A DNA stretch of 62,167 nucleotides, the filler included, from Stramenopiles sp. TOSAG23-3 (lineage: Eukaryota): NCBI GenBank assembly GCA_900128585.1. It is 14 parts of 14 records of this genome, joined end to end, with 100 filler letters (N's around TTAATTAATTAA, not from the genome) between each part and the next. Parts side by side here need not be neighbours in the genome. Positions count along the whole stretch, not along the records: positions 13,411 to 17,763 come from LT643858.1; 13 more parts are not named here. One strand, 5' to 3'. The notes beneath the pieces were generated by a model. The model was not told the DNA's origin and ran no database searches. It worked only from the letters and a program-made list of their open reading frames with translations. The translations under genes were made by a program, and so were the position numbers. Shown here piece by piece: positions 1 to 62,167 of this stretch. Position 1 is the first letter of the stretch. The number at the start of each line of letters is the position of its first letter.

Positions 1-462
1 AAGAAGAAAAGGAGAAGAAAGAAACGATTCAATCACACGCCGGCGCAGACGAACACCGTTCATGCACGTTTGGATGACCAGTGGATGAAGCATGGGTCTT
101 TCGGGGCGAAAGACGGTGGGCACCGGGACAGTTACCTGGAAAGCGATACTCGCCGGCGCTGCCAAAACAAGAAATCGTTGGCTGAGCAGATTGAAGACGG
201 TCGGCGCGCCATAAACGAAAAGTACAAAGCATTAGAGAATAACCTCCTGTTGAACAAGCAGAAGCACCATGCCGATTTTACCAAAGGCGTCAGCGCAATC
301 GGCAGGCAGCCGAACGCTCGGCGCAAAAAGCTAGGGCGAACTGCCCCGAACTTCAGTTTCAGCAACGTTCCACGACAGCATTACTCGGAATCGTTATTCT
401 ACACCCCAGAGAGCAACATACAGAACAGGAAGGAAAAGCACCCGTACAAACCGACGCACTGA
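1..462 (+). CDS. Hypothetical protein, 5'-partial (C-terminal end)
   Basis: Frame is open from base 1 to TGA at 460-462. GC-richer composition drops to AT-rich after the stop. No recognisable domain. Confidence 0.55.
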   Translation, partial: KKKRRRKKRFNHTPAQTNTVHARLDDQWMKHGSFGAKDGGHRDSYLESDTRRRCQNKKSLAEQIEDGRRAINEKYKALENNLLLNKQKHHADFTKGVSAIGRQPNARRKKLGRTAPNFSFSNVPRQHYSESLFYTPESNIQNRKEKHPYKPTH

Positions 463-606
463 CGAGATGTAACATTTTATACGACTACCATCAACGTTTC
501 AGAAGGATGAGAAGATTACGACGAAGATTTAACTAAAATAATTGAACACAATATGCATTTAAGAAATACGAAATAATCACTTTAATTTACTAGACCGCCT
601 TGTTCT

Positions 607-3600
607 TTATTCAAAATCGTCCATATCCGAATCAGTACCCTCGTCTGAACTACGGATTGCTGAGGCGTCACTATCTGATGTTACGGCTTCATCTTCCATT
701 CTATCCATAGAAGCTTCCGAATCTTCATTATTCTCAGATGAAACATCTTGGTAATCATCCGCAGTTTTAGAATATCGTGACAAAATTTCCCTAGAAACAA
801 ACTCAATTTGCAATAAATCGTTTTTCTGCTGGACTTCTATTTTCCCATCGGTACGAAATCCCAATATTCTACCCGATTGATTGTTGTATTGGACCAACTC
901 TCCAACCATAAATACGTAGTCTTGAGGAAAGCTATCATCTTCAAATTGTGGAGACGACCATTGGTGGCATGCAATTTTGCAATATCTTGGAATGCGAATA
1001 ACACAATTGCCCTGTACCAGTCTCCTCTACGAGAATCTTCAAGCATCACACTAGCACTTAAAATTCGATGGCAATCAAGTATCAGTTGTGCCTGGTACGC
1101 AAACTCATCCCACGTCTCTGGCAAATAAACGCGTTGGATAAGTCTGGCAATATCTGGACGATGACCTTCAAAGATATCGACTGCAATACATTTAGCTGCT
1201 ATGCGCCAAACTCGCCCATCGTCCAGAAACAATAATTTGCGTTCGAAATCTATGCAGTAAATCCTCCTATCGCTTTCTATCAAACGAAACCCATTTGATC
1301 TAGAGAGTTTGGAATTTGCAATCGAAAGCTGGATATGTTTTTGGCATGCTTTTGTGGGTGGAACGAATTCACATAGTGCCGCGGGAAAAGCATTTATTCG
1401 AATGACATTTGATACGTTGTCTATCTCTTTATTAATTTGATTCCCTTCTTTGAACCTGATTTTATAAGTTGAATCTGAATTTATTCTGATAACTTTTCCT
1501 TTTTTCCAATCGCAATCAGATACATCGCGGTTAATTACAGTTGGGTCTCTGCAAGACCATGGCGTTGCAAGGACAGTACTCCCTTTCTCAATATTTTTCA
1601 TACTTCTGCACGGATCAAAAGCTCCGCTACCACAGCACGACCAATGCGCTCTTCGGATTAAAGCCATACCATGAGAACAGCAAAACGATTTTACTCCATC
1701 ATCGCTGTCCTTTTTGCACCATTGACGACCTGTCACATCTCTCCATTGTCCCTCATGTCCTAAGACCGCAGGAAAGTACTCGTTCGCTGCACCTGAATAG
1801 TCACAGACTCCATCAAAATCATTCTCGTCTGTCCCCTGATCGTTTTCAACCGAAAGCAGTTCCCCTGGTACCAGGGAACGGATTACTGTGCTGGAGTAGC
1901 ATTGACTGCACAATGGTGCAGTTTTCACAACCAAGAAGTGTGCGTTGCGATCGTCTTTTTCATTTGCATACGACGGCCAAAACCGGCTTCTCATGTCCTC
2001 TACACAGCTATTCTTTAAACTTAGATCATTAGGGTTTGCCCCCACAAGAATCCATCCCTGTTGGCCGTCTGCAGATCTAACTTTTACCCAAGCCTGAACA
2101 CCGAGGCCTTTAGAGAAAGCTGTCACTTTGTGCCTCTTTATACCACTTACAACATAGCGTTTGTCCGTCAGCAAAGTTAAGCGATTGTTCGCAGTTTTGG
2201 AAAGAACAACACAATTCCTGTTGGCTAGTCTTATAAACCCTTTTGGCTTCGTTCGTAGCTTTTGATGTTCTCGAATGCCCCCTGTCACATACTCATATTT
2301 CATTTTCGGAAATTTATAAGTGCAGATACTACCTGGCCGAAGACATCCCGTTGGCCCATAATCAATGCACCAAGACTTGAACGCTGTTGTCAAGTTTGAC
2401 TGTAGCTTTTTCCACGTTTTCCAGTCTTTCTCAAAGTGTAACTTAGATTCTAATGCCTCTTTTTGGCATTTCAGCCCCACCAGTTTTGCTTGATATTTTT
2501 TCAGTTTCTCGCTTTCTACACTTAGTTCTCTCAATTTAGACGTGCTGCTTTCTAATGATATATCTTTGAATTTAACTCGTCGTAGCGACACGTCCGATTC
2601 CACGTAATCTTTTCCTGTGTAGTTGACACTTACAGAGAAAAGTGTGTCTTGAGAACTTGTTTGTATTGTCGTCACTGTAGCGTCATGGGATCCATCGACG
2701 ACTATTTCATCGCCAATAGTTACACCACGCGATGCAGGGCCATCATACAATTTGATTGCCTGCTCCAAGCGCTCATATTTTTGGGCACTTTCACTCACAA
2801 CACTGGTGCTCTCCGCGATTAATTTAGTGATTTCTATCAGCATTGGTTGTTTCTCTAGTGTATGCATAAGTGGCGCTCGTGTGTATAGCATAGCCTTACC
2901 ACCGTGCGCAAGTTTCCAATCCAATTCCACAACAAAAACCCCATCATTCCGAGGCACGACCAACTTTCCTTTCCCTAAGGGTGTAGTTATAGGATATTTT
3001 TCCCGATGAGCAGTGCCATTTATATCCCCGGCAGCGAAATTAGTTTCTGCAGCATTCACGGAATCTTCCCGAACAAGAGCACAATTTAATGACATTGTTT
3101 CTTCCGGAAGAAGTCCGTTCCACATGGGATAATCCGACCATTTTTTGCTGCTAAAACCGCATCTGGGGCATGCATTATTAGCTTCGTGCATATGTGTCGT
3201 CATGTTATTGCAATTTAAGTTTACCATAGGACCAAAGTTGCATTTTGGACACATTCGTCCGTTTGGTACCGCTTTTTTAAGTTCGATTCTCCTTTTCAAT
3301 AATTCAACCCGTGGATTTTTGGAATCATCGCCACTTTTTATCGCGTTGAGCAGATGTTCCTGTGTATCGCTAACTCTTTTACTGCATTCTGTGGCGTGAA
3401 TTAAAGTTGCTAAAAACCGACATGAGCCAGCGTTGTTCAATAAATTCAAAATCTCATGGTCTGGATAAAAATCAGCACTGCAATGCCCGGACTTTACAGC
3501 AGGGCAGTATATGTGCCCTTCGCGGAAGAATAAGTCCTGAAAATCAAACTTAGAACCAGCATGCCGTGCTTCGTTCAAGTTTTCAAAAGTACATAGGTTT

Positions 3601-4049
3601 ACCCACTCCTTTAAACAAGTCGTGCAAGTAAAGTGTTCATTGCAGCAGGAGATTCCATCATTACTGCCTATCTCCTCTACGCAAATTTGACAAGTTTTTA
3701 TTTCCTTGGGGAATGCGGCACTACTTTTACGAACAGTTTCAACGCCATTTTTGTTCGAAAGTATCAGACCCTTTAAACGGTCTTTCTCGGAGAATGATAT
3801 ATTGCCGGCAGTGAAAGCGGTGCTAATTTTGTCTAGCATAAACATAATTTCTTCCTTGTCCGCCCCAAATTTTTTTTCAACAAAACTAGCTATATTTTCG
3901 TGACCATCATTTCCAGTTTGTTGACGAAGTAATGGCAAGACATTCCCCTTCTTCGACAGTTTTGTAAAACGTTGTTCAGTAAAATATTCAATCTTCTTAA
4001 TTCGTGGGGCAACCGGTGCCAATTTCCCAGTCTTTTTCGGAGAAGGCAT
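607..4049 (-). CDS. Large multidomain RBR-like (RING1 + RING2-like) zinc-finger protein with Tudor/SH3-like and WWE-like segments; apparent frameshift near 970
   Basis: ORF 837..4109, first ATG at 4049 (MPSPKK). Contains CQIC-x11-CCNEHFTCTTC...CPAV...C (RING1-like), RMCPKCNFGPMVNLNCNNMTTH...CPRC...W (RING2-like), a HEGQW...C...CCSH...HWSCCG Zn motif and WKKGKVIRINSDSTYKIRF (Tudor-like). Overlapping ORF 607..909 with an acidic tail looks like the true C-terminus. Confidence 0.65.
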
Positions 4050-4274
4050 TTCGGTGATGAGGGGAGCGGGGGCAAGACCAATAGTTTCTCGCGGTGGAAA
4101 AATAGTCAAGAGGGTTTCCTACGAATCAAACTATTTTTTGGAGTAAAACAAGAAGATATCTGTTAAACATTTATTTTGATTTTGCAATTACTTTGTTAAT
4201 TATTTTTCAGAATATCTGGTGGTTTAAAGTTTAAAGTAGTCCTGGGGCATACTAATTATTATTATTTTTTTAAG

Positions 4275-4312
4275 AGAAGAAGAAGAAGAAGAAAGAAAGA
4301 AGAAAGAGTCGA

Positions 4313-4375
<63 letters not shown>
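4275..4375. repeat. (AAG)n/(AAAG)n microsatellite at contig end
   Basis: Direct reading; the assembly breaks inside the repeat. Confidence 0.95.
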
Positions 4376-4475
4376 NNNNNNNNNNNNNNNNNNNNNNNNN
4401 NNNNNNNNNNNNNNNNNNNTTAATTAATTAANNNNNNNNNNNNNNNNNNNNNNNNNNNNNNNNNNNNNNNNNNNN
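4376..4475. other. Artificial contig linker N44-TTAATTAATTAA-N44 (first of 13)
   Basis: Equivalent 100-bp linkers, with stops in all six frames, at 4376-4475, 8850-8949, 13311-13410, 17764-17863, 22216-22315, 26665-26764, 31110-31209, 35551-35650, 39992-40091, 44432-44531, 48869-48968, 53303-53402 and 57737-57836. Contig lengths never increase along the window. Confidence 0.99.
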
Positions 4476-4543
4476 CCCCCCCCCCCCCCCCCCTTAAATC
4501 TCTTTCAATCTCAGAGCCAACCCCAGCGGCGGAGCGGCAAAGC

Positions 4544-6331
4544 ATGGCCTACCTTAACAGGAATAGAATAGTCGAGGAAACCATTAACCTCATGGAAATA
4601 AAATTCTCAGAAGACAGGGGCACTCATTTGCGACGGTTTTCGAACAACATTGAGTTTCCAGATTTGAGCATTCCGTCTAAGAATGACCTGGCGGTCGAGG
4701 CCCATATATCTCGAACAAAACGAGCAACGCACCGGCCTACCGTCTCCAAGGTGACCGTATCCAAGGATATTGGCAACAGAAGAATATACAAGGAGAACAT
4801 GGAGAGGGGCAAGAAAGTGTTCGGTCACGCCATAGACGACATTGGGCGGAGCTCGTACCTTTCCCCTAGCATTCGCAAAGTGCACCATGGCAACGAAGGC
4901 AAACTGACCCAGGGGGACGTCCGAGAAAAACAGAAACAGTCCATTCGGAAAACCAAGGAAGTCCCCGAAACCTTTATGTCTTTGATCGAGAAACCGAGGA
5001 AGGCAAAAGAGTTGCCGCCCCCACGCCTGACCAAAACAGTGCTCAAACGGCTAAGTGTTCATAATGTTATTAAAAAATCAACAGACGGCATTGACCGTGT
5101 CCCGGAAATCTTGAAAGAGCGGCACAAACAGAATGCTGCGCCCGCAACCCCGGACCATTTCGTCTTCGGCCGCCGCTTGAAAGACAGCCGAAGGGTTTCT
5201 TACTTGCCGCTAACAGCCCAGAAAAAAATTCAGAGGAACGACAAAGCCGAGCGAATGGAAAGGGACAAAAATTTCATCAAAAATTCCCGACGGATCTCCG
5301 TCTGGAAGAACAACTTTGAAAAACGGGTACAGGACCGGCAGACGTCAAACGTTCCTCAAGTTGATGTTCGCATCGGAACAGACAGCGAGTCCGGCGCTCC
5401 GGAAGATACGGACGATTCTAGCGACGAAGACATGTTTTTTGACGTGGAGGAAATTCCGCAAGACAAGCACAACTTGCTCTCAAAAAGCGCGAGGGCGGGA
5501 AGGTCGGGAAGCCCGTACCGGCCCTCTGCTCTATCTAGATTTAAAAAATTTGCTCGTCTGGGCAGAGCTTCGGCCAAGGCGTTCACACGCACAAGCAGCG
5601 AGAGCCCAGCGCTGGAAGAATCGATGGATTTTTACGACCCCAAGGTTCGGCGCGCCAGTGATGACTCGAGCGAGTCTGGCGTAAATGTCATACCGAACGC
5701 GGCGAAAGCAGAAAACGAAGGCAAAACGTTTCACTCAATTGATGACGCGGAAACCCCGCAGGCCCCCGAAACATCAGCAGCCGAGAAGAGCTCGCCGACC
5801 CATCTCTTCGAGGCTTACGGAAAGAGGGTCCCCGAAGAGATGGAAGGAATCGTACAGCATGCCCCTGCGCGTCTCGTTTGTTGGGGAGCAGTAGACAAGA
5901 AGCGGGACAGAGTGTTTCTGAAAGAAAAGTGGTCTCGGCAGCTCGCCTATCTGTTCTCGTGCAACGAAGAGAAGGAAGTAGAAGAAGATGGCGAGTCGGC
6001 AAAGTTGTGCGGCGCTATCTTGCTTACAGACGACAACCATATTCCTAGGTGCTTCATTCCCATTGATTCCGAATCCGTGCTGTGGAAGCGCCACAAATCG
6101 TATGTAATGTCCCTCTGCCGCTACCACCAGGGATCGACAAAGAAAGTTAAACGGAACCATGTTAACAAAGAGTGGGAGCACGACGACTCGTTCCTGTACT
6201 TTGAGCACTTGGCAAACAAACGAAAAGCAAATATGCCCATGCGGGTGATGGACCAAGCGGACCTGGCCATGTGGAACCATGCACTCGAGACCGTGTTGAA
6301 ACCGGGAAACGTGCGGTTTCGCTCGAAGTGA
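4544..6331 (+). CDS. Disordered basic/acidic protein with C-terminal PH-like domain
   Basis: 595-aa ORF. The C-terminal part starts LVCWGAVDKKRDRVFLKEKWSRQLAYLF (PH beta1-beta2 pattern) and ends DLAMWNHALETVL (PH terminal helix with Trp). Confidence 0.6.
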   Translation: MAYLNRNRIVEETINLMEIKFSEDRGTHLRRFSNNIEFPDLSIPSKNDLAVEAHISRTKRATHRPTVSKVTVSKDIGNRRIYKENMERGKKVFGHAIDDIGRSSYLSPSIRKVHHGNEGKLTQGDVREKQKQSIRKTKEVPETFMSLIEKPRKAKELPPPRLTKTVLKRLSVHNVIKKSTDGIDRVPEILKERHKQNAAPATPDHFVFGRRLKDSRRVSYLPLTAQKKIQRNDKAERMERDKNFIKNSRRISVWKNNFEKRVQDRQTSNVPQVDVRIGTDSESGAPEDTDDSSDEDMFFDVEEIPQDKHNLLSKSARAGRSGSPYRPSALSRFKKFARLGRASAKAFTRTSSESPALEESMDFYDPKVRRASDDSSESGVNVIPNAAKAENEGKTFHSIDDAETPQAPETSAAEKSSPTHLFEAYGKRVPEEMEGIVQHAPARLVCWGAVDKKRDRVFLKEKWSRQLAYLFSCNEEKEVEEDGESAKLCGAILLTDDNHIPRCFIPIDSESVLWKRHKSYVMSLCRYHQGSTKKVKRNHVNKEWEHDDSFLYFEHLANKRKANMPMRVMDQADLAMWNHALETVLKPGNVRFRSK

Positions 6332-6438
6332 GAGCTAAGCTTTACACTTTTTTGAATTATGATACACTTAACTCTTTTTAAAATTATTAATAGAGGATAT
6401 GTACAACTCGAACCCTTAAATGCCTCTCGCGGTTATCC

Positions 6439-7701
6439 CTATACCTCTTTCCCGAATGTCGCGCTGGTTTTCATGCTTCTGTACAACGCTTCATATGGGG
6501 CGAGGTTTTTCCAACCTTTGGAACTAAACACTCCAATGTGTTGAAACAAACTTGGAATGCAATAGTAACGTGATAATTTCATTTGCACCGTCCAACGGTG
6601 AAGAATCATATCGATGGCGAAAGATTCTTGTGCGTTTGATCCCCTTGCCAATGCCCGGAACGCCCGGGGTTTGCGCAGACGCGCGACTGTTGTCGAAAAG
6701 TAGTCTAAAAACGCAGGGATTTTTTCTCGAAAAGGGAAGACGGTGGCGACGGTATTGCTGTCGACGGCACCCCAAGGAATTTGATGGATGCCTTTTACAA
6801 ACGGTGGAAAGACGTATTGCTTCCCCACGAGTTTCAGCATTGCCACGGTAAACAGAGCCAAAAGAACACTTTCACCGACGCGGGAAACGGATACAGCGCG
6901 TCGCGACAGCGAGCATTTTTTCTTGCGAGCGTCGTACCGGGCGAGCCAAAGCAAGTACCACACAATTCCAGTGCCAGAGCCGATCAAAACCATGAGCGGA
7001 ATGTCCCTGTTTTCCCAACCGAAATATGCTTCGGACGCAAACAGTTTGATATAGAACGCACTTTTGTCCGCTTCGACGACTTTTTTTGCTACATCGAACA
7101 CGCTTCGAAACAGCAATGGGGAAGCGAGCGCGTCATCTTCGATTATCAACGTCACAGGGGCATCCGTCATTTTGTAGCAGTGTCGAAGCGCACGGCAATA
7201 GTCAACCGATTCCTCCCGGATACTCCCCAAGTTGCCAGTTCCAAAGGGTCGGACCCGTCTATTCCACCTATCGACGAACGGTCTTACCGTGGCCTCGTCC
7301 ACTATTGTTTGGCTGTGCGCACCGACTGTTACATTTGCCTCGCTCGAAATGACGGCCACGTGCGAGTTCTCCCTCTGCGTGACCGACATCCTTGAAAGAA
7401 CAGAAGCCACGGACTGTACGAAATACCGCTGATTGTAGTCCATGTACCTCGGGGAGACGACGAACGCGACGCAGAGATTGACCCGCCTGCCTCGGCCCTT
7501 CGGGTACGGGCCGTTCTTCGTTTGCGACTCAAAGTAAGCGACGGAGCGTTTCACCCTTTCCATATTATCCCGATTAGCTTTGCCTACATCTGGTTTATAA
7601 AAGAAGGAGTACTTCTTCCCTCTACCCAAATAACACACAAAAATGCTAACGCACAGGGTGAGGGTAAACAGGGCACGGCAGCGAACCCACGCTCCCACCA
7701 T
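6439..7701 (-). CDS. PGAP4: PGAP4/TMEM246-like GPI GalNAc-transferase (GT-A fold with inserted TM hairpin)
   Basis: N-terminal TM, DYCRALRHC...LIIEDDA (DxD-like), YIKLF, two internal TM helices and C-terminal PSLFQHIGVFSS. Motif order matches PGAP4/TMEM246. Confidence 0.75.
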   Translation of the reverse strand: MVGAWVRCRALFTLTLCVSIFVCYLGRGKKYSFFYKPDVGKANRDNMERVKRSVAYFESQTKNGPYPKGRGRRVNLCVAFVVSPRYMDYNQRYFVQSVASVLSRMSVTQRENSHVAVISSEANVTVGAHSQTIVDEATVRPFVDRWNRRVRPFGTGNLGSIREESVDYCRALRHCYKMTDAPVTLIIEDDALASPLLFRSVFDVAKKVVEADKSAFYIKLFASEAYFGWENRDIPLMVLIGSGTGIVWYLLWLARYDARKKKCSLSRRAVSVSRVGESVLLALFTVAMLKLVGKQYVFPPFVKGIHQIPWGAVDSNTVATVFPFREKIPAFLDYFSTTVARLRKPRAFRALARGSNAQESFAIDMILHRWTVQMKLSRYYCIPSLFQHIGVFSSKGWKNLAPYEALYRSMKTSATFGKEV

Positions 7702-8091
7702 TTTTCTGTATTTCTTCCTCCAATGCCGAAACTATCTCATCACACAGATCCCGTACAAAACGTAACAATAGGGGAGATGAAATGCGGTAGGAAATATTTT
7801 TGGTTGAAGATTGTTCCGTTGATTTTCTGTGGAATTAATTATAATGTTGTTTGTTTGTGATACAGTGTTTTCTATAGTCATAGTCGTCTGGTTGTGTTTT
7901 GAATTTTGATCTTCTAAAAAACAAATACACCACCACCACCACCCCCACCAATAATAATATATTTTTTTTGGTGGTGATTGATTCCTTCGTACTACCTCGT
8001 AGTACGGGTAGATACAGGTATTAATACAAGGGGTATAATACGAATAATATAGGTACGGTACCAGGTACCAGGTACCGATAAAATATATAAT

Positions 8092-8849
8092 TTACTCATG
8101 AAAGTAACCGCGGCCAGAGTATAACCTACGATTGACACCACGAAAGAATGGAGCAAGTTCTACATTGTCATTGTCGTCTTCCATCTCGTCTAGTTCTGAA
8201 ACGTCATCGCCATCTTCCATCTCGTCAAGTTCTGAAACGTCATCGCCGTTATCCATCTCGTCTAGTTCTGAAACGTCCTCGCCGTCGTCCATCTCGTCTA
8301 GTATGGACATTGTCCCGACATCGTACCGCGCGGGATCTTCGTCAATCAATCTTCTTTCAGAAGGTTTCATCGGTTTGTAATTTGTTCCGCCTACCCAGCA
8401 GCAACGCTGGAAACGCCAAGGGTCAGGTTTTCCGCATTTAGCCAGTGCGGATGCTCCATTGCCCCCACCAACGCCCGCACCATGTCCAGAAATAATATCT
8501 GACTTGCTAAATCTATACAGTTCACTTCTAGACATCTTTGCCATCTTCCATCCCATGTTGATCGCGCATGTCATGTCGTCTTTGCACGAGTTGCAGAAGC
8601 GAGTGAACACTGGTCGTTGGCAAGCTTCAACAAAAGGGGGGTTCAAACCCCAGCTTCGACTCACCAACCTTTGAAATGCCCGTTCACCGCAATACTTGTG
8701 ATCTTTGTCAAGATGGTTGTTTTTGTAGTAACGGAAAAGTTTTACTTTGTGCATCTTAGCTTCTTCACTAATCGCCTTAGGGACAGTGACGTCACTGGAC
8801 AGTGGAGGAGGAGGAAGAGGCGAACGCACTGCTGGCGCCAGAGGTCCAT
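8092..8849 (-). CDS. Hypothetical Cys-containing protein with acidic 11-aa repeats, 5'-partial
   Basis: Frame is open to the contig end. Pro-rich start, Cys-rich middle and about four copies of (S)ELDEM(D/E)DGDDV. Confidence 0.55.
8176..8302. repeat. 33-bp coding tandem repeat (about 4 copies)
   Basis: tccatctcgtc(t/a)agttctgaaacgtc... recurs at 33-bp spacing. Confidence 0.9.
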
Positions 8850-8949
8850 NNNNNNNNNNNNNNNNNNNNNNNNNNNNNNNNNNNNNNNNNNNNTTAATTA
8901 ATTAANNNNNNNNNNNNNNNNNNNNNNNNNNNNNNNNNNNNNNNNNNNN

Positions 8950-10557
8950 CCAGAAAGCGAAGTCGCCGACGACGAGAACAAGATGGACGTGGACGAAGAC
9001 GGGGAGCAAGGCACCGCCTCCGTCAGCGCCTCCGGCACCGACAAACTGATTCTGTTTCAGCGCAACGGGGTCGCAGGCGCCCGCAAGATTGCGTTCCGAC
9101 GCAACAAGGTAAGTACACCATATGCACCCCTCAACCCTCCTCTTCCCCGGGTTTCTCTCCCAAAGCACTCCATGTGTAAGGTCGTTGATAGGATGTCAAC
9201 TCCCTAAGGAATCAGTGCGAGATATACGTGGGGGAAGCCCCTTCCTGCGTAATACATTTAGGTGAGCTTGGCCATTTCTACCGAGACCATCCATGAACGC
9301 GCAGGCACATCTAGCCTCCCCCCCTTTTTTTGCCCACCTCCCCTCACAAGTACACGTCGTCTAACACAATATTTAAACAAATTTGAACAATAGCCCTTCA
9401 CGCTTGAAGCGGCGTATACGGATGCAACCAAGACCGGGGCAACCTTCCCCGGTGGCAATCAGCAGCTTGCAAAATTCGTAATTTCAGGCATGCCCGAGCA
9501 AGGTGCAGGTGGGGAAGTCCCGCGCATCCGTGTTTACTTGAAACAGGATGTTAGTGGTGTGGTGCGAGCCGAATCTGCCCTCTACATGGAGGAAAAAGTC
9601 GACGAGCCCGAGCCAGAACCCGCAACAACCGAAGAAGGGAAGAAGGAAGGAGAAGAGGCCTCGAAGGAAGGAGCCGAGGAGGGGAAAAAGGACGCAGCAG
9701 AGGGCACCGAGAGTGCCGATGTAGAAGAGCCGCCGAAAAAGAAAAAGAAGCGCTACAAGCGGGTTAGCTTGAACGTAGAAGCGACCTACTTTGGCGCAAC
9801 TGCCCGCTCTACCATCATCGACCACCAGTCCCGGGAAGCGAACCTTGCGAACACAGACAGGCTGATCCGCGAGACGAGTGACGCCAGAAACGATTTGGAA
9901 ACTTTCGTCTACGATTTCAGGGACAAGTTGGATCGCTCTTTGAAAGCATTTTCCACGGAAGACGAACGCTCCAGCCTTAACGATCGTTTGGCAAAAGAGG
10001 AAGACTGGCTTTACACGGACGAAGCGGATGAGGCAAAAAAGGCGGATTTTCAAGCGAAGCTGAAGGAACTGAAAGGGCTGGTCAACCCCATCGTTCTTCG
10101 TGAGTCGGAAGCAAACGGGCGCCAAAATGCCTGCAACGAATTGCGCAAGTTGACGGAAGAATTTTTGCGCCTCGTCAATGGTTCGGAGGAGAAGTACGCT
10201 CACTTGACCGATGAAGATCGCGATGAAGTGCGCAACTCCTGCCACAGCGCACAGCAATGGCTATCCGATGAGCAAGAGAAGCAAATGAGTTTGCCTTCCA
10301 ACGTCGACCCATCCTTAAAAATTGCTGACATTTCGAACCGTTGGTCAGAAGTCAACAAGAAGTGCAAGCCAATTGTGAACAAGAAGAAACCGGAACCGAA
10401 GAAAGAGGAGGAGCCGGCCAAAACGGAAGAAGGTGCTGCCGAAGGCGCAGAGGCAAAAACAGAGGAAGCGGCTAAGGAGGGAGAAGAACCCGCAAAAGAA
10501 GGCGAGGAAGCATCCAAAGAGGAAAGCACCGAAGGTGAGAGTACAAAAATGGACTAA
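8950..10557 (+). CDS. Hsp110/SSE-type Hsp70-family nucleotide exchange factor, 5'-partial, two exons (8950-9108, 9394-10557)
   Basis: ETSDARNDLETFVYDFRDKL, EEDWLY, acidic insertion loop and KPKPE-like tail, typical of Hsp110. The intron joins RKIAFRRNK|PFTLEAAY in frame. Confidence 0.9.
9109..9393 (+). other. Spliceosomal intron, 285 bp, phase 0
   Basis: GTAAGT donor at 9109, CTAAC branch point at 9361-9365, TAG acceptor at 9391-9393. Removal restores the reading frame. Confidence 0.9.
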
Positions 10558-10989
10558 GCAGGCTCGTCCAGGTAGACCCCGTGTCCACCATGCCGACGCA
10601 CTCTTTACTTTTACGCACACATTTCCTCCTAATTCGTAAGAGTGGTTATGTACGTTTTAACATACAAAAGTAGAGTGTGCACATACGCCTCAGAGCTGCA
10701 TTTGTTAAAAAGCAAAACTTCAAAAAAAAGCTAAATTTTCGTAAAAAGAATAAAAAAAAAAAGAGAGCCACGGTTTTTATTTTTTATTATTCAATTATTA
10801 AAAAAACATAATCAATACAGTACGCTTTAAGACTCTCCCTTTAAAATTAGAGTCATATATTAAGAAGCATACTAGATGTAATTTGTTTTTTAAGAATTCT
10901 TAACACTTCGTTATAAGTACGGTAAAAGGACTAAAATGATCTTTTTGTTGTTTGTTTTAAATTTACCCACACCATTGCTCTGCCATTTT

Positions 10990-12408
10990 TCAAACACGCG
11001 TAGTGGTGAGTTCAATTTCATTTTCATGTTTCGACTCCAGGCTCAAATATTTGTTTTTCTCCAACTGCCTGCGACCTGCGATTGCAACCCACACGGCACA
11101 CGTGAATGGGAAGATTGCACCAAAGACAAAAGCACTATTAAAAGAGCCTGTGACATCGCGCACATACCCAAACGGCAGTGGCCCCAACGCACTGCCTAAA
11201 ACACCACAAGCATCTGCAAGACCCTGTATTTCACCCAAGTGTTTCCTTCCGAAATAATTTGCGTACACGACCGACGCCACGTTCATTACAAAGCTGCCTC
11301 CCACGCCCTGAACAATGCAAACTAGCACCAGAAAGTTCTCATGAATCGCCATCGTTGGCACGAGCACCATGCATGAACCATTCATAATCAACCCCGCCAC
11401 AAGAACCAAATAACCCTTCTCCTTAAACGAATCTATCAGGCGACCACTCCAAATCCTCCCGACAACGGATGATAATGCCAGGACAGGGTAAATGAAGTTG
11501 ACAAAATCCGGGTTTATCGAATAATCTCGCATCACTCCCTTCAAGTGAAACCAGAAGGCTGTTCCGGTCGCTGCCACAATAAGGAGACTGGTAGAGTTGC
11601 TCCAGAATGCTACGGTTCGAAACGCATCTTTAGGAAGCCAAGCTACTTCTTTGCTGCCGTGTGTGTCGTCCGCTGCCTTTGTACCGTCGGTCTCTGTTGC
11701 AACCGTGGGCTCCAGTGCTCGCCCATCAGGAAGCATTCCATACCGCTCTGGCTGGTTTCGGTAGAAGATGTACCCAAGGGGCGCCATAAAAAATACGCTA
11801 ACCAAACCGAGCCTGATGTATAACGGTCGCCACCCAATCGTTGTAATTGCAGCATTTAGTACGATCGGGAAAATGCCCGTCATCCCTAGAGACACGAGGG
11901 CACCAGCAATGCCCATCATTTGCCCGCGCAAATTCACCCACCAGTAATTGATTGTCATCTTGGACACCATCATAAGTGACCCTTGCCCAAAAAATCTCAA
12001 CATAAAAAACGATAGGAGCAAGACCAACACATTACGTGCCTGTGAAATGACAAAACATGCCATTCCCAGCATAAAAGCGATGACCAAAACCATCTTTTGA
12101 ACACCCACTCGGTCAATTATTCTTCCCATCCGTGTCAAACAAATAGCGGACGCTGTCGTCGCGAAAAAATAAAGCGCAGTGACCGTCGTAAGCGATATGT
12201 CAATATCCTCGATAATGACGTTGATTACCACTCCAATGCACGGAGACTGACCTGGTGCAGTCAACGTTTTCCCTATTGTGCAGACAGCCAATATGATGTA
12301 CCCATAATGAACACATGGAAAAAACTTTGCTATTTTAAGCTCTTCGATAGGTCCCCCCTCCCCCTCAGTTTCCCCGTTTTGGATTTCCTCGGCCCGGTCG
12401 GCGCTCAT
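10990..12408 (-). CDS. Major facilitator superfamily transporter
   Basis: About 12 hydrophobic helices in two halves. MFS motif A as GRIIDRVG, repeated as GRLIDSFK; NYFGRKHLG loop. Confidence 0.9.
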   Translation of the reverse strand: MSADRAEEIQNGETEGEGGPIEELKIAKFFPCVHYGYIILAVCTIGKTLTAPGQSPCIGVVINVIIEDIDISLTTVTALYFFATTASAICLTRMGRIIDRVGVQKMVLVIAFMLGMACFVISQARNVLVLLLSFFMLRFFGQGSLMMVSKMTINYWWVNLRGQMMGIAGALVSLGMTGIFPIVLNAAITTIGWRPLYIRLGLVSVFFMAPLGYIFYRNQPERYGMLPDGRALEPTVATETDGTKAADDTHGSKEVAWLPKDAFRTVAFWSNSTSLLIVAATGTAFWFHLKGVMRDYSINPDFVNFIYPVLALSSVVGRIWSGRLIDSFKEKGYLVLVAGLIMNGSCMVLVPTMAIHENFLVLVCIVQGVGGSFVMNVASVVYANYFGRKHLGEIQGLADACGVLGSALGPLPFGYVRDVTGSFNSAFVFGAIFPFTCAVWVAIAGRRQLEKNKYLSLESKHENEIELTTTRV

Positions 12409-12993
12409 CGGCGGCCTTTCTGTTTTGTTTTATTTTCTTACAATGGATGATATAGCCTCAACCCGCCGCGCCTTTAAATACCTACGTTCCGATCCTTTTT
12501 TTAATGTGAATTCGCATTTTTCAGTGCCTTTCCGTCTATAATTAATTACAAAGAAATGGACATGATTATTATACATGTTTCTTCAACTCTTTTCATTCAA
12601 AGTTCTTTTCCCCAACTAACAAAAACGAAAAGAGAAGTTGTAGGAGGAAGGAGGTCGTCGCTCGGAGATAATAGAAAAGGCACACAGCATTGCATAGGAA
12701 GATTCTACCGCCGCCGCTCCTCCTCCTCCTCGCCTAAAAAAAAATAAAAATAAAATACTATACTTTTGGTACGTACTACTATACCCTTGGTAGCTGTAAG
12801 TTATATTACATACCTACCCTGGTAAAAAAAAAATCTCTCTTCTTCTCATCTCAGATCTCAGATCTCAACAGATGAGGAGGAGCATCATTATAATCACAGC
12901 ATAAGGATCATCTCATCGATCTATATATTATTAGTGAATAATGTAATTAAAATATTATTATTATCGATTTTAGAACTCCTATTACTTGGTATT

Positions 12994-13308
12994 TTATAGA
13001 AAGTCTGAGCCAGCAGCTGGAGATGGAACCCCCCCCCGATTATTTGGTGTACTAGTTCGAAATTGTTTTGCACCATTCCTTCCATCTGGGTTACGCGCTT
13101 TCTTTCGCTTCTTTCCTATTTCAACCCGAGGAGAAGCTTCTCTTTCACGACCGCGTCCCGCGCCTCTTCCACGACCACGTCCCGCGCCTCTTCCACGACC
13201 CCCTCCTCTTCCACGACCACGCCCCCCTCCTCTTCCACGATCACGACCCCCTCCTCTTCCGCGACCTCCGGTTCCAAAATCACTTCTGCCGCGTCCACGC
13301 CCGCGCCC
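12994..13308 (-). CDS. RG/RGG-rich C-terminus of a 5'-partial protein (missed by the ORF track)
   Basis: Minus frame reads GRGRGRGRSDFGTGGRGRGGGRDRGRGGGRGRG...EIGKKRKKARNP...GSDFL*, with TAA at 12994-12996 followed by an AT-rich spacer. The Pro-Arg ORFs on the plus strand are its shadow. Confidence 0.65.
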   Translation of the reverse strand, partial: GRGRGRGRSDFGTGGRGRGGGRDRGRGGGRGRGRGGGRGRGAGRGRGRGAGRGREREASPRVEIGKKRKKARNPDGRNGAKQFRTSTPNNRGGVPSPAAGSDFL

Positions 13309-13851
13309 GCNNNNNNNNNNNNNNNNNNNNNNNNNNNNNNNNNNNNNNNNNNNNTTAATTAATTAANNNNNNNNNNNNNNNNNNNNNNNNNNNNNNNNNN
13401 NNNNNNNNNNACTCAAGTCAATTAATCCAGTTCAAGCGACAAACGTTTAATAAATAACTGGGAAGGTATTTATTTGCAAAAGATTTTTTTAAAATCAAGT
13501 GTGAACCGAAGTATTTATATTATACCGGTTTGCTGTAGGCTGTGTAGCACGGTCGCAAAAAAAAAAGGAACCTCCAGGGGGGGGGGGGGCATAAAGTGTC
13601 AGTTTTAATGTTAAGCCCATGCTATTTTTTTAGATTTTTTAGATTTGTTTTGGCGTGTTGGATCTTCTCCCAATTATAGTTTACAATACATAAGATCCGT
13701 AAACTTTGACCCACGTCTTCACAACCGGCATCGTTCATCGAACAAAGCCTGCGGATTCGTCAAAACACTGCAATACCAAATTCTGTTTAAAAAAATACTG
13801 CAATACCAAATTCGGTTTTCCTCTTTTTCCAACTCTTTGTGTCATTTAACG

Positions 13852-16800
13852 ATGAAGCACTGTCAAGCCCTGGTCATCGGTCTCTTTTGCATTTTGTATG
13901 TTTCCACGGGAGTGGTCGCGAGGCGCAACGATGCAACGTTTGAAAAGCAAAATATCGAAAGCTTTCTTCAAATGAAGGCAACAAGAAGGTCAAGTGCGGC
14001 TGGAGAATCCCCTATGGGTAACATGATGAAAAACAAAAAAGCCACCAGACAAGAAGAAGCCAAAGAGATGAGTGATGGGCTATACAAGCGGCTGAAGGCT
14101 CAGCTCGTCTCGTACGTTGATGGGGACAAAAAGTTAAAGGGACCACGGGGTGCCTCAGGACCCACCGGTGATCGTGGACGAGATGGCAGAGATGGCCGGC
14201 CGGGTCAAGACGGGTCCAACGGTGCGAGAGGCCCAAAAGGCGATAAAGGTGACCCTGGAAGCAAAGGAAGCGACGGGCTTGGTCTGCGCTTGCGAGAGTT
14301 CAGGTCGCACTCCAAGTACGCACCAGGCGATTACGTATTTGCCAAGTCCACAAAAGGCGACCACAGCACAATGTACGTCGCGGAGAAAACCTTCGTTGCG
14401 AAAAAATTACCGTCCCAAGACTTGGGAAATTGGGATGAGTTTGAAGCTCCAAAGGGTGAGAAAGGAGACAAAGGTGAGCCTGGCACAATCGGAAGTGACG
14501 GCCAGCGCGGTGACAAGGGAGAGCCAGGCATCGCTGGGCGAGTCGGCAAGCCCGGAAGACAAGGCAATAACGGAGAAAAAGGTGCTACCGGAAACGATGG
14601 AGAAAAGGGCGACCCGGGGAAAGACGGGGATACTGGACCGCAAGGTCCCAAAGGCAGCGACGGGAAAGCCGGTGCCAAGGGTGATAAAGGCGACGATGGA
14701 AAAAAGGGCGACCCGGGGAAAGACGGGGATACTGGAGCGCCCGGGACCAAAGGAAGCGACGGGCTTGGTCTGCGCTTGCGAGAGTTCATGTTCCACACCA
14801 AGTATGCACCAGGCGATTACGTATTTGCCAAGTCCTCAAAAGGCGACCACAATACAATGTACGTTGCGGAGAAAACCTTCGTTGCGAAAAAAGTACCGTC
14901 CCAAGACTTGGGAAATTGGGAAGAGTTTGAAGCTCCTAAAGGGGAACAGGGGGACAAGGGGGAAAAGGGCGATGCGGGGCCGCGCGGAGAAAGTGTTCGA
15001 GGTAGCCCGGGTCCCACTGGTAAGCAAGGGAAGCCTGGACCTAGGGGGCGCCCTGGGAAGGATGGCGAGGACGGAGAAGACGGCCCGAAAGGCCAAGCCG
15101 GTGCGCCTGGAAAAGAGGGGAAAGCAGGGGCCCCTGGTAAAGAAGGGAGAGTATTCGCAGCGGCGTACCAAGTCGCCATGCGAAGAGTGTCGAAAGACAA
15201 GAGTATTGACGAAGATGTCCCTGCAGTATTCAAGACCTCGTTGGACACCGCGAAGGCAGCTGTGGGCTCAAGCGTCGTGGCTTCGAAGCTTGCGGACCGC
15301 TCGGAAAGAGACGCCCTTAACACTTTCTCCCCCAAGTTGGTAAAATTCTCCAAGGAATCGCGAACGATAGATTCCAAGTATAAATCGGAGCAGGTGATGC
15401 TCAACAAAGATATGGAAGAAACTTCAAGTACGATTACCATTCAAGGACGAAAGGAGGTTATGGTCAAGTATTCGAAATTGAAAAGTGTCGGCCACATGTC
15501 CATTTATAACAATAAGTTTGTAGAGCGCATCGAGTTTCCAGAACTGGTCAGCGTCGGGAGACTGCAAATATACAACTGTCCGAACCTGAAAGAAATCTAC
15601 TTTCCGAAACTGAAAGAGGCCGACAACATTCAGATTTACAAAACGAAACAGTTAAAATGGGCCTCGTTCCCGAGCCTGACCGAGGTGGCAAACGGTGTAC
15701 AAATAACGACGGGCAGCAAAACAATGGAGTTTGTACACCTCCCATCCCTTGAAAGCACAACGAGCCTGACCGTTTATGACAGGAAGCTAAAGCGAGTGTT
15801 CGCCCCGGTGCTGAAGGAAATCGAGGGAACTCTGAACGTTTATGGTAGACGCCTCGAGGCATTGAACTTTCCCAAGCTTCGAACCTTGAACTCGTGGAAT
15901 AACTTGCCGTCTGGCACGAGAACGCTGGAGCATATTAATTTTCCAAGCTTGGAAGAAGTGCCCTCGATTTACATCAGCGCATTGAGATCGCTACGATGGG
16001 TGTCTTTTGCGTCTCTGTCCTCTACGAGCAACATACACATCATAAACTGCCGCAACTTGGAATCGGTTTCGATGCCGTACCTGGACCACACGACAAACGG
16101 CCTGAATATTTACGGAAACCGCAAGCTGAAGGAGATTAGTTTTGTTTCATTAAAGGAAATCGAGAACAGCGGGGTAAACGTTTACAACAACAAGAAAATG
16201 AAACGCCTTTCCTTTCCCGTGCTCAAGACGATCCATGGTAGAATCTACGTAGCTAATAGCAAGGCACTCGAGCGTTTGGATTTCCCTGCGCTCACGTCTT
16301 GCACAAAATGCAATATCCAGTTTTTAAACTTGAAAAGCATTAAAAAAATTGAACTCGACAAATTGAAGGAGGCTGATAGCTCAGTTACAATTACTTCGAA
16401 TTCGAAGTTGCGAAGCATTTCGCTCAAATCGTTGGTCACGGTGGAGACGCATTTAAATATAGGCCAGAACAAAAAGTTGGAGCGTCTGTCACTCCCCGAG
16501 TTGAAAAAGGTTAAAAACTTGCAAGTGCAGCAGAACCCAAAATTAAAGGCGTTGAATTTACCCTCCTTGAAAAAGGCAGATCAGGTCTATGTGTACCAAA
16601 ACCAGGACATGGAAACCACTTCTATGGAGAGGCTTGTAGAGGTCTCTAATTTCCAGGTCGTCAGCAATGGGGATCTGATATCGATGGGCTTCCGTAGCTT
16701 GAAAAAGGTTGAAAAGCAGTTCCGAGTAACCGACCTTCGTTCACTGAAAAAGTTCTCGTTCCCATCGCTTGAGTCCACGGAAGGTTGCCTGCAACTATCA

Positions 16801-17763
16801 AGTTTCCGACGGCTGGAAGCAATCGACTTGCCGAAGATTACGGAAGTGCAGTGCGTGACCATAAATGGCAATCCGAAATTGAAAACAATTTCTATGCCCT
16901 CGTTGGTGAGCCTGACGAACGATTTTCAGATTAATAACGACGGAAAGTTACAGACACTTGAACTTCCGCGCTTCCGTGAATGTCGAAATTTTTACGTCAA
17001 CATGAACAGGGGTGACACGGAAAAGGTATCCTTTCCGGCATTAAAAACGGTCAATAACTTCAATGTAAACCTGCAGTACCTGGGAGATTTGACGACCGTG
17101 TCGTTTCCTGTCATTGAAACGATACATTCTTTACGCCTTTCTTACAACGGCAAGTTGAAGAAAGTGTACTTTCCTAAACTAAAATCTGTGAGACAAACCT
17201 TATATGTTGGCTACAACAGGGCCTTGGAGTCATTGGAGGGGCTGATAAAACGGTTAGAAAGGGTTGATAACTCATTGCAGATACAGCGTAATGACAAGCT
17301 TAAGGCGCTTGAATTTCCGGCCCTCGCGAACCCCCCGAGGAATTTGTACATGCCAAGTATCTTGAGCCCACAATTGGAAATATTAAGACTTCCTTTGCAA
17401 AAAACATTAAAAGGAGGTGTGCAAGTCTCAAACAGTGGAAATCTGAAAGTTCTTGACCTGCCAAAACTGACAACGGCATATGGTGGTGTTAATCTTCGCA
17501 ATTCGAAGCTCGTGAATCTTAATTTGCCTGCCCTGACAACGATTCAAGGTAATATATACATCTATAATAACTTGAAACTAGAAAAGGTGAACTTACCAAA
17601 ATTAAAATCAATGTCGGGTTCGAACCCGTCTATTGCGCTGCAGAACGTTAAGAAACTGACTGAGTTTGTGATGCCTAAAAACATAGACGCGACTGTGAGC
17701 GTGAGTTTGCAAAACACTGGGTTGAAACATTTTGTATACCCCAAACTGAATGTGCGAAGTTTG
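13852..17763 (+). CDS. Secreted collagen-like protein with two CBM5/12-like inserts and a long receptor-L-domain/LRR-like repeat region, 3'-partial
   Basis: Signal peptide MKHCQALVIGLFCILYVSTGVVA. Gly-X-Y tracts at about 14140-15147, interrupted twice by a ~60-aa module. More than 25 repeats of a fPxLxxV..lxixxnxxL pattern run from about 15420 to the contig end. Confidence 0.85.
14275..14940 (+). repeat. Internal duplication of the ~180-bp globular insert (14275-14454 and 14761-14940)
   Basis: Two near-identical copies starting gggcttggtctgcgcttgcgagagttca, 486 bp apart. Confidence 0.92.
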
Positions 17764-18125
17764 NNNNNNNNNNNNNNNNNNNNNNNNNNNNNNNNNNNNN
17801 NNNNNNNTTAATTAATTAANNNNNNNNNNNNNNNNNNNNNNNNNNNNNNNNNNNNNNNNNNNNTACCGAGTACGTAATAATATTACCTGATACCGCTTAC
17901 TATCAGGCTGTATAATAGAAAAATAAAAAAGAAGAATCAAATTATTCTACCGTATCATACCAGTACGGTACCCGGTACAGGTACCTACCAGGTACGGAAC
18001 GGAGACGGTTCAAGAGTAACTAAAAGAGAGGGCCAATTTTTTCAACACGGAATGAGAGTGAGAGAGGCAGGGTGTTTGTTTTTTGAAAAAGAAAAAACAA
18101 AATTTAAAAAAGACTTAACACCCTC

Positions 18126-20031
18126 TTAAAATGTTCTAGCCGAACCAACGATAGATTCTGTAGCGGCGACACTCTTTTTGAAATCATCTACGGTAATTTG
18201 AACCCCATTCGAACCATTTGTTTGTTGGGAAATATTGTTGGAAAGTAGCGCCAGCAGCTCCCGTCGCTTCCGTTCTTTAAAATCCTCTGACGACTCCGAC
18301 TGGCCAAACACCCAAGAACTCCAACTATTGTTTTCCTCTTCGATCATGCATACTGTACTCCTTTATTTTTTCTATTTCCATTCGTGTGCAGCCTAGGCGG
18401 ACTAGCAATGTTTGCAAACTATCCCAAGATTCCTCTTGCGAAACGTCAGCTGCTTTGCCTACTAAGACATCTATGACACTATCCTTGATCGGCTTCAGCT
18501 CTACAATTTCGCCAGACTCGTAAGCCGCAGACAGGCGGTTCGCGTGTGCTACAACAATTTCATAAGTTTTCACACGTTCGTCTAATTCGACCGTATTTCC
18601 CTTGGGTTCAACTTGCTCTGGCAAGGCCTCTAGTGGCTCATTTTTCTGACCTTCTAGCGCTTGGATGATTGTTTGAATTTTGCCCCATTCTTCCTCGTCT
18701 TCCTCGTCAGCTTCAAACTTATCCGCCCCGCTGGGCACGATGACCGGGCTATTGTATCCTTCAAAATTGTCGGTTGGCAGTTCTAGTTTCTTGCCAGAGA
18801 ATGGAGTCGGGGTATCCACCGCAGCTTCTAGTTTCTTACACTTTGCAAGCAATTTCGCATGTTCCAACGACAGAGATGCTAAACGTCTGGCGTACATTTG
18901 AGCAATAGACGCCATTTGACCATCTGCCTCCTTACGCGGCTTGGTAGCGGATTGTGTCATTGCTTTCCTGTAGTCAAGGGTCAACTTCAGGTGTTGTTTC
19001 GCTTGTTCAACAGCAGAGGAAGGGAACTTACCCTCGTTTGCGAATCGAGAACTATCGGCATCAAACTTTCGCATGCTGTTGAACACCGGTTTTATAGGGG
19101 AACTAGCCCCCCTCACGGACGGTGTTACGCACAAGGCATTTGAAAGATCCGCGGCTTCCAGTTTTGGCGGGCGCGCTTTTCCTGGCGAAACAATGGGCGC
19201 ACTAACCTCGCCGCTGCCCCAGGCTACTTCTTCGGGAACGACAGTGTCCGGATCCACCACAGCATCTCCAGCTTGCTTCTGTGTTTCTACATGTTGCACA
19301 CTAACGAAAGACGGGGCAGAAACGAGAGGCTCAGCCTCATCAAAGGCCTTTCCAGGGTCGCTGTTATCTGTGGTGCTTGTGTTTTCGTCCGGTGCACTGG
19401 CTCTGCCACCTTCGAACGTCACTTCTTCCTCGGGTGGCCCAGAACTATTATCAACCTGCGGCTGAAAATTTTCCCTGTATGTATGCGCATTGACCTGAGA
19501 AACAGTATAGTGAATGCTTGTTGCGCTATCATTGGGAAATTGAGGGGGCTGATTAGGGAAGGGAGAGGCTTCCGAACCAGCACTGCCAGACGGAAACGTA
19601 CGAGCTGCAGCTGGCACGAAAATATTCGGTTGGACATTATTAGCAGTACTTTCTACCCGGTCAAAGTCGAGCGTGCCCCCCCTACTTGGGGCGGCTTTCT
19701 TGAAGTCCGCGCACGGGTCACACACCACCTCCATGGAGACACCACAGGTGCAGCCCAAGCCGCACGTGCAGTCTGGGCACTTGCACTGTGTGTTCGGACA
19801 CAGCTCCTTCCCATAAGCGGTGGACGAACTTTCCATTCGTGAACTTGTCAACGTAGGAGTATTATGATCAGCAGAATTCAATGTCTCTTCTACAACCTGA
19901 CTGTTGCTAGATGGTGCCGAGCCGAAAACGCTAGCAGCGGCGTTGTTTTCTTGGGGCGAGCCAAAATATTCACCCCCGCTCGCGGGACGGCTATCAAAAA
20001 AGCGAATAGCGCCGAATCCTGGTTTCTGCAT
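18126..20031 (-). CDS. Hypothetical disordered/coiled-coil protein with embedded metallothionein-like Cys cluster; apparent +1 frameshift near 18350
   Basis: ORF 18325..20031 contains CPNTQCKCPDCTCGLGCTCG...CDPC. Overlapping ORF 18126..18347 (IEEENNSWSSWVFG...) reads as the C-terminus. Confidence 0.65.
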
Positions 20032-20415
20032 GACGAATCGATTACAAACAGTGCGTCAGCTCAACAACGGAATTTCTCCAAGCGCGAGTAAGAAAGGAAT
20101 AAGACTCGCAAGGTACTTGACAGCGGAAATTTTTATCTCTTTTCTTATTTATGTTCTTCTTGTTGTTGGTGTGAATGATCAATTGTTGGTTTATTTATTA
20201 CTACTGTTACATTTGAAAACGATAGAGAATAATAACAAAAAAAATACAAAAAAATATTAGAATAATATTATATAATTCTTGGTAGAAGACGACTACCGTG
20301 CTATTATCCGTGGTGTCTTCTGTCTGTCTGCCTCTGGTGTTGTTTTTGTCTATTTTAATTTTAATACTATATTACTGTGTGTATATATATTAATAGTCGT
20401 CTAATATAATAAATA

Positions 20416-20463
20416 ATTGGGGGAAGGAGGATGGAGATGATTGGGGGAAGGAGGATGGAGATG
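20416..20463. repeat. Perfect 24-bp tandem duplication in intergenic DNA
   Basis: attgggggaaggaggatggagatg x2. Confidence 0.9.
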
Positions 20464-20544
20464 ATGAAATAATTCGTAAAAATACTTTCTCTGATTTTTG
20501 GATGTACCTGGTATTAACAACACCAATTCCTTTTATTCAACAAG

Positions 20545-22215
20545 TTAGCCCACAACGTTGTCCCGAACATTTTCAAGCACAATGTCTTCTCCTTTCTCGG
20601 CGTTTTCTTTTTTTGCCCTTTGGTCAATGCGCCCCATCGCTGCTTCAGCGCGTTGAAGATTCCCTGAGCCAACGAAAGCATCGTAGGCCAGCTGATTCTT
20701 ACCCTGTCGCTCCAGCATTTTCCCAAGTTCAAACAGCATCATGGACACGTTTTTATCATATGGCGACAGTTTTGCAGTCGCTAGCACAAGGGCATCTTTC
20801 AGTAATTTGTGTCGCATGTACATTTGGACAGCAGCACCAACTTTGGACACCGACACGTAGTAATTGGCAGCCATATGGATATCGCCAGATGCTTCCAACT
20901 GGGATGCGTAGGCCATCACTGCTCTTTCCCATAATTCTTCGCCTCCTGACATACTTAAAGCTACCCAATCCGAAGTCAATCTTTTTTCCTTGATCATCCG
21001 ATTTACAGTTTGCCAAATCTCGCCCCTCCAGGACTCTACGACCCTCGCTGCCCTGTAATTTCCCGTGGTTCGATGGGACAAAATTTGCTTATTGAGCAAC
21101 ACTTCGCACGAACGAATTAAACGGTTTTCTACACTATACGAGACGTCGTCAGCAGGGTTTTCACGAATTTCTCTGTATTGTTGCAGCATAGCACGGGTGT
21201 CTTCGCTCTCCGCCGCGAACAACGGGATTGCCGACTTTGTTTTTTTCGATTTTCCTGAATTTTCTTTCGGTTTTAACGATGGTACCGCATTGCTTGAAGT
21301 TGGTAAGTGAGCCTTGTGCAGCTTTTGGGACGAGTAAATGCATGCCTTGGTCGGTGGGCCTTCAAAACTTTGCGTGTTAATGTCCCAAGAAAGAATGCTC
21401 TGGTCTTCTGACCCGGAATACAATACTCCTTCGTTTGTAGACGACCAAATTACACACGTAACTCGTTCACTGTGACCACGACAATTCACCACCGAAGCGT
21501 GGGAGGCTATATCCCAGACGTTAGCGGTTTTGTCGTGAGAGGCGGTGGCCAAAATTTCTTTCGTCGGGTGCCACGAGACGTCGCTCACAGGCTTGTTGTG
21601 ACCTCTAAATACTACCACATCTGAGACGTCCCGGCCACCTGGCCCAACATTGACGACTCGCGCTGAGCGATCTTCAGAGCCCGTGGCCAACCACGAATCA
21701 CGATGTTCTAACGGGCACCATTTCATCGCAGTGATAGCTTGCAAATGGTAATTGTAAGTGAAGACGCTCAGGGATTGCACCTGCTCCGAATCTAAATTCC
21801 AAAGAGGCAGTTTTGGCGTCAAAAAAATGCGTATAGCCCCGTCAGAATAACCTGCGGCCAATAGATGGTTCGAATCACTTGCTCTCTGGTTTGCCCAAGC
21901 AAACCGCGTCACTTTCCCACCGTCCATGTTTCCCCCAATGACTGTTTGAAGCAGTTGCCCTAAGGGTCTACCTTCAGCACGGTGCCCCTTTGGGACAAAT
22001 TCAAAAAATTCACCATTGCACGTGCACGAGTAAAAGAGAGCATCTTGGGTGCCCCCTTTAGTTCCATCATGATCGCCGAACGCACGCCATCCTACGTGCG
22101 CCACTGCTGAGTTTTGCGTATACGCGCATTCGTACGTGTGGTTTTTCTCTTTTTCAACGTCGAATAGACCAACTCTCCCATCCAACGTCCCGTAGCCAAT
22201 CCATCCTTCTGTTGT
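20545..22215 (-). CDS. GEMIN5: GEMIN5-like WD40 + TPR-like dimerisation domain protein, 5'-partial
   Basis: EGWIGYGTLDGRVGLFD and several WD40 repeats (GHNKPVSDVSWHP...TASHDKTANVWD). These are followed by LTSDWVALS...LWERAVMAYASQL...AANYYVSVSKVGAAVQMY...DALVLATAKL, resembling the Gemin5 TPR-like module. Confidence 0.75.
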   Translation of the reverse strand, partial: TTEGWIGYGTLDGRVGLFDVEKEKNHTYECAYTQNSAVAHVGWRAFGDHDGTKGGTQDALFYSCTCNGEFFEFVPKGHRAEGRPLGQLLQTVIGGNMDGGKVTRFAWANQRASDSNHLLAAGYSDGAIRIFLTPKLPLWNLDSEQVQSLSVFTYNYHLQAITAMKWCPLEHRDSWLATGSEDRSARVVNVGPGGRDVSDVVVFRGHNKPVSDVSWHPTKEILATASHDKTANVWDIASHASVVNCRGHSERVTCVIWSSTNEGVLYSGSEDQSILSWDINTQSFEGPPTKACIYSSQKLHKAHLPTSSNAVPSLKPKENSGKSKKTKSAIPLFAAESEDTRAMLQQYREIRENPADDVSYSVENRLIRSCEVLLNKQILSHRTTGNYRAARVVESWRGEIWQTVNRMIKEKRLTSDWVALSMSGGEELWERAVMAYASQLEASGDIHMAANYYVSVSKVGAAVQMYMRHKLLKDALVLATAKLSPYDKNVSMMLFELGKMLERQGKNQLAYDAFVGSGNLQRAEAAMGRIDQRAKKENAEKGEDIVLENVRDNVVG

Positions 22216-22315
22216 NNNNNNNNNNNNNNNNNNNNNNNNNNNNNNNNNNNNNNNNNNNNTTAATTAATTAANNNNNNNNNNNNNNNNNNNNNNNNNNNNN
22301 NNNNNNNNNNNNNNN

Positions 22316-23373
22316 CCTCGCGGAAATCAAAGACGGTAAAGTTGAAGACAAAACGAAGAAAAGGAAATATGAAACGGGCCGCGAAGAAGCTTTTAAGTAC
22401 TACGCCGAAGCGTGGTGAGCTATTGCTTGATCTGGGCAGAGAATTAGTACGGGCGACGATGGACTGTCGCCCTTCAAAACGGAATAGGTCCCCGTATGTC
22501 GCTGACGTCAAAATCTTATCCGAAGAGAATAGAACTGCAATCGCGCACGTTCCCAACCTGGACATGGGCGGAAAATGTGTCTCTGGGACGGAAATGCTGG
22601 TCAAACCAGCACGTAACCGCAAGGGGGTGCTTGTAGGCGCTAACACACTAGGGAAATACGGGACCCCCAAGTGTGAATTTCACACCCAGCTGATCAAAGT
22701 GAAAGAATGTGAAAATGTCCATTTAAACAAAGGAAACGGTGTAATAGTGGGAGCGCACCCTTCTCTTGGGGAAAAAATAGCCCGATCATTGTTGGAAAAA
22801 AATCTTTTTTCAGAGCTAACCCCTATCACGGAAGTCAGTTCTCAAGTGTCTAACATATGCGGGTGCGACATGCGAACAGACTTCGTTTTGACACATTCCG
22901 ACGGCTCTCGCTCTGTCGTAGAGGTGAAGCAAGTTGTCGACACGGACTACAATTTTCAGACCCCCCCACCGTCTCGCAGCAAGTGCGTCTATTTTCAGAA
23001 AGATCGTTCCAAACGCTACGAAAGGTGCGGCATATTCCCGTGGGGCAACTCCAAACAAAAAGGCCCGGAGGGAGAACATGTAGTGTCTGCACGAGCAATA
23101 AAGCACGTGCGGGAACTCACAAAAATCGCCAAAGGTCTGGCCACAGACGAGGAAGGAAAAAAGCTGAAGGCCAGCGTTTTGTTCATAGTCAATAGAGAGG
23201 ACGCACTGGTCTTTCGGGCAAATGACGAGGCCTGCCCCAGCTTTGCTCGTTACCTGAAAGAGGCCTCCGAAGCGGGCGTCACGGTCTTGGCCAGGCGAAT
23301 AATCTGGGGGACGGACGATGGAGAAGTCGGAAAAGCATTTGATGGCGGGCCGTGCAAAGTCAACTATGTTTGA
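22316..23373 (+). CDS. SfsA-family (PD-(D/E)XK-fold) nuclease-like protein, start uncertain
   Basis: N-terminal OB-like part (RPSKRNRSPYVADV...AHVPN), then RTDFVL...VEVK, GIFP, SARAIKHVREL, LFIVNREDALVFRAN..ACPSFARYLKEASEAGV. Motif order matches SfsA. Confidence 0.85.
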
Positions 23374-23632
23374 TCTCATTGCGCGCAACTTCAACATACG
23401 TACAACAAGCCAGGAGAGATTAAAGAAATATTATCAATATTAATAATAATAACTTAACTTTTAATTGTTGTACAAAGAATTACTTACGTAAATAACAGCC
23501 AATTTTTTGATCTTAAAGTTAAAATTTCAAGATTGACTTCTATACAGCAGTGGTACTTTGTATGTTTTACTATTTGGACTCCGTGATATTTACATTTCAG
23601 ACAATGGACCGTGCATCACCAAGGGCGCGAAA

Positions 23633-24209
23633 CTACAGTTTCTGCTGTCGAATGCACCCAATCCGATAACGTCGGCCAAATCGTTTCAAGGCGTCTTTAG
23701 GATCTTTATGGACTTTGGCGAAACGGACGCTGGCGTCTTTTCCAGACCAATTCACCAGCGGAATTTTTCCGCCAGGATGGCTTTCCATCCAGGCAGTGAC
23801 CTTAGCAATGAGGAAACAACGCACACGGTTAGGGGCAAGGAGATAAAATGTCAGTGGGGAACGGAAAACTTACGTTATAAACATAACCATCAACGATTAG
23901 CCAGTTATCTGAACCTTCCGTACTGTTGTGCTGCGATACCTCCGACAGCGTGAAATACCTTTCTTTCAACACGCCGATTCGGTACTCTTGAGCAAGCACG
24001 CGCAATATTTTTTCCGGCTGACTGTGCACTTTACGGAAGCGGTCGCCCGCGTCGTTCCCTGACCAATTGACAAGTGGGGCCGAGCCACCAGGGTGATATT
24101 TCATCCAACCGGTCACATCGTACACAATACCATCAATAACAAGCCAGTTATCGGTCCCCTTTTCACAACAGTGTTTCGCAACCTCTTCCCACTCGTACAA
24201 GGCGGACAT
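23633..24209 (-). CDS. Soluble protein with two tandem cytochrome b5 heme-binding domains; exons 24209-23874 and 23800-23633
   Basis: Two copies of EV..H....NWL.IDG.VY(D/N)VT.WM..HPGG..PLVNWSG.DA..RF.KVH. Both axial His are kept in each copy. Confidence 0.9.
23801..23873 (-). other. Spliceosomal intron, 73 bp, phase 0
   Basis: On the minus strand: GTAAGT donor at 23873, CCTAAC branch point, TAAG acceptor ending at 23801. Joins GYVYN|VTAWMESHPGG. Confidence 0.92.
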
Positions 24210-25181
24210 TTTTCGACGGGGAATCGAAGGTTGCAACGGCTTGAACGGTTTATTAAGATTTTGTCAAGGGAATAATATATTCTCGTTTATATAAAGACTG
24301 AATCAGAAAAAAGAAGGGCACGGATGACGTTTTAATGCTATCCAATTAATGTGTCGGATTTTAACATCATATCTGCTCGAAGAATCGTCGACACAATTAT
24401 TATATATTTTTTTACTAGATCTAATATTTAATAAAATATAAAATTATTATTTTTTAATATAATAATACCAAGGTAATAATAAAAAAAAAAGCACACAGCA
24501 GCGCAACAACATCATCATATAAAAAATATCTCTTTTTTTTCTTTCTTCTGTTGTTGTTTTTTTTCTTCTTCTTCTTCTTATATTTTTTTTACCTCCTCTC
24601 ATTCTCCTCCTTCTTCTTCTAAATATATACGTAGTCTCTATCATCTGATCATATTATAATTACCAAGTAGATTATTTAATTTTTAATAAATAATAATCTT
24701 CTGCTCTTTTTTTCTCCAAGTTGATGATGATGTGATAATTCCAATAAATATGAAAAAAAGCAGCATCATAGTCTAGCATATATCATCACAGAATGACGAC
24801 GCAATAGGATAAGATACGAGGGAGATAACGCAATGAGGAGGAGAGCAATGAGGAGTTGTTCTTCATTCTTCACAATTTAAAAATTAAAAACACAACAACA
24901 CAGGCAAACAAGAGGCAAATGACCATGATCTGATGAATGATGATCTTATTATTACTATACCTTGGTACTTCTTGGTAGACGTTGTTTTTTAACAACTTTC
25001 AACTTTATAAAATGAACTAAATAAATGAAGATGAATTTCAGAAAAGCAAAAAGTGTAGAATTTCGATTTTATTTACAAATAAATGGACGACTTTGAGTAC
25101 GATTATAGCCAGTAAAACGAAAGGGATTGATTTTCAAAGTTTCTGTGTCTGACGCACATACCTTACCTTCTGTTCTGCACA

Positions 25182-26582
25182 ATGGTACCGGTACGGTTCG
25201 TTGTCTTGCTTTCTATGGCACAGGTGGCGTTTGTAGCGCAGGCCGTAAAGCCTTTGGCAAGAGAACACTTGATTAGTAATGTCGGGCAAAAAGAATGGGG
25301 AGTTCGAAAACTTGGCGTGTCGAAAGCTGCTTTACTCGGGGATGTTGCCCTGACAGTAGTTAGTGGCCGTGCTAGTCAGGAAAATGGCGAGAACGAGGGC
25401 ACACAAGGCGCAGTAAGAAATTCTGGGGAAAATATCTTCGGGCCTTTTGAAAATGGGTTTGGCCCGCAACAGGATTCAGTCATCACAGGCCAACTAGGCT
25501 GCTCCACCGGCACAAGCAAATGTTACTCCGAAGGCGGATCAGACGTAACAATCGCGGAGAAAATATGTGCATACAATTGCAATATTACACTGCCAAGAAC
25601 GGAGGGCGGAAAATACTACGGGTTTTTGGATACTTGTGGTGGCCACACAAAAGATTACCACTACCATAAGAACTTGAACTGCCTGTACCAACACACTGCT
25701 GGCTCGACCCACTCGGCCAAAATTGCTAAAATTAAAACCGGTGCCAGTGGCGGCGGCTCTGGAAGTGGCAGCAGCTCTGGGAGTGGTAGTGGAACAGGTG
25801 GGCCAACGTGTTCGGACAAATCGACACCAAAATGCCCGGACGGTTCGGCGTTAAAAAAAAGTAATCCCCCGTGTACTGGCGGAAAGCCAAAGTGCGACGA
25901 TGGAAGCGATGCAACACCGCCGAAGAAGCGCCGGCGTAGGCTAGCTGCCGGTGAGGATGTGTACGGGAAATGGGAAGATTTCTCAAAGCAAGTGCTTCCA
26001 GAATTAGATGCTTGCAATGGCCACTGGGGCAAAACGCCTGATTCCCCGGACAAAGACGTGTACCACTATCATGTCAGTGATTTGCCGCCGTTTACAATAG
26101 GGTGTTATGGGCCCAACGACGATAACTCACATGTAACCGTTCAGCAGTGCCGTGATGCATACTCTGAGTGCAGCGAAACTGCAGACCTCGAATTATTCAC
26201 GGTAATGGATGCTAATGGGTCTGTCTCTGAGTTTCCCTACCAACCTTGGTGTCCGTGCTGGGACAAATCGAAGGATGGTCCCGATGGGGTTGGCTTGAAC
26301 GTTGGAAAAGTCCTGCCCTCCCGTAAATGGAAAGTGCGAACGTTTGAAAGTTCGAATCAACAATGGAGCACCAACCGCGATGGTACGTTTTCTCAACTTA
26401 GCTCTTACAGCACCGGCGTAGATATTAAAGATATCAGCGAAGATTTTTCACACCCAGCGCCAGAGATTGCGGCGACCTCTGCTGGAAAGTTGAACAATTC
26501 CCCTTCCTATTCAGTATTCCACGCTAAAGTTATTCTCACTCTGTTCTGTGGTCTAACGATTGCGATGGAAATGATAATGTAA
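25182..26582 (+). CDS. Secreted YHYH-domain protein, probably GPI- or C-terminally anchored
   Basis: Signal peptide. LDTCGGHTKDYHYH and LDACNGHWG.TP....YHYHV...PPFTIGCYG motifs. Hydrophobic C-terminal tail. Confidence 0.8.
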   Translation: MVPVRFVVLLSMAQVAFVAQAVKPLAREHLISNVGQKEWGVRKLGVSKAALLGDVALTVVSGRASQENGENEGTQGAVRNSGENIFGPFENGFGPQQDSVITGQLGCSTGTSKCYSEGGSDVTIAEKICAYNCNITLPRTEGGKYYGFLDTCGGHTKDYHYHKNLNCLYQHTAGSTHSAKIAKIKTGASGGGSGSGSSSGSGSGTGGPTCSDKSTPKCPDGSALKKSNPPCTGGKPKCDDGSDATPPKKRRRRLAAGEDVYGKWEDFSKQVLPELDACNGHWGKTPDSPDKDVYHYHVSDLPPFTIGCYGPNDDNSHVTVQQCRDAYSECSETADLELFTVMDANGSVSEFPYQPWCPCWDKSKDGPDGVGLNVGKVLPSRKWKVRTFESSNQQWSTNRDGTFSQLSSYSTGVDIKDISEDFSHPAPEIAATSAGKLNNSPSYSVFHAKVILTLFCGLTIAMEMIM

Positions 26583-27033
26583 GACCACACGCCATATGAT
26601 GAAATTTATTCATAAGAGAATCATTTAAAAAGTTTTGAAAACAAAATATAAAAGAATTCATAAGNNNNNNNNNNNNNNNNNNNNNNNNNNNNNNNNNNNN
26701 NNNNNNNNTTAATTAATTAANNNNNNNNNNNNNNNNNNNNNNNNNNNNNNNNNNNNNNNNNNNNTTTTCTTTTGTCTTCTTTTTTTTTTGTAAAATAATA
26801 ATAATAATAACGAACAGCGACGACGATGAGTGGTGGTTTCTTTCTTCTTCACGTTATAAAACAAATAGACGATTATAAAAAGTGGAAAAGGCAGTCTCAA
26901 GGAAGGCTATGTTTTTGTTGTAGAATCGAAACACAATAGGTATAGTAGGATATAACTCTTTTCTTTGATATAATTATTTTTCAATCCAACAGTTTGGATA
27001 CCTACGTACGTATTGAGAAAGCAGCAGATACAT

Positions 27034-29157
27034 ATGGCCGAGGAAGGGAGCACGGCAACAACTGCACCTGCGACGAGCGCACCCTCCACGGTCGAGGCCA
27101 CTCTGGACGCTGCGTCGTCTGCAGGGGAAACGGCTGGTGCTGGGAATATTGGACCGTCGGTGCCCAGCGATAGTGCATGTGCGTCAAAATTGGATGGTGG
27201 AAAGACCCGAGTGGTAAATGATTTGAAACTTTTTATTTACAATTTAAGAGACTACGACAACAAACACGATTTGCGAAAGCTGTTGACCAAAAACAACGTC
27301 AAGTTCCGGAACGTTCAAAAGCGCCCCGTGCGCCATATCAAATACGGATTTGTATCCTTCGAGACCGTTGAAGATAGAGTAGCGGCGGAGAAGCAGATTT
27401 GTAACATCGAGTGGAAAGGAAAGCGGTTGCGCACCGGGGAGGTCGTGCAGTCTATGAACGACAGCAAGCGGGCGGACGGCCAGCGAAAGCGGGACCAGTA
27501 CGATGCTGAGCTGAAGAACGGCACGTCCGACTCCAACAAACGCTTGAAGCAAGACGGAGAGGGCGGCAACGGCCCCGTGGACGTGCGGGACAAGACCATG
27601 CCTTTGTGGAGGATGTCCTACGAAGAGCAGCTGGCGAAGAAGGACGAAGAGATGAAGGATGTGTTGAAGCGCATTCGCAGGAAAACGCGGAAGGAGCTGA
27701 TGAAGCAATACCGAAAGGACGAGAAGGCAAAGCAGGGAAAGCGGAAGAAACAGCCAAAGGGGAAGGAAGTAGAAATGTCTTGGGGCAAACGGGCGTTTAA
27801 CCGGTTGCCCGGCTGGGTCCAAGCGCAGGACAACGAAGGGCGCTGTTGCGAATATGGAGGAATCAAGCCCTCCCCGGAGACAAGTGGCTACCGCAACAAG
27901 TGCGAGTTTACGGTCGGCAAGGACGAAAATGGCGCAATGACCGTTGGGTTTCGTGTGGGGTCTTTTGCAGAAACGTTGCTTGTTAAGAAAGCTGACGACT
28001 GCACGGTCGTTCCCCCCATCGTTCAGAAGCTGTGCTCGTCGTTTAATGCTCTCATCTGTTCTGGGAAGTTTGGGCCTTACAACCAAGTCGACCACACTGG
28101 AGTGTGGCGGCAGCTGACTGTGAAGTGTAGCACCCGTCAGAATGAAATCATGGCGATCGTCCAGGTAAACGTGGACCCGGCCTCGCCGCCGCCAGAGTGG
28201 GGGAAAGAGTTGGAACAGCTGAAAACTTGGTTTGAGTCGGGAGAAGGGGCGTGGAAGTCCCTGTATGTGCAGTACTATACGGGAGTCTCCCAACCCGACG
28301 CGAACGATCCCGTCCAGCACATTTTTGGGAAAACCAAGATCTCCGAACGCTTGCTGGACTTGGACTTTGACGTTTCCCCAAATTCATTTTTCCAAATCAA
28401 TACCGGTGGCGCGGAAACCCTTTTCTCTGTCGTTGGCAATTATTGCGTCGCAGGCTTGCAGAAAGCGTCTGAAACCGGGGGCAAGGGCGAGGTGACCGAG
28501 GTTGAGAGCAAGAACATTGGGGGTGAAAGCGAATCAACAACGCCTGTGCAAGCGGCGCCTTCTTCCTCAGTGACACTCGTCGACGTGTGCTGCGGGACGG
28601 GCACGATTGGGTTGTGCGTGAGCAAAAGTTTGGGGATGGATGTTGTTGAGAAATTGATTGGCGTGGAGATGTGCGAAGCCGCGGTAGCCGACGCAAGGAT
28701 CAATGCAACGAAGAATGGCTTTACTAACGCATCGTTCGTAGCGTCGAAAGCCGAGGCTGTGTTGGGCAACATGCTTCACGAAGAAAATGCCGGGCCAGGA
28801 GGCAACGGGAAACGAATCGTTGCAATTGTTGACCCCCCACGTGCCGGCTTACACTCGAACGTGATCCGCGCACTCCGTACCTGTTCCGCGATAGATTGTT
28901 TGGTTTACGTGTCTTGCAACCCAACGAAATCGTTCATTGAAGACGTTCACAAATTGTGCTTACCGCGTACAAAAAACTGGAGAGGGCAGCCGTTTGTTCC
29001 CGTGCATTCGACTTCTGTTGACATGTTTCCGCATGCTCAACATTGTGAAATCGTGATGAGACTTGAGCATGTAAAACCAGAATGGGAAGCGAAGGCGACC
29101 CCGAAGTCAGACGTTTCGGGAACCCCGGAAAACGGCGTCGAAAAGACTAAAGATTAA
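27034..29157 (+). CDS. TRMT2A: tRNA (uracil-54-C5)-methyltransferase, TRMT2A-like, with N-terminal RRM
   Basis: RRM (YGFVSF), PLWRMSYEEQL, GYRNKCEFTVG, SFFQIN, DVCCGTGTIG (SAM motif), VDPPRAGL, YVSCNP, VDMFPH..HCE. Confidence 0.93.
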   Translation: MAEEGSTATTAPATSAPSTVEATLDAASSAGETAGAGNIGPSVPSDSACASKLDGGKTRVVNDLKLFIYNLRDYDNKHDLRKLLTKNNVKFRNVQKRPVRHIKYGFVSFETVEDRVAAEKQICNIEWKGKRLRTGEVVQSMNDSKRADGQRKRDQYDAELKNGTSDSNKRLKQDGEGGNGPVDVRDKTMPLWRMSYEEQLAKKDEEMKDVLKRIRRKTRKELMKQYRKDEKAKQGKRKKQPKGKEVEMSWGKRAFNRLPGWVQAQDNEGRCCEYGGIKPSPETSGYRNKCEFTVGKDENGAMTVGFRVGSFAETLLVKKADDCTVVPPIVQKLCSSFNALICSGKFGPYNQVDHTGVWRQLTVKCSTRQNEIMAIVQVNVDPASPPPEWGKELEQLKTWFESGEGAWKSLYVQYYTGVSQPDANDPVQHIFGKTKISERLLDLDFDVSPNSFFQINTGGAETLFSVVGNYCVAGLQKASETGGKGEVTEVESKNIGGESESTTPVQAAPSSSVTLVDVCCGTGTIGLCVSKSLGMDVVEKLIGVEMCEAAVADARINATKNGFTNASFVASKAEAVLGNMLHEENAGPGGNGKRIVAIVDPPRAGLHSNVIRALRTCSAIDCLVYVSCNPTKSFIEDVHKLCLPRTKNWRGQPFVPVHSTSVDMFPHAQHCEIVMRLEHVKPEWEAKATPKSDVSGTPENGVEKTKD

Positions 29158-29539
29158 GAAAGAATATCTCTGACTTTTACGACGTTACGAAGTACGCGCT
29201 CGTACATACACTCTATTCATATCGTAAAGATCTAAACTTCGCAGCATACCCTAACATAACATTAGCCTCCTCGGCCGCCCTGCATTTAAGCGAGTCGTTC
29301 CTTTTGTTTGTCTTTGGTAAATTTTTTGTTTTTAATTTATTACACACTCTATGTAAACCTTTAATGGACAAAAGCTGAGTTGGGTTCATTTTTACGGTAT
29401 ATAAAGAAGCTAAATTTTTTTATTACTCTTAAATATCAGCCAATTTTTTGTTTTAATATAAAATTTATCCTATTTTCTTGTTTTTATGATTTGATATGTT
29501 ACGATACTCAATCAAACAAAATGCGACGACCAGGTTGCC

Positions 29540-30506
29540 CTACGCTTGCTGCTGGCTCCCACTGACATCATTGTTACAATTTGGGCAGCGAGTGTGACCT
29601 GATAACCACTGGTCAATGCAATGACTGTGGAACATGTGCCCGCACCCTGGCAGCTGCTTGACGGTCGCCCCAGTCTCAAAGTCATCCAAGCAAATCACGC
29701 ATGAGCTGTTTTTCCCCTTTTTGTCCCAATCGTCGGCCGCCATGGCCGCATCGTCTAAAGTTGCTGTGTGGAAAGACGCCAGGCGCGACGAATCGACCCC
29801 TTCCTGGACAGGCCTCGAAACTGCAGATACGGGCCCCATGTTTGTCACGTAGATGATGGTCCCGTCCGCATTCACGTGCGCCGTTCGCCGGCCGCCAACC
29901 ATCTGGCCTCTGTTGACGTGGGCGTGAGAAATGTACAGCATGTACTCGGTGTGCGCGAGCTGGCGGCCCCAAATGCACGCCGCGGTCTGGAACACTGCAG
30001 CGACGCCGCCAGTAATCAGCATGGCAATGTGCCCTTCCACGTTGATTGTGTGCTGATGGTCTGGGTTTTTTCCGGCTTGAATGAAGTAGTTCACGGAGAA
30101 CAGCAGTTGCAGAATGTACAACGTCAAAATAAAGGCACTGCAACCCCAGAAGCAGTTGACCAGGGCGCGGTTGCGTCGGCGGGCCCCTTCGTATCCACAG
30201 TACGGGATCATCAAAGGGAGCAACATTTCGACCATGCTAATTTCATAGAATTGCATGTACAGCAGCGTGATGTTTCGAACGATGGCGATAACCCCCATGA
30301 TCAGAGTAAGCTTGAGGATCTTCCTGCTCAAATTTTGAACATAGGGGTCGTTGGACCCCGGGGCCCGGTTCACTATGTAATTGGCTTGCATATGCGGGGG
30401 GGGGGTTGGGGACCCTCCCCCGTTCGCCCCTCTGCTGACTAACTACATTGCCGTTTTGCCCGACGGCGTTCCATTGCCCCTGTTCGGTATTAACAACAAC
30501 ACTCAT
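29540..30506 (-). CDS. Multi-pass membrane protein with C-terminal RING-H2 (E3 ligase); probable homopolymer frameshift at 30396-30405
   Basis: About four TM helices, then CVICLDDF...LPGCGHMFHSHCIDQWL....CPNC. Upstream MSVVVNTEQ... (ATG at 30506) joins in frame if the G10 run is 9 or 12 bases long; otherwise the start is at 30391. Confidence 0.85.
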
Positions 30507-31888
30507 GACAAAATATTGGTGCGCAAACTGCTTAGCAATTACTGCGCGAAAAGAACGACTACCTGTAAGTTTCGGGGCCCCCAATCGCTGGAAACAGGTC
30601 CCTATACGTACGTATGTAACAGCGCGGTCTAAAGGAAAAAAGAAACGCCGCTTACGACAATTTTTCTTCCAATCCACAGTGAAACCTACCGTATTTATTC
30701 GCTAAGAACAGTGAAGATTTTCCTTGATATCAATGATTCATGTGTATATATTAATTTGTATAAACAACTGAATAATTTATTTACTGTAATACATATGGAC
30801 AAAGTTCAATGTTTCTTTTTGCGGTGTTATATTTCCTCCTTTTTGTCTCTCTTCTCCTCTTACTTACTTCTCCTTTTTTTTTTCTTCCTTTTTTTTTCTT
30901 CTTTCTCGTGCGTGCGTACGTGCATAGACTATGTATGTATGCGCGTAGAAGTGGACTTTATTATGCTGTGTTAATGTTAATTATTATTATAATAATATTT
31001 TTGTTCTTCTTCTCTATTATTCTTCTATTTTTTTTAATTTTTTAAATAACGTCATTCATCATCATGAAAAAGAGATCTGAATATATTTTTAGTCTTTAAT
31101 ATAGAGCTANNNNNNNNNNNNNNNNNNNNNNNNNNNNNNNNNNNNNNNNNNNNTTAATTAATTAANNNNNNNNNNNNNNNNNNNNNNNNNNNNNNNNNNN
31201 NNNNNNNNNCGCGAAAAGTACAAAAAAAAGAACGCCATCAACGCCCACATGGTTCATTTTTTGCTTTCGGTGGAGAAGGAACTAAATTAGAACGTCCCTC
31301 AGCTCCCTGAAAAAGGCGACGAAATTAGACTTCCAGGAAAAACCTAGAGCAGCGCGCGAGGAGATAGAGGGAGGTCGTCACGCCCCTCCTGCCCCCGTAT
31401 GCTTGCATGAACTTTTTTTTTCTAAAAAAAAACTCAATTCAGTTTATCTAAATTACTAGAGTAAATGTTTCAATTTGATGTTAAACCAATTTAAGGTTAA
31501 TTAGATCTTTAAACCATGTGATCACGTCCTGAAAAAAGAAGTTGGTGGCAATCACCAAATTGACCACTTGTCCGTCCTCCAATGGTAGAGACTCCAGCAC
31601 GACTTCTTTCTCTCCTCGTTCTACTGTTGTACGGACGAGCGTTTCGAAGCGTTGCAATAACTTTTCCATGTGCACCCCTTGAGAAGACACGGTTTAATGG
31701 TCGTTCGAGGAATATTGTCTGTTGTAACATCTTTGGCCAAAATGCAAGATTTCACAATCGCAAAATGCATACAGATTTGTATTAACAGGCCCCCCGATGT
31801 CTACTCCCATATGAATGTCCCGCTTACCTCATACCCAGCAACAGCGTTATCAGTGTCGTGAAACAAGTCTGTTTCATACATATTAGTT

Positions 31889-34800
31889 TTACGATGAGGC
31901 GCCATTTCCACCAGTTTGCAATAGCCTTCTTCGTCTCACAGTGGACGCGCCGATCGAGGCTGCATCAAACTGATCTTCATCTTTGGCGCAGAAACGATGA
32001 CCTAACGATGATTCTGTTTTGTTAAATTTGTCTGGGCAAGCTTCGTCATTTAATAAAATTAGTATCGGGTGTGCACGGTCTGCTTTTTCTGATATGGACG
32101 GGAAAATGTTACCGAGCATATGTCTTGCACATTGACGAGTGGATTGTGTCGTGTGTTTTTTATCTGCTTCCCATGTCATGTTTTGCAGTTCGATATTAAC
32201 CAAAAAGCATTGGCTATCCCCTTTCGGGTCTACAACCGGGACAACGAAGTGACCCTGATGACATCCATTCAGAATTCCACCTTCTTGAAGTACAAGCTCA
32301 CACACCATTGTTAAATCGCCTTCTGGGTATCTGTCCTTCTTGTTGCATTCTATATTAAACTTTCCCTTTTTCTGATCGTATTGTTTATAGTAAGATGATT
32401 CGCATTCGCAGCGGGGTACATATGCGCCCTTATCTTTGTTCCAGGAATCCTTTCTTATCCATGGAAGCTCCTGTCCGTACACGATTGTATTTGGAACTTC
32501 TTTAATTTCATAATCTTTTCCAATCCCAAATACACCGTCAAAGACAAATTCACCGTCTCCATAGCAATTCTGACATGCCGTAGCGCAAAGCAGACCTTCA
32601 TCCTGAACCCCTTCTGTTACTGGAGCCAGGGCAGAGATTCGAGTATAATTCTGTAAAACTGATAGAACATTCCATGTATTGCCGCTACTAATTGCATCAT
32701 CCATTAAATATGTATACTTGATACTTTCTTTTTTCTTCAAGTATTTGAACATGTTTGGTTCAGGCAAAAAGGTGTTGGGCGGGCAAAAATGTATCATGCG
32801 ATCAACAACTTTTGGATCCTCTTTAACTACACAAGCTTCACGACTTCTTGTCACATTTGATGTAATCGAGAAAAAATCTAAGAATTTATCGGACCACATT
32901 TGGTAATTTATGCGTTGTATTGAATTCCAAGGCAGCGACGGTGCTTTTTTGCCTGGATACTTGCTTTCCCAATCCTTTCGTGTGTTGACAGCTGTGCACC
33001 TGTTAATCTCAGGAATTTCCGTGTCACTTTTCGGATCACAGGGATCATAAATATGGTAGCAATGGCGGGCCACACAATCTTTATCCCTGTCATCTGGTTT
33101 AAACTGGGTATGATACTGCGAGTTGGCAAAACTTTGGCAGTCTGAACAGTGTTTTTCTCTTTCCAGGATTTTACGAATTGCTTCGCGCTCCGCAGCTTTT
33201 TTCCACAACTCCCTAATAGACTCCCCGCTTTCGTCAATTTGAAGTCTGGCCAAAACTTTGACAAAAGGTATGTAAAACTGATGGTACGCTGTAAATTTCC
33301 CCTTTAATTGAGCTGCTACAACGTGATATAATTTCTTTTGATATGTATTGACATATAATTCTCGAGGTTCACTATCGTTGAATCCTTTCAGGAACGCCCC
33401 ACAATATTCGAGTGCATCGCCTACGTCTACACGCTGCGTCTGATTTTTTAATTCAGTAAATAACCATTGAATGTCTGCAGTTGCAAATTCATTTATTTCT
33501 TTTTCACGTTCGACTAGAAATCGAAAGTCTCTTGTAAGTTGAAACATTTGATCAATGCGTGGGTGGAGTGTCATATTGTTTTCGATTTCGTACTTCAATT
33601 CCTTGTAATGCTTCAAATCCTTTTCCTCTCCAGAATTTAAAATATCAAGTATATAATCTAATGCAGGCATTACAATTTTCATTGCAAAATAATCCAGCAG
33701 TATATCTATGCTGAGATACTCGAGGCCTTCTACGTGAAACTCACTTTCATATGTGATATTGCGTTCATGCAACATGTGAAATACTCCAGTCGTGTCTTTC
33801 TTGCCGTCTTCAACTACCTGCAGAATCTTATGTATTCTATCGTGTCTTTTAATGCAATCCTGGTTGATCTTAGCAAACTCCTGGTTGATCTTAACTAACT
33901 TGCAATCTTTAAGATAGCGTTGCAAGTTCCAAGCACCCCAAACTATATCGATCGCGGAACTTATTTTTTTTTCCAACTTTGGAACATTAGTATTATCTTT
34001 ACATAATTCTACGGAGAAATCCTCTGCTTGGTGGTCCGCAAAGAATTTAAGCATATTTCTATAACTCTTGGAAAATTGTTTGAAATGGAATTTGTCGACA
34101 TGATTCTTTATTTCTTGGATTTGAATGTTGGCGACGTTTCTGATTTCTTCGATCGTATCATCCATTGCTGCTATGAATGTAAAATTACTGGGAAATTGTT
34201 CTTCTGCTTTCTTAAAAAATTCTCGAATAGCTCGGAACCAGACCAGGAGCTTGTCGAAAGTCTCTTTTAAGCATTTGTCCGTTGATTTAAAAATTTCACG
34301 TGCTATCTTGAATATCTCGTGTTGCTTTTTATAAAAAATAACAGCCAAATTTTTCTTGTTTTTTAAAAATGTAAAAAAATTCTTAATAGCAGGCTTTGCC
34401 TCATCGACAACTTCCGTAAGAACAGACTTTGCTTTTTGCTTTGCTTTTTTGACACCTTTCTTAATAGCAGGCTTTGCCTTATCGACAACTTTCGTAATAA
34501 CAGACTTTGCGTTATCGACAGCTTTCGTAATAACAGACTTTGCTTTTTTGACACGTTCCTTAAGAGGCCCGTATTGGAGAAATGAGACACTATCTTGCCG
34601 GTCTCGATTCTCTTTTTTTTTTTGAAGGGCTGTCTCGAATTCCTTTCCATTCTTTTTACCTTTCAGAGATCCAGAAAGTGTGTCTTGGGCAGTACTTTTC
34701 CCCTTTGCTCGATCACTAAAATTGTAAATATCTTCTTTATCTTCTTTATTGTAGTCAGGAAACTTTCCAGTTTTGCATATTGACCCATCCCTCTTTTTTT

Positions 34801-35107
34801 TTTCCTGGGGTGTTTTTTCTCTGTCGGCAACGGACAATGCGCCTTTCTCAGTGCACCTATCGGTTAATTTATCAGCATCACCCATTTTATGAAAGGAATC
34901 CAATAGAAACTGAAGCCAATCACGGACTGACTTCGTTGTGTCTTTGCCAATTTGGCCTTCCAACAGCTCTCTCCATTTTACTGCGTGAGATGAATTTCCA
35001 GTGACGCACTGCTCTGGTCTCTTACAGCGCGTTTCTGTAGGGCGACCATGAACTAGGGCAAGAAACACTATTAGCCCAACAAAAGTGGGCAGAACAGAAA
35101 ACCGCAT
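31889..35107 (-). CDS. Large secreted protein of unknown function (helical middle, Cys-rich C-terminal half)
   Basis: 1072-aa ORF with signal peptide MRFSVLPTFVGLIVFLALVHG, 11-aa Lys-rich repeats, many Cys in the C-terminal part and terminal RRRRLLQTGGNGASS. Confidence 0.8.
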   Translation of the reverse strand: MRFSVLPTFVGLIVFLALVHGRPTETRCKRPEQCVTGNSSHAVKWRELLEGQIGKDTTKSVRDWLQFLLDSFHKMGDADKLTDRCTEKGALSVADREKTPQEKKKRDGSICKTGKFPDYNKEDKEDIYNFSDRAKGKSTAQDTLSGSLKGKKNGKEFETALQKKKENRDRQDSVSFLQYGPLKERVKKAKSVITKAVDNAKSVITKVVDKAKPAIKKGVKKAKQKAKSVLTEVVDEAKPAIKNFFTFLKNKKNLAVIFYKKQHEIFKIAREIFKSTDKCLKETFDKLLVWFRAIREFFKKAEEQFPSNFTFIAAMDDTIEEIRNVANIQIQEIKNHVDKFHFKQFSKSYRNMLKFFADHQAEDFSVELCKDNTNVPKLEKKISSAIDIVWGAWNLQRYLKDCKLVKINQEFAKINQDCIKRHDRIHKILQVVEDGKKDTTGVFHMLHERNITYESEFHVEGLEYLSIDILLDYFAMKIVMPALDYILDILNSGEEKDLKHYKELKYEIENNMTLHPRIDQMFQLTRDFRFLVEREKEINEFATADIQWLFTELKNQTQRVDVGDALEYCGAFLKGFNDSEPRELYVNTYQKKLYHVVAAQLKGKFTAYHQFYIPFVKVLARLQIDESGESIRELWKKAAEREAIRKILEREKHCSDCQSFANSQYHTQFKPDDRDKDCVARHCYHIYDPCDPKSDTEIPEINRCTAVNTRKDWESKYPGKKAPSLPWNSIQRINYQMWSDKFLDFFSITSNVTRSREACVVKEDPKVVDRMIHFCPPNTFLPEPNMFKYLKKKESIKYTYLMDDAISSGNTWNVLSVLQNYTRISALAPVTEGVQDEGLLCATACQNCYGDGEFVFDGVFGIGKDYEIKEVPNTIVYGQELPWIRKDSWNKDKGAYVPRCECESSYYKQYDQKKGKFNIECNKKDRYPEGDLTMVCELVLQEGGILNGCHQGHFVVPVVDPKGDSQCFLVNIELQNMTWEADKKHTTQSTRQCARHMLGNIFPSISEKADRAHPILILLNDEACPDKFNKTESSLGHRFCAKDEDQFDAASIGASTVRRRRLLQTGGNGASS
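34380..34545 (-). repeat. 33-bp coding repeats encoding amphipathic 11-mers (AKSVITK(A/V)VD(N/K), AKPAIK)
   Basis: Repeated ttcgtaataacagactttgc and tcttaatagcaggctttgcc units. Confidence 0.85.
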
Positions 35108-35279
35108 TTTTTGTGTCGGGATTTCTGATTGCTGGTTTTATGCCGCCTCAAAGAAAGAAGAATTGCACAGTTCCGGGAAGATTTATGCGCAGATGAAAGT
35201 CATAATCGCCAAACACAAAAATACGATATTCAAAATGTCAAAATTATCCCATTTACATAAACATCTTCTCAAACGCAGG

Positions 35280-35510
35280 GCCATCATTGGGATTTTGTCC
35301 CTGTGCTACGTATTTGTTTTTTAATATTATAATAATAATATTAATAGTCTCAATAAAAACGCAACAAGACTATTGGGATTTGTTCACTATTATTATGCTA
35401 CGTATTTGTTTAGCCGTCTAATAATAGCCTCAAAAAAAATCAAGACTAATGGGATTTGTTCCCTACGTATGCTGCTTCACGTATTTGGTTAGTCTAATTA
35501 AAAAAGCCTC
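35280..35510. repeat. Three degenerate ~80-bp tandem units upstream of the secreted-protein gene
   Basis: tgggattt(t)gt(t)c..., acgtatttg.tt, taat and ag(t/c)ctc recur in order, with units starting near 35286, 35372 and 35448. Confidence 0.7.
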
Positions 35511-35665
35511 TAACACTATTTAAGTTGCGCCCCCCCCCCCCCCCCCCCCCNNNNNNNNNNNNNNNNNNNNNNNNNNNNNNNNNNNNNNNNNNNNTTAATT
35601 AATTAANNNNNNNNNNNNNNNNNNNNNNNNNNNNNNNNNNNNNNNNNNNNTCCCGATTACTACAT

Positions 35666-38215
35666 ATGGAAAAAAACTTTGTCGCTGCGAGTAGAAGGAA
35701 CACGGTAATAGGGCGTTATGGCAGCAGCCATGGGGGCGTGCACGGAGGCGTTCAAAACAGGAAATTCCCCGGCCAATCCGGGAAGAAAATTGAACAAAAA
35801 CAGGCCCTCAACCCAGACGGAAGCATGCGCCGACCGTGGGAAACCGCGGAATTTGATCCAGGCGTCACTCGGTCGAGCGAGCTTCGACAAATGGTGACCC
35901 ATTCAAGCAATGCAAAGGATCCCTCAAAGTCGCAAGTGGTCAAAAAGTGGGAAAAGGAGCATGGAGCGAAGAATCGTCGGCATTCTTTGTTGAAACACGA
36001 TGTCGTCTATGGCTATGGTGTAGTTGCGCGCCCGAAACATAGCCCGGCGCCTGCTAACGCACGCCTGGGCTCCAGCGCTGCGCAGAAAAAGACGGAAACC
36101 CCGAGGAGGTTGCAGAAAGACGTGTCCCTATCGGAAACCGAGAAAACGCTGATGGAAAAATTGGCACTGTACGAGGCGAGACTGGATGCGGTGGAAGTAG
36201 AAAAACAAGAAATGAAGATGAAGATGAGCAAAATCGAAGAAGCGCAAACTAAGACGGTAGCGCCAGAGAAAAGCGGGGTTGCGCTGTTGAGTTTGTCGGA
36301 TCTGACCGACGTCGACCCGCATGCTTTGCCAGAAAATGGGTTCGGAAACAAGGACAAGACAGAATTCGAGGTAGCGTTTGACACACCCTTGGGAATTGTA
36401 ATCGGGTCAAAGCGGGTCATAAAGTCAGTAAATACCAATTCTGCCGCATGGGAAAAGGGTGTTCGGCCAAACGATGTAATTATAAAACTTGGGGGCAAAG
36501 ATGTTCCACTAGACACTGGCCCCCAGGACATTAGCAACGCCATATTGCAGCAACGAAACCAAACCGGCTGGGCAAAGCTTGTGCTGCAGAGGACAGTGGC
36601 GGAATCGCAACCCGCCGCTCCTGCCGAAGCTTCAAGCGATACGCCCCTTGAAACAAAGGCTTTGTTTGAAGCTCGAAAACGGGTGATATGTCTCGAGTCA
36701 GAATTGAAAAAGTACAAGGGGGCGAAAAAGGCGTGGGACATGAACGCCAAACTGAAAGCCAAAGCGAACGAGGCCATAGAACAGTACAATAAAATGAAGG
36801 AAGAAAGGGACGCGGCATTGCAGCAGGCAAACAACCTTCAAGCTATTGTCAGGGGCATGAGTGGCACCAGTCAGATTGTGCCGTCCGACATCAGGGCCGG
36901 ATTCCAGGGTGTACGAGACAGTGTGCGCGAGTGCTCTTCTGCGGTAGAAACTGTTTTTGGCCAAATAGCAAGGGATCTTGAAGTTTTTTCCCAGCATATT
37001 TTGTCTTCCACCACTCCCGCAGCCCGCGTTGCCGCAGCCAGCGACATGAACCTATTCCTTTCATCCAGCCAGCTGAGGAATAGTGAGGCAGCATTCTCTC
37101 CCATGCTTCATGTGCTTTGCCGGCCGGTCTCCCCCGATGACGACGCGCACGGCTCCAGTGTTGTTGAACGGATGGGAGAGGGCAGGCTTCGTCTGCTTTT
37201 GGGGGCGACTCCCAAAGAATTCTCCTTCTCTAAAGTGTGTCAGATTAACGAGTCTGGGCAGTCTATCGCAGAGTTATCCCCGCAATTAAAGGTATCTAAA
37301 CTTCTTCGGGGGCATTCGATGTGTGTCGTTGTGCACGGGGAATGCGGTAATGGCACAAGCGTCTGCCCAGTATTGTACGGCGACGATAGCGTGCGTCAGG
37401 ATGATGGAATAATGAAAAGCAATGTCCATGAATTGTTTGAGGGCTTGGCAACCCAGCCCGGGGGCGACCAGATAACTGTGAGTGTGACGGCAATCGAGTG
37501 CTTGGACAATGTGTTTCGTGATCTTCTTCAGCCCGTAACAAACGCCAAGGAAAATCCCGTCCACGATTTGAACCGAGACAGCGAAGGGAATGTCTGGTTA
37601 TCGAATATTGTTGGTGTTGAAATCCAGAATGCGGATGATTTTAACCGTGTGATGAAAATTTCGAAATCTAGACAATCCCTTGTGGCACCAAACGGCCAAG
37701 ATGTCTTGCCAACACGAAAGATGCAATATTATTTGTCTCGCGGTTGTCGCCCAAACCCTCGCGCTCATGTCGTCGTTACAGTGCAGCTTGAAAAACTGGC
37801 CGAGGACAATGGAAGCCAAGCAAATGGTGCTGGCGCGACCAGCATCTTTTCACGCCTGACATTCGTTCATTTGGCCCCCGGAGGGGAATCGCAAGACCAC
37901 GGAAGTCCGCGGAACACTGCAGTACAGGAAACTTTGACGGGGGTTGGGGATGTGTTGATCAATTTTGCAAACCACAACGATTACATTCCTTTCAGGCACT
38001 CTAAACTGACCCGCATGCTGGAACCAGCATTACCAAAAGGGAATTCGTCTGCTGTTGTTATCATCACTGTTAGTACTTTGGATGCGGATATTATACAAAC
38101 GAACCGATCGCTTTTGTTTGGGCAGAAACTTTCGGAAGTATCCTTGGAGGCCGATCGCTATTTTCAAAAGTCTGGTGCTAGGAAATATGGTGGCCGAACG
38201 TCCCCATGGAAGTAA
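35666..38215 (+). CDS. PDZ + coiled-coil + divergent C-terminal kinesin motor domain (kinesin-14-like layout)
   Basis: PDZ (PLGIVIG...VIKSV...SAAWEKGVRPNDVIIKLGG). Kinesin remnants VLCRP, FSFSKV, IECLDNVFRDLL, HVVVTVQL, SRLTFVHLA, YIPFRHSKLTRMLEPAL, TNRSLLFGQK. Confidence 0.85.
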   Translation: MEKNFVAASRRNTVIGRYGSSHGGVHGGVQNRKFPGQSGKKIEQKQALNPDGSMRRPWETAEFDPGVTRSSELRQMVTHSSNAKDPSKSQVVKKWEKEHGAKNRRHSLLKHDVVYGYGVVARPKHSPAPANARLGSSAAQKKTETPRRLQKDVSLSETEKTLMEKLALYEARLDAVEVEKQEMKMKMSKIEEAQTKTVAPEKSGVALLSLSDLTDVDPHALPENGFGNKDKTEFEVAFDTPLGIVIGSKRVIKSVNTNSAAWEKGVRPNDVIIKLGGKDVPLDTGPQDISNAILQQRNQTGWAKLVLQRTVAESQPAAPAEASSDTPLETKALFEARKRVICLESELKKYKGAKKAWDMNAKLKAKANEAIEQYNKMKEERDAALQQANNLQAIVRGMSGTSQIVPSDIRAGFQGVRDSVRECSSAVETVFGQIARDLEVFSQHILSSTTPAARVAAASDMNLFLSSSQLRNSEAAFSPMLHVLCRPVSPDDDAHGSSVVERMGEGRLRLLLGATPKEFSFSKVCQINESGQSIAELSPQLKVSKLLRGHSMCVVVHGECGNGTSVCPVLYGDDSVRQDDGIMKSNVHELFEGLATQPGGDQITVSVTAIECLDNVFRDLLQPVTNAKENPVHDLNRDSEGNVWLSNIVGVEIQNADDFNRVMKISKSRQSLVAPNGQDVLPTRKMQYYLSRGCRPNPRAHVVVTVQLEKLAEDNGSQANGAGATSIFSRLTFVHLAPGGESQDHGSPRNTAVQETLTGVGDVLINFANHNDYIPFRHSKLTRMLEPALPKGNSSAVVIITVSTLDADIIQTNRSLLFGQKLSEVSLEADRYFQKSGARKYGGRTSPWK

Positions 38216-38632
38216 GCGTGAGCCGAAATGGAAGAGAGAGGTAAAACAAAAACAAGAAAAATTGGCTGTTATTTAGGTAAGAATAGAGGTAAAACATATA
38301 TGCACATTTTTTTCTCTGTAGTTAAATTACTGAATAAGAACTTAGAGGTTTTATGTTTACTGTTATCTTCCTTCTTTTTGAATTACTAATCCTTACTTAG
38401 GTGCTTAACATTTATGACTGACAATTATAATAAAGTTTTAATGGTAGAGTTACTTGGTTAAAGTTACTCGAAGTTATAACGTACCTCTCTCCTTTCGAGC
38501 GTGTATCCCATGAAATGGTAACACGTTTATGGCGAGTCGTCGTTATCTGTCGTAATTGTCTAGCTCTCTGAATTAGACGTACCAAGCCGCTCCATATTTA
38601 CATATTTTATCCTACCATATAGGTGGCGTCCT

Positions 38633-38914
38633 TTACGGAACGGAGAAGAGCGGGTTGTTGAAGTTCATTTTGGAAGGGTTGTTTTGTGATACCCGGAATA
38701 ATGCCTCCGAGTCGACACATTTTACATTCGCGACTACATCCGGAACTTTCTGGGCGCTACTCATAATAAAATCTTCATTCGAACGATCGTTTGGTCCTGT
38801 GTAAAGGTCCATATCAAACTTATGGGCCAAGGACGGGGGGCTTGGTTTTACTACTCTAATAGTTGAAAACATGCAACGGAGGCGGGGCGCGGCTTGGCGG
38901 AGAGGAGCGAACAT
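38633..38914 (-). CDS. Small hypothetical protein with possible mitochondrial presequence
   Basis: MFAPLRQAAPRLRCMFSTIR is Arg-rich and acid-free. It lies in a GC-richer island within the AT-rich spacer. No domain recognised. Confidence 0.4.
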   Translation of the reverse strand: MFAPLRQAAPRLRCMFSTIRVVKPSPPSLAHKFDMDLYTGPNDRSNEDFIMSSAQKVPDVVANVKCVDSEALFRVSQNNPSKMNFNNPLFSVP

Positions 38915-40215
38915 TTCTACTAGGACTAACAAATACAACTGGGTTTACTAAACGTCTGCAATGCACTTAATGTTTCGTATGTTTTGCGAGTGCTGTTTTT
39001 CTTTCGATAAATAGCCTATCCAAATCTGAAAGGAAGAGGGCACCTATATTCTTACGGAAAACAGCCCAGCACCCACTAACTTTGTAATACATAAACTCTA
39101 CTAATTTCTATTCATCACCTCAAATTCCATGGTGGTGGAGGAAGAAGAAGATTCATCATAATACTACCTTGGTATAATAATAATTAATAATATAATATTA
39201 TTATTATTAGAATGCCAGACAACTACGATCGTACTGCGATGTGGATTATGAATGCGATTTCCCACATGTACATTGTATGCTATTTCGATATAAATTGTAC
39301 TCCCTCAACGTCTTCACCGAAAACGAGGGCACGCTGACAAAATTCTAATTTTTCAATGACGTTTTATCGACGTATGACGACGCAATTTATTTTTATTTTT
39401 ATAATAATAAATTATTTTTAAATATTGGCTATTATTATATATATTTTAACAGTACACAGTAGTACACAGTACACAGTATAATACAACGTAGCCAAATAGA
39501 ACTAAACAAAACAAAAGAACAAAAGAGAAGATGATCGGATGAATGAAGAAAGATGGAAATGTATTATTTATATATTTATACCTTATACCCCCCACGCCGA
39601 TTTGGTGTTATATTAAGGTAAAATAAACAATAAGGATTTTGTGAAAAATAACTTATTAGTAATTGTATTTATATATTATTTTCCATGAACATCACACCAC
39701 AGCACCCAGGAAATTCTTGGTGGCTTCGCTTCTTTCTTGCTGCATTCATCTCTTCTTCTCTTATTACGGGTACCAGGTACCGGTACCAGGTTACCTGGTA
39801 CCTGTACCATAGTCTAGCCGCCTCTTCTTCATAATAAAAAAAATTAAAAAAAACCTATAATAAACATTTATATTTTCGTTTTACATTTTTTTCCTTTTTG
39901 CAAAATTACGCGTCGCTTCAGTAAGCGGCAATTTTCTCTTGATACCTTGTGTTTCCCCTAGACATTTTTGTCAAATACTCGAGCCTCATTGNNNNNNNNN
40001 NNNNNNNNNNNNNNNNNNNNNNNNNNNNNNNNNNNTTAATTAATTAANNNNNNNNNNNNNNNNNNNNNNNNNNNNNNNNNNNNNNNNNNNNTTCTTTCTG
40101 CATTCCTGAAAGTTTGAGCAGTTCAAAAGTGACAGGAGAAGGCGAGCGATGACATTTCCGATAAAAAAATATTGAATTCCCGGTTGCTTGCGTGAGAAGT
40201 ATTTATTCTTGTACA

Positions 40216-41256
40216 ATGGCAAAAAACCCTGCGTTTGCTGTGAAGGGGACAATAACGGTGAAAGACTCGGGCACCGTGTTGCTTGTGCGGCGACGCCCAG
40301 GGGGGCCAAAACAATTGACTGCGCACGATTGTGGCAATTCTAAATTTTTGAGATCTCAAAGCGTTGGTGTCTTTGGGTCGAAAGGTCGCATAATTTTTGA
40401 AAGCGGTTGGGAGGTCTTGCTGGGACAATCGGAAGTAGTCAACTGGCTGAGAACGACGCCGAAGAAGCTCGCGACCATGCGGTACGGGGGTGAGTGGAAA
40501 CTAGCAGGTGGGAACGTGGGTGAAGGTGAAACGATCGTGGACGCTGCATTTAGAGAGCTTCAAGAGGAATTCATAGACCCGCTCGGGTTATCGCTTCCTA
40601 AATCGACAGTGCTGAGGCCGTTTGTGACAAAGCAGACTCGACCGATACGATCGCGGTCAAATTTGATGCACTGTTTCGTTGCGCTGGAGTCCGAAAACAA
40701 GTGGTTGCGCAACTTGGATATTGACGCAATAAACGACGGCTTGCGGCATCGAAGGAGAGAGTTTGAACGCCTCAGTCTCAACCCTGACGGAACGCCAACG
40801 AAAAAATTTTACAGTTTGCCAGAATCAGAGCGTGAAGCTGTCACTCCGGAAGTCCGCCAGTGTAAATGGGTCCCTCTACACGATGCCGTCAAATTCGCGC
40901 TAAGTAGCATGGGCGAAGGAGTTTTTGTCAATGATTACCAGAAAGAATGCTTTCGCAAGTATGGAAAGAAGAGAAGAGACCCCATGTTCATTACAGCTGC
41001 TATACTGATGGAGCTGGAAGGTTTTCCCGACTCCAACAGCTTGATTGCCCACTGCAGATCCGTCGACCTGGAGGCCCTTACCCGGGAGGAGCAGTGGTTG
41101 TTTAAAGGGATGGACCAACAGCAAGTCGACGATGCCCTTGCGGAGCGTTTGAAGAATGGAAAATATGGAACTAATCCCAGCTTTAAGAACCCTGACGTAA
41201 TATCCGGGCTTCGGAAGAATAGAAATGAGAGGAAGAAACTGCGGGCATCCCTGTAG
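40216..41256 (+). CDS. Nudix hydrolase
   Basis: Nudix box WKLAGGNVGEGETIVDAAFRELQEEF, and EVRQCKWVPL downstream. Confidence 0.85.
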   Translation: MAKNPAFAVKGTITVKDSGTVLLVRRRPGGPKQLTAHDCGNSKFLRSQSVGVFGSKGRIIFESGWEVLLGQSEVVNWLRTTPKKLATMRYGGEWKLAGGNVGEGETIVDAAFRELQEEFIDPLGLSLPKSTVLRPFVTKQTRPIRSRSNLMHCFVALESENKWLRNLDIDAINDGLRHRRREFERLSLNPDGTPTKKFYSLPESEREAVTPEVRQCKWVPLHDAVKFALSSMGEGVFVNDYQKECFRKYGKKRRDPMFITAAILMELEGFPDSNSLIAHCRSVDLEALTREEQWLFKGMDQQQVDDALAERLKNGKYGTNPSFKNPDVISGLRKNRNERKKLRASL

Positions 41257-42123
41257 ATAATTGTTTAAGAATCGTTTGAACATGTGAAAATTACAAAGAG
41301 AAGTTCAAAAAACGCAAAGAAAAGCTTCTCAAATTCATGACGGTAGTCCTCGTATATGTGAAACAGTACGTTATTATTTCCCTTACCTCAATATAATAGA
41401 GTCTCTTTTGAAGTTCCCTTGGTTCCTACCGTAGTATAATACCATTGGTATAATACCGTAATACGAACAGGAAAAAAAATACTATAATGAAATACCAAGG
41501 TAATAATAATAGGAACAGAGTATTTAAATAAATTCTACATTAACTCGTATTATTAATATAATAATAATAAATACCCAATCAAGTGATTCCAATTGAGCCA
41601 ACAAACAAACAAACAAACAAACAAACAACAATCGAGAAAGAAAACTATATATAATAGACCTGCAACGACAACATCAATATCATAGACACAGGCAGTAAAA
41701 AGAATAATAATTATTTATTATTAATTCGAACAACTAACGAAGAAGTAGGTAGGTAGGTATTAATATTATAGGTCTCTACCACCGTCGAACCGAACCGAAC
41801 CGAACTGCCCCCCGCCGGTATTTTATACTTATAATACTACTTGCACCTAAAAGCTATTCGGTCTACTTATTTATACTGGTATTATAATTACATTGGCAGC
41901 ACTAAAAAATAAATTACTACTACCTACTAATAATAATTTTGATGCAACAGTAAAATTGAAAACGACATTCTTTCTCTTGCCCTTTCAGATGTTGAACCAA
42001 AACTATTTTTCCGCAACAACTTAAGCCTTTCACCTTCCGTTGAAGGCTGCCTTATTTAGAGAGTTTGATCGTTTGAAATTTTATGCTCCGAGGAGTGTTT
42101 GAAATAAAAAAAGTCCCTTTACG

Positions 42124-43074
42124 ATGCTAGCAAGTACAAGAGCGTTAGGGACTGGCAGTTGCAAACGTTTCAAAACCGTTGTGTTTTGTGGGGTGCTGTT
42201 TTTGGCGCTGATGGTCCCGACTGAGGTACATGCGAATTGTCCCGGCACTCCACAGTGTAGTGGTCACGGAGAATGCCACGGTCACAAATGCTACTGCTTT
42301 AACCAAACAGAGAACGATCACGGGATAATAAAAAGTATCCCTTCCTATACAGGAGGAGATTGCTCGCTCCGCCCTTGCCCCCTAGCGCGAAGCTTTTCTG
42401 CCGTCAAGACAAACGATTGGAAGCATTACGTCGAGTGTGGGGGTGCTGGTTTGTGCAATAGGGAGAAGGGAGTGTGTGAGTGTTTCGAGGGGTTTGACGG
42501 AAAAGCGTGTACTCGGGATCACCGGCGTTGTTTTGCGTCGAAGAAATTTGGCTACTGTTCTGGGCACGGGTCGTGCGTCAGCGTTTTTGATTATATGAAT
42601 AAGTTGCAAGGCCACGCTGGGTATCGCCGGGAAGGAGAGCACAAAGAGAGCATAAACCCCCGGGTACATAAAAATATTGGTGCGAACTATGAACAGACAT
42701 GGAATACAAACAACGTCTTTGTATGCGACTGCGAGGCAGCCTACTTCGGTGCCAGGTGCGAAAAAATTCAGTGTCCATCATCAGACCTAGATCCTCTGAA
42801 ACCCCCGCTCGGAATCGATGAAGTTATGGAGGCCAACTTGCACGGTCGGGAATGCTCTGGGCGAGGAATATGTAACCACAAGAACGGGGTTTGCGCCTGC
42901 TTTGATGGGTTTGATGGTCGGAGTTGTGAGAAGATAGACTTTAGCTATTTAGATATAGGCAACCCAAATTCCGTCGAGCAGACCAGCGTGCACCAGGAAC
43001 GTCGCTATGAAATGGATTTTGACCACTCCGTCGAAGCCCACCCTTCCGACCCTTCAAAATGGCGTTACAACTAA
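42124..43074 (+). CDS. Secreted tenascin-type EGF protein of the stramenopile Sig1/Ocm1 mastigoneme-protein type
   Basis: Signal-like N-terminus. CSGHGEC...YTGGDCSLRPCP...H.VEC...GLCNR.KG.CECFEGFDGKAC.R...CSGHGSC...W...CDC...CP...DP...ECSGRGICN...G.CACFDGF follows the Sig1/Ocm1 Cys pattern. Confidence 0.7.
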   Translation: MLASTRALGTGSCKRFKTVVFCGVLFLALMVPTEVHANCPGTPQCSGHGECHGHKCYCFNQTENDHGIIKSIPSYTGGDCSLRPCPLARSFSAVKTNDWKHYVECGGAGLCNREKGVCECFEGFDGKACTRDHRRCFASKKFGYCSGHGSCVSVFDYMNKLQGHAGYRREGEHKESINPRVHKNIGANYEQTWNTNNVFVCDCEAAYFGARCEKIQCPSSDLDPLKPPLGIDEVMEANLHGRECSGRGICNHKNGVCACFDGFDGRSCEKIDFSYLDIGNPNSVEQTSVHQERRYEMDFDHSVEAHPSDPSKWRYN

Positions 43075-43331
43075 ATGGCGCTTTTGCCAAATATTGGCAG
43101 TTTCGGCCGGGAAACACCGGCAAGAGCTCTATCAAGGGCGCTGTACATGGGATATTTACGTAATTGACACACACTCACACCTAAATGTATTAAGAGTAAA
43201 ACTTCGTAAGAAACTTAAATTTTTTAAGAATCTTGGCTTAAGAACTTAAATTTTCACACACGGGTTTTACCACAAATGACGGCGAAAAAGTGGTGCCAGC
43301 CTGCTTGTCTGTGTCCAGCCCGCTTTTCAAA

Positions 43332-43928
43332 TTACGATGATGGGTAGTGTTTCGGCTGCTGGTATAGCAAAGATGTGTCTTTGTTATAATCGGTTGGGAA
43401 CATCTTGCCATGAGGAGCTGTAAAATGGCTCAATCGCTCCGCAAAGTCAACGATGTCGTCCACCGATACCTCCTGCGTCGCAGGTTGGTAAGGGGTACCA
43501 TCGTGGTTTTTGGCCCCTTCGTAAAACACCCCCTTCTTTATGTCACTTATCGCTGACCCCAGCTGGTCCGTAACCTTATTTAAAACCTCTAGCGCGTCTA
43601 TTAATTTTTGGTCTGTACTCTCAATGTCCATTTCCAACGCCTTCCTCTCTTCATCCAACTGATAATACTCCTTCAATTCTTTTACCAAATCATTGAAATT
43701 GGCACGCTCCAGCATCTTAGTTTTTTCATTTTTTATGTGGTCCAGCCACTGGCCGCCAACTTTAAGTTGTTCGTCAATTCGCTGGTACGACTGCACCATT
43801 CCGTCCGCACATTCTTGGACTATTTCTCCTAAACTCAACTGATCCTGCGCCAAAAGTTCTTTTATCGAAGCTCGCGTCTCCTCTACTTTTCGCCGTTTGT
43901 TATCGTTATCGCCACCAACGTTCGCCAT
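43332..43928 (-). CDS. MED4: Mediator subunit 4-like
   Basis: Coiled coil (IESTDQKLIDALEVL), then VSVDDIVDFAERLSHFTAP...FPTD....SLL, like the Med4 YAHRIS...PYPTD...GLL signature. Confidence 0.7.
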   Translation of the reverse strand: MANVGGDNDNKRRKVEETRASIKELLAQDQLSLGEIVQECADGMVQSYQRIDEQLKVGGQWLDHIKNEKTKMLERANFNDLVKELKEYYQLDEERKALEMDIESTDQKLIDALEVLNKVTDQLGSAISDIKKGVFYEGAKNHDGTPYQPATQEVSVDDIVDFAERLSHFTAPHGKMFPTDYNKDTSLLYQQPKHYPSS

Positions 43929-44289
43929 ACTACAAAAAAACTAAAGTCAGTCCGTGCAAATCTCAAACGTTCCGCTTGTTGTAATACGAATATACCACGT
44001 ATCGTCCGAAGGGAATAAACCGTACAAAATACTATTATGGTTTCACTCAATCAATTACTCTATCGCTGAGAAAGTGCCAATTTGCCTACTTGTGATTTAT
44101 TCTTCGCTCACATGTTTAATTGTATGTTCATTCCAATTGGATACAACTATTTTACTCATTCATTTGATTCTTCTTCTTAGAAGAAGAAGAAGAAAGAAAA
44201 AAAGAAAAAAAGAAGAAAGAAGAAAAGAAAACAAGAGGAACGAAATAAAATAAAAAAATAATATTTTAATTATTATTATTATTATCTTT

Positions 44290-44431
44290 TTCCTTCTTCT
44301 TTCTTTCTTCTTCTTTCTTTCTTCTTCTTCTTCTTCGTTTTGTTCTTCTTCTTTCTTCTTCTTCTTCTTCTTCTTCTTCTTCTTCTTCTTCTTCTTCTCT
44401 CTTCTTCTTCTTCTTCTTCTTCTTCTTCTTC
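44290..44431. repeat. (CTT)n microsatellite at contig end
   Basis: Direct reading. Confidence 0.95.
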
Positions 44432-44609
44432 NNNNNNNNNNNNNNNNNNNNNNNNNNNNNNNNNNNNNNNNNNNNTTAATTAATTAANNNNNNNNNNNNN
44501 NNNNNNNNNNNNNNNNNNNNNNNNNNNNNNNGGAAAACAACAGCAATAAAGAAATAAGAACTCCAAAATATTTAAAATATGGTTTCATTCACTTATTACG
44601 TCATATTAG

Positions 44610-47600
44610 TGCACTTATATGCTGCCGATGTAGAAGAGCTCTCTGATCAATCGTCGAAGGAGGCGAAGATGGAAAAGCAGCTTGCCGATCTGCAAGAACG
44701 GTGGGCCATCGTTGAATTCTTTATGGAGGAGTACCAGGGAAGTGGTGTAAAAATGATGAAACTCAAAGACGATGACTTTGAAATGCTTGAAAATGATCAG
44801 CTAACCATTCAAGGTATGATGGGCTCGCGATACTTGCCCACGTTTGAAGAATTAGTAATGGGCTGGCAGAAATCGTTGGCGAATATTGCAGATGCAATGG
44901 TCGTTCTATCAGACGTTCAGCGCACCTGGTCGTACTTAGAACCGCTATTTATCAAATCCGAAGAAGTAAAAAAAGAACTTCCGGAAGATGCTAAACGGTT
45001 TGCAATAATTGATGTCGATGTAAAAAAGATTCTGAAAGTTGCGGAAAACGACAGGCTCATAAAGCCTGCGTTAAATCGGGAAGGACTATACGACACTCTG
45101 GAAGATGTTCAAAATCGTCTTGAAAAGTGTAAAAAAGCGCTAAACGACTTTTTAGATGCAAAACGACGCATATTCCCACGATTTTATTTCACTTCGGAAT
45201 CAGATCTGTTGGATATCTTGTCAAATGGTAACAACCCGCGAAAAATTATACACCATGTAATTAAAGTCTTTCTCGCTACAAAAACGTTGACACTGAAAGA
45301 TGACCCTGCTGGCGGAGCCAGACCAGTGGCACATAACTGGATAACGAGCAATGGGATCGAACAGGTTGAATTTGCTGAGCCATTTATTCTAGAAGGCAAC
45401 GTGGAAGTGTACTTACAAACAGTGCACGATAGCATGATCGATGCCCAAAAGAAGTTACTTGCCGTCTCTGCAGAGGATTTTCAGGGTAAAGATCGTCTCG
45501 ATTGGCTTATGCTGCGACACGACAAACCAACAGTGAAAGGTGACGACCGCCCAAAAACTCCCGCTCAGCTAGTAGTGTACGTCTCCCAAATGAATTACTG
45601 TCAGAAAACCGAGGAAGCTCTAGACCGAGGTGGCTGGAAAGCAATTGCAGAATATGCCGAGAAGCAGAGTGAAGACTTACAAAAACTTGTACTTTGTACC
45701 CGTAACAAAATGAATAAAGACGATAGGCAACGTGTTATGGTAATGATTACCCTTGATGCACATAATCGTGACATTTTGGGTGAACTTATATACGAAAAAG
45801 TCGATGATAAGTCACAGTTTCAATGGTCTCGTCAACTGCGGCAAAACCGAGACCCTGACGGCAGATTTACTGTTTGCAGTTTCGACGCATCCTTCGAGTA
45901 TGGTTACGAATATATTGGAAATGGTGGGCGGTTGGTCGTCACACCGCTGACAGACAGAATTTACTGCACTTGTTGCCAAGCGTACAATTTAAAAATGGGA
46001 TGCGCTCCTGCGGGTCCCGCTGGTACTGGAAAAACAGAAACCACTAAAGATCTAGCTTTTGCCTTAGCGGTGTGCATTTATGTATTTAACTGTTCTCCTG
46101 AAATGGACTACATTTCCATGGGAAATATTTTCAAAGGTCTCGGAGCTAGTGGCTCGTGGGGATGCTTCGATGAGTTCAATCGTCTTCGCTTGGAAGTTCT
46201 GTCCGTATGCACGGTGCAATATAAAGCCATTTTGGACGTTCTTCGAGCTAACGACACCTTTCCTCAGCGCGTTATTATAAATGGGGATGAAGTCAATTGT
46301 CAGCGAACAGTCATGTCCATCATTACCATGAATCCTGGCTACGCCGGAAGAGCAACATTGCCAGAAGGTCTGAAAGCGCTCTTTCGACCTATGACAGTTA
46401 TGGTGCCTGACATGGTCTTGATCATAGAAAATATGCTTATGGCAGAAGGGTTTATTGATGCAAAGGTTTTGGCATCAAAGTTTTACGGCCTCTACGCTCT
46501 GCTTAAAGATTTGCTGTCTGCCCAGAAGCACTATGATTGGGGTTTGCGGGCCGTGAAGAGTGTGCTGCGCGTTGCTGGTGGATACTTGCGCGCTGAGCCA
46601 GAAATGGCTGAAGCCGCTATTTTGATGAGAGCGCTACGCGACTCGAACACTGCAAAAATATTACAACAGGACGAACCTATTTTCTTTGGTCTCTTAGCTG
46701 ACCTGTTTCCGGGCATCAATCCTCCGCGTAAGATCGATCCAGAACTTCAAAGTGCTTGCAAAGAATCAGCAGAACAAAAACAATTGTGGCCAGACACTGA
46801 TTTTATTGATCGAGCGATGCAATTGGATGAATTGTTGTCCATCAGGCATTGCGTCTTCCTATTGGGCCCCCCTGGTTGTGGTAGAACAGAGATTATCAAA
46901 ACGCTGGCGGGGGCAAATGGTATTCGAGGAAACAAGACTAAAATTGAGTACGTGAACCCGAAAGCAATATCCTGCCAGGAGCTGTATGGGTACATCACAC
47001 CCGCAACAAGAGAGTGGCGAGATGGTCTGCTCTCTAAACTCATGCGTGATCTCGGTCTTATGAAGGACGAAAATCCGAAGTGGATTTGTTTAGATGGTGA
47101 TCTTGACACTATTTGGATCGAGTCCATGAATAGTGTTATGGACATGAATAAAACATTAACGTTAGCGAGTAATGAAAGGATCCCATTAAAACCCCACATG
47201 CGAATGCTTTTCGAAATGAAAGACCTCGCACAAGCATCCCTTGCTACAGTTACCAGAGCGGGTGTCCTTTATGTCAGTGACGATAAGGGGCACCAATGGC
47301 GGGCTAAAATCAAGCAATGGCTGAAGATGAGAGATGAGCCCAAACACATAACAGATTTTTTGAACGAACTGGCTCTAAAATATGTCCAACCAACGTTGAT
47401 TCAAATAAAAAAACATTTGTTGCACCTTGTTCCACTGTCTGATATGGCAATGACAATTTCCTTATTGAATAATTTGGCTTGTATGCTCAAGGACAATTGG
47501 CTCAAAGCGACCCCAGAAGACGCAGATTGGCAAATTAAACTGGAAACACTGTTTGTTTTTGCTGCAGTATGGGGGTTTGGTGGAGCATTTGATATTAAAG

Positions 47601-48622
47601 ATGGTATAAATTATCGTCAGCAGTTCAACGACTGGTGGAAAGACGAGTTTCGAACAGTGAAGTTTCCCTCAAGAAACAGTATTTATGAAGTTTGGCTGAA
47701 TGAAGAAGAAACCGAATTTATTCCATGGGCGCAGAGCCCTCACTTCTCAGAAATAAACTTTAATTCTAAAACAGAGCAAATGGCCGATGTGTGTGTTCCC
47801 ACACCAGAGAATTGTGCAGTAAACTTTTGGATGAAAATGCTTGTGAAACGTAAAGTCCCTGTAATGCTTGTCGGGCCAGCCGGGTGTGGAAAAACCCAGT
47901 TAGTACAAGGTTTACTGCATAACTTAAACCCCGAAGAAACATTATTCAGTGCTATCAACATGAATTTCTTTACAACGTCCGCGCTCCTTCAGACAAGTTT
48001 GGAAGGGCCGTTGATGAAGAAAACTGGTACTTCTTATGGGCCTCCTGGGAAAGCCGATATGATATACTTTGTTGACGACTTGAATCTTCCAGAGGTAGAT
48101 CCTTACGACACCCAGAGTGCTATATCCTTGCTTAGAATGGCAATGCAATATACCCGGTGGTCTGACAGAATTAAATTGACGTGGAGAAACATTCTGAATT
48201 GCCAATGGATGGCTTGCATGAATCCAACTGCTGGTTGTTTTTACGTAAATGCACGTTTGCAGCTACGTTTTGCTACTTACGCGATGGGGTTTCCCATGGT
48301 AACCTCCCTTCTTCAAATTTTTAACACTTTCTTGTCGGGACATCTTCAACATTTTTCAGAAGATATTCAAGCAGCGTGTTCAAACATAATCAATGCAGCC
48401 CTTGATTTACAGAATGGTGTCACTGAAAATTTTAGAAAATCGGCCATTAATTTTCATTATGAATTCAATGTTCGCCACCTCGCAAATGTGTTTGTGGGGC
48501 TTCTTGTTGCACAGCCAGACCAATTCAAATCTGTCGCGAAGATAGTTCAGCTGTGGCTACACGAAAGTGAACGGGTTTATGGTGATCGATTGGTCAGTTT
48601 GGAGCATCGAAGGAGCCGCTGA
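44610..48622 (+). CDS. Axonemal dynein heavy chain (outer-arm beta type), internal fragment from linker through AAA1-AAA3
   Basis: FPRFYF, RLVVTPLTDR, GPAGTGKTETTKDL (P1), WGCFDEFNR, HYDWGLRAVKSVL, AAA2 GPPGCGRT, WIESMNSVMD, AAA3 GPAGCGKT, FHYEFNVRHL. The AT-rich 5' segment ending TTAG at 44609 is probably an intron end. Confidence 0.95.
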
Positions 48623-48868
48623 GGAGGAAGAGGAAGAGATCGACGAAGAAGATGTCTACGAGATTTCAGGGACTAAATGCGGCGGCCATTTGGTGGACAG
48701 CCGCTTGAAAGAACTTATACCTCCTATGCCTGTACTTTATTTAAAGGCAGTGCCTACACAAGCGTCATGGATTGCGACTGAAGTTGGCTATGTCAGAGAC
48801 AACCCTAGCATTTACGATTGCCCTGTTTACAGCACGACATTTAGGGGTCCAACATATATTGTGCTTGC
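48606..48868 (+). CDS. Dynein heavy chain extreme C-terminal domain fragment, out of frame with the upstream ORF
   Basis: IEGA...LVDSRLKELIPPMPVLYLKAV...YDCPVYST.FRGPTYI is the conserved C-terminal sequence of axonemal dyneins. Confidence 0.8.
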
Positions 48869-49510
48869 NNNNNNNNNNNNNNNNNNNNNNNNNNNNNNNN
48901 NNNNNNNNNNNNTTAATTAATTAANNNNNNNNNNNNNNNNNNNNNNNNNNNNNNNNNNNNNNNNNNNNTAATATTATAATAAGTATATAATATAGCCTAT
49001 TAAAAATATTTAATAATAGAATACCTATCGAAACTTAAGGATTGTACTTATATAACTGGACTATAAATATAAAGATAACACAGCGTTAAAGATGACTAAT
49101 CAATTAAGCGAAAGAGTGCTTTCTTCTTCGTTTACTCTCTTCTTTTTCTTCTTCTCCTTTGTGCTCCTCGTAATTTTTTGTTCTTCCTCCTTGTTATATC
49201 TATGTTATATAATTTAGATTATTATTATATATTTTTTTTACCCATCATCATCATTATAATTTCTTCTTCTCCTCCTCCTTATTTTATCATCAATTCAACC
49301 ATCAACAAATCAATTCGTGATGTCTGACCGGTAGTGAGTGTTGGGTGTTCCTGTCTCGGGTTAAATAGTTGTGGATTCTCTTCTTGCCTTAAACACGTTT
49401 TAAAATTATTTGGTTGAGACAAAGAGAAACTTACGCCGTTTAAAACCAGCTCGAATCAAAATTTTAAGACGAACATTGATTCCCAGACTCTAAAACAAAA
49501 CCAGGGTCTC

Positions 49511-49984
49511 ATGGCGCATCCAGCAGCAAAAGTTCATGAACCTCAGGAAGCCGTCGATTCCCTTCTTCGCACAAGCGGACCAGTAAGAACTGCCGCTGTT
49601 TTCGTAAAACGCGCAGTTGTTGATTCTTCTCTTTCAAGTGCAGTAAAGGACACACCAGCCAAGTCAATAAGGCCGGTGTTAAAGCCGTCAAAGTCAATTG
49701 CGTTCAAACAAACTGCAGAATGCCGTCTGTACGACCCTGATGAACCGCCAATTTACAGCTCAGACCTTGGAAACGGTGAAAGCGTCAATCAATCGATGGC
49801 AGCCACAAACACGTACACGTCGCTACTGAGTGGAGAGAGGAGAAAGCGCTCCAGGAGTTACCTTGAGGAAGAGTCTTATAAACGCGCGGACACCGTATTG
49901 CAGGAGATAAACGAATTAATACTGGCACTTAGCCGAAATTCAAATACAGAGCGCCAGCGCTGGTTCAGTGTTTACGCCGAGTAG
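49511..49984 (+). CDS. Hypothetical protein, 157 aa
   Basis: ATG-initiated ORF in a GC-richer island, convergent with the next gene. No domain recognised. Confidence 0.55.
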   Translation: MAHPAAKVHEPQEAVDSLLRTSGPVRTAAVFVKRAVVDSSLSSAVKDTPAKSIRPVLKPSKSIAFKQTAECRLYDPDEPPIYSSDLGNGESVNQSMAATNTYTSLLSGERRKRSRSYLEEESYKRADTVLQEINELILALSRNSNTERQRWFSVYAE

Positions 49985-50240
49985 GGCGTGCCCAAAAACG
50001 ATATTACGGTGTGTTTTTACTCAAACAAATTAAAACTATCTCTGTACGCACGCATCCTACAGTGTGTTACGTACAAATATTCATACCGTGTTTTCCATAT
50101 AAAAATTTAAATAATTCCTAAGAGGCAATACGTTTTAAAAAACCCTCTCGTCTCTCTCTTACTCTCTCTTAAATAACAGCCAATTTTCTTGTTTTTGTTT
50201 CACTCTCTCTTACTCCGTCTTCCTTTGTTCGTCACACGCT

Positions 50241-53200
50241 TTACATCACTTTCAATTTGTTGATTTCGGACTGGTACAGCTTTGCAGCCTCATTCGAGTA
50301 CGGCAACAACTCGTCGACACGAAGCAAAAACGCTATTCGTTCATGGACCGGGGTGTCAAACTTACGCCATAGTCGTTCTACGCGGCTCCGCGCTGCACTG
50401 TACACGTCCGATTTGGCCGACTCTTCATTCTTCCTGTTCAGAGACTTTTCTTCCAACTTCTGAATGGTTGAATTCGCTCTTTCTTCCCGTTGTTTAAGGA
50501 GTGCCATTTCCGACGCTGCGGTTTTTTGCCTCGTCGCGTGGTCTCTCTTCTGCAACTCAAGCTTGGCCAAAATCAAGTTGTACTCATCCGTGTACCTTTT
50601 GCTTAGTGCCTCGTATATCATGTCATACTTTCTTTTACACCTCGCTTCTTCCTCATCGATTTTTCTAGCTGCTTCTGCCTTCACCGCCGCCAGTCGGTCT
50701 TTCCATTCTTTTTCGACCTCCTCGTGGATTTCCACCTTGATTCGACGCAAGGCTTCTTTCCGCTGAACTTTCGTTTGGGCTTTCCGAGAATTGATCAGGC
50801 GTTCCTGCTCGGCAATCTTATCTTCCAGATTCTGCATTATGTCGCTGTGGCGGGCTTCTTGCACTTTCAAAGCCGTCTTTAGCTGCTGAAAATCGTTCCC
50901 TAACTTCTTCACACGGTTTTGGTCCCTCGAAAGATCGCCGTCGGCAGAGTTCCAACTCACTTGAAGCCTCTTAATACCTGCTTCAAAAAATTGAGAGCGC
51001 TGGGCCAACCGTGTTGTGATTGCGTCCAGCGACACGCCCAAAAACGATTCAAGGCGACTTTTGACTTGGGACACGCTTCCATTCATGTCTTTCAGCAACA
51101 CCCCATTGTTGCTGAGAAGTGTGTCCCGTTGGCTCCGCAATTCACCGAGTCGTTTGGAGGCGCTCTGAATGGACATATTTTTCTCGTCTTGAACGAGTTT
51201 TGCACCGCTGTCTTCATCGTGAAGGGCATCGTCTAACCACGCCTCTGCCTCTTTAATGCTCTCATGGAGCACCCGCACCTCCCTCTCAAGGTCAAGGTTG
51301 CGGATCTGCAGCGACTTTTCGTCCCCTTGGAGTTGAGTGAGCAGCGCGTTGATATTCCCGGACACGCTCAAGATGCTCCTGTCCAGCAGCTGTATCTGAA
51401 TCTCATGGGTCGCATTAATTGCCTGAAGGTGTCTCTGCTGCTTTTCATACTGGGAACGAAGCCCTTCAAGCTCTTCCGAGACTGCTTCTTCAAGAAGCTG
51501 CACATTTCGCCTGCCTTTGGTGGCGCTCGCCAGAAGCTTCTTGTGGTGTTCTTCCACCTTCACCTCCGTAGAGGGAGAGCCCTGCCCAGCTTTGGGGGGG
51601 GTGTTTTGTTTCGCTTCCATGCTCAACCTAGCAATGGCCCGCCTTTCTTTCTCTATTTGATTGGTAAACGCGTCGGCCTGTTTTGTTTTTGATTCGTGGT
51701 ATCGCTCCTCGAGTTTGTCCAACTGCTGCTGGCGCCTTCGCCCCTCGTGCTCCCGTATTTCTCTCTCCAACTTCATTTGATCCGCAATCGCTTCCTTCAA
51801 CTCGTTATTCATTTCGAATTTAATCGGTAGGCTTCCCACCGTGTCGTACGATCCGGAGCCCCCCCGCGCCGTTGAGCTGGGCATGTTATAGAGTGGCGCC
51901 GTTGGGGCGTCAAACATGGGCTCGTCTTTGTTAAATTCTGGTAGTAAACTGGGCGGCGGAGTGGTCGTCACTGTGGGTTGCTTGGGCTTATTGTCAGCCT
52001 TCGGACCGGCGTCGCTCTTCGTTTCTTCCATTTTTATTTTCATTTGCTCTTTTGCATTGTCCTGCATTGCCAGATCTACAGCGGGCATTTTCGGCAGAGG
52101 TGGTGGTGTCATTTGTTTCGCCGCTGTGCTGGCGTTTTTCGGCGACGGGACAGAAGAAGGAATAGGAGGCGGAACTGGTTTGGCTTTCGTCGCCTTCTCT
52201 CCGGTTCTTCTTACGGCAGGTATCGGTGGCGGAACTGGTTTGGCTTTCGCCACCTTCTTTTCGGGTCTCGTCACGGCAGGTATCGGTGGCGGCTTCGGCT
52301 TCGGCTTTGACAAATTAGGTATTGGTGGAGGCGCCGGCTTTGGTTTTGCGTTCGCCTTTTCCGGTTTCGGGCTGCTGGACGAAACGACCTTCTTCTCCTT
52401 CGCCAGACCACTCCCTGGTGGAGACGCAGGAAATTCTTTCTTAACCGAGCTGCGCCTCCTAGGCTTTTTGGTCGGTGGCAGCGGACGGATTGCTCCCGTA
52501 TATATTGGTGGATGTGCGTGGCCGCTACTGGAGTGTGCTGCCGGTGGGACGGGCGGCGGGACCACCGCTTTTTTGGTAACACTGCTGGATTTTGCTGGTG
52601 GTGGGACGGGCGGCGGAACTGCGGCTGCCTTTTTGGTAACACTGCTGGATTTTGCTGGTGGTGGGACCGGCGGCGGAACTGCAGCTGCCTTTGCCACAAC
52701 TGGAACAGCCGGTGGAAGGGTAGCAGATTTCTTGCTTCCAGCTTCCGATATTGTTGAAATCGACGGGAATTCCTTCTTTACAGAGCTACGCCTTCGCGGA
52801 GGCTTCTTCTTTGAAGCTTTGGCCGGTGAATGTTTGGGTTGCGGCGGGGGCGGTTTCGATTTACCCCGCGAGCGAGTTTTTGGAGGAGGGGGAGGTATAT
52901 GTTTGGGTTGCGGCGGGGGCGGTTTCGATTTACCCCGCGAGCGAGTTTTTGGAGGAGGGGGAGGTGGTTTGGTACCGCCCTTTTTCTTCTTCATAGCAGA
53001 TTTTGGTGGTGGAGGTGGCTTTGCACCTTTTTTCTTCTTCATAGCAGATTTTGGTGGTGGAGGTGGCACGGCTCCGGCCCTTTTCAAGGCGGATGCCGCT
53101 GCCACTGCAGGGGGTGGCGGCGGCCGCGCCCCTGCAACGCCCTTCTTCTTTGTAAGCGCTGCACCAGGAGGTGGTGGTGGCCGTGCTCCCCCAGAGGTCT

Positions 53201-53302
53201 TCTTTGCGGCTGATGCGCCGGGCGGCGGCGGCGGTCGAGCCCCAACGGCTTTCCCTGCAGGTGGCGGCGGCCGCGCTCCTCCCGCGGTCTTCTTCGCGGC
53301 CG
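50241..53302 (-). CDS. Poly-proline-rich + long coiled-coil protein, 5'-partial (cytoskeletal-type)
   Basis: Frame is open to the contig end. Many K/R-A-PPPPP motifs, a heptad-rich C-terminal half and a terminal helical motif RVERLWRKFDTPVHERIAFL. Confidence 0.8.
52540..53070 (-). repeat. Coding tandem duplications in the Pro-rich region (60-bp, 69-bp and shorter units)
   Basis: AAVPPPVPPPAKSSSVTKKA x2, PPPPPKTRSRGKSKPPPPQPKH x2, PPPPPKSAMKKKKG x2. Confidence 0.85.
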
Positions 53303-53680
53303 NNNNNNNNNNNNNNNNNNNNNNNNNNNNNNNNNNNNNNNNNNNNTTAATTAATTAANNNNNNNNNNNNNNNNNNNNNNNNNNNNNNNNNNNNNNNNNN
53401 NNCGCGAACCTCCTCCTTTTCTTTGCCGGCCTCCTCCTTGTGAAGAAGAATTATTAAAATGTTAAATGTTAATTCATTTTTTCCTTATGTTTATTATTTA
53501 AACCAACAAGTTAAATTTTAAAGCAAAGCTGAATGTACAGAAAAATATACAAACAATCGTCTCCTGCTGCTGCCGTTGTTCAAGTAATTACCAACACATA
53601 GACCGAAAGTAGTCAGTCGTCATCAGCGTTTGGCAGTCGGTATTGCAAACAAAGGGAGGAGACGGAGGCAGGCGGGTGGC

Positions 53681-56600
53681 ATGGACGACGTTTGGATAGA
53701 CGCGGTTGAACAATTTTTGAAAGGGGATGACTGGAGAAATCGGGTGCTTTCGTTTGTAGATAACAATTGTGCATTGTATGCCAACGATACGGGGGACATA
53801 TCGGCGTTTACTCATGGGCAATACGATATTTGGCACGAGTTTAAAGATTTAGTGGACAGTTGCATTGGTAGCGTCTTGTCCGATTTAGGAGGGAGCGAGG
53901 AATCGTTCGCAAGGGCGTGTGAGGACAGGCTGAAGGAGAGGGACAAGGGCCCAAGGGACGCCGCGGTGAAGGAAGTGTTGCGCAAACTGCTGACGTACGA
54001 TTCGTTCGAAGACTTTGGCTACATGATGAAAGTGCGCTGGCAAGAACTGGAAGGGAACGAAAGAACAGACGTGGACTACTTTGCCGAGATGGAAGCGGCT
54101 GGGGGCACCACCAAGGTAGACCTCCCCTCCCGCAGGGAAACGAAATACGAACCGGACGACGAGGCGGGCGCCGGGCAAAAGACAGATGCAGGGGAGTACG
54201 AGGGCGATGAAATCGAGGCGTTGCAACGCCGGCTTAAACTCAAAGAGTGGGAGATCCAAATCGAAATCTCCAAGAGCATTTTAGGAAAGGGGGACGGGAA
54301 CGAAGCCCCCGAGCTAATGGACTGGGCGAAAGGGGTGCTGGAAATGGAGCAGCTCCTCCTGCCCGGCAGTGGTGCGTCTGCCTCACAAATCGGTGCCCAC
54401 AAGAAAACTTTGACAATTTTGAGGAACAAGGTGGACTTGGTCGTCGCGAAGAAAATGCTCGAAGACAACGAGAAATTAAGAAAGGATTTGAAAAGAAAAT
54501 TTGAATTTAAAAGGGACGCGGCTGCCGAGGGAGGCGTGACGGACACCCTCCAGGTCGGGGAAAAGAATTTGGACAGCCTGATTGAACGGCACGCAGAAAC
54601 CCAGGTGGACGTCCACACCCAACGCCAGTGCTGCGTAGAGTACTTCCAAGACCGCAGGGTATCTCAAGAAGCGTACTCGGAAGTCTACTTCTTCCTGAAG
54701 GAAATCATACGGCAGAAGAACAGCTTTATGCTGGAGCAGGACGAGGTGCACGATTTTATTTTCAACCGAATCGGGCACGAGGAAATGAGCCTTGTGCCGG
54801 CCCTCCTGAAGCTTATCGTCCTGGAGGACGAGGAAACCTGGTTACAGGCCCACATACGAGCAATCGTTAGCGGGGAACCCGTGGACAGGGAGCAGTTCTG
54901 CCGGGACGGCGAGGGAAAAGCATCTGAAAACAGCGCCGCAATGGAAGCGCTGGAGCGGGCGGAAGTGCAGGCAAGGCGCGCGGAAGAAGAGCGAGAGACC
55001 GCCGAGGCGAAACTAAGCGAAACCCGGGAGGAATCCAACAGGGTCCAGACGGAACTGGCGGAAAAAGCCGCAGCCGCGGGGCGTATTGCAGCAGAAAACA
55101 TGGAGAAAGAGATGCATGCCAGGGTTGAAGCAGAGGTGCAGGCGAGGATGACACAATGGCAACACGAGAAGGAGGAGGAGATGAGGAAGCTCGAAGAGAA
55201 GCGGGAAAGAATTGCGGAAGATTCCGTGCGGCTCCAGAAGCGACTAGAGCAACTGGACGCGCAGCGCCAGGCTGCAGAGAAAAAAGAAGCCGAGCTGAAA
55301 GCATTGAAGGCAAAAGCTCACGAGGTAACAAGGGCAGCGATTCAGAAGAACAAGGAGCTGAAGGAGCTGGACGAGGACGTACAAATGCGGCTAAACAAAG
55401 AGGTCGAGGCAGCGGAGTTGCGAAAGGCAAGGCTGAAAGAGGAGGAGCAGCAAATGAACAAACTCCGACAAGAGAGAAAAGCAGAAGAGCGGCGACTTAC
55501 AGCAGAGCAAGAAAAGCGGAAAACGCTCGAATCTGAGCTCCAGCAGGAGATCGAAGCCCAGAAAAAGATGAAGCATGAAAAGAATGAAGAGGAGTCCAGC
55601 CGGATTCAGAAAGCGTTTGAGCTGAAGGCCCGGGATCACGTGGAAAATCAGAGAAAAGAGGTGGCTGCCATGAAAGAAAAATTGCAGGAAAGGCTGAAGA
55701 AAAAACGAGAAAAGAAGAAGCGACGCTCACAACGGGGTGGAGAAATGAAGGAGGGGCCAGATGTCGACGATGCTGAAATGAGGGCGACGCTGAGCAAAGC
55801 GAGGGTCAAGCAGCTTGCGATCGAACTGAACAATAAACTGGGCACCGAAAGCCCAGAACCCAAAGTTGCGCAAAACGATGAAGGGCCACGGGCAGGTGAG
55901 GGCAAGCCCAGCCCCACAGCCCAGCCCGCACCTGCCCAGGGCAAGTTGCCCCCTTTGTACAGCAGGGGCAAGATGGAAGAACGAGATGTAAGTATGCTCA
56001 AGCGGGTTGAACTCACGCTTACTCCCTTTTGAAAACTGCCAAACCTAATACATTCCGCAACCTTCAACTCACCCCCTTACTCTTTGTGTGTGTGTGTGTG
56101 TCCCTCTTCTTCCTATTCTTTTCTGCTCGTTGAATTTGTTCTCGCGTTTGATGGTGCATCAGGCTCCATCCGCTGGTTCCGAGGACAGCCAATTTGCGCA
56201 TTTCGGCGGTCACGCTCGGCCCCACAGCGGACCCATGGACACATTCAAGGTTACAACCAAAGAGTCACCTTTACGCCCCGGAACTGCAACCAAATTCAAA
56301 TACGATAGTCATGTTAGTTTACTCTCCAAATCTCCAAATACACTCTAGAGCCCATTTATTCAAAAATATTTGCTAACACAACCATTTCATTCGAACTTGT
56401 TTAATGTAATTAATGGTGCAGGAGGAGGAGCTCGCAAGAATTACATCGGAAGCCGAGAAAGAACGGCACAAGCTAACGCTGGCGATGCAAATGGAGCATG
56501 CCAGGCAGAGGCAAGCAACGAAGGCCAGGAGGGAAAGGAGACGGACCCGCCGGCGGAAGGGCCCCGTCGTTGCCTCACCGATGGGTGCTGTAGCTGGGGC

Positions 56601-57003
56601 GAAAGTCAGCGAAGGAAAAACTGCAGACGCGCCAAAGAGGTCGAGAACGCTGGAGGATAAAAAAAATTATAAAGCCTCTGGCGACCACCGCACGAAAAAC
56701 TTGCTCGACGAGGCCCAGAAATTGCGCGATAGACTGGCAGCGTCCCTGAGGAGGGGAAGAAAAAAGCCGAAAGCAAGATCAAGTGGGAAGGCAATGCCCC
56801 CTCCCGCACCCCCGTCCGGCGTGGTGGCCAACAAAAGCACAGTCGAGCCAGGCGCAGTTTCAAACGTGAACCTGTCTAGCCTGAGGTATTTGCAAGGAAA
56901 ATACAGCCCTGCGAAAGTCGCGTGGCTTGAGGGAAATGGGCGTGAAATGGGAAGCGGGGAAGCTTTGACAGAGGAAGAGTGGGATGATACGATAAACTTT
57001 TAG
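53681..57003 (+). CDS. BART (ARL2/ARL3-binding)-domain, CFAP36-like coiled-coil protein; exons 53681-55987 and 56422-57003
   Basis: N-terminal W...V.QFL....W...V.SFVDNNC..Y...FTH.QY.IW.EFKDLVD...F..AC...LL.YDSFEDF..MMK.R..EL is the BART pattern, followed by a long coiled coil. Splicing joins KMEERD|EEELAR in frame. Confidence 0.8.
55988..56421 (+). other. Spliceosomal intron, 434 bp, phase 0
   Basis: GTAAGT donor at 55988, TGCTAAC branch point at 56371-56377, first downstream AG is the CAG ending at 56421. Confidence 0.82.
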
Positions 57004-57069
57004 CGCACGCACGTGCGTCCGTGTATTATAGAACTTGTAAAATGTACAGAGCCAAAATATTCTCACCAC

Positions 57070-57678
57070 TCACGTTTGAGAGAGTCTTCTTTCCCGGAAA
57101 AAATCTTTCAAAAGTTGGGCACAGTCATATTGCAGAACCCCAGGAACAATTTCCACTCGATGGTTAAGAGTGTTTAAGTGATCATTGTTCTTGTGAAAAA
57201 TATGTTTTTCACCCCCAAACTTTTCGTTTGAGGCACCGTAGACTATTGTATCGACGCGCGACAGCAACGACGCCCCAAGACACATGATGCAAGGCTCGAC
57301 AGTTGTATACAAAGTCACTGGCCCCTCAGAGTTTAGTCTCCACGACCCAACTTCCATGCTTGCCGACTCTATTGCGATAATCTCGGCGTGTTTTGTAACG
57401 CTCTGCGAGCACTCTGTCCTATTGAAACCCCGCCCAAGAATCTTTTCATCCCCTTGCCGAACAATCAGCGCACCCACAGGCACTTCGCCCAGCGCCCCAG
57501 CTTGCTTCGCTAACCCAAGGCACATCCTCATGAGTTTTTCATGCCTTGCCATGCCATTCCCACGAAAGCAAAGTGAAATAAATGTATTGAATGAACGTTA
57601 GCTTTCAACACGTTGTAGCAGTAACAAGAAATGTCTTTCTGTTCTATTCGACAGAATCCATTGTGTCACTTACAACAT
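57070..57678 (-). CDS. tadA: tRNA adenosine-34 deaminase, TadA-type; probable 5-nt first coding exon (57678-57674) plus exon 57544-57070
   Basis: GEVPVGA, HAE and EPCIMC zinc motifs, WRL, LNHRVEIV.GVL...CAQLLKDFFRERR. The spliced start would read MLHEKLMRMCL. Confidence 0.88.
57545..57673 (-). other. Probable spliceosomal intron, 129 bp, phase 2
   Basis: Minus strand ATGTT|GTAAGT ... GCTAAC (57597-57602) ... CAAG|GCATGAA. The first AG after the branch point restores the frame. Confidence 0.7.
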
Positions 57679-57836
57679 TTACTTTTGGTAATAAAAGATA
57701 CAGAAATATATAATATTTGTCCATTTTTTTTAATAANNNNNNNNNNNNNNNNNNNNNNNNNNNNNNNNNNNNNNNNNNNNTTAATTAATTAANNNNNNNN
57801 NNNNNNNNNNNNNNNNNNNNNNNNNNNNNNNNNNNN

Positions 57837-57962
57837 AAGAAGAAGAAGAAGAAGAAGAAGAAGAAGAAGAAGAAGAAGAAGAAGAAGAAGAAGAAGAAGA
57901 GAGAAGAAAGAAGAAGAGAGAAGAAAGAAGAAGAACGAAGAACGAAGAACGAAGAAGAAGAA
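57837..57962. repeat. (AAG)n microsatellite at contig start
   Basis: Direct reading. Confidence 0.95.
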
Positions 57963-58542
57963 GGCAGCGGCGCTTTTCATCCGGGGCGGGGGGGAACCCA
58001 ATCATGTTCTATACTATATACATACTATTACAATATATGTATACCTATTTACAATAGTATACTTATTCGTAATTAATAAAATTCCCGGCGCGAAGCAATG
58101 CTGTGTTCAAATGAAAATGTCAAATCGTGAATTAGAAAGATCGTGGTGTGTGGTGTGTGATGCTACAGTATATAAGAAGAATAATATTAAAAAAAATGAA
58201 TACATTAAGAAGAAGAAAAAGCAGCTGGGAAGGTTAGTTAAGGACTTTGGATTAGTTGGGAATATTTTAATATAGTATTATACAGCAGAAGTAATTGAAG
58301 TAACAACAACCCTTAAAAACCCTTTAAAAAATATAATTTGTTTTTTTAATAAAGCGCGCAACAACAACAGAAGAAGAACAACAACATTTTTGATTTTGAA
58401 ATATCTATCTCGTTGTTATAATAATGATACACACACACATACGCAAACAGGAACGAAAATTGATGCGAATGAAAAGTATCCGGTAAAGTTGAAACAGCAA
58501 AGGTTTAAACTCAACAACAAACGAACCGAAAAGTTGCGGAAA

Positions 58543-61500
58543 ATGCCGCCGAAGAAGAACACCAAAAAAAGGAGTAGCAGTGCGTTTTCCATCCTGGAAA
58601 ATGCACCGGACACCCCACCTCGCATCAGCGGGAACTCGAGCTCGCACAGGTCTAAACGCCCTCGAGTAGGAGATGGTGATGGAGATGGTGCAGGCAGTAC
58701 AGCAGGCCTTAGCAGAGCAGGAGTGATATCTGAGATTGTTGTCGAAAACATAATGAATCATAAGATTTTGGTTGTACCCTTGAACCCGAGAGTAAACTTC
58801 ATTACAGGGCCAAACGGAACAGGCAAGAGCGCGGTTGTTGCGGCAATACAACTGTGCTTTGGAGCATCGGCCAAACAAACCGGGCGCGAAAAGGCATTGG
58901 CGAGTATGATAAGGCGCGGCCACGAAGGCCACGGGTATTGCCGCGTAACCCTGCACAACCCCAGGGGGCACGATGCCTATAAGTACGAGGTTTTTGGGGA
59001 CACCATCACGATTGAGCGAAAAATCACCCGTTCGTCTGGTACCGCTTACAAAATTTATACCCACGAGATGGCACAGCGGGCAAAAAGGGGCGAGGACGCA
59101 CGGAAGCTTCCGGGCTACAAGCCAGATGGGATGACTGTGAAACAGGAGGTTGATAAGATTGTTGATAAATTTAACATTAACTGTACGAACCCATGCAACG
59201 TGCTTGATCAACAATCTGCGTCAAACTTTTTAAGGGGAGGTGAAGCGGAAAAGTACAAATTTTTCGAGAAGGCCACGGAGCTTCGAACACTCAGGGATGA
59301 GCGGGAGAAGTTAAAGGGTGATCTCGAGTCCATAGCAGCGCACATTGAGAGTGCAAAAAGACAAGAACAGAAAGCTGAAAGGGATTACAAGCGAGCGAAA
59401 GAGGCGCACGACAAAGTTGAACGTTTGAGACGGGTGGACAACGACATCCAAAAACAAAAACGCATCCTGCATTGGGTATGCGTCGAGGAAGAGGAAACGA
59501 AGTTGGAAAAATGCGAAGCTAAAGTGACGTCGCTTGAGAAAAAAATCAGTGATTATGGCATTGCGTTTGCCGGTATTACCGACGACGAAAACGCCAAACG
59601 AACAGCTTTAAGCGACCAGGAAAATGAGTTGAAGAAAATGCAAAAGGAGTCTCAGTCTCTAACCTCGAAGCGGGCAGAAATCGAGAGAGAATTGAAAAAG
59701 GCAAAACGGCCCATAAAGGAGAGGGACAGGGAGATCCAGAGCACGGGGCAGAACATTAAGAAAGTTACTTCCGCTATCAAGAAAGAAGAAGCGAACATCA
59801 GCAAGCTTCTGAGAGAGCGCAATAAGACTCCAAAGACCCGCACCAGTAGGAAGGAAGAGGAATATCACAACCGACAAGTACTTCTCGAAAAGAACCTAGA
59901 AGAAGTTGAGGCAAAGGAAAAGCGTGCTGCGGCAAGGAGGACGGAATTGGATCCAGCCTTGGAGTCGAGCTCCAGGGAGACCGAAAGGCAGCGGTACGAT
60001 CTATCGTCATCGAGAGAAAGCTTCGAAGATTTGAAAAGACAGTACGATGGCATGAAACGCGATAGGAACCGTTTGGAGATGCAGCAAGGCGATGTATATG
60101 GTAACGATATTGCACATCTGAACCAGCTAATACAACGACACAGGAACCAATTTGAGGGACACCACGGCCCAATGGTTCCCGTCGGTCGCTCAGCAACTTT
60201 GAAAGTGGAGTGTGCCTCCTACGCCCAAGCTGTAGAGCATGCTCTGGGTGAAAAAGAATTGAAAACACTTCTCGTGAATACCCAGGGCGATCGCAAGACC
60301 ATTATGGATTTGGCGAGAAGAAACAATGTGCAGATCAGGTCAATATCCTGCTTTAACGACAGAAGTGGAAGCAAAAAGCAAATCCCGCAGAATCGGTTAC
60401 CCCCGCCGCACTTGAAAACCGTTGAACGGTGCATCGACGTTAACCATCCGTGGGTGTACAACTATTTGGTTTTTGCTACGAATATGCACCAGGTGGCAAT
60501 TGTCGATGAATCGAGACTTGTTGAAGAAGCTAACAGAAATCACAGCAATGTTAATGGGTATTACAGCAAATCTCTTACTAGGAGGGCGAGAACGGCAAGG
60601 AACGGAAATACGTTTTTCCAGCCTATCCACAATCCTCGCAGAGCAAAATACTTGCAACTTGACAGGCAGGGGCAGCTGAATGGTTTAAGGCAGGATATGC
60701 AAAACCTTAAACAGGAGATGGAAAATTCCGAAGCAACGTGTAAAAGACGGAAGAAAATGTACGAACAAGCATTACAGCGACAAACGGAAGAACAAAGGGA
60801 GATCGACGAGTGCAATGAGACTATACGCTCTCTCAAGGACCAACGCCGAAAAATAAGTAACGAATTGCGCGCTCTTAAGGAAGCAAGCGAATCTGCCAAA
60901 GACAACGATCTGGTCAACCAAGATGACTTCCAAATCCAAGAGTGCCAAGACCGCCTTGAATATATGAAAACGGATAAAGAGAAGCTCGAAGCGAAGCGAA
61001 ATACTGCGATCAAGGAGAAAGAATACGCCAGCGGAAGTTTAGTCCCCATCGAGGCAAGGCTGTCCAATGCGCTGGAAGAGAAGAAGAAGCACGACCTAAA
61101 AATGAGTGCTCTGAACAAACGCATGGACAAATTCGAAGAAGGTTATGTTCGCGCAAAGGAGAAGGAAAAGATGTGTCAACAGAAACTTGACAGCATGCGC
61201 GCAAAGCTTGCAGCCAAAGTACAGGAACGTAACTTTCAAGCATTAAAAACGGAGAAAGACAAAAAAGAATGCATAGATTTTTATGGCCCTGAGAGGATCA
61301 AGTCCCCGCAAGGGGAGACCGCGGAGCAATTAGAGGCGACCATAAAACTATTGGAAGAACAACTTCGAAGTAATAGGGCGAGCAGTGCTAGCATCCAAGC
61401 TGTTACAAAGGCATACGAAACCAAGGCGAGGGAGTACACCTATCTGCGTAATAAAATTGCGTTCATAAGTCGGCAGCTAAAGCATGTGTTCGCAATGAAG

Positions 61501-61986
61501 GTAGACAGGGACAAGCGCTTTAAAGGACTTCAATCATACGTCTCGAAGATGTCAAGCACTGTGTTCAATAGCCTTTTGAGACAAACGCAGCAATCCGGTC
61601 ATGTGGACTATGACCACGACAACAAAACGCTTGGCATTAGCGTGCAATTGGAAGGCAGAGCATCGGAAAGTGTGGCGAACGTCAATGATGCAAAACAACT
61701 GTCTGGGGGCGAGCGCTCGTCCGCAACCCTCGCGTTACTCCTCGCACTTATCTTTTCTACGGATTATCCGTTCAGCGTCTTGGATGAGTTTGATGTTTGC
61801 ATGGACGAGCAAAGGCGTTCCACGTCAATTGCCCAGCTGGTGAAAATGGCACAAAAAAGGGATGATAGGCAATTTATTTTTTTGACGCCGCACAGTTTAG
61901 CATCTCTTGAACTGACCGATGATAAAGAGGGCAGGACGGAGACTCGCAATTGGATCGACATATTTGTAATGCCGGATAAGGAGTAA
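58543..61986 (+). CDS. SMC6: Structural maintenance of chromosomes protein 6
   Basis: VNFITGPNGTGKSAV (Walker A), NP..VLDQ..ASNFL...KYKFF..AT, hinge between coiled coils, LSGGERS, LDEFDVCMDE..R, QFIFLTP. First ATG (MPPKK) at 58543. Confidence 0.93.
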   Translation: MPPKKNTKKRSSSAFSILENAPDTPPRISGNSSSHRSKRPRVGDGDGDGAGSTAGLSRAGVISEIVVENIMNHKILVVPLNPRVNFITGPNGTGKSAVVAAIQLCFGASAKQTGREKALASMIRRGHEGHGYCRVTLHNPRGHDAYKYEVFGDTITIERKITRSSGTAYKIYTHEMAQRAKRGEDARKLPGYKPDGMTVKQEVDKIVDKFNINCTNPCNVLDQQSASNFLRGGEAEKYKFFEKATELRTLRDEREKLKGDLESIAAHIESAKRQEQKAERDYKRAKEAHDKVERLRRVDNDIQKQKRILHWVCVEEEETKLEKCEAKVTSLEKKISDYGIAFAGITDDENAKRTALSDQENELKKMQKESQSLTSKRAEIERELKKAKRPIKERDREIQSTGQNIKKVTSAIKKEEANISKLLRERNKTPKTRTSRKEEEYHNRQVLLEKNLEEVEAKEKRAAARRTELDPALESSSRETERQRYDLSSSRESFEDLKRQYDGMKRDRNRLEMQQGDVYGNDIAHLNQLIQRHRNQFEGHHGPMVPVGRSATLKVECASYAQAVEHALGEKELKTLLVNTQGDRKTIMDLARRNNVQIRSISCFNDRSGSKKQIPQNRLPPPHLKTVERCIDVNHPWVYNYLVFATNMHQVAIVDESRLVEEANRNHSNVNGYYSKSLTRRARTARNGNTFFQPIHNPRRAKYLQLDRQGQLNGLRQDMQNLKQEMENSEATCKRRKKMYEQALQRQTEEQREIDECNETIRSLKDQRRKISNELRALKEASESAKDNDLVNQDDFQIQECQDRLEYMKTDKEKLEAKRNTAIKEKEYASGSLVPIEARLSNALEEKKKHDLKMSALNKRMDKFEEGYVRAKEKEKMCQQKLDSMRAKLAAKVQERNFQALKTEKDKKECIDFYGPERIKSPQGETAEQLEATIKLLEEQLRSNRASSASIQAVTKAYETKAREYTYLRNKIAFISRQLKHVFAMKVDRDKRFKGLQSYVSKMSSTVFNSLLRQTQQSGHVDYDHDNKTLGISVQLEGRASESVANVNDAKQLSGGERSSATLALLLALIFSTDYPFSVLDEFDVCMDEQRRSTSIAQLVKMAQKRDDRQFIFLTPHSLASLELTDDKEGRTETRNWIDIFVMPDKE

Positions 61987-62167
61987 TTTGGGCGCGCAGC
62001 ACAACGAAAGAGATTTGATGGCGGTTATTTTCATATAATAATATTTTACTGAAGAATGTTGTTTTTTGTTCTTCAACGCTGCTGCTGTGTTGATATATTA
62101 AATAACATGAAAGCACATTAAGTGGTGGTCGCTCGTTACTACTCGTGACACGCCCTTTTTCGCATCG

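Follow-up and report, generated by a model that had tools for sequence, protein, structure and literature searches.

What kind of protein is encoded by a protist gene that reads, in a single frame, through collagen repeats, two folded modules and a very long repeat region? The question is raised by a locus in a window of 62,167 nucleotides (filler included) from Stramenopiles sp. TOSAG23-3 (GenBank assembly GCA_900128585.1). Because this window consists of 14 unrelated contigs, each of ~4.35 kb, joined by N44-TTAATTAATTAA-N44 spacers, genes on adjoining parts of it do not adjoin in the genome. The collagen/solenoid gene is the sole gene on its contig. By translation, its frame opens with an ATG at 13852 on the + strand and runs for 1304 aa without a stop to 17763, which is the end of the ~4.35-kb contig, not of the gene (the N spacer starts at 17764). 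The protein resembles a fibre for binding or capture whose plan follows a viral model.

The frame has no joints in three RNA-library runs and one DNA run, and RNA contigs extend 483–563 nt past 17763. A public contig, L001, carries an ORF that is 97.4% identical (894/918) to that of the window and adds 158 aa beyond the window's contig end before its stop. The full-length protein would be ~1460 aa (1462 with the L001 extension), its final 158 aa being known from a 97%-identical relative rather than from this assembly. A chimeric origin of the ORF from two genes is unlikely, since individual contigs cross from collagen tract 3 into the solenoid: X6 record 27 extends as one contig from 14759, the start of module 2, into the solenoid, X16 record 5 and X17 record 13 do so from ~14900 in module 2, and L001 likewise spans tract 3 and the solenoid. 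The parts of the gene are listed in Table 1.

Table 1. Features of the collagen/solenoid gene, in window positions.
Feature	Position	Strand	Residues	Remarks
Probable 5' UTR	13751..13851	+		RNA-library contig starts, a weak hint
CDS	13852..17763	+		1304 codons; 3' end cut by contig end; no intron as far as tested
Signal-peptide-like N-terminus	13852..13920	+	aa 1-23	by hydropathy alone; putative cut after VVA
Pre-collagen region	13921..14139	+	aa 24-96	conserved in relative P0029
Collagen tract 1	14140..14274	+	aa 97-144	16 triplets; overlaps first residues of module 1
Module 1	14275..14454	+	aa 142-201	collagen-embedded; CBM5/12-like fold; F-type
Collagen tract 2	14455..14760	+	aa 202-306	35 triplets
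Module 2	14761..14940	+	aa 304-363	88% identity with module 1 across 60 aa
Collagen tract 3	14941..15153	+	aa 364-381 + 384-434	6+17 triplets
Linker	15154..15408	+	aa 435-519	one short helix, otherwise no structure (low-confidence model)
LRR_5 / receptor-L-type beta-solenoid	15409..17763	+		~33 turns of 22-24 aa (Pfam, AF2, Foldseek)

The preliminary description of this locus proposed a signal peptide, three Gly-X-Y tracts enclosing two near-identical ~60-aa modules, and more than 780 aa of ~23-aa fPxL repeats, all of which are borne out at the coordinates given. The N-terminus, MKH followed by ~20 hydrophobic residues, contains the sole strongly hydrophobic 19-mer (Kyte-Doolittle maximum 2.09 at aa 4). 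Values stay at or below 0.79 anywhere after aa 30, and no membrane anchor or transmembrane segment was found by 19-mer hydropathy, the L001 C-terminus included. A C-terminal GPI-attachment signal of the Ecm33/Sps2 type is also absent, the L001 tail being basic and hydrophilic. A GPI-anchored wall protein of that type was rejected on the grounds that the complete L001 ORF lacks the hydrophobic C-terminal tail. Between the signal peptide and the first collagen tract, P0029 aligns by BLASTP from aa 37 onwards, with 43% identity across aa 37-422. An amphipathic stretch that immediately precedes the first Gly-X-Y might act as a trimer nucleation helix.

The three collagen tracts comprise 74 Gly-X-Y triplets (16, 35 and 6+17), with a 2-residue break in the third at aa 382-383. 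Pfam Collagen (PF01391) matches at E 2.5e-32, with 110.9 bits against a cut-off of 27.2, in four stretches. In composition the tracts are 36% charged and 10% Pro; hydroxyproline-free bacterial collagens with a charged, Pro-poor pattern do form triple helices (PMC8968730). A trimeric stalk would be the natural reading of the 74 triplets.

What are the modules that interrupt the stalk? The two inserts (aa 142-203 and 304-365) are identical at 55/62 aa and 171/186 nt, and they belong to a real domain family that has no Pfam model. This family has 96 representatives at E<=1e-3 and 24 at <=1e-10, with 151 module copies counted in 97 proteins. Gly1, Gly3, Tyr20, Val21, Pro46, Trp53 and Pro59 are invariant across 46 aligned copies. 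Of the 96 non-edge full-length copies, 86 are flanked on either side by three or more Gly-X-Y triplets no further than 12 residues away, and 34 of 42 long module carriers match Pfam Collagen. The module thus appears to be a true domain made for collagen. Two subtypes can be told apart, F, which includes the window copies, and W (G.W...NSMWI.Q). The C-terminal end is a Peptidase_S74 fibre chaperone in 11/42 carriers, and the heads vary widely: F5/8-type-C (five times), C1q, ephrin-receptor-like, Cys-rich repeats, beta-helix and YadA head. A stalk that is kept while heads vary is as expected for a display stalk.

The inserts had been likened to CBM5/12 modules, and here the claim holds for the fold and fails for the Pfam family. 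The AF2 model of the module (pLDDT 92.4) has the three-stranded sheet plus hairpin, within 40-60 residues, of CBM5/12 domains. Its best structural matches, with Z values of 6.8-7.3 that count as "middling" on the scan's own scale, include the CBM12 of Vibrio chitin deacetylase (4nyu; Z 7.3, rmsd 1.4 A, 47 aligned); the short tail fibre of cyanophage A-1(L) follows (Z 6.7, 53 aligned), and the binding domains of ChiC, ChiB and ChiA1 reach Z 4.3-5.8. A further scan, independent of Foldseek and covering 48,161 chains, ranks CBM5/12 modules and phage fibre domains highest. Only 42 of the chains attain Z>=2, and among the 41 of these 42 matches listed most are chitin/cellulose-binding modules or parts of phage fibres, tailspikes and injection systems. 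A CBM5/12-type fold for the module is therefore supported by the predicted model. Sequence support for the same kinship is marginal. Neither window copy matches Pfam CBM_5_12 (PF02839), even at E<=10. In the wider family, 7/46 members have matches at E<=1, sub-threshold and at best 1.3e-4; the best whole-protein score, for P0030 (copy 3), is 23.1 bits against a cut-off of 26.2. When the family profile is compared with PDB sequences, the top seven matches all fall on the CBM12 region of Vibrio chitin deacetylases, with E 0.0035 at best.

Compared with solved CBM5/CBM12 domains (PF02839; 4NY2/3WX7, S. griseus ChiC 2D49, B. circulans ChiA1 1ED7), the module has the fold in common (Z 4.3-7.3, rmsd 1.2-1.9 A over 42-47 residues), as well as the motif W/F-x5-Y-x2-G-D-x-V...Y/F-x-A...P...W. 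It differs in a hairpin after "GDYVF" that is 6-9 residues longer, in a single Phe where an aromatic pair follows the "Y.A" strand, and in conserved G.GL and F.AP caps that join it to collagen and that free-standing CBMs lack. In the HMMER alignments, the family's one Phe stands opposite the Tyr of the "YW" pair in the Pyrococcus domain 2RTS, next to a gap, and its invariant Pro stands opposite a Trp in the Vibrio domain 3WX7. "YW"-type surface aromatics are what we take to be the glycan-stacking ligand contacts of the ChiA1, ChiB and ChiC domains.

Beyond the linker, for which the model has pLDDT 29-49 (model residues 1-80; ~40 in the post-collagen helix), the repeat region extends from ~aa 520/540 to 1304 with 27 xPxL anchors, mostly 22-24 aa apart. 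Another ~6-7 turns lie beyond the contig end in L001, for a whole solenoid of ~940 residues and ~40 turns. The likeness to receptor-L solenoids that had been proposed for these repeats is upheld: Recep_L_domain (PF01030; E 3e-21, 76.1 bits against a cut-off of 21.8, five stretches) and LRR_5 (PF13306; E 7.5e-11, 42.5 bits against 27.7) both match, and the AF2 model is a solenoid with pLDDT >90 from ~aa 520 to 840. A Foldseek search of the repeat region, which had been suggested as a check, puts the BspA-type structure 4fs7 on top (E 2.4e-5). By VIA, 4fs7 is the best low-rmsd match (Z 18.4, rmsd 4.9 A, 322 aligned, 21% identity) at rank 4, tied with ranks 2-5, and 4fd0 has Z 16.1 and rmsd 4.8 A. 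No EGFR or insulin-receptor L domain is among the structure matches listed. The closest sequence relatives of the solenoid are only 23-25% identical. The C-terminus is thus predicted to fold as a BspA-like solenoid. The BspA-type LRR_5 surface proteins (Bacteroides BACOVA_04585, 4FS7; BACCAC_03700, 4FD0) have a 22-24 aa repeat like that found here, but their structures have ~14 turns rather than ~40, and the solenoid here is attached to a collagen stalk.

Is this architecture new? The preliminary description held that it was, and this must be divided: the collagen-module-collagen stalk is not new, since it is widespread in phage tail fibres, in Bacteroidota and in other marine protist proteins, and what stands as new is only the union of the module stalk with a long L-domain/LRR_5 solenoid. 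That union was found in 0/42 long carriers and 0/103 profile matches, that is, nowhere else among 145 proteins. By tblastn, the module is 36.7-41.7% identical to tail-fibre genes in 10 Erwinia and Xanthomonas phage records, and its best BFVD matches are phiEaP8 (TM 0.84) and RiverRider (TM 0.82). The RiverRider "L-shaped tail fiber protein" (AVO23141.1), identical to match P0095, is laid out as collagen-module-collagen-module-collagen-C1q head. Like the protein here, the phage tail fibres (RiverRider, Kuerle, Fifi450, phiEaP8) alternate Gly-X-Y tracts with 60-aa modules and then end in a distal binding head. The phage modules are of subtype W, whereas those here are F; the head is a solenoid here, as against a C1q-like domain or a spike with an S74 cap in the phages; and the phage fibre is a virion part without a signal peptide, whereas the protein here appears to be secreted and eukaryotic, with far longer collagen tracts. 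In the solved cyanophage A-1(L) fibre, a matching "joint" domain is reported to lie in line within the trimer. The Bacteroidota "tail fiber domain-containing proteins" (e.g. of Tenuifilaceae) make up most of the 103 module-profile matches and have the same module family in the same collagen embedding; they combine collagen, W-subtype module, YadA head and Peptidase_S74, and are encoded on bacterial chromosomes, in contigs of up to 3.9 Mb.

Collagen-stalked recognition molecules are textbook tools of animal innate immunity. Animal defence collagens (collectins, ficolins, C1q) have a secreted, trimerising collagen stalk that shows C-terminal recognition domains multivalently. The protein here has no sequence kinship with them beyond Gly-X-Y. 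Their heads are C-type lectin, fibrinogen or gC1q domains rather than LRR solenoids, and the protein here differs further in having in-line CBM5/12-like nodes and no Cys-rich N-terminal oligomerisation region that could be seen.

How might such a protein work? The sequence anatomy, the family membership and predicted folds of the parts, the occurrence in RNA libraries and the eukaryotic genomic setting are results; trimer formation, the size of the fibre, what the nodes do and what it binds are our inference. On balance, the gene probably encodes a secreted protist protein of ~1460 aa that forms a homotrimeric fibre on the phage-tail-fibre plan, with multivalent adhesion or capture as its most likely role. 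The signal peptide would route the protein into the secretory pathway, and the conserved region before the first Gly-X-Y probably gathers three chains. About 222 residues of charged, proline-poor triple helix would form a stalk of ~60 nm, given the known rise per residue. Two 60-residue modules of predicted CBM5/12 fold interrupt this stalk in each chain, so that each interruption would form a node of three small beta-domains. These nodes may be register-locking or hinge elements, and may add weak glycan contacts. Past a flexible linker of ~85 residues, each chain would become a BspA/receptor-L-type solenoid of ~940 residues and ~40 turns, and the three long arms would present the binding surface as the main recognition part. 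With neither a transmembrane segment nor a hydrophobic tail at its C-terminus, the fibre would be either released or held at the cell by non-covalent contacts. The target of capture may be particles, prey bacteria or a surface.

The gene itself seems to be eukaryotic, from an uncultured marine protist, and is apparently expressed. Could the contig instead derive from a virus (phage or giant virus) or a bacterium and have been binned with the protist? This is very improbable, even though phage and Bacteroidota fibres typically have this stalk cassette and the window contig carries no other gene. On L001, the 97.4%-identical gene adjoins an ankyrin/PDZ protein and a PTEN-C2/PH protein; the other window contigs encode dynein heavy chain, kinesin, gemin5 and SMC. 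At least two thirds of the gene's sampled words occur in 12 RNA-library runs, among 20 holders from 10 studies, and contigs from poly(A)-selected metatranscriptomes span the gene from ~100 nt before the ATG (as contigs only, which neither prove transcription nor show its level). The F-type subfamily includes five EukProt and two marine-eukaryote-transcript proteins among 20 looked up, all 13 carriers with phage-type ends are of subtype W rather than F, and a peptide-pattern search of IMG/VR returned no close relative. A phage tail fibre or tailspike proper was rejected for its own reasons: the L001 neighbours are eukaryotic, the start is signal-peptide-like, Pfam finds no Peptidase_S74 in the window protein (P0001) or among the final 211 aa encoded by the L001 ORF, and the stalk cassette is all that the two have in common.

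For a protist fibre, the division of labour between stalk and solenoid could be different from the one proposed above. The modules might be true CBM5/12 lectin sites for chitin or another beta-glycan, such that the stalk grips polysaccharide (for instance the chitin of diatoms or crustaceans, or the wall or cyst of the protist itself) and the solenoid is secondary. Chitin-binding domains are the best PDB fold matches, the profile matches to the CBM12 of chitin deacetylases are marginal but present, 7/46 family members touch CBM_5_12, and the nearest ESM-Atlas clusters (score 0.90, a lead only) are Bacillota collagen-like proteins, 86-93% of whose members have CBM_5_12; three copies per node of a trimer would also confer avidity. 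We nevertheless consider lectin sites unlikely. The window copies do not match the Pfam model, the aromatics of the solved chitin-binding domains align to a gap, a single Phe and an invariant Pro, and the family-invariant residues lie at the collagen junctions and in the core, which points to structural constraint; moreover, in A-1(L), the one solved fibre consulted on this point, the "joint" domain is reported to bind baseplate wedges and not glycan. Less likely still is a structural coat or matrix (a glycocalyx, lorica, stalk or cyst-wall fibre) in which the solenoids are spacers or self-association surfaces. Collagen stalks and long solenoids do serve as building materials too, the gene is abundant enough for assembly from many marine metatranscriptomes, and no ligand-binding residue pattern was identified in the protein. 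Against this, the protein lacks both an anchor and a cross-linking motif, and just 9 of its 1462 aa are Cys; its relatives keep the stalk and swap recognition heads (discoidin five times, C1q, ephrin-receptor-like); and the closest solenoid structures are bacterial cell-surface proteins of the BspA type. If the protein were a plain coat fibre, its interest would be modest.

What would a capture fibre of this kind mean? A phage-type stalk, made of collagen segments with small beta-nodes, would occur in a secreted protist protein and, with differing heads, throughout a eukaryotic subfamily. It is conceivable, though we think it improbable, that a marine protist lineage took over a phage or bacterial fibre stalk as a secreted scaffold with swappable recognition heads for the capture of bacteria or particles: three 40-turn LRR arms here, and discoidin, ephrin-receptor-like or Cys-rich heads elsewhere. 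If true, this would be a protist counterpart of the animal defence collagens. The protein is also a candidate for how small heterotrophic or mixotrophic flagellates grip prey or surfaces. The module family, an alignable domain absent from Pfam and set by its position between triple helices, may be useful for annotating "hypothetical" fibre proteins of phages, Bacteroidota and protists. As a case of a folded domain in line within a collagen helix, it is relevant to designed collagen materials.

Upstream of the coding sequence, RNA-library contigs from two studies start at 13751 and 13758 (X17 record 8 and X4 record 15), and DNA run X6 extends past these starts to 13411. The sequence between 13751 and 13852 contains no ATG, and it includes an exact 17-nt direct repeat (13767-13783 and 13797-13813). 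Within the gene, collagen tract 3 is polymorphic in length: 4/4 other data sets have 42 extra bases at 15016-15020, with identical extra letters in X4, X16, X17 and X6, and the first residues of L001 match this longer form.

The gene is the only one on its contig (13411-17763), and it is read from a first ATG at 13852 in a frame that remains open up to the contig end, giving a protein of 1304 aa. The preliminary description placed the feature at 13852..17763. The start and the open frame hold; position 17763 is the end of the contig, not of the gene. The parts previously described, namely a signal peptide, three Gly-X-Y tracts, two near-identical modules of ~60 aa and long fPxL repeats, were all located as stated, with the signal peptide judged by hydropathy alone. 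Indeed, the N-terminus is the sole strongly hydrophobic 19-mer of the protein (2.09 vs. ≤0.79 elsewhere). The protein matches Pfam Collagen (E-value 2.5e-32), and the repeat region lies above the Pfam cut-offs for both Recep_L_domain (3e-21) and LRR_5 (7.5e-11). Shortly before the start codon, the probable 5′ UTR contains a 17-nt sequence (ACTGCAATACCAAATTC) twice as an exact direct repeat, at 13767-13783 and 13797-13813, with 13 bases between the copies.

Features of the window protein (positions in amino acids)
Feature	Position	Description	Basis
Signal-peptide-like start	1-23	Basic residues, then ~20 hydrophobic residues	Hydropathy only
Collagen tract 1	97-144	16 Gly-X-Y triplets	
Collagen tract 2	202-306	35 Gly-X-Y triplets	
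Collagen tract 3	364-381 and 384-434	6+17 Gly-X-Y triplets	
Modules 1 and 2	142-203 and 304-365	55/62 residues and 171/186 bases identical	
Repeat region	about 520-540 to end	~33 repeats of 22-24 aa with (F/L)PxL anchors	

Where does the gene end? L001, a public metagenome contig of 8276 bp and the single relative from a pattern scan of such contigs, carries a 5′-open ORF of 1077 aa that is identical to aa 387-1304 of the window protein at 894 of 918 ungapped positions (97.4%). This ORF runs 158 aa beyond the window end, adding six or seven repeats and a basic, hydrophilic tail before the stop, so the whole protein would be ~1460 aa. No transmembrane segment or GPI-like tail was found in the whole protein, with the C-terminus taken from the 97%-identical L001. 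On L001, an ankyrin/PDZ gene and a PTEN-C2/PH gene follow on the 3′ side of the ORF; the genomic setting of the gene there is eukaryotic nuclear. Words of the gene are present in 20 sequencing runs from 10 studies, 12 of the runs being RNA libraries and some of these poly(A)-selected; evidence of this kind, consisting of contigs, indicates presence in RNA libraries, neither level nor strand, and gives no ranking of expression. Contigs from three RNA-library runs and one DNA run were aligned to the gene's contig and contain no joints, meaning that no introns were detected. The RNA contigs have their starts at 13751 and 13758, with the DNA run going on further upstream, and they reach 483-563 nt beyond 17763. 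This overhang fits L001, with 474 nt of coding sequence and the stop followed by a short 3′ UTR. Relative to the window, all four runs have 42 additional bases (14 codons) in collagen tract 3, at 15016-15020, and the first residues of the L001 ORF match the longer form. Either the tract exists as length alleles or the window assembly has collapsed part of it.

With the 60-aa insert as query, HMMER was run in full against 1.84 billion representatives and found 96 proteins at E ≤ 1e-3, 24 of them at ≤1e-10 (best 6e-38). An iterated profile over these matches yielded 151 copies in 97 proteins, with a maximum of seven per protein. When 46 copies are aligned (A1), Gly1, Gly3, Tyr20, Val21, Pro46, Trp53 and Pro59 are invariant, and the consensus is G.GL.LK.F..G..Y..GDYVF..S......SM.IA...F.A...P..D..NWVEF.AP. 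Nine of the 105 full-length copies are at protein edges; among the remaining 96, 86 are flanked on each side by three or more Gly-X-Y triplets within 12 residues. Pfam Collagen is matched by 34 of the 42 long carriers scanned. Because the conserved caps G.GL and F.AP fall exactly on the triple-helix junctions, the module looks like a unit shaped by evolution for an in-line place in collagen. The Pfam copy searched, which lacks PF26696.1, has no family that covers the module. In precomputed Pfam annotation, PF26696.1 is on 6 of 103 profile matches, all bacterial module carriers (P0159, P0102, P0169, P0191, P0199 and P0206); it is unlikely to be the module itself because so few carriers have it. 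The sole Pfam match of the insert was to NlpC/P60 (E 0.011, 16.1 bits, 35 residues around "PGDYVF"). A weak match of this kind was found in 4 of the 46 family members, and, since nothing papain-like came up among the fold matches, it was taken for a partial match by chance and rejected. A sequence search of the PDB with a single insert found nothing at E ≤ 10. The window copy of the module had no match in PHROGs, where 6 of the 46 family members match phrog_13286, "tail protein".

There is evidence from structure for the suggestion that the insert is CBM5/12-like. An AF2 model of module 1, for which short relatives were aligned over their whole length (A2), has a pLDDT of 92.4 and a pTM of 0.77. 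Foldseek against the PDB found nothing at E ≤ 1e-3 for this model, as expected for 60 residues. Its best-ranked entries were nevertheless Streptomyces griseus chitinase C and the tail fibre of cyanophage A-1(L), along with the chitin oligosaccharide deacetylases of Vibrio, at an rmsd of 1.8-2.0 Å across 49-52 columns, and Serratia ChiB, 2D49 and 2RTS. On re-alignment, 4nyu reached Z 7.3 at rmsd 1.4 Å (47 residues aligned) and the A-1(L) fibre reached Z 6.7 (53 aligned). A Foldseek-independent scan of 48,161 representative chains found just 42 with Z ≥ 2; those listed are chiefly CBM5/12 modules and parts of phage tail fibres, tailspikes or injection systems, with 4ny2 first (Z 6.8). The trimerisation domains of the multiplexin collagens XV/XVIII, at Z 2.4-3.0, were below usable strength. 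Among predicted viral structures, the best matches are fibres of Erwinia phage phiEaP8 and Xanthomonas phage RiverRider (TM 0.84 and 0.82, 35% identity, E about 1e-4), followed by phage proteins annotated as CBM5/12, ChiC_BD, collagen, C1q or S74. Evidence from sequence is thin, though it leads in the same direction: the A1 profile has the CBM12 region of Vibrio deacetylases as its seven best PDB matches (best E 0.0035). Pfam CBM_5_12 is touched by 7 of the 46 family members (best 1.3e-4), and a short-hairpin copy in the relative P0030 reaches 23.1 bits (cut-off 26.2). The window's own copies have no match to it at E ≤ 10. The fold part of the earlier suggestion stands. The models support a CBM5/12 fold for the module, and a remote common origin with CBM5/12 is probable.

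Module copies separate cleanly into two subtypes, W and F. The W type comprises 50 copies in 25 proteins, and all 13 scanned carriers with phage-type ends belong to it: 11 with Peptidase_S74 (four also with a YadA head), one with a depolymerase C-terminal domain and one with a pectate-lyase beta-helix. Among longer proteins, a profile search yielded 103 matches, mostly "tail fiber domain-containing" or collagen-like proteins of Bacteroidota, and some Bacteroidota carriers are on megabase contigs. In a tblastn search of 50,697 phage records, 10 records matched, each from an Erwinia or Xanthomonas phage; the genes concerned carry a tail-fibre annotation, and the identity is 36.7-41.7%. For example, the RiverRider "L-shaped tail fiber protein" is identical to the module carrier P0095, and its layout is collagen-module-collagen-module-collagen followed by a C1q-like head. 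A single-insert pattern scan of IMG/VR, a method that detects close relatives only, gave 22 pattern matches and none confirmed. ESM-Atlas gave Bacillota collagen proteins with true CBM_5_12 (score 0.90, a lead only). The F type comprises 78 copies in 64 proteins, the window copies among them; 20 of these proteins were looked up, and five are from EukProt, two from a marine eukaryote transcript catalogue and the rest from metagenomes. The nearest relatives, P0126 (54% identity over aa 132-432 of the window protein) and P0029 (43% over aa 37-422, pre-collagen region included), have the whole stalk in common with it, and P0029 was the sole match in a near-length word search with the insert. The ends of F-type relatives vary, from Cys-containing repeats to five F5/8-type-C domains (P0088 and P0149) or an ephrin-receptor-like region (P0054). 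Neither Recep_L_domain nor LRR_5 was found in any of the 42 scanned carriers or 103 profile matches. The stalk is therefore a common cassette, and a solenoid head on it was found nowhere else.

The receptor-L-like character of the repeats is borne out by their fold as well as by their Pfam matches. For aa 440-1304, the best relatives by sequence are L-domain/LRR_5 proteins from bacteria and metagenomes, with 23-25% identity. In an AF2 model of aa 435-840, the first ~80 residues are disordered (pLDDT 29-49) with one short helix, and the remainder is a regular solenoid (pLDDT > 90). The top Foldseek match is the Bacteroides BspA-type protein 4fs7 (E 2.4e-5). With VIA-align, 4fs7 (Z 18.4, rmsd 4.9 Å, 322 aligned, 21% identity) and 4fd0 (Z 16.1, 4.8 Å) are the sole matches with high Z and low rmsd; other LRR proteins have similar Z at rmsd 9-12 Å because their curvature differs.

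What might such a protein do? It is most likely a homotrimeric fibre that the cell secretes. Charged residues make up 36% of the collagen tracts and proline 10%, and bacterial collagens of such composition are described, in the available portion of PMC8968730, as forming triple helices without hydroxyproline. The textbook rise per residue would give a triple helix of ~60 nm, in which each module interruption would form a node of three CBM5/12-fold domains. The counterpart of the module in a solved fibre appears to be the "joint" domain of the A-1(L) short tail fibre, which, in the part of PMC10966104 consulted, lies in line between ring and helical stem of the trimer and makes protein contacts. 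This analogy favours structural nodes that would keep register, re-nucleate the helix or act as a hinge, with glycan contact possible as an extra. The three solenoid arms, of ~40 turns each, would be the likely recognition surfaces, with prey, particles or the cell's own coat as candidate targets; the swapping of heads among relatives supports the logic of a display stalk.

A true stalked lectin for chitin or glycans is a reading that we consider unlikely. In the alignments, the Pyrococcus domain has an aromatic pair that falls opposite a gap and one Phe in the module. A structural coat fibre could also be built from such a stalk and is slightly less likely still. Viral or bacterial contamination might be suspected from a cassette present in phage fibres and bacteria, but the neighbouring genes on L001 are eukaryotic, the gene is in poly(A) libraries and the F subtype is eukaryotic, making this very improbable. 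Consistent with a eukaryotic source, other window contigs encode dynein heavy chain, kinesin, gemin5 and SMC, which point to a flagellated eukaryote, as well as an MFS transporter. For the favoured display fibre, the parts are already known: collagen repeats, the CBM5/12 fold and the LRR_5/L-domain solenoid, with the stalk cassette known from phage fibres and bacteria. What is new is that the module can be recognised as a distinct family embedded in collagen, with a subtype in eukaryotes; that it occurs in a secreted protein of a protist, found in RNA libraries; and that it is joined to a very long solenoid. Searches of the full-text literature turned up no account of the module between collagen tracts or of the protist architecture. 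The available text of an eCIS fibre catalogue (PMC12923769) covers collagen shafts with beta-propeller or TNFR-like heads without mention of the module, and a phage 7-7-1 paper (PMC12796354) does not mention collagen, chitin or CBM. Hence, the proposal of an undescribed protist architecture applies to the module-solenoid union but not to the stalk.

The whole protein of 1462 aa (window 13852-17763 plus L001 2767-3232) has no N-X-S/T sequons despite containing 95 Asn, 122 Ser and 73 Thr. When its composition is shuffled, ~12 are expected, and none of 5000 shuffles reached zero. Four bacterial L-domain relatives have 4-18 sequons, close to expectation, and protist-type relatives are also depleted (none in P0126; one in P0088 vs. 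~9 expected). This may reflect selection against N-glycosylation in the secretory pathway, and constraints on repeat positions (Asn, then Lys at +2) may explain part of the depletion.

The window consists of 14 separate contigs of ~4.35-4.4 kb each, with joints of N44 + TTAATTAATTAA + N44, and gene neighbourhood across these spacers is biologically meaningless. A profile scan of the six frames of the window found no module copies besides the two known, and an Rfam search of the window gave no match. At the end of the preceding contig (12986-13310), all three forward frames are open through a low-complexity repeat that reaches the contig end and is proline/arginine- or serine/threonine-rich depending on the frame (PRPRPAPLPRP... 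in one). On the next contig, a 568-aa ORF with no Pfam match (18325-20031, minus strand) has a short stretch rich in Cys, C.C.DC.CG.GC.CG, reminiscent of metal-binding motifs.
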